Shown: positions 1 to 64,000, counted from the first letter of the stretch. The stretch is 64,000 nucleotides of DNA from Octopus sinensis (GCF_006345805.1 NC_043024.1:19034001-19098000), one strand, 5' to 3'. The notes: a model not told the origin generated them from the letters alone. Made by a program: numbers and translations.

Positions 1-33
1 GTAAACAGCTAAGTTTTTTTTTATCTCACAACC

Positions 34-215
34 CATCAACATCATCATCATCGTCATCATCATCATTATCCCCATCACCACCATCATCATCATCATCATT
101 TAACATCCATTTTCCATGCTTGCATGGGTTGGATGCTTTGCCTAGCAGAGCTATGGCAAATTCCAGTTATATTTGACATGGCTTCTATGGTTGGATGTCT
201 TTCCTAATGCCAACC
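34..215 (-). mobile_element. Family A: short 3'-end copy of the RTE LINE 3' UTR with (GAT)n tail
   Basis: (CAT)n then TTTAACATCCATTTTCCATGCTTGCATGGGTTGG, matching the LINE end at 20169-20300. Confidence 0.7.
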
Positions 216-346
216 ACTTCAGGCAAGAAGAAGAAGGAAATGCTCTACCACTAACTGCAGATGGGAGTATTTTGAGGGAGGCAGAGTATGTGTGTGAAGT
301 GGGCTATTTGAGGGAGGCAGGGTACTTGAGGGGAGTATTTAAGGGA

Positions 347-822
347 GACAGGAATTTCAACCGTGTTTCGTGGTCTGCTACCACAACAGCTCCTTTATAG
401 GATCCAGTTAGCTCAAGACATCATCAGGAGGAACCACGCCTGGTTTCGGCCCCTACTCCTCTACTGTTTTGACGTGGCAGGGCCCCCCTTTTTTGAGGTG
501 TCTTCAGCTCTGGTGTTGGGTGCATGTCTTTCTTCTTCTTTCTTCTGTTCCCTGGCCTCTTTGATGTAGCGTCAGCGAGTGTCAGCTGGTGACTGGCTGT
601 CTTGTCAAATTTCTCCTTTAAATACCTGCTGCATAGGCTCCAGCAGGCAGCCCCAGCAAGTTGTCACGTGACACTGTCTCAGCTTTAACTGACCAATGAA
701 GGCACATAGTCTCAGCCCACACATTCTCTAAATGATACCGTCATCTCTCAGTCAGTGAAGCTACTTCAGTGTCATCTTGTCTCAGCTAGTGATGTTATTT
801 TCCTCCCGGAATGTTATAACTT
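347..822 (-). mobile_element. Penelope pseudo-LTR-like repeat, copy 1, with HHR-like core
   Basis: Closely similar to 2068-2790; minus strand has a TATTTAAA box, CTGATGA (427-421) and GAAAC (369-365). Confidence 0.55.
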
Positions 823-1099
823 TGAGGGAAACAAGTGAGGTGGATTATTTAATGGAGGCAGAATATTTGAGTGATGGTCACTTTATACTAAATGTTGAAG
901 GCTAAAATATTGCAATGAATGAAAAATTATATTCAGATAATTTCTCATTCATACCACGCTGAATTAGAACCCCACTCTCTGGTTTTGCAAGTGAAGATGG
1001 AAGAAATAATTCTTTGTGGTCATGTGACTGTTTAAAGCAAAAGCGTTATGATTTTGGTGCTTTGTACCGTGTGGGTAAACTATAAAGACTACTATTAAA

Positions 1100-1546
1100 G
1101 GCGACGAGCTGGCAGAAACGTTAGCACACTGGGTGAAATGCATAGCTGTATTTCATCTGCCGTTACGTTCTGAGTTCAAATTCCACCGAGGTCGACTTTG
1201 CCTTTCATCCTTTCAGGGTCTATAAATTAAGTACCAGTTACACACTGGGGTCGATATAATCGACTTAATCCATTTGTCTGTCCTTGTTTGTCCCCTCTAT
1301 GTTGAGCCCCTTGTGGGCAATAAAGAAATAAGAAATGTTAGCACGCCAGGTGAAATGTGTAGCCATATTTCATCTACCGTTTTGTTCTGAGTTCAAATCC
1401 TGCCAAGGTTGACTTTGCCTTTCATCCTTTTGGGGTCGATTAAATAAGTACCAGTTATGCACTGGAGTTGATGTAATCGACTTAATCCGTTTGTCTGTCC
1501 TTGTTTGTCCCCTCTATGTTTAGCCCCTTGTGGGTAATAAAGAAAT
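1100..1546 (+). mobile_element. tRNA-derived SINE family B, two tandem copies
   Basis: A-box-like TGGCAGAA, B-box-like GAGTTCAAATTCC, central GTCGACTTTGCCTTTCATCC...AAGTACCAG, end TAAAGAAATA. Confidence 0.85.
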
Positions 1547-1726
1547 ATATAAAGGCTACTATTACCCACATGGTGAGTTGGTTCATGCTGGAAGATGATG
1601 TAAATGGTTGATGTAGCATTTGGTGCCATGTGGTCAATGTGGAGCAGTTGACAAATGTGACGGTGCCGGGCAATTTAATGTGGAACAATGGACACAGTAT
1701 TTGGTGTCAAGGAAAACGGTAATAAT

Positions 1727-2008
1727 ATGACCAAATACTGCATGTACTCCATCCCATGCAGTTGTGGTAGGTTATACAGAGGTAAAACATGCCACCTCCT
1801 CAAAATAGGGGTAGAGGAACATTGCAAAGCTGTGACATGAGGAGATATTGATAAATCGGGTATAGCTGATCATGTATGGAAAAATGGAGACCTCCTCCCC
1901 CTGTGGGATGAAGTTAAAATAATAGACAGAGAACACCACTGGAAAATATGAAAACTAAAAGAAGGCGCACATATGCTAGGACACAACAACCTCTTAATCA
2001 GACTATGA
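1727..2008 (+). pseudogene. Penelope-like element GIY-YIG endonuclease fragment
   Basis: Manual translation MYSIPCSCGRLYRGKT...EEH...SGIADHVW...WDEVKIIDREHHWKI*KLKE; in-frame TGA stops consistent with CGA decay. Confidence 0.8.
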
Positions 2009-2067
2009 GGATTGCATCACCTGGATTTGAACATAGGAACCCAGCAACAGTCACTGCTCAGCAAGTA

Positions 2068-2790
2068 TACAGGAATTACAACTGTGTTTCGTGGTCTGCT
2101 ACCACAACAGCTCCTTTATAGGATCCAGTTAGCTTAAGACATCATCAGGAGGAACCACGTCCGGTTTAGGCCCCTACTCCTCTACCGTTTTGACGTGGCG
2201 GGGCTCCCCCTTTCGGAGGTGTCTTCAGCTCTGGTGTTGGGTGCATGTCTTCTTTCTTCTGTTCCTTGGCCTCTTCGATGTAGCGTCAGCGAGTGTCAGC
2301 CGGTGACTGACTGTCTTGTTAAATTTCTCCCTTTAAATACCTGCTGCTAGGTTCCAGCAGGCAGCCCCAGCGAGTTGTCATGTGACCCTGTCTCACCTTA
2401 ACTGACTTGTGAAGGCGCGTAGTTTCAGCCCGTGCTTTTTCTAAATGACTGTCATCATCATCATCATTGTTCGACCGTGGTCGAGACAATGGAATTTACC
2501 ATGCTACGCCAGACTTCACGGTCCATCATGGCATTACGAAGGTCCTGTTGCTGGATGCCTGTATCCCTGGAGATTACATCAGGGTAGGAGAGTGTGCGCC
2601 CTCTGGTATTGCGAGTAGATGGCTTCCAGAGGAAAAGAGTAGAGATTACCTCTTTTTCAGCTCTACAACAATGTCCAGCAAACTGGACTCTCCTACTTTT
2701 CACTGACCGTCACCTGTCAGTCAGCGAAGCTGATTCAGTCAGCTTGTCTCACCTAATGATGTTATTTCCTGTCGGCGTGTTTATGACTTT
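2068..2790 (-). mobile_element. Penelope pseudo-LTR-like repeat, copy 2, interrupted by an RTE fragment
   Basis: Homologous to 347-822; homology resumes after the 2455-2703 insertion. Confidence 0.55.
2455..2703 (-). mobile_element. RTE-clade LINE 3' fragment with (GAT)n tail and 9-bp TSD
   Basis: ORF RRVQFAGHCCR...LWKP...RGR...DTG...AMMDREVW typical of RTE ORF2 C-terminus; TSD TGACTGTCA 2446-2454 / TGACCGTCA 2704-2712. Confidence 0.8.
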
Positions 2791-2869
2791 CAGAGCCATT
2801 TTCGGTCTTCCCGCTTCAGCCAAATATAGAAGCTGGCTTTTTCGACCGCCCCCTGTACTCTCCTTATGG

Positions 2870-3620
2870 ACAAGCACATGGAGCAAAGTGCTTAGTGGTA
2901 TTTCATTCATCTTTATGTTCTGATTTCAAATTCTGCTGATGTCCTCTTTGCCTTTCTGGGTCAATAAAATAAGTACCAGTTAAGCACTGGGGCTCGATGT
3001 AATTGACTTACCCCCACCTCAAACATACTAGTCCTGTGTCAAATTGGAAACCATTATTAGTAAGCAAGTGTAATTCCGCTGAGGTCGACTTTACTTTTCA
3101 TCCTTTTGGGGTTGATAAATTAAGTACCAGTTGCATACTGGGGTCGATCTAATCGACTGGCCCCCTCCCCCAAAATTTCAGGCCTTATGCTTATAGTAGA
3201 AAGGTTTATTTGTAAGCAAGAGTAGGTGATGAGGTGGCATGCTGGGCAAAATGCTTTGTAGCATGACCTCTGGCGCTTCACATTCTGAGTTCAAATACCA
3301 CTGAAATCTATTTTGTCTTTCATCCTTTTGTAGTTGATAAAATAAGTACCTATTTCTTTATTACCCACAAGGGGCTAAACATAGAGGGGACAAACAAGGA
3401 CAGACATAGGTATTAAGTCGATTACATCAACCCCAGTGCGTAACTGGTACTTTATTTATCGACCCCGAAAGGATGAAAGGCAAAGTTGACCTCGGCGGAA
3501 TTTGAACTCAGAACGTAACGGCAGACGAAATACCGCTGAGCATTTCACCCAGCATGCTAACGTTTCTGCCAGCTCGCCACCTAAAATAAGTACCAGTTGA
3601 GTACTGGGGTTAATGTAATT
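2870..3620. mobile_element. Cluster of SINE family B copies and fragments (full minus copy 3352-3583)
   Basis: Repeated family B central domain on both strands. Confidence 0.8.
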
Positions 3621-3654
3621 TCTTTTCCTCTTCCTTTAAAATTGTTAACCTTAC

Positions 3655-3885
3655 TTCTTTCATTTCTTTTACTTCTTTTACTTGTTTCAGTCATTTGACT
3701 GTGGCCATGCTGGAGCACCACTTTTAGTCGAGCAAATTGACCCCGGGACTTATTCTTTGTAAGTCCAGTACTTATTCTATTGGTCTCTTTAGTCAAACCG
3801 CTAAGTGACGGGGACGTAAACACACCAGCATCGGTTGTCAAGCAATGCTAGGGGGACAAACACAGACACACAAACATACACACAC

Positions 3886-3950
<65 letters not shown>

Positions 3951-4112
3951 TACGACAGGCTTCTTTCAGTTTCCGTCTACCAAATCCACTCACAAGGCTT
4001 TGGTCAGCCCGAGGCTATAGTAGAAGACACTTGCCCAAGATGCCACGCAGTGGGACTGAACCTGGAACCATGTGGTTGGTTAGCAAGCTACTTACCACAC
4101 AGCCACTCCTTG
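3655..4112 (-). mobile_element. tRNA-derived CORE-type SINE family C with internal (TA)n/(TG)n
   Basis: Head GAGTGGCTGTGTGGTAAG, B-box GGTTCAGTCCC, MIR-core-like GGCATCTTGGGCAAGTG, tail (AAAGAGTA)n. Confidence 0.85.
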
Positions 4113-4940
4113 TCCCAAAATATGAAAGAAAATTAATTATTATCAAGATAATTTGATAATGTCATACAAAATCCATAAAAAATATTCCTAAAATACAAAA
4201 GAAAAACATTTATTAATTTTTATAAGATCTTTCATTGACTTTAATTAAATCTCAAAAAATCTGAAAAATACATTGACTGAATTTGAACCTAAGAATCCAG
4301 CTATAATATCCACTCAGCAACCATATAGCACCAATTATGGACAAAACAGCCGTTACTTGCTAAGCATTATTATTAATAATTGAGATAATCCAATCGATAA
4401 ACTCATACCAATTCTATCAGATCTTCAGAAATGGTAATATTTTAGTAGGAAATTAAAATCTCAGTTGATTTAGTCCAAATCATTATGTCTTCTTTGCAAT
4501 TTAACTTTCTACAAATTCCTTAGATCTTCCCCCACCTCCCCTCTCAGCCATCTGACCACAATCTGAAGCAGCGGACACCTAATATCTATTCCATGCAGCA
4601 GATGATCTTCATTGTTTTATGCTTAACCAATAACCCCACACCAGAGCTGACCACTTGTCCTGGCAATTAACCTCCATTTGAAACAACAGCTAATCTCTAT
4701 TCCACAAACCCCTATCCTGTACAACAACTGACCTTATTGCTCAACAGTTAACCAACAACCCATACAAGAGCTGACCCCCTCACCAAATCCCATTCCATAC
4801 AACTGTGAACTCAAAATTTACGGTTATCCCCACCTCCATCTCAAACAGTAGCTTATTCCAAGCCTTCTCTATGCTCTGTGATGAATCTCAGGACACAGAG
4901 GGCAAAACAGCTGATTTCCATGGGACATAATTGATCAATA

Positions 4941-5175
4941 TCTATTTCTTTATTACCCACAAGGGACTAAACACAGAGGGAACAAATAAGGACAGACAAA
5001 TTGATTAAGTCGATTAGATCGATCCCAGTGCGTAACTGGTACTTATTTAATCGACCCTGAACGGATGAAAGGCAAAGTCGACCTTGACGGAATTTGAACT
5101 CAGAACGTAATGGCAGACGAAATACGGCTACGCATTTCGCCTGGCATGCTAAGGTTTCTGCCAGCTCACCGCCTT
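4941..5175 (-). mobile_element. SINE family B
   Basis: Full-length match to 1100-1332. Confidence 0.85.
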
Positions 5176-5419
5176 GATCAATATCACAATGTGACTCATT
5201 TCCAGCTGTGTAAAAGACCCCCTTCAGTCATGAATGACCATAGGATTGCACCTAGAAAGTTGCCCTCCAAGGCACATGCTCAGACAAGGTAGTTTCTAAA
5301 GAACCAGCAGTTGCCCATGTGTACCAGCCTCCTCTCTCCATGCCACCAATGTTGTCCAAGGGAAAGGCAAAGGCTTATTGCAACTTGGCACCAGTGACAT
5401 TGCGACTCATATTTACAGA

Positions 5420-5703
5420 TAAGTTACCAGCATCGCCTTACTGGCACCTGTGCCGGTGGCATGTGTAAAAAGATTCGAGAGAGGTCATTGCCAGTACCGC
5501 CTGATTGGCACCAGTGCTGGTGGCACGTAAAAGCACCCACTACACTCTCGGAGTGGTTGGCTTTAGGAAGGGCATCCAGCTGTAGAAACTCTGCCAGATT
5601 AAGACTGAAGCCTGGTGCAGCCATCTGGTTTGCCAGCCCTCAGTCAAATCGTCCAACCCATGCTAGCATGGAAAACGGACGTTAAACGATGATGATGATG
5701 ATG
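5420..5703 (+). mobile_element. Family A (RTE 3' UTR copy) with (GAT)n tail
   Basis: GGAAGGGCATCCAGC...CCAACCCATGCTAGCATGGAAAACGGACGTTAAACGATGATGAT. Confidence 0.85.
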
Positions 5704-5704
5704 A

Positions 5705-5822
5705 GTGAACTAGAGCAATTTGAAAAAAAATGTCTTGCTCAAGAACACAACCCAGTCCACGAATCGAACTTACTACCTCATGATTGTGAAACTGAAGCTC
5801 TAACCCACTGAGCCATGTGGCT
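5705..5822 (-). mobile_element. tRNA-derived SINE family G, 5' part
   Basis: Minus strand TGGCTCAGTGGGTTAG...GTTCGATTC...GTGTTCTTGAGCAAGAC; related to 6410-6517 and 30425-30705. Confidence 0.65.
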
Positions 5823-5912
5823 TCACAGCTGAGTAGAACTGCAAAAATATGAAATGAACTCTGCACTGGTCTTGAATCTCTGGACACAGAGGGCAAAATA
5901 GCTGATTTCCAT

Positions 5913-6305
5913 ACTCTTTTACTCTTTTAATTGTTTCAGTCATCTGACTGTGGCCATGCTGGGGCACCGCCTTTAATCGAGCAACTCGACCCCGGGACTT
6001 ATTCTTTGTAAGCCTAGTACTTATTCTATCGGTTTCTAATGCCAAACCACTAAGTTATGGGGACGTAAACACACCAGCATCGGTTGTCAATCGATGTTGG
6101 AGTGACAAACACAGACACACACACACACACACACATATATATACATATATACGATGGGCTTCTTTTCAGTTTCCATCTACCAAATCCACTCACAAGGCTT
6201 TGGTCGGCCTGAGGCTATAGTAGAAGACACTTGCCCAAGGTGCCATGCAGTGGGACCAAACCCGGTACCATGTGGTTTGTAAGCAAACTACTTACCACAG
6301 TGCCA
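5913..6305 (-). mobile_element. SINE family C
   Basis: Full-length match to 3655-4112. Confidence 0.85.
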
Positions 6306-6409
6306 TTCCATAGTGTATAAATGAATAACATTGCAACATCATCCCCTTGGATACAATTACAGTCCATCACAGGGTTACTCACTTTTGCCAGCTCAGTTCA
6401 AACAGCAAT

Positions 6410-6517
6410 AAAATGAAATGAAGTGTTTTGCTAAAGAACAACAACACAGCACCCAGTCCAGGAATCGAAACTGCAGTCTAGCAGTTGTGAGCACAAATCC
6501 TTAACCACTTGGCCACT
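6410..6517 (-). mobile_element. SINE family G, 5' part
   Basis: Minus strand GTGGCCAAGTGGTTAAGG...GTTTCGATTCC...GTTCTTTAGCAAAACAC. Confidence 0.6.
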
Positions 6518-6552
6518 TGCTTTCATCCACATTCAACAGTGCTAACCCCAAT

Positions 6553-7157
6553 ACTATTTCTTTATTACCCACAAGGGGCTAAACATAGAGGGGGCAAACA
6601 AGGACACACAAACAGATTAAGTCGATTACATCAACCCCAGTGCGTAACCGGTATTTATTTAATCGACCCCAAAAGAATGAAAGGCAAAGTCGAACTTGGC
6701 AGAATTTGAACTCAGAACATAGCGGCAGACAAAATACTTATTTCTTCACTACCCACAAGGGGCCAAACATAGAGGGGACAAACAAGGACAGACAAATGGA
6801 TTAAGTCAATTACATCGACCCCAGTGCATAACTGGTACTTATTTAATCGACCCCGAAAGGATGAAAGGTGAAAGGCAAAGTCAGCCTCGGCGGAATTTGA
6901 ACTCAGAATGTAACGGCAGACGAAATCCTATTTCTTTACTACCCACAAGGGGCTAAACACAGAGGGGACAAACAAGGACACAGATTAAGTTGATTACATC
7001 GACCCCAGTGCATAACTGGTACTTAATTTATCGACCCCGAAAGGATGAAAGGCAAAGTCGACCTTGGCGGAATTTGAACTCAGAACGTAACGGCAGACGA
7101 AATACTGCTAAGCATTTCGCCCGGCGTGCTAACGATTCTGCCAGCTCATCGCCTCCC
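6553..7157 (-). mobile_element. SINE family B head-to-tail trimer
   Basis: One full copy (6926-7157) followed on the minus strand by two copies lacking the A-box head. Confidence 0.85.
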
Positions 7158-7489
7158 CTGGTACCTACTCAATAGTTAATCCCAGCCAAATAAATAAAAG
7201 CAGAATCGATTAAATATTTTCTTTTTCTAAAGAATCTGACAGAAAATCTCATTTTAGGAAATAATTTTGGTGAGGAATTTTAATCAAAAGTTTTTTTGTG
7301 ATTTGTTTATTTATTTATTTGTTTACTTATTTATTAAGGAAGTTCATTTAGAGATTAATTGGTCCACTATAGTCTTTATTGATTAGGGTCAATGTTGATA
7401 CATTAATTAGTTATGGGGGGAGTGGAGGGGGAGGGTAAGAAATCAAAAATGAGTTATTGTTTCAAGCTGGCTGGTAAGTAGCACTAAAA

Positions 7490-7795
7490 ATTGAATATGA
7501 AGCTGATGGTGATGATGTCAATGATGATGATGATGGTGATGGTAATGATGATGATGATGATGATGATGGTGAGGAAGATGAGGAAGTTGAGGAAGAGGAT
7601 GATGATGACTACAACAATGATGATGATCATGATGATCATCATCACCATGACAACTGCAACAATGATGATGTTGACTGATAATGATGATGATTGACAATAA
7701 TGGCAATGATGATGATGATAACAGGGATGATGATGATGATGATGACAATGATGATGATTTTGTTGATGATGATGATGATGATGATGATGATGACA
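7490..7795. repeat. (GAT)n-rich microsatellite
   Basis: Directly visible. Confidence 0.95.
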
Positions 7796-7804
7796 AACAT
7801 TAAT

Positions 7805-9010
7805 AATATATTGTTTTCTGTAAAAACTCCAAGAAACTAGATTCTTTCAATTAACAGTAATAAACTGCAAACATTTACAATTAATAATAATTGAGTTAAG
7901 AGTACTTCTGACTACTAAAACTGTTGTTAATTATTTCTATAATAAAGACAAGAATATTAAGATTTATCAAAGACTGATTCTTCTCATGTCATTCACACTA
8001 TTCTTTCTATTGTTAGAAATATTTTTGTCGTTTAGCGTACTGCAGATTTTCTTTCATTTAGTAAATATGATAAATTTACATCACATGTTCTTAACAGTGC
8101 AGTTGTCTCTCCTGCATATGCAAATTACCCAACACAAAAAGAATACCATAAGACATTTAATAAACAGTAACATCAAAGCTAGCAATGGCCACAAGTCTAA
8201 TTTTAACAAACTGGGCACCTTCAGTTAAAAGTAATATACTGCAAACATTTATCTTCAATATGTATTGAGTTGAGAATAGTTCTGATTGCTAAAACCGTCT
8301 TTGTTTCAATGTTAAAGAGAAAAATACTGAGATTTATCAAAGACCAACTCTTCCCATATCTTTAATAATATTCTTTCTGCTGTTAGAAATATTTTGGGCA
8401 GCACACTGCAATTTTTCTTCCATTCAGTAAATGCAATTAATTTGCATCACATGTCCTTAACGGCACAGTTGTTTCTCCTACATATGCAAATTTCCTAAAA
8501 CAACAAGAATATCATAAGTCATTTAATAAACAATAACATCAAAGTTAGCTATAGCTGCAAGCCTAATTTATATATAGGCACTATAATATAGCGTCTTCTG
8601 AGAAAAATTCAGCAACCTAGAGTCTTTCCATTAACAATAATAAATTGCAAACATTTAATTTCAATATGCATTGAGTTAAGAGTATTTCTGATTGCTAAAA
8701 CTGTCTTTAATTATTTCAGCCATAATGACAAAAATACTGAGATTATCAAAGCCAGTTTTTTTCCCATATCATTCATAATATCCTCTCTGTTGTTAGAAAT
8801 ATTTTTGACAGACAACGTACTGCAATTTTTCGTCCATTCAGTAAATATATTAAATTTGCATCAGATGTCCTTAACAGCGCAGTTGTCTCTCCCACATATG
8901 CAAATTTCCAGCACATCAGGAATATCATAAGTTATTTAATAAAAACAACATGAAAGTTATATACAGCTGCAAGCCTAATTATATAAGCAGTATAATATAT
9001 TGTTATCTGT
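7805..9010. repeat. Three diverged tandem copies of a ~370-410 bp AT-rich unit
   Basis: Landmarks such as TGCAAACATTT (near 7865, 8240, 8645), CATATGCAAATT and TTGTTAGAAATATTTT recur once per unit. Confidence 0.8.
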
Positions 9011-9629
9011 AAAAAAAGGTAGATATTAAAAAAAAAACACAGCATACCAAATACAAAATAAAGAAAAATAAAGAATTTTTATGTAATCCCAGCTGCATGG
9101 AAACATGTTTATTTAATGCTTAAAGCCTAGAGTAATCCAATAGTGTGCAGAACAGAAATAAAAATTGCTGATGGGTAATAAAAATATAAATTCTTGAAAG
9201 CGAAAGTAGTATATCCAAAACAATGTTAAAAATAAATGAATAAGAAAAAAACTAAATTGCTACTGCTTCGTCTAATGTATCTGGGTATTAAAAAGACCAG
9301 ATCATAAAACTAAAGCTATATTTTTGTACGAAATATGTTTATTCTGCCAGCCTAAGAGGGGAAGTAAGCAACCATTTAGCAATGGCCAATGCTCAGAGGT
9401 AATGAAAACCATCAATTTTCTTTTAAGAAGGATTCACAGCTGTGTTGTGATATCAAAAGAGAGATGATTTCAATGATGCAATGGATGAAAAGGTGTATTT
9501 CACAAATATACTTTGAGCCAATAGCCAGTATCAAAGAGGTTAATGCAACGAGGTGTCAACTAGGAGGTAAAAGTTCAATTTCCCACTGTCACTCACTTCA
9601 CTTTGATTCTTGTTCATTTGTTCTACAAA

Positions 9630-9890
9630 CTGATATATATACATACATATATGTATATTTATGTATATACATATTATGTATGTATATGTATTCACACACA
9701 CACACACATATATATATATACATATTATGTGTATGTATATATATATATATACATATATGTATATTTATATATATATATATATACATATTATGTATGTATA
9801 TGTATATACACACATACATATATATATACATATATACATATGTATGTACATATAAATATATATATACATATACATATATATCTACATAAG
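9630..9890. repeat. (TA)n/(CA)n compound microsatellite
   Basis: Directly visible. Confidence 0.95.
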
Positions 9891-9897
9891 ATTCTAG

Positions 9898-9975
9898 CAA
9901 AAACTGTCCGACGAACGGCAACGTGTAACTCAGAGTAACAGGTTTTGTTGAATTTTCTGCTGCTTTAAATAAAGT
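9898..9975 (+). ncRNA. Family E repeat with minimal type I hammerhead-like motif (core variants)
   Basis: CAAAAACTGT-CCGACGA-ACG GCAA CGT-GTAA-CTC A GAG-TA-ACAGGTTTTG; stem I pairs 9 of 10; downstream sequence matches 58186-58234. Confidence 0.6.
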
Positions 9976-10796
9976 ATATATCTACATATATAGATACATA
10001 TACTTTTAAAATCTTAGGGAATAATAAGTATTCCAGGTTATCAGGACGTTTATTAGTTTACACTTTACTAATGCAATGTAAACAGTATCATTTATAATAT
10101 ATAATATTATTACAAATTTGGGATTTTACCAAAAGAACCACAGGATAACCTTATTGTATGGAATACACATAGAAAGTTAGATCCAGCAAAATAATACAAG
10201 CAGTTAAAAAACCTACTATAAAATACAATAAAATTATTTGAAAAGATATTTGAAAAAATATATTATAACTTATCTGTTATTAGTCTGTGGGGAAAGAAAA
10301 TATTTTTAATCAAAGCTACACATGTTTCTGTGCTGGTGGGGTGCTTATCAAGGTTATACCTAATAATAAAACCACCAGTGTGTCTTCTGGCTATTTATCT
10401 TATTGTTATTATTATTAATGGACCAAAGTTAAAAATACATTATTATAAGTCATATTAAATAGAAAAATAAGAATATGAATAAAAATATAATTAAAATATA
10501 TAAATTACAAATATATTTTTATCAAGTAGTTAGCGTGAAAAATATGGTTGTTTGTCTGGTATGTTGATTTTTTTCATTCATTATAAATCTTGAATTATGT
10601 GTGCACTCATGATTAAAAAGGGCATTTCTGCACTAATTATCAAATCACGTGGTTTGCAGCTGAATTATGTTTTTAAGTGGCTAAGCTTCGAGAGTTGCAT
10701 TCCCTCACTTTCGGTACGATGTGTTTATTTATTTTGGTAGTTTTGACTGAAAAAATGCTCCCCATACTCCTAGTTTGTCAGACAGTTGTGATCATA

Positions 10797-10930
10797 TTGT
10801 CGGATAAACAGTAATGTGAAATTCTGAGTAACACTCTGGGAAGATTTGTTCAGCTTTAATGAAAGTGTGTAACTCTACATTCAGTATTTGAGTACTATTT
10901 TTCCCTCCTTGTTTTGCATTTATGTGCTTA
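10797..10930 (+). ncRNA. Diverged family E copy with degenerate hammerhead-like motif
   Basis: TGT-CGGATAA-ACA GTAA TGT-GAAA-TTC T GAG-TA-ACA, then GTATTTGAGTACT...ATTTATGTG shared with 58041-58100 minus. Confidence 0.45.
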
Positions 10931-10934
10931 ATCA

Positions 10935-11455
10935 TGTACATACACACACATTCATACCTACATATGTGTATGCATATATATATACACACATACACACAAG
11001 CACACACACACTCATACATACATATGTCTATGCATATTTCTCTCTCTCTCTCTACACACACACTCATACCTACATATGTGTATGCACATATATGTATACA
11101 CACATACACACAAACACACATACACTCATATGTGTATGCATATCTATACACACACACTCATACTTACATATATGTATGCATATATATTTATATACATACA
11201 CACACATACACACAAACACACACACAATCATACTTGCATATGTGTATACATATCTATACACACACACACACACACATACACACACACTCACTCACAGTAA
11301 GTTTCTTTCAGTTTCTGTCTGCCACATCTATTCACAGTTCAAAGGTATTGATCAACCCTGGGCAGGAAATACTTGCCCAAAGGTGTCATGCAGTGGGATT
11401 GAACCCAAAATTATATGGTTGGGAAGCACTCTTCTTAACTACATAGCAACGCCTG
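10935..11455 (-). mobile_element. SINE family C 5' half (11296-11455) with expanded (CA/TA)n
   Basis: Diverged family C head adjacent to microsatellite. Confidence 0.6.
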
Positions 11456-12651
11456 CACCACACACACAATTGTGTGTGTGCACATGTGCACACAATATGC
11501 ACATATGCATGTATATAACCACACACACTTCTATAATACACAAATACCATTCTTCTTACACTAGATTTACTTTATAAAGCTATTAAGTAGTTTATAACAA
11601 AGTTGCTTTAAAATAATTAACAAACTACCATCATAACTTGCTTATTTCTTCTAATTTGAGAAACTGTAATGGCTTCATTTGAATTAGCAAATTCAGTGTG
11701 ATTACAACACCTAATTAAATGCAATATATGCTTTTAACTGATTAGCCAATAATTCTAGAGTTGTAATTTCAAATATCTAATAACATAATTGCTTTGCAAC
11801 ATAAACACAATAGTTTATTTATTTTTACTATGGTTCCAGTCATTGTAACCTGAACTTCTCTGAGAAATTATGCAGTGCTATACAAGACGGATCTTGGGGC
11901 CTCTTACAACTCTCTAAAAATACATGGCAGCCCTAAGTTTTTTTGTTTATTGATTACTTGTGAAAAAGGGGTCTCTTAGAAATTTATGGGGCCCCTACTT
12001 CACTGTAAGATCCATAAACTGATACACTAGCTTAGTTGTTCTCTAAAAAAACCTTGATTGCAGTCATGCAAATTATAAACCATGATTCAGTAGGTCCTTA
12101 TAACATTTATATGATATATATAATTTTTTGGCAACTCATTTTTAAATACTTTTCTATCTTTGCTATTTTCTTCTAAATATCTTATGATATATATATATAT
12201 ATATATATATTATAAAAATATAAAATGGAACAAGAACGCAAAACAACCGGGCAGTTAGGTGATACAAAAAAGGAGACAACAAAACATCCAGATAGATGAT
12301 ACAAAGAAAACAAGAATGGGTCATTTGGAGTTTTCTTTCCTCAGTCGAGTTCCAGATTATATATGCAATTTCGGCTGGTTATACTCGAGATTGTTCCAAT
12401 CTGGCCAGCCCCAAGGAAAAAACTAAGAAAACAAGGACTGAAAAAACGGAGAATGTTACATGAATACAAATAACAGGACATAACAACAGGTGTCTTTTGA
12501 CTAAGGACGAATTAAATTAAGCTGTAAATGTATGTATTTATGAATGTATGTATAAATTGAGGATATAATCATTAAAATGATTATATCAGTAGCCAGCATA
12601 TAAAAAAACGCCATATTGGTAAAATTAATATGTAAGTATATAATTATAAAA

Positions 12652-12948
12652 ATATAATTATAATTAAGGGTGGTGGAGGGACAATGCCTATATGCTAGAA
12701 GTAGATGTCAAATGTCTACAAACCACTATAAATTTGTCCTCCTTTTTGAAACAAGTCTGAATGTGAGGAAATGAACAAGAAGATTTTTAAAATTTTGAAC
12801 AGCTGAATTTTATAAATCTTCTTGTTCATTTCCTCGCATTCAGACTTGTGTAAAAAAGTAGGATAAATTAGAGTGGTTTGTAGACATTTGACATCTATTT
12901 CTAGCATACAGGCATTGTCCCTTCAGCACCCTTAATTATAATTATATA
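12652..12948. repeat. Long imperfect palindrome (~297 bp fold-back)
   Basis: Arms of about 145 bp are reverse complements; apex TTGAACAGCTGAA. Confidence 0.9.
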
Positions 12949-13258
12949 TATATATATATATATTATATATATTATATATATTATATATATATATAGCAAT
13001 TAAGGACAACTACTTAATAAGGAAAACTTAACAAGAAATTGTCAGGTAGATAGCGTGAAAACCTCATAAGAGAAAAAATTTCGAAAATAATTATTTCTTA
13101 TTGAACATATTAATTTATATATAGAGGGCATTATACATACATGCCAGAGGCATTATACATACATGCCACACGCTAAGAGGGACAATTAGTCATTTCTACC
13201 AAAAATATTACTAATCCCACCGAATGCAATTTTTCAAAGTAAGACGTTTAAAGAATAT

Positions 13259-13306
13259 AGACCTGTATCACAGTGATTTCATACTTACGTATTCATCAGC
13301 AGGCCT
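13259..13306 (-). ncRNA. Type I hammerhead ribozyme L1
   Basis: AGGCCTG-CTGATGA-ATAC GTAA GTAT-GAAA-TCAC T GTGA-TA-CAGGTCT. Confidence 0.88.
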
Positions 13307-13733
13307 GAATGTATTATAAATAAACAACGACCCTGCCCCGCTTAAGCCGATCAGCTAACTGATCAACATCAACGAAGCACATGGGTGAGTTTACATATAT
13401 TACATCCGGATAAATGGCAAACTTTTACGAATTGCATTTCGGGAGAGGAAAATTTTTTTCGGAATAAAAATTAGCAATTAAGGACAACTACTTAATAAGG
13501 AAAACTTAACAAGAAATTGTCAGGTAGATAGCGTGAAAACCTCATAAGAGAAAAAATTTCGAAAATATTATTTCTTATTGAACATATTAATTTATATATA
13601 GAGGGCATTATACATACATGCAGAAGGCATTATACATACATGCCACACCTAAGAGGGACAATTAGTCATTTCTACCAAAAATATTACTAATCCCACCGAA
13701 TGCAATTTTTCAAAGTAAGACGTTTAAAAATAT

Positions 13734-13781
13734 AGACCTGTATCACAGTGATTTCATACTTACGTATTCATCAGCAGGCCT
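13734..13781 (-). ncRNA. Type I hammerhead ribozyme L2
   Basis: Identical motif. Confidence 0.88.
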
Positions 13782-14211
13782 GAATGTATTATAATAAACA
13801 ACGACCCTGCCCCGCTTAAGCCGATCAGCTAACTGATCAACATCAACGAAGCACATGGGTGAGTTTACATATATTACATCCGGATAAATGGCAAACTTTT
13901 ACGAATTGCATTTCGGGAGAGGAAAGGTTTTTTTGGAATAAAAATTTAGCAATTAAGGACAACTACTTAATAAGGAAAACTTAACAAGAAATTGTCAGGT
14001 AGATAGCGTGAAAACCTCATAAGAGAAAAAATTTCGAAAATAATTATTTCTTATTGAACATATTAATTTATATATAGAGGGCATTATACATACATGCCAG
14101 AAGGCATTATACATACATGCCACACGCTAATAGGGACAATTAGTCATTTCTACCAAAAATATTACTAATCCCACCGAATGCAATTTTTCAAAGTAAGACG
14201 TTTAAAAATAT

Positions 14212-14259
14212 AGACCTGTATCACAGTGATTTCATACTTACGTATTCATCAGCAGGCCT
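14212..14259 (-). ncRNA. Type I hammerhead ribozyme L3
   Basis: Identical motif. Confidence 0.88.
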
Positions 14260-14682
14260 GAAGGTATTATAAATAAACAACGACCCTGCCCCGCTTAAGC
14301 CGATCAGCTAACTGATCAACATCAACGAAGCACATGGCGTGTGGCATGTATGTATAATGCCTTCTGGCATGTATGTATAATGCCCTCTATATATAAATTA
14401 ATATGTTCAATAAGAAATAATTATTTTCGAAATTTTTTCTCTTATGAGGTTTTCACGCTATCTACCTGACAATTTCTTGTTAAGTTTTCCTTATTAAGTA
14501 GTTGTCCTTAATTGCTAAATTTTTATTCCGAAAAAACTTTTCCTCTCCCGAAATGCAATTCGTAAAAGTTTGCCATTTATCCGGATGTAATATATGTAAA
14601 CTCACCCATGGCTTCGTTGATGTTGATCAGTTAGCTGATCGGCTTAAGCGGGGCAGGGTCGTTGTTTATTTATAATACATTC

Positions 14683-14729
14683 AGGCCTGCTGATGAATAC
14701 GTAAGTATGAAATCACTGTGATACGGTCT
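14683..14729 (+). ncRNA. Type I hammerhead ribozyme R1 (1-nt deletion in stem I 3' strand)
   Basis: Core intact; CGGTCT instead of CAGGTCT. Confidence 0.75.
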
Positions 14730-15156
14730 ATATTTTTTAAACGTCTTACTTTGAAAAATTGCATTCGGTGGGATTAGTAATATTTTTGGTAGAAAGGACT
14801 AATGTCCCTCTTAGCGTGTGGCATGTATGTATAATGCCTTCTGGCATGTATGTATAATGCCCTCTATATATAATTAATATGTTCAATAAGAAATAATTAT
14901 TTTCGAAATTTTTCTCTTATGAGGTTTTCACGCTATCTACCTGACAATTTCTTGTTAAGTTTTCCTTATTAAATAGTTGTCCTTAATTGCTAAATTTTTA
15001 TTCCGAAAAAACTTTTCCTCTCCCGAAATGCAATTCGTAAAAGTTGCCATTTATCCGGATGTAATATATGTAAACTCACCCATGTGCGTCGTTGATGTTG
15101 ATCAGTTAGCTGATCGGCTTAAGCGGGGCAGGGTCGTTGTTTATTATAATACATTC

Positions 15157-15204
15157 AGGCCTGCTGATGAATACGTAAGTATGAAATCACTGTGATACAG
15201 GTCT
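15157..15204 (+). ncRNA. Type I hammerhead ribozyme R2
   Basis: Intact motif; predicted cut between 15197 and 15198. Confidence 0.88.
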
Positions 15205-15632
15205 ATATTTTTTAAACGTCTTACTTTGAAAAATTGCATTCGGTGGGATTAGTAATATTTTTGGTAGAAATGACTAATTGTCCCTCTTAGCGTGTGGCAT
15301 GTATGTATAATGCCTTCTGGCATGTATGTATAATGCCCTCTATATATAAATTAATATGTTCAATAAGAAATATTATTTTCGAAATTTTTTCTCTTATGAG
15401 GTTTTCACGCTATCTACCTGACAATTTCTTGTTAAGTTTTCCTTATTAATAGTTGTCCTTAATTGCTAAATTTTTATTCCGAAAAAACTTTTCCTCTCCC
15501 GAAATGCATTCGTAAAAGTTTGCCATTTATCCGGATGTAATATATGTAACTCACCCATGTGCTTCGTTGATGTTGATCAGTTAGCTGATCGGCTTAAGCG
15601 GGGCAGGGTCGTTGTTTATTTATAATACATTC

Positions 15633-15679
15633 AGGCCTGCTGATGAATACGTAAGTATGAATCACTGTGATACAGGTCT
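15633..15679 (+). ncRNA. Type I hammerhead ribozyme R3 (GAAA reads GAA; inactive or consensus error)
   Basis: GTATGAATCAC at 15656-15665. Confidence 0.65.
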
Positions 15680-16107
15680 ATATTTTTTAAACGTCTTACT
15701 TTGAAAAATTGCATTCGGTGGGATTAGTAATATTTTTGGTAGAAAGGACTAATTGTCCCTCTTAGCGTGTGGCATGTATGTATAATGCCTTCTGGCATGT
15801 ATGTATAATGCCCTCTATATATAAATTAATATGTTCAATAAGAATAATTATTTTCGAAATTTTTTCTCTTATGAGGTTTTCACGCTATCTACCTGACAAT
15901 TTCTTGTTAAGTTTTCCTTATTAATAGTTGTCCTTAATTGCTAAATTTTTATTCGAAAAAACTTTTCCTCTCCCGAAATGCAATTCGTAAAAGTTTGCCA
16001 TTTATCCGGATGTAATATATGTAAACTCACCCATGTGCGTCGTTGATGTTGATCAGTTAGCTGATCGGCTTAAGCGGGGCAGGGTCGTTGTTTATTATAA
16101 TACATTC

Positions 16108-16155
16108 AGGCCTGCTGATGAATACGTAAGTATGAAATCACTGTGATACAGGTCT
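16108..16155 (+). ncRNA. Type I hammerhead ribozyme R4
   Basis: Intact motif. Confidence 0.88.
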
Positions 16156-16585
16156 ATATTTTTTAAACGTCTTACTTTGAAAAATTGCATTCGTGGGATT
16201 AGTAATATTTTTGGTAGAAATGACTAATTGTCCCTCTTAGCGTGTGGCATGTATGTATAATGCCTTCTGGCATGTATGTATAATGCCCTCTATATATAAA
16301 TTAATATGTTCAATAAGAATAATTATTTTCGAAATTTTTTCTCTTATGAGGTTTTCACGCTATCTACCTGACAATTTCTTGTTAAGTTTTCCTTATTAAA
16401 TAGTTGTCCTTAATTGCTAAATTTTTATTCCGAAAAAACTTTTCCTCTCCCGAAATGCAATTCGTAAAAGTTTGCCATTTATCCGGATGTAATATATGTA
16501 AACTCACCCATGTGCATCGTTGATGTTGATCAGTTAGCTGATCGGCTTAAGCGGGGCAGGGTCGTTGTTTATTTATAATACATTC

Positions 16586-16633
16586 AGGCCTGCTGATGAA
16601 TACGTAAGTATGAAATCACTGTGATACAGGTCT
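16586..16633 (+). ncRNA. Type I hammerhead ribozyme R5
   Basis: Intact motif; predicted cut after 16626. Confidence 0.88.
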
Positions 16634-17065
16634 ATATTTTTTAAACGTCTTACTTTGAAAAATTGCATTCGGTGGGAATAGTAATATTTTTGGTAGAAAT
16701 GACTAATTGTCCCTCTTAGCGTGTGGCATGTATGTATAATGCCTTCTGGCATGTATGTATAATGCCCTCTATATATAAATTAATATGTTCAATAAGAAAT
16801 AATTATTTTCGAAATTTTTTCTCTTATGAGGTTTTCACGCTATCTACCTGACAATTTCTTGTTAAGTTTTCCTTATTAAATAGTTGTCCTTAATTGCTAA
16901 ATTTTTATTCCGAAAAAACTTTTCCTCTCCGGAAATGCAATTCGTAAAAGTTTGCCATTTATCCGGATGTAATATATGTAAACTCACCCATGTGCTTCGT
17001 TGATGTTGATCAGTTAGCTGATCGGCTTAAGCGGGGCAGGGTCGTTGTTTATTTATAATACATTC

Positions 17066-17113
17066 AGGCCTGCTGATGAATACGTAAGTATGAAATCACT
17101 GTGATACAGGTCT
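17066..17113 (+). ncRNA. Type I hammerhead ribozyme R6
   Basis: Intact motif; predicted cut after 17106. Confidence 0.88.
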
Positions 17114-17544
17114 ATATTTTTTAAACGTCTTACTTTGAAAAATTGCATTCGGTGGGATTAGTAATATTTTTGGTAGAAATGACTAATTGTCCCTATTAGC
17201 GTGTGGCATGTATGTATAATGCCTTCTGGCATGTATGTATAATGCCCTCTATATATAAATTAATATGTTCAATAAGAAATAATTATTTTCGAAATTTTTT
17301 CTCTTATGAGGTTTTCACGCTATCTACCTGACAATTTCTTGTTAAGTTTTCCTTATTAAATAGTTGTCCTTAATTGCTAAATTTTTATTCCGAAAAAACT
17401 TTTCCTCTCCCGAAATGCAATTCGTAAAAGTTTGCCATTAACCGGATGTAATATATGTAAACTCACCCATGTGCTTCGTTGATGTTGATCAGTTAGCTGA
17501 TCGGCTTAAGCGGGGCAGGGTCGTTGTTTATTTATAATACATTC

Positions 17545-17592
17545 AGGCCTGCTGATGAATACGTAAGTATGAAATCACTGTGATACAGGTCT
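17545..17592 (+). ncRNA. Type I hammerhead ribozyme R7
   Basis: Intact motif; predicted cut after 17585. Confidence 0.88.
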
Positions 17593-17751
17593 ATATTTTT
17601 TAAACGTCTTACTTTGAAAAATTGCATTCGGTGGGATTAGTAATATTTTTGGTAGAAATGACTAATTGTCCCTCTTAGCGTGTGGCATGTATGTATAATG
17701 CCTTCTGGCATGTATGTATAATGCCCTCTATATATATATATATATATAATG

Positions 17752-17793
<42 letters not shown>

Positions 17794-17804
17794 GTATATA
17801 TATG

Positions 17805-18005
17805 ATCTGGCAGTGTTTCTACAGCTGGATGCCCTTCCTAACGCCCACCACTCCATGAGTGTAGTGGGTGCTTTTTATGTGCCACCGGGACGGAGGCCAG
17901 TCAGGGCGGTGCTGGCAATGGCCACGTTCGGATGGTTCTCTTACGTGCCACCGGCACTGGTATCACAGCTACAATTTCCATTGATGTTGATCGATTTTGA
18001 TTTTG
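17805..18005 (-). mobile_element. Family A internal fragment (RTE 3' UTR) flanked by (TA)n
   Basis: ATCTGGCAGTGTTTCTACAGCTGGATGCCCTTCCTAACGCC matches 20274-20315. Confidence 0.8.
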
Positions 18006-18116
18006 ATTTTATATATATATATATATATATATATAATAATAAATATTAGGGAATAAATCCAATTTACAGGGAAAAAAATCAGATTTAGGATTAAATCCAA
18101 TTTTATAGTAAAATAT

Positions 18117-18316
18117 TATAAAATATTATTAGAGACAAAACCACTATTTTGCAAAACAAACAAGGAAAGACTTAATCAATACATAAAATTTTAATAAATA
18201 GTCAAAAAAACAAGAAACGATTGTAGTGGCGGTTTTTTTGACTATTTATTAAAATTTTATGTATTGATCAAGTCTTTCCTTGTTTGTTTTGCAAAATAGT
18301 GGTTTTGTCTCTAATA

Positions 18317-18326
<10 letters not shown>
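18117..18326. repeat. Fold-back palindrome, ~95-bp arms with 20-bp spacer
   Basis: Arms 18117-18211 and 18232-18326 are near-perfect reverse complements; spacer AAGAAACGATTGTAGTGGCG. Confidence 0.92.
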
Positions 18327-18353
<27 letters not shown>

Positions 18354-19309
18354 CCACACGCACGTGTTCATATATATATTCCTCAAAATTTCATTCATGC
18401 AATGTTCTTTGTTTCTAGTTCTCTGTATAAAACATGTCCACGGAATTTGTTGTTCAATAGTCTTGAGATTGCTACCTCACATGGAAACGTGTTGATTGGC
18501 AGTGGGGCGGGAGTAGAGGGAGTTGGGACCTTCTACTACAATTTAAGGCTAATCCAAGGCTTGTGAGTAATTTGGATAGACAAACAGCCTGTGACCTTGT
18601 TCCATGAGATATGTCACTTTTTGGGTTTTAGCAAGCAATAAAACCAAATCATTTTCCTAAATTGGCATTCTGTAAAATTACACCAATCTTTTCAGAGAAT
18701 AGCGAAAAATGGTTATAATAAAAAATTGCACAGCAATATACATTACAATTCCCATTTCTTTAGAATATTCTGGACTCAGAATACAGAACAGAATAAACTT
18801 ATTCATTATATTTGTTTACAGATATCAACAGAATTATCGGAGCTACTTACATTGAGAAACTCTAGAACAAACCTCGCAATGTGATTAAAGCAACGAATTA
18901 TAGCTTACTGTCGGTAAGAATCCAGAATAATAACTACGATTCCATCTTTTTAGTCTTTTAACAAAATTAGACATCAGTACTGCTTAACTTCACCAGCACC
19001 CAAAGCACATGAAATTACTGTGAAAAGACATCAATTTATTCTAGTAATTCCTTGTAATTTCCTGACATAAATCATATCCGTTCTGCGTATAAGATTCCAC
19101 AGGCAGCAACAGACCTTAACTAGCACTTGGTGCTTAGTATGGAAGTTCTGTGTCTGCATCAGAGTGCAGCACATTAGCAAAGAAATATTTATGCATTTGG
19201 AAAGAACGTATTATGTATTCCAGTCAGGAGAATATAATGTGTCAGAACTTCAAAAACACTTGGACTAATAACTAATCAATAACACTGCCATAGAAATACT
19301 AATAACAAC

Positions 19310-19350
<41 letters not shown>

Positions 19351-19416
19351 TATTGTTATATTTTGGAATATATAGATATATATAAACGTATATATATATA
19401 CACATACATATATATA

Positions 19417-19467
<51 letters not shown>

Positions 19468-19484
19468 TATATATATATACACAC

Positions 19485-19520
<36 letters not shown>

Positions 19521-19861
19521 TAGATAGATATGAATATAAAAAGCAGCAAAAGACAATGTTTTGTATTTCATAATCCTACATGTAGCAAGTAAAAACTTGG
19601 GGACACATTGTATACATGCATATATAGATATATGAATATACATGTGTGTGTGTGTAAATATCTATAGATATATCTACTTACACACACACACACACATACA
19701 CATGCATACATACATATATACATATCTATGTACACACTAACATACATAATTATACATATTTGTACATACATATATGTATGTTTCTCTCTCTCTCTCTCTC
19801 TCTCTATATAATATATATATATAATATATATATATATATTATATATATATAATATATACAC

Positions 19862-19956
<95 letters not shown>

Positions 19957-19963
19957 TATACAC

Positions 19964-20005
<42 letters not shown>

Positions 20006-20061
20006 TATATATATACACATATACATATATATATATATATACACATACATACACACATATA

Positions 20062-20097
<36 letters not shown>

Positions 20098-20168
20098 CAC
20101 ACATATATATAATAATATATGTATATATACACACACACACACACATATATATGTATATATATATATAT
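19310..20168. repeat. Compound (TA)n/(CA)n/(TC)n microsatellite field
   Basis: Directly visible. Confidence 0.95.
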
Positions 20169-22052
20169 CATCATCATCATCATCATCATTTAGCGTCCGT
20201 TTTCCATGCTAGCATGGGTTGGACGGTTCTACTGGGGTCTGTGAAGCCAGAAGGCTTCATCAGGCCCAGTCAAATCTGGCAGTGTTTCTACGGCTGGATG
20301 CCCTTCCTAACGCCAACCACTCCGTGAGTGTAGTGGGTGCTTTTTACGTGCCACCCGCACTGGTGCCAGACAGAGCTGGCAAACGGCCACGAACGGATGG
20401 TGCTTTTTATGTGCCACCGGCACGAGGGCCAGCCGAGGCTGGCAACGGACACGAAACGGGGCGGTGCTGGCAACGGTCGCGAAACGGAAAGTTCTCTTAC
20501 ATGCCACCGGCACTGGTAACACATCTGCAATTTCCATTGATCGATTTCCATTCTGATCCTCACTTGCCTAAATGGGTCTTCACAAGCAGAGTTTCGACAT
20601 GCCACCGGCACTGGTGGCACATCCGCAATTTCCATTGATCGATTTCGATTCTGATCCTCACTTGCCTCAACACGTCTTCACAAGTAGAGTTTTGTGTCCC
20701 AAGAAGGGAAGGTATGCATACGTAGGCTGGCTCCATCCCATGTAGAAGGCCACGGGTTGTGGACTCACTTGTCCTGCCGGGTCTTCTCGCGCACAGCACA
20801 CTTCCAGAGGTCTCGGTCTCTAGTCATTTCCTCAGTGAGACCTAAAGTTTGAAGGTCGTGCTTCACCACCTCGTCCCAGGTTTTCCTGGGTCTGCTTCTT
20901 CCACAGGTTCCCTCAACTGCTAGGGTGTGGCACTTTTTCACACAACTATCTTCATCCATTCTCGCCACATGACCATACCAGCGCAAACGTCTCTCTTGCA
21001 CACCACAACTGATGCTTCTTAGGTCCAGCTTTTCTCTCAAGGTACTTTCACTCTGCCGAGTGTGAGTACCGGCATTACACATCCATCGGAGCATACTGGC
21101 TTCATTTCTAGCGAGCTTACGCATATCCTCAGCAGTCACGGCCCATGTTTCACTGCCATGTAGCATGGCCGTTCGTACACACGCATCATACAGTCTGCCT
21201 TTCACTCTGTGCGAGAGGCCTTTTGTCACCAGCAGAGGTAAGAGCTCTCTGAACTTTGCCCAAGCTATTCTTACTCTAGCAGTTACACTTTCAGCACACC
21301 CGCCCCCGCTGCTGACTTGGTCACCTAGGTAACGGAAACTATCAACTATTTCTAGTTTTTCTCCCTGGAAAGTGACGGAAGTTGGTCTCAGAGCATTTTC
21401 AGTGTTTATTGTTCCTGAGCATCTGCCACATACAAAACCATCTTCCTAGTTAGCCTTCCTTTGACATTGCTGCATCTCTTATGTGTCCATAGCTTACACT
21501 TGGTGCATCTTATAGAGTTTCTACCTACACCTTTTCTACAGATCGAGCAGGGCCATCTACCTGAAGGTGTTTGTGATTTGTCTACCTTCCTACTGATTAC
21601 GACTTTGGTTTTAGCTAGATTGACTCTGAGGCCCTTCGATTCTAATCCTTGTTTCCACACCTGAAACTTCTCCTCCAGTTCTGATAGCGACTCAGCAATT
21701 AGAGCAAGGTCATCAGCATAGAGGAGCTCCCAAGGGCATCCTGTCTTGAATTCCTCCGTTATTGCCTGGAGGACTATGATAAATAGGAGGGGGCTGAGTA
21801 CTGAGCCTTGGTGGACCCCTACCTCTACCCGGAATTCTTCACTGTACTCATTTTCAACCCTCACCCTACTAGCGGCGTCCCTATACATGGCCCGCACAGC
21901 TCTCACTAACCATTCATCTATCCCTAGTTTTCTCATTGCCCACCAGATAAGGGATCGGGGGACCCTGTCGAAGGCTTTCTCCATGTCAACAAAAGCCAGG
22001 TACAGGGGCTTATCTTTGGCTAGGTATTTCTCCTGCAGCTGCCTTACCAGGA
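20169..22052 (-). mobile_element. 5'-truncated RTE-clade LINE with ~600-bp 3' UTR and (GAT)n tail
   Basis: RT motifs AFVDMEKAFD, GVHQGSVLSPLLF, LLYADD; C-terminus RGRSRPRKTW-like; candidate 16-bp TSD ATATATATATATATCA at 20155-20170 and 22053-22068. Confidence 0.92.
20765..22050 (-). pseudogene. RTE ORF2 remnant: reverse transcriptase, PHD-type C4HC3 finger and thumb, split by one 1-bp deletion near 21436
   Basis: Track ORFs 21406-21984 and 20765-21229 join into one frame (…RKMVFVCGRCSG…VDSFRYLGD…ARVRIAWAKFREL…) if one T is restored. Confidence 0.88.
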
Positions 22053-48482: not shown

Positions 48483-49756
48483 TATCATCATCATTATTGA
48501 CAATCATCATCATCATCAACATCATTATCATCATCATCATGATCATCATCATCATCATCATCAACATCATTATCATCATCATTATTGACATCATCATCAT
48601 CATCATCAACATCATTATCATCATCATCATGATCATGATCATCATCATCATCAACATCATTATCATCATCATTATTGACATCATCATCATCATCATCAAC
48701 ATCATCATCATCAACATCATGATCATCAACATCATCATCATCAACATCATTATCATCATCATTATTGACATCATCATCATCATCAACATCATTATCATCA
48801 TCATCATGATCATCAACATCATCATCATCAACATCATTATCATCAACATCATTATCATCATCATCATCATCAACATCATCATCATCAACATCATCATCAT
48901 CAACATCATCATCATCATCATCAACATCATTATCATCATCATCATCATTATCAACATCATTATCATCATCATCATCATCATCATCAACATCATTATCATC
49001 ATCATTATTGACATCATCATCATCATCATCAACATCATCATCATCAACATCATGATCATCAACATCATCATCATCAACATCATTATCATCATCATTATTG
49101 ACATCATCATCATCATCATCAACATCATTATCATCATCATCATGATCATCAACATCATCATCATCAACATCATTATCATCAACATCATCATCATCAACAT
49201 CATCATCATCAACATCATCATCATCAACATCATCATCATCATCATCAACATCATTATCATCATCATCATCATTATCAACATCATTATCATCATCATCATC
49301 ATCATCATCAACATCATCATCATCATCATTATCATCATCATTATCATCATCAACATCATCATCATCATCATCGTCATCATCATCAACATCATCATCATCA
49401 TCATTATCATCATCATTATCATCATCAACATCATCATCATCATCATCATCATCAACATCATCATCATCATCATTATCATCATCATTATCATCATCAACAT
49501 CATCATCATCATCATCGTCATCATCATCAACGTCATCATCATCATCATCAACATCATTATCATCATCATCATCATCATCAACATCATTATCATCATCATT
49601 ATTGACATCATCATCATCATCATCATCATCATTATCATCATCATTATCATCATCAACATCATCATCATCATCATCGTCATCATCATCAACGTCATCATCA
49701 TCATCATTATTGACATCATCATCATCATCATCAACATCATTATCATCATCATCATG

Positions 49757-49793
<37 letters not shown>

Positions 49794-49803
49794 ACATCAT
49801 TGT
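47793..49803. repeat. 2-kb (ATC)n tract with higher-order periodicity
   Basis: Recurrent ATTATTGAC...AAC...ATGATC blocks. Confidence 0.95.
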
Positions 49804-50053
49804 TGTCTAAACTTTGAAAACTGGGCACAAATCAGGAGACTTTTTCTACTTTATCTTTTGTTAACATTTTCTTGTTTGTTTTGTTCTTATTTTTTTGCAT
49901 TTGTTTATGTATTTGTTTCGTTTTTGTGATTGAAATTAATTCCTTCAAGACACACAGACACACAGGATTCTATTGATTGTTCCGCATCTAACATCATTTC
50001 TTACTATTTACACAGCAAATTGAAATATTGACGTATTTCACAAATTACTTCTT

Positions 50054-50102
<49 letters not shown>

Positions 50103-50367
50103 GCTACTACTACTACTATCTTGTCTTGAACTTGAGGATCTGACAAAGCTTGTGGAGGTCAGAGATTCCTGATGAGGTATGGTGAAATACATCGCATCTC
50201 CGATAATGATCACACGAAGACGAAGAAAACCATTATGGCACCATCGCTGAACTCTAAACCATCATCATCATGATCCTCATTGTTATTATCATCTGAATCC
50301 TCCACCTCCTCCTCATCCTCCTCCTCCTCCTCCTCATCATCATCATCATCACTGCCATTATCATTAT

Positions 50368-50782
50368 CTTATTTCTTTACTACCCACAAGGGGCTAAACA
50401 CAGAGAGGACAAACAAGGACAGACAAACGGATTAAGTCGATTATATCGACCCCAGTGCATAACTGGTACTTATTCAATCGACCCCGAAAGGATGAAAGGC
50501 AAAGTCGACCTCGGCGGAATTTGAACTCAGAAAGTAGTGGCAGACAAAATACCTATTTCTTTACTACCCACAAGGGGCTAAACATAGAGGGAGCAAACAA
50601 GGACAGACAAACGGATTAAATCGATTATATTGACACCAGTGCATAACTGGTACTTATTTAATCAACCCCAAAAGGATGAAAGGCAAAGTCGGCCTTGGGA
50701 GAATTTGAACTCAGAATGTAGTGGCAGATGAAATACCGATAAGCATTTCGCCCAACGTGCTAACGATCCTGCCAGCTCGTAC
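50368..50782 (-). mobile_element. SINE family B head-to-tail dimer
   Basis: Full copy plus head-less copy. Confidence 0.85.
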
Positions 50783-51537
50783 TGCCATTATCATTATTAT
50801 CATCATTATCATGACCATCATCATCATCCTCATCATGGCCATCATCATCATCATCATTATCACCATCATCATCCTCAACATCATCACCAATATCATCTTC
50901 ATCATTATTGTCATCATCATCATCATCATTACCATCAATTGATTTATAACCACTTTCTATCTTGGCTTGGGTTTGATGTTTCAATAGGGTCTTACAGATC
51001 AGAGGACCACAGCTTACTTCAATATCCCTGCTTCGGTATAGTATCTACAGCTAAAGCAACTCACTTTACAGGGTGTCTGTAGTAGCTTTATGTGAGATGC
51101 CCAGAAGTGAAAGTATGATTGGAGGGTGAGGCTGAGGTTTATTGTTGTTGGAGGAAGTTCATAACTACCTTGTATGAATCAACAACAGTGAACTGGTTAA
51201 GAGATGATAAGCTGAAAGATGTGTGCAAAACACACATACCAGCATGGACACATGCATGCATACCTACAAATACATACATACACATCTATACAGACAAGCA
51301 TGAACATTCAACAACACAGTCCAGACATGAGTATGTGGATATTTTGCATATGTGGATATATGTATCATATGTACAATATATACACACACAGGTGCACATA
51401 CTTATATACATTTACTTATATCTTGTGGAATATATTATGCTGAAAGAAGTAAGAGGTAAAAGAAATGTTGGTGGTAAACATATTGTATAACACTTCCTTA
51501 TCCTTATTCTTCCCAGTTTCTGTATTATCATTGTTTT

Positions 51538-52510
51538 CCACCACCACCACTGCTGCCGCCACCACCGCTGCCATCACTGCTGCCGCTGCCACCACCACCA
51601 TCATGACCACCACCACCACCACTGCCACTGCCACCACTACCACCACTGCCACCACCACCACCACCACCACCACCATCACCTTCACCAGCACCTCCACCAC
51701 CACCACCATCACCTTCACCAGCACCTCCACCACCACCACCACCACCACCACCATCACCTTCACCAGCACCTCCACCACCACCACCACCACCACCACTGCT
51801 GCCGCTGCCACCACCACCACCACTGCCACCACCATCACCATCATAACCACCACCACCACCACTGCCACTGCCACCACTACCACCACTGCCACCACCACCA
51901 CCACCACCACCACCATCACCTCTACCACCACCACCACCACCACCACCATCACCTTCACCAGCACCTCCACCACCACCACCACCACCACCACCACCACTGC
52001 TGCCGCTGCTACCACCACCACTGCTGCCGCTGCCACCACCACCACCACTGCCACCACCACCACCACTGCCACCACCATCACCACCACCACCGCTACCACC
52101 ACTTCCACCACCACCGCCACTTCCACCACCACCACCACCACCACCACCACCGCTACTGCCACTTCCACCACCGCCACCATCACCACCACCAACGCTACCA
52201 CCACTTCCACCACCACCACCGCCACTTCCACCACCACCACCACCACCACCACCACCACCACCACCACCACCACCACCACTTCCACCACCACCGCCACTTC
52301 CACCACCACCACCACCACCACCACCACCACCACCACCACCATCACCACACCACCACCACCACCACCGCTACCACCACCACCTCCCCACCACCGCCACGCC
52401 ACCACCACCACCACCACCACCACCACCACCACCACCACCACCACCACCACCACCACCACCACCACCACCGCTACCACCACCTCCACCACCACCGCCACTG
52501 CCACCAATAA
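51538..52510. repeat. (ACC)n-rich tract
   Basis: Directly visible. Confidence 0.95.
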
Positions 52511-52637
52511 TTCCAGGACCTTTCCAAAATGTAACAATTCCATTCTCTGGAATCTGGTTCACCATTCTCTTATCCCTATTTGTTGCATTTCCTAAATCTT
52601 TGTATTTCCTGTTTCATAAATGAGTTTCTTTGCAAAA

Positions 52638-53340
52638 GGAAAGAGCTCTTTTCTTCTTCTTCTTCTTCTTCTCCTCCTCCTCCTCCTCTTCTTCTTCTTC
52701 TACTTCTTCTTCTTCTCCTTCTCTTCCTCCTCCTTCTTCGTCTTCTTCTTCTTCTTCTTCTCTCTTCCTCCTCCTTCTTTGTCTTCTTCTTCTTCTTCTT
52801 CTTCTTCTTCTTCTTCTCCTTCTCTTCCTCCTCCTTCTTCGTCTTCTTCTTCTTCTTCTTCTCTTCCTCCTCCTTCTTTGTCTTCTTCTTCTTCTTCTAC
52901 TTCTTCTTCTTCTTCTTCTCTTCCTCCTCCTTCTTCGTCTTCTTCTTCTTCTTCTTCTTCTTCTTCTCCTTCTCTTCCTCCTCCTTCTTCGTCTTCTTCT
53001 TCTTCTTCTTCTTCTCTTCCTCCTCCTTCTTTGTCTTCGTCTTCTTCTTCTACTTCTTCTTCTCCTTCTCTTCCTCCTCCTTCTTCGTCTTCTTCTTCTT
53101 CTTCTTCTTCTCTTCCTCCTTCTTCTTCCAATTCTTCCTCACCTTCTTCCCCTTCTCCTTTCCTCCTCCCCCTCCTCCTCTTCCCCTTCTTCCAATGACA
53201 ATGGTGATGACAATGATGATAATGGTGAAGATGGTGACAATAGCAATAATGACGATGATGATAATTATGATGATGGTAATAATGATGATGATGATGGTGA
53301 TGATGATGATGAAGATGAAGGCAACAACGACAACAATGAA
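52638..53340. repeat. (CTT/CCT)n polypyrimidine tract with higher-order unit, then (GAT)n
   Basis: Directly visible. Confidence 0.95.
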
Positions 53341-53619
53341 CCACATACATACTAAATACAGACACATACACACAACTATATACGTACACATACACACTGG
53401 CAGTCAGAAGTCAATGTTTTAAAACTTAAAACTTCAATGGAATCTTTCAGTTACAATCTGTTTTATTTCCTTCTGTTTCAAGTAATTACTGGTATTTAAA
53501 GAAAATAGATTTCTCACTTTTAGATGAGAAGATGTTCACAACAGAACAAAAATTAAAATTAAAGATTTGTGAAGATTCTTGTTTTGGAAGCAAAGGAAGA
53601 ACCATTTTGAAATGACTTA

Positions 53620-53796
53620 TGTATTACCCTGTATGTGTGTGTTTATATATGTATATGTGTGTGTGTGTTTATATATGTATGTGTGTGTGTGCATGTGTGT
53701 GTGTGTGTGTGAATTTATGTATGCATATGTAATATGTGTGATATATATATAATATATATATATATATATAATATATATATTATATATATATGTATG

Positions 53797-53838
<42 letters not shown>

Positions 53839-53894
53839 TATATATATATGTATGTATATATATATATATATAGATATATATATATATATGTATG

Positions 53895-53936
<42 letters not shown>

Positions 53937-54366
53937 ATATATATATATGTATATATTATATACATATGGTTAAAGATACACATACACATGTAGGTACACA
54001 TACATATATGTATATATAAATACACATGCTAACACACATTTGCACACAAACACATATATATAGATAGAGAGAGAACAAGAGAGAAAGAGAGATTGAGAGT
54101 TAAGTGGATAGACAGGTAGATGAAGGTAAGTATGTACGCATATATGTATGCATATATAGTATATACATATATTTATACACATATGTATGTATGTATCTAT
54201 CTATACATACATATATATATATGCATATATAGATGTGTGTGTGTGTGTACGCATATATATCATTTTTATCATCATATTATCATCGTATGTATGTATGTTT
54301 ATATGCTTATGTGCATGCCATGTGTGTGTGTATATCCACATGTGTCTAATAAATGGTACTATGAAA

Positions 54367-54421
<55 letters not shown>

Positions 54422-54470
54422 AACACACACACGTACACAGATACACACACACACTCACACACCCTAGTTG
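53620..54470. repeat. Compound (TA)n/(TG)n/(CA)n microsatellite field
   Basis: Directly visible. Confidence 0.93.
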
Positions 54471-54945
54471 CAGATGTAAATGTAAACTCCAACTATTTAT
54501 TCCACAGATATTATCTCTCCAGCATAAACATGTTATCTTTTGCAACTTTAACCGAAATTGTTTTCATAGAATTAACAATATGTAATCTTCTGATTTCCTG
54601 AGAAATAACATTGATGTCGGAGACAATCATTCTTTCATTGCCGCAGAATTCTTAACGAAATCATATTCACCGATATTTTTTATAAAGAGAAGAACCAAGT
54701 TAAATATTTCTAAAGATTTCGTTGCAAAAAACTGTAAGAATAATCAAAAATTCTCCTGAGAATCTCATGAGAAAATACCATAGATTGAATTGTAGTAATA
54801 AAAATAATACAAAGAATTGTAAATATATATGCATATGTGTATATGTGTGTATAAATGTATATATGTATATATATTCATGTATATGCATATATGTATATAT
54901 ATGTGTATATATGCATATATATGCATGTATATATATATATATACT

Positions 54946-55002
<57 letters not shown>

Positions 55003-55084
55003 AGGTTGTGAGAGGTAATAGTGCCAGTGAGATCCAAAGGTGTCAGGTGATGCTGAATAAGTGCTATAGATAGACCATAGTTAA

Positions 55085-55252
55085 GTTCCATGTATACGAC
55101 GGGCTTCTTTCAGTTTCCGTCTACCAAATCCACTCACAAGGCTTTGGTTGGCCCGAGGCTATAGTAGAAGACACTTTCCAAGGTGCCACGCAGTGGGACT
55201 GAACCCAAAACCATGTGGTTGGTAAGCAAGCTACTTACCACACAGCCACTCC
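55085..55252 (-). mobile_element. SINE family C 5' half
   Basis: Match to family C head. Confidence 0.82.
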
Positions 55253-55339
55253 TAAGCCTATGATCCGTGAAAATTCACGGAAAACATAAAAAATGTAAGC
55301 ATCTGTAAACAACGTACTGGTGCCATGAGAAATGTTTGT

Positions 55340-55495
55340 ATATTATGACCGTCTGTCTTTACGTTCTGAGTTCAAATCATGCTGAGGTTGACTTTACTTT
55401 TCGTCCTTTTGGGGTCGATAAATCAAGTACCAGTTGTTTACTGGGGTCGATCTAATCAAATGGCCCGCTCCCGCCAAAAAATTCAGGCCTAGAAA
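55340..55495 (+). mobile_element. SINE family B' partial
   Basis: Match to family B central domain. Confidence 0.72.
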
Positions 55496-55674
55496 AGTAT
55501 ATTGTGACAGTTACAGAATATAGAAAGTAATGTAACATCAATGACTATATAATCCAACCAAAATATCTCGGTTACACAAACGTAAACAGAATTACTATTT
55601 AACCCTAAAATACATCAAAATACATTCAAAGAACCTTTTTGGTTTAGTGGTAGGGAACGTTTTTCTGGTATTCT

Positions 55675-55923
55675 TTTACTTGATTCAGTCATTTGACGGT
55701 GGCTAAACTGGAGCATCACCCTTTAGTCGAAGAAGTTGACCCCTGGACTTATTCCCTGTAAGCTTGGTGCTTATTCTATCAGTCTCTTCCGCTGAACAGC
55801 TAAATTACAGGGATGCAAACGCACCAACATCGTTGTCAAGCAATGGTGGTGGGACAAACACAGACACAAACACACACACACACATATATATATATACATA
55901 TATATATATACATATATATATAT

Positions 55924-55971
<48 letters not shown>

Positions 55972-56047
55972 ATATTATATACAATATATATATATATATA
56001 CATATATAATATATATATATATATAATATATATATATATATACAATG

Positions 56048-56081
<34 letters not shown>

Positions 56082-56100
56082 TATTATATACATATATATA

Positions 56101-56155
<55 letters not shown>
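55675..56155 (-). mobile_element. SINE family C 3' half with expanded (TA)n
   Basis: Match to family C 3' region. Confidence 0.7.
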
Positions 56156-56158
<3 letters not shown>

Positions 56159-56293
56159 ATGGGTTTGAAGGTAGTGGGGATGCTGGCTGGTGCGAGAGAG
56201 ATCTAGCGTGCCCCTAATCTTAAAGGTGTAATGTGGATGTGTATGATGGAGTAGCTGGTGTGATGGTGATGCTAGCTGGTGCGGTGGTCTTCC

Positions 56294-56850
56294 TCACAGT
56301 ACTTCATGGTAGACAATATTTTGTGTGCATGTCACACCACGTTTTTGGCCTTGTCTGTTATCCCAATTGAGTGTCATAACTCTTACTTTGATATTGTTCA
56401 TAGCTCGTACTCTTGAAAATGCGCAACATATAATTGACCACGAGAAAATACCAGTTGAGACAAATGTATTCCAACTGTTTCAAATGTTTGCCCTTCAGCC
56501 TTATTAATTGTCATTGAATATGCAAGTCGAAGTGGAAATTGAAGTCTGTTTAGTGTGAATGGAATATTTGCATCACTTGGGCTAAGTTTAATTCTGGGAA
56601 TTATAACTGTACGATCTCTGTTGGAGCCGGTTACCAATTATGCCTCTACACAATGTTCATGAAGTCTTTGCACTTTCATGCAAGTTCCATTAAATAATCC
56701 TTGACTGATTGAAAGATTTCGTAGCAGCATTGTTGAGGCGATGAGGAGGCATACCAGGTGGAGTGAGCGAGTTTATGAATTCAAATAGATAGTTCTGAAC
56801 CTCCTCTTCATTATTGTAGGATACTGAATTTGTGCCTAAGAACATTTGGT
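56294..56850 (-). pseudogene. Helitron RepHel PIF1-like helicase C-terminal fragment
   Basis: EFINSLTPPGMPPHRL, MLLRNLSISQGLFNGT, IPRIKL...QFPLRLAYSMTINKAEGQT...GQLYVA, FSR...NIVYHEVL* across frameshifts. Confidence 0.9.
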
Positions 56851-56961
56851 AAGGAAAATAAGAAAAAATAAAAAAATATAATAAATTAAAAATTAAAAGA
56901 AGATAAAACATACGGAAGCTTGTGCAGGAACATAGTAAAAATGTGGATTCTAGCCATGATC

Positions 56962-57392
56962 TTAGGGAGTCCAAAACCGTAACAGATATTTTGTCACATG
57001 TGGACATGATCCAAAAAGTTCAGTTCTTGAATTTAGACATGTAGCAGGGTCCAAGGAACTTTTCCACATGAACCATCTTCCCATATTACAAAGACCCCAC
57101 TTGCCACTACACTTTGGTAAAAGGTTTACACTTGGCTAAGATCTTTCAGTAAATTCTGTAGTTGCCACTTTGTTCTTTTAAGAACCATATATAACTGGAT
57201 AATTTGGTAGTTTTCCATTTATTCCAGTGTCTGAAGTTTAAGGTATGATTGTTGAACCTTGCTTTGAAATTTCTCTCTGTGAGACCCACATATCTCTTTG
57301 ACAAAACTGTGTTATTAGCATTCATAGAAATTACTGTGGCTTCATAAATGATAGCCTCAGTCATACAGGCTCCATTTAGTGGGCAGTATGTA
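56962..57392 (-). pseudogene. Penelope-like GIY-YIG endonuclease fragment (second family)
   Basis: CPLNGAC...IIYEATV...RYVGLTERNFKARFNNH...LSSYIWFLK...LC...LNSRTEL...C.H..KYLL. Confidence 0.82.
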
Positions 57393-57504
57393 TATATCTA
57401 TGTGTGTGTGCATGTGAGTGTGTTTGTACCCCCACCAACGCTGGTGTGTTTATATCCCTGTAACTTAGCAGTTCAGCAAAAGAGAATGGTAGAATAAACA
57501 CAGA

Positions 57505-57700
57505 AATGGCACGTAAAAAGCACTCACTACACTCTCAGAGTGGTTGGCATTAGGAAGGGCATCCAGCTGTAGAAACTCTGCCAGATCAAGATTGTAGCCT
57601 AGTGCAGCCATCTGGTTTGCTAGCCCTCAGTCAAAATCGTCCAACCCATGCTAGCATGGAAAGCAGACGTTAAACGATGATGATGTTGATGATGATGATA
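57505..57700 (+). mobile_element. Family A (RTE 3' UTR copy)
   Basis: Match to family A with (GAT)n tail. Confidence 0.85.
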
Positions 57701-57779
57701 TAGTTGGAATTTACTAAAAAGCAAAAGACAAAGAAACAACAAACAGGTGTATTAGTATAATGCTCGGGGAGGTGGGAAA

Positions 57780-57821
57780 GTCTTTTACATATTGAGCCTA
57801 CGATCTTCAACAGAAGGGAAC
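57780..57821 (-). ncRNA. Degenerate minimal hammerhead-like motif (family H)
   Basis: Minus strand CTGTTGA-AGATC GTAG GCTC-AATA-TG-TA-AAAGAC. Confidence 0.35.
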
Positions 57822-58040
57822 ACAAGAAAATAAACAGAGAGAGAGAATAAAAAAGCTTTAGTGGCTAGCAGTGTGTATTCGCACACAGACACACATGTAT
57901 TATATTTATATATTGTGTATACATGTGTGTGTGAGTATATGGCTATATTTATATACATATATACTTAAACATACACATATATTTATGCATACTTATCTAA
58001 AAACACTCACCTATATATATGCGTATATATATTTATATAT

Positions 58041-58233
58041 ACCAGAGTAAACACATAAATGTGAAACAAGGTGGAAAAAAGAGTACTCAAATACCAGTGG
58101 TAGAGTAATATGCTTTATTTAAAGCAGCAGAAAATTCAACAAAACGTGTTACTCTGAGTTTCCCGTTCCCATTCGTCGGGAACATGAAACTCAGAGTAAC
58201 AGGTTTTGTTGAATTTTCTGCTGCTTAAATAAA

Positions 58234-58234
<1 letters not shown>
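58041..58234 (-). ncRNA. Family E repeat with hammerhead-like motif, folded back on itself
   Basis: Minus copy CCGACGA-ATG GGAA CGG-GAAA-CTC A GAG-TA; inverted repeat 58113-58234 with apex ATTCGTC. Confidence 0.65.
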
Positions 58235-58275
<41 letters not shown>

Positions 58276-58313
58276 ATGTATATATGTATATATATCTATA
58301 TATCTATCTATAT

Positions 58314-58361
<48 letters not shown>

Positions 58362-58861
58362 CAAACACACACACAAGCACAAATATATGTGTGTGTATGG
58401 TGTGTGTTTGTCTATGTGTGCACGTGCATGTGAATATTAATTAGTGTTTCATGTAGACTAAAAGTCATTTGCAGGTATTCTCCAAGACAATCTGTCTCTG
58501 CTAGTACATTAAACTTAATACTATCTCACAACTGAATCAAATTATGATTCCATTTCAACATCTTCGATTTAGTTATAGTGATATCTTTATTGTACTTTCA
58601 ATTTCATAAATGAATTCATTTGAAACCAGTCCCCTTCGCCATCACCTCATGTTCTATTGGCAAATGTCGCCATGTCAACATAAATTACAAACTATTTTCT
58701 AATCACTTCTGCTTACTTTGATCTCAGTGATAATAATACCTATATCCAATTTTTTGTACAAAGTCTTTTTAATCAGTCACAGTACGGTGCTTCTTATCTG
58801 CACTTCTTAGACATGTTAGAAATAGCACTCAGATCTCTCTTAAAACACACCTTCTACTGTC

Positions 58862-59995
58862 TCAGCTGAAACTGGCTCTGGCTCTGAGTACAAATGTCTT
58901 GTTATCATAAGTTTTGAATTAAAATCTTCCACCAAACCTTTGTCACAATGTATGTTCCTAAAACTAGCTTAATAATAACCAAGTAATTTTACTAAATTCT
59001 TTGTTATATTTAAAATTAATTGAAAGAAACACAGAGCATCTCAACAGGAATATGGTAACAAAGGTTTAAAATATATAATAGGGAAACAATTCTTAACGCT
59101 TTTGATACCAACCTGCCTGAAACTGCCTCTGGTTCTGTAGTACAAATGTCTTGTTTTCATAAGTTTTGAAATAAAAACCTTCCACCAAACCTTAGTCACA
59201 AATACTGTTCCTAACACTAGCTGAATGATAACTAAGTTATTTTACTAAATTCTTTGTTATAATTAAAATTAATTGAAAGAAACACACAGCAATTCAGCAG
59301 AAATATGGTAACAAAAGGTTTAAAATATATAATAGAGAAACAATTCTTTTGATACCAACCTGGCTGAAACCGCCTCTGGTTCTGAGTACAAATGTCTTGT
59401 TTTCATAAGTTTTGAATTGAAATCTTCCACCAAACCTTTGTCATAATGTGTTCCTAAAACTAACTGAATGATAACTGAGTAATTTTATTAAATTCTTTAT
59501 TATATTTAAAATTAATTGAAGGAAATACAGAGCATAGGTGCAGGAGTGGCTGTGTGGTAAGTAGCTTGCTAACCAACCACATGGTTCCGGGTTCAGTCCC
59601 ACTGCGTGGCAGCTTGGGCAAGTGTCTTCTGCTATAGCCTCGGCCCGACCAATGCCTTGTGAGTGGATTTGGTAGATGGAAACTGAAAGAAGCCCGTCGT
59701 ATATATGTGTATGTATATATGTGTATGTATATATGTGTATGTATATATGTGTATGTTTGTGTGTTGTGTTTGTCATCCCCCCAACATCACTTGACAATTG
59801 ATGCTGGTTTGTTTACATCCCTGTAACTTAGCGGTTTGGCAAAAGAGACTGATAGAATAAGTGCTGGGCTTACAAAAGAATAAGTCCTGGGGTCGAGTTT
59901 CTCCATTAAAGGCGGTGCTCCAGCATGGCCGCAGTCAAATGTCTGAAACAAGTAAAAGAGTAAAAGAGCATCTCAAAATAAATACAGTAACGGAA
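58862..59995. repeat. Tandem ~250-bp unit x3 (MITE-like, TTAA-bounded), third copy interrupted by a SINE
   Basis: TCTGAGTACAAATGTCTTG near 58883, 59134, 59381; ends TTAACGCTTTTGATACCA and TGGTAACAAAGGTTTAA look like TIRs. Confidence 0.7.
59537..59971 (+). mobile_element. SINE family C with 7-bp TSD AGAGCAT
   Basis: TSD at 59529-59535 and 59965-59971. Confidence 0.88.
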
Positions 59996-60200
59996 GGGTA
60001 AAAAGAAATCCAGGGAACTGTTGAGAAAGCTAGGGTCGGAATGGAATGAGGAATCCTAGTGAGAGAAGTAATCTGTGTTCATAGATAATACTGTAAAAAC
60101 AATTTTTGTCCCTTGGTAGAAACTGTTATTTCCAATTTGTTTATCCCTAGAAAGCATGTAAAATGGTTAATATTTCTTTCAAACTTTGCTTTACTTATAT

Positions 60201-60365
60201 TTATTCAAATCCCAAAGAACTCCTCTATGGCTGTGATACTCCACCACTACTCCTGCTCGCCATCAGAGATGTACATATTGTCAGCTACTAAGGGACATGC
60301 TCAAGTGGTTAAGTTCAAACAATTGACAAGCAGATCTGTAGTATCGAGCAGAATATTTGCTATAA
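60201..60365 (-). mobile_element. Family D 5' fragment
   Basis: Starts at the same TATAGCAAATATTCTGCTC boundary as 22618. Confidence 0.75.
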
Positions 60366-60458
60366 TGATATTTTTTGTCCTTCTGTAGTGACTGTTATTG
60401 TTACTTCCTAATTGCTTACCCCTATATAGTATATAAGAGTAAAGAGTATATATATATA

Positions 60459-61075
60459 CGCAGGAGTGGCTGTGTGGTAAGTAGCTTGCTAACCAACCAC
60501 ATGGTTCCGGGTTCAGTCCCACTGTGTGGCATCTTGGGCAAGTGTCTTCTGCTATAACCTCAGGCCGACCAAAGCCTTGTGAGCGGATTTGGTAGACGGA
60601 AACTGTAAGAAACCTGTTGTATATATGTATGCCGATGCCAGAATCCCCTGGCACCTGTGCCGGTGGCACGTAAAAAGCACCCACTACACTCGCGGAGTGG
60701 TTGGCGTTAGGAAGGGCATCCAGCTGTAGAAACACTGCCAGATCAGACTGGAGCCTGGTGCAGCCCCTAGCTTCCCAGACTCCGGTCGAACTGTCCAACC
60801 CATGCTAGCATGGAAAACGGACGTTAAATGATGATGATGAGGATAATGATGATGATGTGTATATGTTTGTGTGTCTGTGTTTGTCCCTCTAGCATTGCTT
60901 GACAACCGATGCTGGTGTGTTTACGTCCCCGTCACTTAGCGGTTCGGCAAAAGTGACCGATAGAATAAGTACTGGGCTTTCAAAAGAATAAGTCCAGGGG
61001 TCGATTTGCTCGACTAAAGGCGGTACTCCAGCATGGCCGCAGTCAAATGACTGAAACAAGTAAAAGAGTAAGAGT
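60459..61075 (+). mobile_element. SINE family C with nested family A insertion (60631-60856) in its internal microsatellite
   Basis: Both halves of C flank a family A copy with (GAT)n tail. Confidence 0.85.
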
Positions 61076-61178
61076 ATATATAATTTCCCTTATTTTGCAC
61101 CTCAGTGCTGGTTGTGAGGGGAAGGGGTTGGCTTTGCCTGCGCATCATTCTATATTTATTCCATTCTTTTTCTTCTTA

Positions 61179-61219
61179 GTCCTTTCTGCTGAAGAGCATA
61201 GGCTCGAATCATAAAAGAC
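61179..61219 (+). ncRNA. Degenerate minimal hammerhead-like motif (family H)
   Basis: GTCCTTT-CTGCTGA-A GAGC ATAG GCTC-GAAT-CA-TA-AAAGAC. Confidence 0.4.
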
Positions 61220-61499
61220 TTTTCCATTCTTTCGAAGCATTAAACTAATACACTTGCTTGTTGTCCTACACCTGTCTTCATCTTTTGTTTTCTGTAAATT
61301 TATATGTAAATATACATATATATCTACACACGCATGCACGTACACAAACACATGAGGCAATGACAAGTGACTGAGAACTTGGTAATATGTTGTGCTTGAA
61401 AAGTCTCATCAAGCAAAGGGAAACCATAGTCATGACTGTTGTCAGTGTCATGGAAACGGCTCCCATGAAATCGTAGTTATAGCCATTACCAGTATCATG

Positions 61500-61685
61500 T
61501 AAATGGCACCTGTGCCAGTGGCCTGTTAAAAGCACTCATTACACTCTGGAAAGTGGTTGGTGTTAGGAAGGGCATCCAAGTTTAGAAACCACACCAAATC
61601 AGACTGGAGCCAGTTATGGCTTTCCAGCTTACCAGTCTAACCCATGCCAGCATGGAAAGTGAACATTAAATGATGAGGATGATGA
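61500..61685 (+). mobile_element. Diverged family A copy
   Basis: GGTGTTAGGAAGGGCATCCA...CCCATGCCAGCATGGAAAG. Confidence 0.75.
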
Positions 61686-62029
61686 TAATATAGATATTGA
61701 ATGATAGGCATGTGGAAAATCCCATATAGGACTTTAAGTTTCTGAGTTAACAATATGATTGTTGCACTTCACCTGTCATAAGCCTGGTGCCCTTACCTTA
61801 TTTTGCAGACACAGAAACTTCAAGTCCAGTATGTGAGTCTCCATAACTATGTCATTCAGTGCATATATCCCTCTATTACTAATGGTATTGAGGTCTACTC
61901 CTCTCATTATTACATGTGATTTGTCAACACACACACACATGTGCACAAACACACACACACACACGTGCACAAACACACACACATATGCATAAGGGTACAC
62001 TCGCACATATATATACATACACACAAATT

Positions 62030-62190
62030 GAATGGGCTTCTTTCATTTCTATTTACCAAATTCACTCCCATTTCTTTGATGGGCATGGAGCTATAGAAGA
62101 AGACACTTGCCTAAGGTGTTCAGGGTAGGATTGAACCCAGAACCAGATGGTTGTGTAGCAAACTTCTTAACCACATAGCCATTCCTGCAC
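62030..62190 (-). mobile_element. Diverged SINE family C 5' half
   Basis: Match to family C head. Confidence 0.6.
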
Positions 62191-62804
62191 ACGTACATAA
62201 ATACATAGTTGTGTTTACGTGTGTTTACCAGAGTGTGCATGCGGACATTATGTGTGAGTGTGTGTGTGTGTGTGTGTGTGCGTGTGTATTGTGACAGTGT
62301 GTGTGTAATGTTTGCTTCGAGAAAATCATACATCCACTTATATACACATGCACACACATAAAAAATGGGAAAAAAAAACAATATGAACATCATGAAATCT
62401 ATTTGCGATATATAAAATATAAACGTTTATTTTCATATGAGACGATCATCACAATAGAATCGCCATTTTAGCATTTTATGTCAGTTCTTAAGAAGTGCCA
62501 TTATTGGCAAACAAATATGCTATATTTCTCTATGAGTTTCCTATTTAGATTTGATTGTTGCCGATTCCTTTTAGAATTTATGTCAAATTCTAGTGACACT
62601 TTTAACCTTCTTTCTGACAAAATCAATTGTTAAGTCTCAGATTTAGAGAAAGGATTCTAAGAGATATTCTAAGAGATATTTGCTTCTCTGAAATCAATAA
62701 AAACATAATATAAGAATATAGAAAAAAAATTTCATGATATGCTCATTTGGGTACTAAAAGAAAATCAGCTTTTTCCTTAGAATTTTTCTGTGCAGGTATG
62801 TGCT

Positions 62805-63195
62805 TCTGTGTGTGTGTGTGTGTGTGTGTGTGCATGCATTTCTGAATGTGTTTCTCTGAGTGTGTGTGGTGTGTGTGTGTGTGTGTGTGTGTGTGTGCAT
62901 GCATTTCTGAATGTGTTTCTCTGAGTGTGTGTGTGTGTGTGGTGTGTGTGTGTGTGTGTGTGTGTGCATGCATTTCTGAATGTGTTTCTCTGAGTGTGTG
63001 TGTGTGTGTGTGTGTTGTGTGTGTGTGTGTGTGTGTGTGTGTGCATGCATTTCTGAATGTGTTTCTGTGAGTGTGAGTGTGTGTGTGTGTGTGCATGCAT
63101 TTCTGAATGTGTTTCTGTGAGTGTGTGTGTGTGTGTGTGTGTGCATGCATTTCTGAATGTGTTTCTCTGAGTGTGTGTGTGCATGTGTGTGATGT
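62805..63195. repeat. Minisatellite: (TG)n spacer plus CATGCATTTCTGAATGTGTTTCT(C)TGAG, about 7 copies
   Basis: Directly visible. Confidence 0.9.
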
Positions 63196-63339
63196 GGTGC
63201 TTTTAGAATTCTGGCTATTTCACAAGAGCAATGCTACTCATAAAACTGCTCTATACATTATTTTTTTATTGCTATCAAATAGAAAACCTCATAGATGCCA
63301 CATTTCAACAGCCATCTTGTGTGTGTTCATTATTATTAA

Positions 63340-63554
63340 GATGATGAACTGGCAGAATCATTAGCATGCCAGGCAAAATGCTTTGTGGCATTTTGTCTGT
63401 CTCTATGTTCTGAGTTCAAATCCCGCCAAGGTTGATTTTACTTTTCATCTTATGGGGTCCATAAAAAATAAGTACCAGTTAAACACTGGGGTCGATGTAA
63501 TCAACTCATCCCCTCCCCCCAGAATTGCTGCCCTTTTGGAAAAATTTGAAACCC

Positions 63555-63555
<1 letters not shown>
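63340..63555 (+). mobile_element. SINE family B' ending in (TTA)n
   Basis: Match to family B'. Confidence 0.8.
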
Positions 63556-63596
<41 letters not shown>

Positions 63597-64000
63597 GTGA
63601 ATGAGAGAGCAGTGCATGCCATCAAAGTGACACTGGGGTACAAATATACGAAACCCAGTATATCCATCATGACTACCCGTCTGATAAGGATACACTAGAC
63701 ACATGCATCACAGCCATATGTGCACAACATGGTGATCGCATATCTAGATCAACAGTGCATGACCTCGCAGTTAGAATTTTCTGCAGGTTGAGTAGCCCAT
63801 CCAGCTCAACAAGGTTTCTTTTAAGGATGTTGAACGAAACACCTATGTTTCCAGAGATGAATTATTCAGACCCCAAGGAATTCCGCTCAACACATGGCTA
63901 TGATGCTCCCCACTACTTCTGCGCGTGATCAGAGATACACATATCGTCAGCCATCAAGGGACATGCTCAACTAGTTAAGGTCAAACAACTGACAAGCAAA
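63555..64000 (-). mobile_element. Family D with (TAA)n tail, truncated by the window end
   Basis: Reverse complement of 22650-23072. Confidence 0.8.

What the first reader, a model, noticed from the sequence alone, without database searches (positions are those of the whole stretch)
12994..17729. Tandem array of ~478-bp units, each with a complete hammerhead ribozyme: a candidate cephalopod non-LTR retrozyme/circRNA system
Seen: ten copies of AGGCCTG-CTGATGA-ATAC GTAA GTAT-GAAA-TCAC T GTGA-TA-CAGGTCT, spaced 474-480 bp apart. This has the full CUGANGA/GAAA/UH core, a 7-bp stem I (one G-U), a 4-bp stem II with a GNRA loop and a self-complementary stem III. Eight copies are intact and two have 1-nt deletions. 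The unit has no meaningful ORF and units are nearly identical. Established: non-LTR retrozymes of amphibians, cnidarians and bivalves are tandem non-coding repeats with type I HHRs; their transcripts self-cleave to monomers that circularise and are thought to be mobilised by Penelope-like elements. Inference: this array yields a ~479-nt monomer (e.g. 16627-17106) and possibly a circRNA. That is longer than the monomers I recall for animal retrozymes, and I do not recall a cephalopod example. Penelope GIY-YIG fossils in this window (1727, 56962) show that candidate partner families exist in the genome.
Basis: partly seen in the sequence, partly recalled or inferred. Interest (0 to 1): 0.92.

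Follow-up and report, generated by a model that had tools for sequence, protein, structure and literature searches.

The report
Hammerhead-ribozyme tandem repeat (retrozyme) in octopus-like DNA
A 4.7-kb block of ~478-bp non-coding repeats, each carrying a complete self-cleaving hammerhead ribozyme motif, looks like a new (probably octopus) example of the known animal "retrozyme" mobile elements, and the shape of its insertion resembles that left by Penelope-like retroelements.

Summary
The repeat is real: 12994-17736, period 474-480 bp, units 96-99% identical, ten hammerhead (HHR) motifs, eight intact. 2.8 units carry the HHR on the minus strand (12994-14337) and 7.1 units carry it on the plus strand (14337-17736).

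The motif has every invariant HHR core base, an open 7-bp helix I (type I), a 4-bp helix II with a GUAA loop, and an 11-nt near-palindromic helix III. Chance gives 0.08 lax matches per window. A single motif is predicted to misfold. A natural transcript spanning two motifs folds into the double hammerhead (inter-copy helix III pair probabilities 0.82-0.92).

No Rfam hammerhead model matches, even at E<=10. The motif has A10.1-U11.1 instead of the usual G-C.

Both arms are 5'-truncated, meet with a 1-nt overlap, and end 3'-outward in a (TA)n microsatellite. This matches published Penelope-like insertion architecture.

The unit is non-coding, 33% GC, and its RNA is predicted to be highly structured (z = -6.4).

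Best reading: a non-LTR retrozyme, a new member of a known kind. Transcription, cleavage, circles and dispersal are untested, and no other copy was found. The size is not unusual. The "Penelope" fossil at 56962 is a Helitron; the one at 1727 holds.

The parts
12943..12995 (.). Left (TA)n microsatellite flank. It abuts the RNA-sense 3' end of the left arm with 2-nt TA microhomology (GCTA|TATA).
   Evidence: TRF; junction analysis
12994..14337 (-). Left arm: 2.8 units with the HHR sense on the minus strand. It runs from unit position 362 (at 14337) to about 282 (at 12994), so it is 5'-truncated at the centre.
13259..13306 (-). Intact 48-nt type I hammerhead motif; cleavage between 13266 and 13265.
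13734..13781 (-). Intact hammerhead motif; cleavage between 13741 and 13740.
14212..14259 (-). Intact hammerhead motif; cleavage between 14219 and 14218.
14337..14337 (.). Head-to-head junction of the two arms. There is a 1-nt overlap and no filler. It is asymmetric (unit position 362 meets unit position 93), so it is not a simple fold-back palindrome.
14337..17736 (+). Right arm: 7.1 units with the HHR sense on the plus strand. It runs from unit position 93 to about 152-160 and ends inside the unit's own TATATATA, which merges into (TA)n.
14683..14729 (+). Hammerhead motif with a 1-nt deletion in the helix I 3' strand (CAGGTCT -> CGGTCT).
15157..15204 (+). Intact hammerhead motif; cleavage after 15197.
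15633..15679 (+). Hammerhead motif with a core deletion (GAAA -> GAA), predicted inactive if the deletion is real.
16108..16155 (+). Intact hammerhead motif; cleavage after 16148.
16586..16633 (+). Intact hammerhead motif; cleavage after 16626. It forms a predicted double hammerhead with the next copy.
16627..17106 (+). Example 480-nt monomer (cleavage to cleavage). Linear MFE is -131.6 kcal/mol (z = -6.4), circular MFE is -124.9 kcal/mol, and 65% of bases are paired. Helix I closes the molecule.
17066..17113 (+). Intact hammerhead motif; cleavage after 17106.
17545..17592 (+). Intact hammerhead motif; cleavage after 17585.
17729..17803 (.). Right (TA)n microsatellite flank. It is followed at 17804 by an interspersed SINE-like repeat.
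1688..1840 (+). Context only: a Penelope-like GIY-YIG endonuclease fossil with stops downstream, showing that a candidate partner family exists in this genome.

Best explanation
This is an insertion of a non-coding, hammerhead-bearing tandem repeat of the animal 'non-LTR retrozyme' kind, in a genome that is probably an octopod's.

Proposed mechanism:
1. The HHR-sense strand is transcribed as a multimer (inferred).
2. Neighbouring hammerheads pair through their near-palindromic helix III (AUCACUGUGAU) into a double hammerhead. [quoted passage not shown] The fold is predicted; the cleavage is inferred.
3. Helix I holds the two ends of the monomer together, so a host RtcB-type tRNA ligase can circularise it (inferred by analogy with published retrozymes).
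4. A Penelope-like element's RT/GIY-YIG endonuclease nicks both strands of a (TA)n microsatellite. Both 3'-OH ends prime on retrozyme RNA through TA microhomology (twin priming). Multi-unit cDNAs are copied from a circular or multimeric template and are joined head to head. The anatomy is shown; the process is inferred.
For: Hammerhead motif:
- All invariant core bases are present: C3 U4 G5 A6 U7 G8 A9, G12 A13 A14, A15.1-U16.1 and H17 = A.
- Helix I is 7 bp and open, which makes the motif type I. Helix II is 4 bp with a GUAA loop.
- My descriptor finds exactly the 8 intact copies and nothing else in the 64-kb window. Shuffled windows give 0.08 hits.

Folding:
- For a single motif the catalytic fold (-9.7 kcal/mol) loses to a non-catalytic fold (-12.1). 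Two motifs co-fold into the double hammerhead at -31.1.
- In the natural 561-nt transcript 16570-17130 the MFE structure is the double hammerhead. Inter-copy helix III pair probabilities are 0.82-0.92 and both cores stay unpaired.
- This is the published behaviour of most metazoan type I HHRs (PMC4209133; PMC7229834).
- The monomer RNA has z = -6.4 in HHR sense against -4.4 in antisense, and 65% of bases are paired when folded as a circle.

Family features:
- GC is 33%.
- There is no ORF over 59 aa and no homologue for the ORF tested.
- There is no tRNA gene and no other Rfam family.

Insertion anatomy:
- Both arms are 5'-truncated, meet at 14337 with a 1-nt overlap, and have their RNA-sense 3' ends outward in (TA)n with 2-nt and about 9-nt microhomology.
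- (TA)n covers only 2-4% of the window.
- Craig et al. 2021 (PMC8557442) list the hallmarks of Penelope-like insertions: partial or multicopy tandems, 5' truncation, an inverted 5'-truncated copy adjacent at the 5' end, and a microsatellite target bias ((TA)n reported for the Naiad clade).
- A Penelope-like endonuclease fossil lies in the window.
Against: - No Rfam hammerhead model matches, even at E<=10 on a 101-nt slice.
- The base pair 10.1-11.1 is A-U, whereas G-C is 'highly conserved' in canonical and PLE hammerheads (PMC4209133). No loop 1/loop 2 tertiary contact is recognisable. Real activity may therefore be low.
- There is no second locus in the window. I found no relatives in the metagenome or viral collections, only one chance hit. 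No unit ORF is on record. Dispersal and transcription are therefore unshown.
- The unit shows no similarity to the one PLE fossil in the window.
- Several variants are shared by non-adjacent units. This does not fit a simple rolling-circle copy of one circle followed by independent decay.
- The assembly contains an N gap and many homopolymer indels, so the inversion needs confirmation from reads.
Confidence: 0.7

Rival explanations
1. It is an ordinary local satellite whose unit happens to hold a hammerhead-like motif, or a long-dead one. It grew by unequal crossing-over and part of it was later inverted. No RNA processing or retrotransposition is involved.
For: - It is a single locus in this window and no relatives were found in any reachable collection.
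- Rfam hammerhead models do not match.
- The 10.1-11.1 pair is A-U.
- Variants shared among non-adjacent units suggest array turnover.
- The HHR region is not significantly better conserved than the rest of the unit (2 of 48 variable columns against 34 of 432).
Against: - A complete core with three correctly placed helices is expected about 0.08 times per 64-kb window even with a lax descriptor.
- The near-palindromic helix III gives a high-probability double hammerhead in the natural multimer.
- The RNA is strongly structured, more so in the HHR sense.
- Both outer ends fall in (TA)n with microhomology and both inner ends are truncated. Unequal crossing-over does not predict this.
Confidence: 0.15
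2. It is a retrozyme-like element, but it is mobilised by a LINE-type reverse transcriptase rather than a Penelope-like element, through classical L1-style twin priming. Alternatively, local amplification and not retrotransposition made this array.
For: - LINE-type RVT_1 fragments lie in the window at 21406-21984 and 40380-41135.
- Twin priming is a known LINE phenomenon (my background knowledge).
- Cervera and de la Pena 2020 leave 'LINEs or PLEs' open as partners.
- The unit has no similarity to the PLE fossil in the window.
Against: - The arms have no poly(A) or LINE-like 3' tail, and they end at two different unit positions.
- A hammerhead, multicopy tandems, an adjacent inverted 5'-truncated copy and a microsatellite target are together the described PLE signature.
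- Retrozymes are related to PLE pLTRs in Xenopus.
Confidence: 0.12
3. The inverted left arm is an assembly artefact, and the real locus is one head-to-tail array.
For: - Tandem and inverted PLE-like structures are known to cause assembly problems (PMC8557442).
- The window has a 100-N scaffold gap.
- The units differ by many 1-nt homopolymer indels, typical of long-read consensus error.
Against: - The junction is asymmetric (unit position 362 against 93), so it is not a fold-back palindrome.
- The left arm has its own private variants (columns 11 and 254).
- The left arm joins a unique left flank through its own (TA)n.
Confidence: 0.1

Closest known systems
Metazoan non-LTR retrozymes (Cervera and de la Pena 2020, NAR, PMC7229834: coral, mussel, axolotl)
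   Same: [quoted passage not shown]
- The RNA is predicted to be highly self-paired.
- Helix I closes the monomer.
- Penelope-like elements co-occur in the genome.
   Different: - The unit (474-480 nt) is longer than the ~170-400 nt RNAs that paper describes, but inside later ranges (51-972 bp).
- The hammerhead has A10.1-U11.1, U15.2-A16.2, an AUA cleavage site and a long (11-nt) near-palindromic helix III.
- It is not recognised by Rfam.
- RNA expression and circles are not shown here.
Dolichopoda cave-cricket pDo500 satellite hammerhead (PMC2837043)
   Same: - A ~500-bp satellite unit with an embedded hammerhead.
- Both single- and double-hammerhead modes have been proposed, and multimer transcripts are processed to monomers.
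   Different: - The sequence is unrelated and the phylum differs.
- pDo500 has cross-species conservation and in vitro cleavage data. This locus has neither.
Newt/axolotl satellite 2 hammerheads (HHR_Amex1/2)
   Same: A weak helix III with palindromic character, so that the ribozyme works poorly alone and well as a dimer in tandem transcripts.
   Different: - Amphibian helix III is 1-2 bp with a palindromic tetraloop. Here it is a 5+5 near-palindrome around a single U.
- Amphibian motifs keep G10.1-C11.1 and the loop 1/loop 2 contacts.
Penelope-like elements: pLTR min-hammerheads and insertion architecture (PMC4209133, PMC8557442)
   Same: - Type I hammerheads that act as dimers.
- Multicopy head-to-tail insertions, 5' truncation, an inverted 5'-truncated copy adjacent at the 5' end, and microsatellite targets ((TA)n reported for the Naiad clade).
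   Different: - The unit has no RT/EN ORF.
- Its hammerhead has a full helix III and a 4-bp helix II, whereas PLE min-HHRs have a 7-8-bp helix II and no helix III.
- No 30-40-bp 'tail' was seen.
- There is no sequence similarity to the PLE fossil in this window.
Plant LTR retrozymes (PMC4918200)
   Same: Non-autonomous, non-coding, hammerhead-processed elements with a circular RNA intermediate.
   Different: Plant elements have type III hammerheads inside LTRs, a PBS and PPT, 4-bp TSDs, high GC and Gypsy partners. None of these is present here.

Membership tests
Hammerhead ribozyme, type I | Invariant catalytic core: C3 U4 G5 A6 N7 G8 A9, G12 A13 A14, A15.1-U16.1 and H17 (not G) | tested here: met
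   CUGAUGA ... GAA A...U A is present in 9 of 10 copies; one copy has GAA instead of GAAA.
Hammerhead ribozyme, type I | Three helices around the core, with helix I open and helices II and III closed | tested here: met
   Helix I is 7 bp including one G-U, and open. Helix II is 4 bp with a GUAA loop. Helix III as a hairpin is only 4 bp with a triloop (-0.2 kcal/mol), but it forms 10 bp between two copies.
Hammerhead ribozyme, type I | G10.1-C11.1 pair at the base of helix II (highly conserved, not strictly invariant) | tested here: not met
   The pair here is A10.1-U11.1 (read directly from the sequence). Its conservation is stated in PMC4209133.
Hammerhead ribozyme, type I | Loop 1/loop 2 tertiary contacts of canonical metazoan type I motifs | tested here: inconclusive
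   Loop 2 is a GNRA tetraloop. Beyond the 7-bp helix I there is an 8-nt unpaired stretch. No canonical contact can be assigned. Mussel retrozyme HHRs also lack these contacts.
Hammerhead ribozyme, type I | Match to the Rfam hammerhead covariance models | tested here: not met
   No hammerhead hit at gathering score, nor at E<=10 on 5.1 kb or on 101 nt.
Hammerhead ribozyme, type I | Site-specific self-cleavage | not testable with these tools
   Only thermodynamic prediction is available: the double hammerhead is the MFE structure of a two-motif transcript.
Metazoan non-LTR retrozyme | Tandem repeats of roughly 150-450 bp (51-972 bp in later surveys) without LTR, PBS or PPT | tested here: met
   Units of 474-480 bp, in blocks of 2.8 and 7.1 copies.
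Metazoan non-LTR retrozyme | A type I hammerhead in every repeat (the definition of an 'active' retrozyme in Li et al. 2026) | tested here: inconclusive
   8 of 10 motifs are intact. The two defects are 1-nt deletions, in an assembly where 17 of 36 variable columns are such indels.
Metazoan non-LTR retrozyme | Non-coding and low GC (<45-50%) | tested here: met
   GC is 33%. ORFs are at most 59 aa and the one tested has no homologue.
Metazoan non-LTR retrozyme | Monomer RNA is highly self-paired | tested here: met
   MFE -131.6 kcal/mol, z = -6.4; 65% of bases paired as a circle. This is prediction only.
Metazoan non-LTR retrozyme | Expressed as linear and circular monomer RNAs | not testable with these tools
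   No transcriptome of the source organism is reachable. ORF look-ups in Logan/ENA found nothing.
Metazoan non-LTR retrozyme | Multiple dispersed genomic loci (mobility) | not testable with these tools
   Only one 64-kb window is available and it holds no second copy. The collections searched hold no match.
Metazoan non-LTR retrozyme | Co-occurrence with Penelope-like elements in the genome | tested here: met
   A PLE endonuclease fossil lies at 1688-1840. Its best relative is an Octopus sinensis protein, and another relative shows RT followed by the matched C-terminal segment.
Penelope-like-element-type insertion | Head-to-tail multicopy insertion, 5' truncation, an adjacent inverted 5'-truncated copy, and a microsatellite target | tested here: met
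   Anatomy, compared with the description in PMC8557442. It rests on a single locus. The 30-40-bp 'tail' was not seen.

The most novel reading that the evidence does not exclude
This locus may preserve the footprint of how non-LTR retrozymes integrate. Both strands of a (TA)n microsatellite would have been nicked, and each 3'-OH would have primed on retrozyme RNA by TA microhomology. Two multi-unit cDNAs (7.1 and 2.8 units) would then have been copied from a circular or multimeric template and joined head to head. That is the Penelope-like insertion signature, seen here for a retrozyme.

Together with a divergent hammerhead that Rfam misses and that is predicted to depend on pairing with a second copy (A10.1-U11.1, 11-nt near-palindromic helix III), it would mean that cephalopods carry an overlooked retrozyme lineage. 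It would also give insertion-site evidence for the retrozyme-PLE partnership, which has so far rested on co-occurrence and pLTR similarity. In addition, the 1.3-kb inverted arms would form a long dsRNA if read through, a possible ADAR or small-RNA substrate.
Probability: 0.35. Interest if true: 0.6.

Novelty: new member of a known kind. Interest (0 to 1): 0.42.

Why it matters
Tandem repeats that carry a hammerhead are an established class of animal mobile element and make abundant small circular RNAs. In the full-text library I could search, no paper links retrozymes to cephalopods.

If the family is active, it would extend that class to a group already known for unusual RNA biology.

The hammerhead here escapes the Rfam models. 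Motif-based surveys that rely on them would miss it.

The insertion architecture is a (TA)n target, twin 5'-truncated arms and microhomology at both 3' ends. A genome-wide survey of arrays could test this directly as evidence that Penelope-like machinery integrates retrozymes. The retrozyme papers I read do not discuss this point.

Tried and rejected
- Rfam at gathering score and at E<=10, on the whole array and on one motif: no hammerhead and no other credible family.
- Exact and degenerate HHR patterns in the metagenome and viral collections: nothing, apart from one hit in L002. That hit lies in bacterial-looking coding DNA without a helix II and was rejected as chance.
- Unit ORFs looked up as exact proteins, which could have revealed Logan or ENA contigs or transcripts: none on record. 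A homology search with the 51-aa ORF found no candidate.
- Search for PLE-type minimal hammerheads anywhere in the window: none.
- BLAST of the unit against the window for solo copies or pLTR similarity: only low-complexity noise.
- Pfam and PDB on the short GIY-YIG-like pieces: no hit. A search of the 1.84-billion-protein representative library was needed to place 1688-1840.
- Identification of the organism through LINE RT homologues: only unnamed ENA contigs. The Octopus sinensis name came from the PLE fragment's best hit.
- tRNA/SINE-head hypothesis for the unit: ARAGORN finds no tRNA gene.
- Fold-back assembly artefact: rejected as the simple explanation because the junction is asymmetric. 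It is not excluded.

Full report
**1. The observation**

Tandem Repeats Finder reports two adjacent arrays with the same ~478-bp unit. One is at 12994-14337 (period 478, 2.8 copies, 98% matches). The other is at 14337-17736 (period 475, 7.1 copies, 98% matches). Their consensus units are reverse complements of each other.

The 27-nt string CTGATGAATACGTAAGTATGAAATCAC occurs nine times exactly, three on the minus strand and six on the plus strand. None is expected in dinucleotide-preserving shuffles. A fuzzy search for the full 48-nt motif finds ten copies. Eight are identical and intact. The copy at 14683-14729 lacks one A in the 3' strand of helix I. The copy at 15633-15679 has GAA instead of GAAA.

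Units cut at the predicted cleavage site are 474-480 nt long and 95.6-99.0% identical. Of the 36 variable columns, 17 are 1-nt indels, mostly in short homopolymer runs. This looks like long-read consensus error, so the two defective motifs may not be real.

**2. Is it a hammerhead?**

Read in standard numbering, the motif is:
- helix I 5' strand: AGGCCUG
- core: C3 U4 G5 A6 U7 G8 A9
- helix II: AUAC-GUAA-GUAU
- core: G12 A13 A14
- helix III: A15.1 UCAC U GUGA U16.1
- cleavage site: A17, cut 3' of it
- helix I 3' strand: CAGGUCU

Every invariant position is present. Helix I is open, so the motif is type I.

A descriptor I wrote requires the core, helix I of at least 5 bp, helix II of at least 3 bp and helix III of at least 1 bp. 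It finds exactly the eight intact copies and nothing else on either strand of the window. One hundred shuffled windows give a mean of 0.08 hits.

Against this, Rfam does not recognise the motif. There is no hit at gathering score over the window. There is no hammerhead hit at E<=10 over 12800-17900, or over a 101-nt slice around one motif. The likely reason (my inference) is a set of uncommon but permitted bases:
- A10.1-U11.1 instead of the G-C pair that Cervera and de la Pena call highly conserved (PMC4209133)
- U15.2-A16.2
- an AUA cleavage triplet
- no recognisable loop 1/loop 2 contact

**3. How the ribozyme would work**

A 4+4 stem around a single U cannot form as a hairpin. The best hairpin version of helix III is 4 bp with a triloop, worth only -0.2 kcal/mol.

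For one isolated motif, the catalytic fold (-9.7 kcal/mol) loses to a fold in which UGAU of the core pairs with AUCA of helix III (-12.1). Two motifs co-fold into the classical double hammerhead at -31.1 kcal/mol, against -24.2 for two separate monomers.

In the natural 561-nt transcript spanning two neighbouring motifs (16570-17130), the minimum-free-energy structure is again the double hammerhead:
- The two AUCACUGUGAU segments pair with each other, with probabilities of 0.82-0.92.
- Helix I strands are swapped between the copies.
- Helix II forms in both copies.
- Both cores stay unpaired.

This is the published behaviour of most metazoan type I hammerheads. A weak, palindromic helix III gives poor cleavage as a single motif and good cleavage as a dimer in tandem transcripts (PMC4209133; PMC7229834; PMC7761336). 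I therefore predict cleavage of multimers rather than of isolated monomers. This is a thermodynamic prediction, not a measurement.

**4. The unit as an RNA**

- The 480-nt monomer in HHR sense folds to -131.6 kcal/mol (shuffles -95.5 +/- 5.7, z = -6.4).
- The antisense strand folds to -98.0 kcal/mol (z = -4.4).
- Folded as a circle it reaches -124.9 kcal/mol with 65% of bases paired. Helix I closes the molecule and brings the 5' and 3' ends together.
- GC is 33%.
- The longest ORF is 59 aa. A 51-aa ORF present in three units has no homologue among 5.8 billion proteins.
- No tRNA gene and no other Rfam family is present.

These are the features listed for metazoan non-LTR retrozymes: low GC, non-coding, no LTR/PBS/PPT, and highly self-paired RNAs (PMC7229834).

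**5.

Unit coordinates are counted from the cleavage site.
- The right arm runs from position 93 at the centre to about 152-160 at its outer end. There the unit's own CTCTATATATA merges into the flanking (TA)n at 17729-17803.
- The left arm, read in its own sense on the minus strand, runs from position 362 at the centre to about 282. It ends GCTA|TATATA... in the flanking (TA)n at 12943-12995.
- The two 5'-truncated ends meet at 14337 with a 1-nt overlap and no filler.

So both arms point their RNA-sense 3' ends outward into one TA microsatellite, with about 9-nt and 2-nt microhomology. TA repeats cover only 2.2-4.3% of the window. The right (TA)n is followed by an interspersed SINE-like repeat that has at least seven other copies in the window. 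One of these lies about 100 bp downstream of another (TA)n, so the microsatellite was probably there before the insertion.

The junction is asymmetric and the left arm carries private variants. This argues against a simple fold-back assembly artefact but does not exclude misassembly.

Craig et al. 2021 (PMC8557442) describe Penelope-like insertions as follows:
- strongly 5'-truncated
- arranged in partial or multicopy tandems
- biased towards microsatellite targets, with (TA)n reported for the Naiad clade

The architecture here matches that description. It also matches what twin priming on both nicked strands would give (my inference). The retrozyme papers I read do not discuss inverted copies or microsatellite targets.

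**6. What does not fit neatly**

Several variants are shared by non-adjacent units. P1 and P3 share G at columns 74 and 370. P6 and M1 share A at column 89. M1 and M2 share columns 11 and 254. A rolling-circle copy of one circle followed by independent decay predicts only private variants. So either the template was a heterogeneous multimer or the array has since undergone conversion.

The hammerhead region is not measurably better conserved than the rest of the unit. At 98% overall identity this says little.

**7.

- ORF 1688-1840(+) carries a YSIPCSCG..Y.G.T......EEH pattern. I recognise this from background knowledge as the PLE GIY-YIG/CCHH signature. Pfam and PDB give nothing for so short a piece.
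- phmmer against 1.84 billion representatives gives 82 hits for that ORF. The best (72% identity) is XP_036358999.1 of Octopus sinensis. Another hit, P0199, has RVT_1 at residues 71-276 and the matched segment at 425-464. That order, RT followed by a C-terminal endonuclease, is the PLE architecture.
- A PLE fossil is therefore present. The Octopus hit is the only tool-based support for 'cephalopod'.
- The second 'Penelope fossil' at 56962 is not one. ORFs 56398-56637(-) and 56690-57007(-) match the Helitron transposase Helraiser, at residues 1384-1455 (E = 1.5e-19) and 1305-1344 (E = 0.0017).
- A GIY-YIG-like ORF at 57146-57364(-) remains unverified.
- The monomer length is not exceptional. 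pDo500 is ~500 bp (PMC2837043), and retrozyme consensus lengths reach 972 bp.

**8. Relatives elsewhere**

None was found.
- There is no second copy in the window.
- Exact and degenerate HHR patterns in the metagenome and viral collections gave only one chance hit.
- No unit ORF is on record in ENA, Logan or NCBI gene calls.
- No eukaryotic genome collection can be searched by DNA with these tools. Copy number and dispersal, the key tests of mobility, remain open.

**9. Literature**

In the searchable library the only paper holding both 'retrozyme' and 'cephalopod' or 'octopus' is Craig et al. 2021, which is about PLEs and not about cephalopod retrozymes. The supplement of Cervera and de la Pena 2020 held as text does not mention cephalopods. 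Those authors state that such repeats occur 'from molluscs to arthropods' and in most metazoan phyla. A cephalopod example is expected, even if undocumented.

**10. Verdict**

This is a real and statistically secure type I hammerhead, embedded in a non-coding tandem repeat. It meets all sequence-level criteria of a metazoan non-LTR retrozyme. Its ribozyme is predicted to work as a double hammerhead. It is a new member of a known kind.

Three points add moderate interest:
- a divergent hammerhead that Rfam misses
- a probable first cephalopod case
- a single-locus insertion architecture that matches Penelope-like integration

Activity, circles and mobility are all inferred. My confidence in the retrozyme reading is 0.7, and I score interest at 0.42.

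Noticed in passing
window 56398-57007 (-): Helitron (Helraiser-like) helicase fossil. Two ORFs match Helraiser residues 1384-1455 (E = 1.5e-19) and 1305-1344 (E = 0.0017).
   Followed up: yes
window 57146-57364 (-): A 72-aa ORF with a GIY-YIG-like pattern (IIYEATV...KRYVGLTERNFKARFNNH), just upstream of the Helitron fragment. Pfam and PDB give no significant hit, so its identity is open.
   Followed up: partly
window 1688-1840 (+), continuing to about 2000 through stops: Penelope-like GIY-YIG endonuclease fossil. Its best relative (72% identity) is the Octopus sinensis protein XP_036358999.1. No hammerhead, canonical or minimal, lies near it.
   Followed up: yes
window 12994-14337 against 14337-15700: The inverted arms share about 1.3 kb of 97-98% complementary sequence. 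A read-through transcript would fold into a long dsRNA hairpin, a possible ADAR-editing or small-RNA substrate. This is speculation and was not tested.
   Followed up: no
window 12657-12942: The left flank of the array is itself a ~285-bp imperfect palindrome (88% self-complementary), possibly a foldback or MITE-like element.
   Followed up: partly
window 17804-17995; also 20274-20423, 26794-26943, 47540-47691, 5446-5599, 60648-60744, 57507-57587: An interspersed SINE-like repeat starts right after the right (TA)n and has at least seven other copies in the window (78-92% identity). It shares a 12-mer (TTGATGTTGATC) with the retrozyme unit, which is probably chance.
   Followed up: partly
window 21406-21984 (-), 40380-41135 (-), 39461-40258 (-), 36754-37338 (-): LINE-type reverse-transcriptase fragments (RVT_1 at E = 5.6e-20 and 1.4e-22; weak zf-RVT hits). 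The best homologues of the one fragment searched (40380-41135) are about 72% identical and lie on unnamed ENA contigs up to 12.7 Mb long.
   Followed up: partly
window 19313-20168, 34620-35139, 44692-45290, 46634-47174, 47792-49800, 51589-52506, 52647-53160: Very long microsatellites: (TA)~431, several 0.5-1-kb trinucleotide arrays, and a 2-kb array of a 15-mer (ATC-based). They create long spurious ORFs on both strands.
   Followed up: no
window 34310-34409: A run of 100 N (scaffold gap), so the window comes from a scaffolded assembly.
   Followed up: no
window 1114-1547, 6550-7106, 50370-50737, 58865-59534: Other short tandem arrays of 184-253-bp units, which are SINE-like sequences in tandem. 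None carries a hammerhead core.
   Followed up: partly
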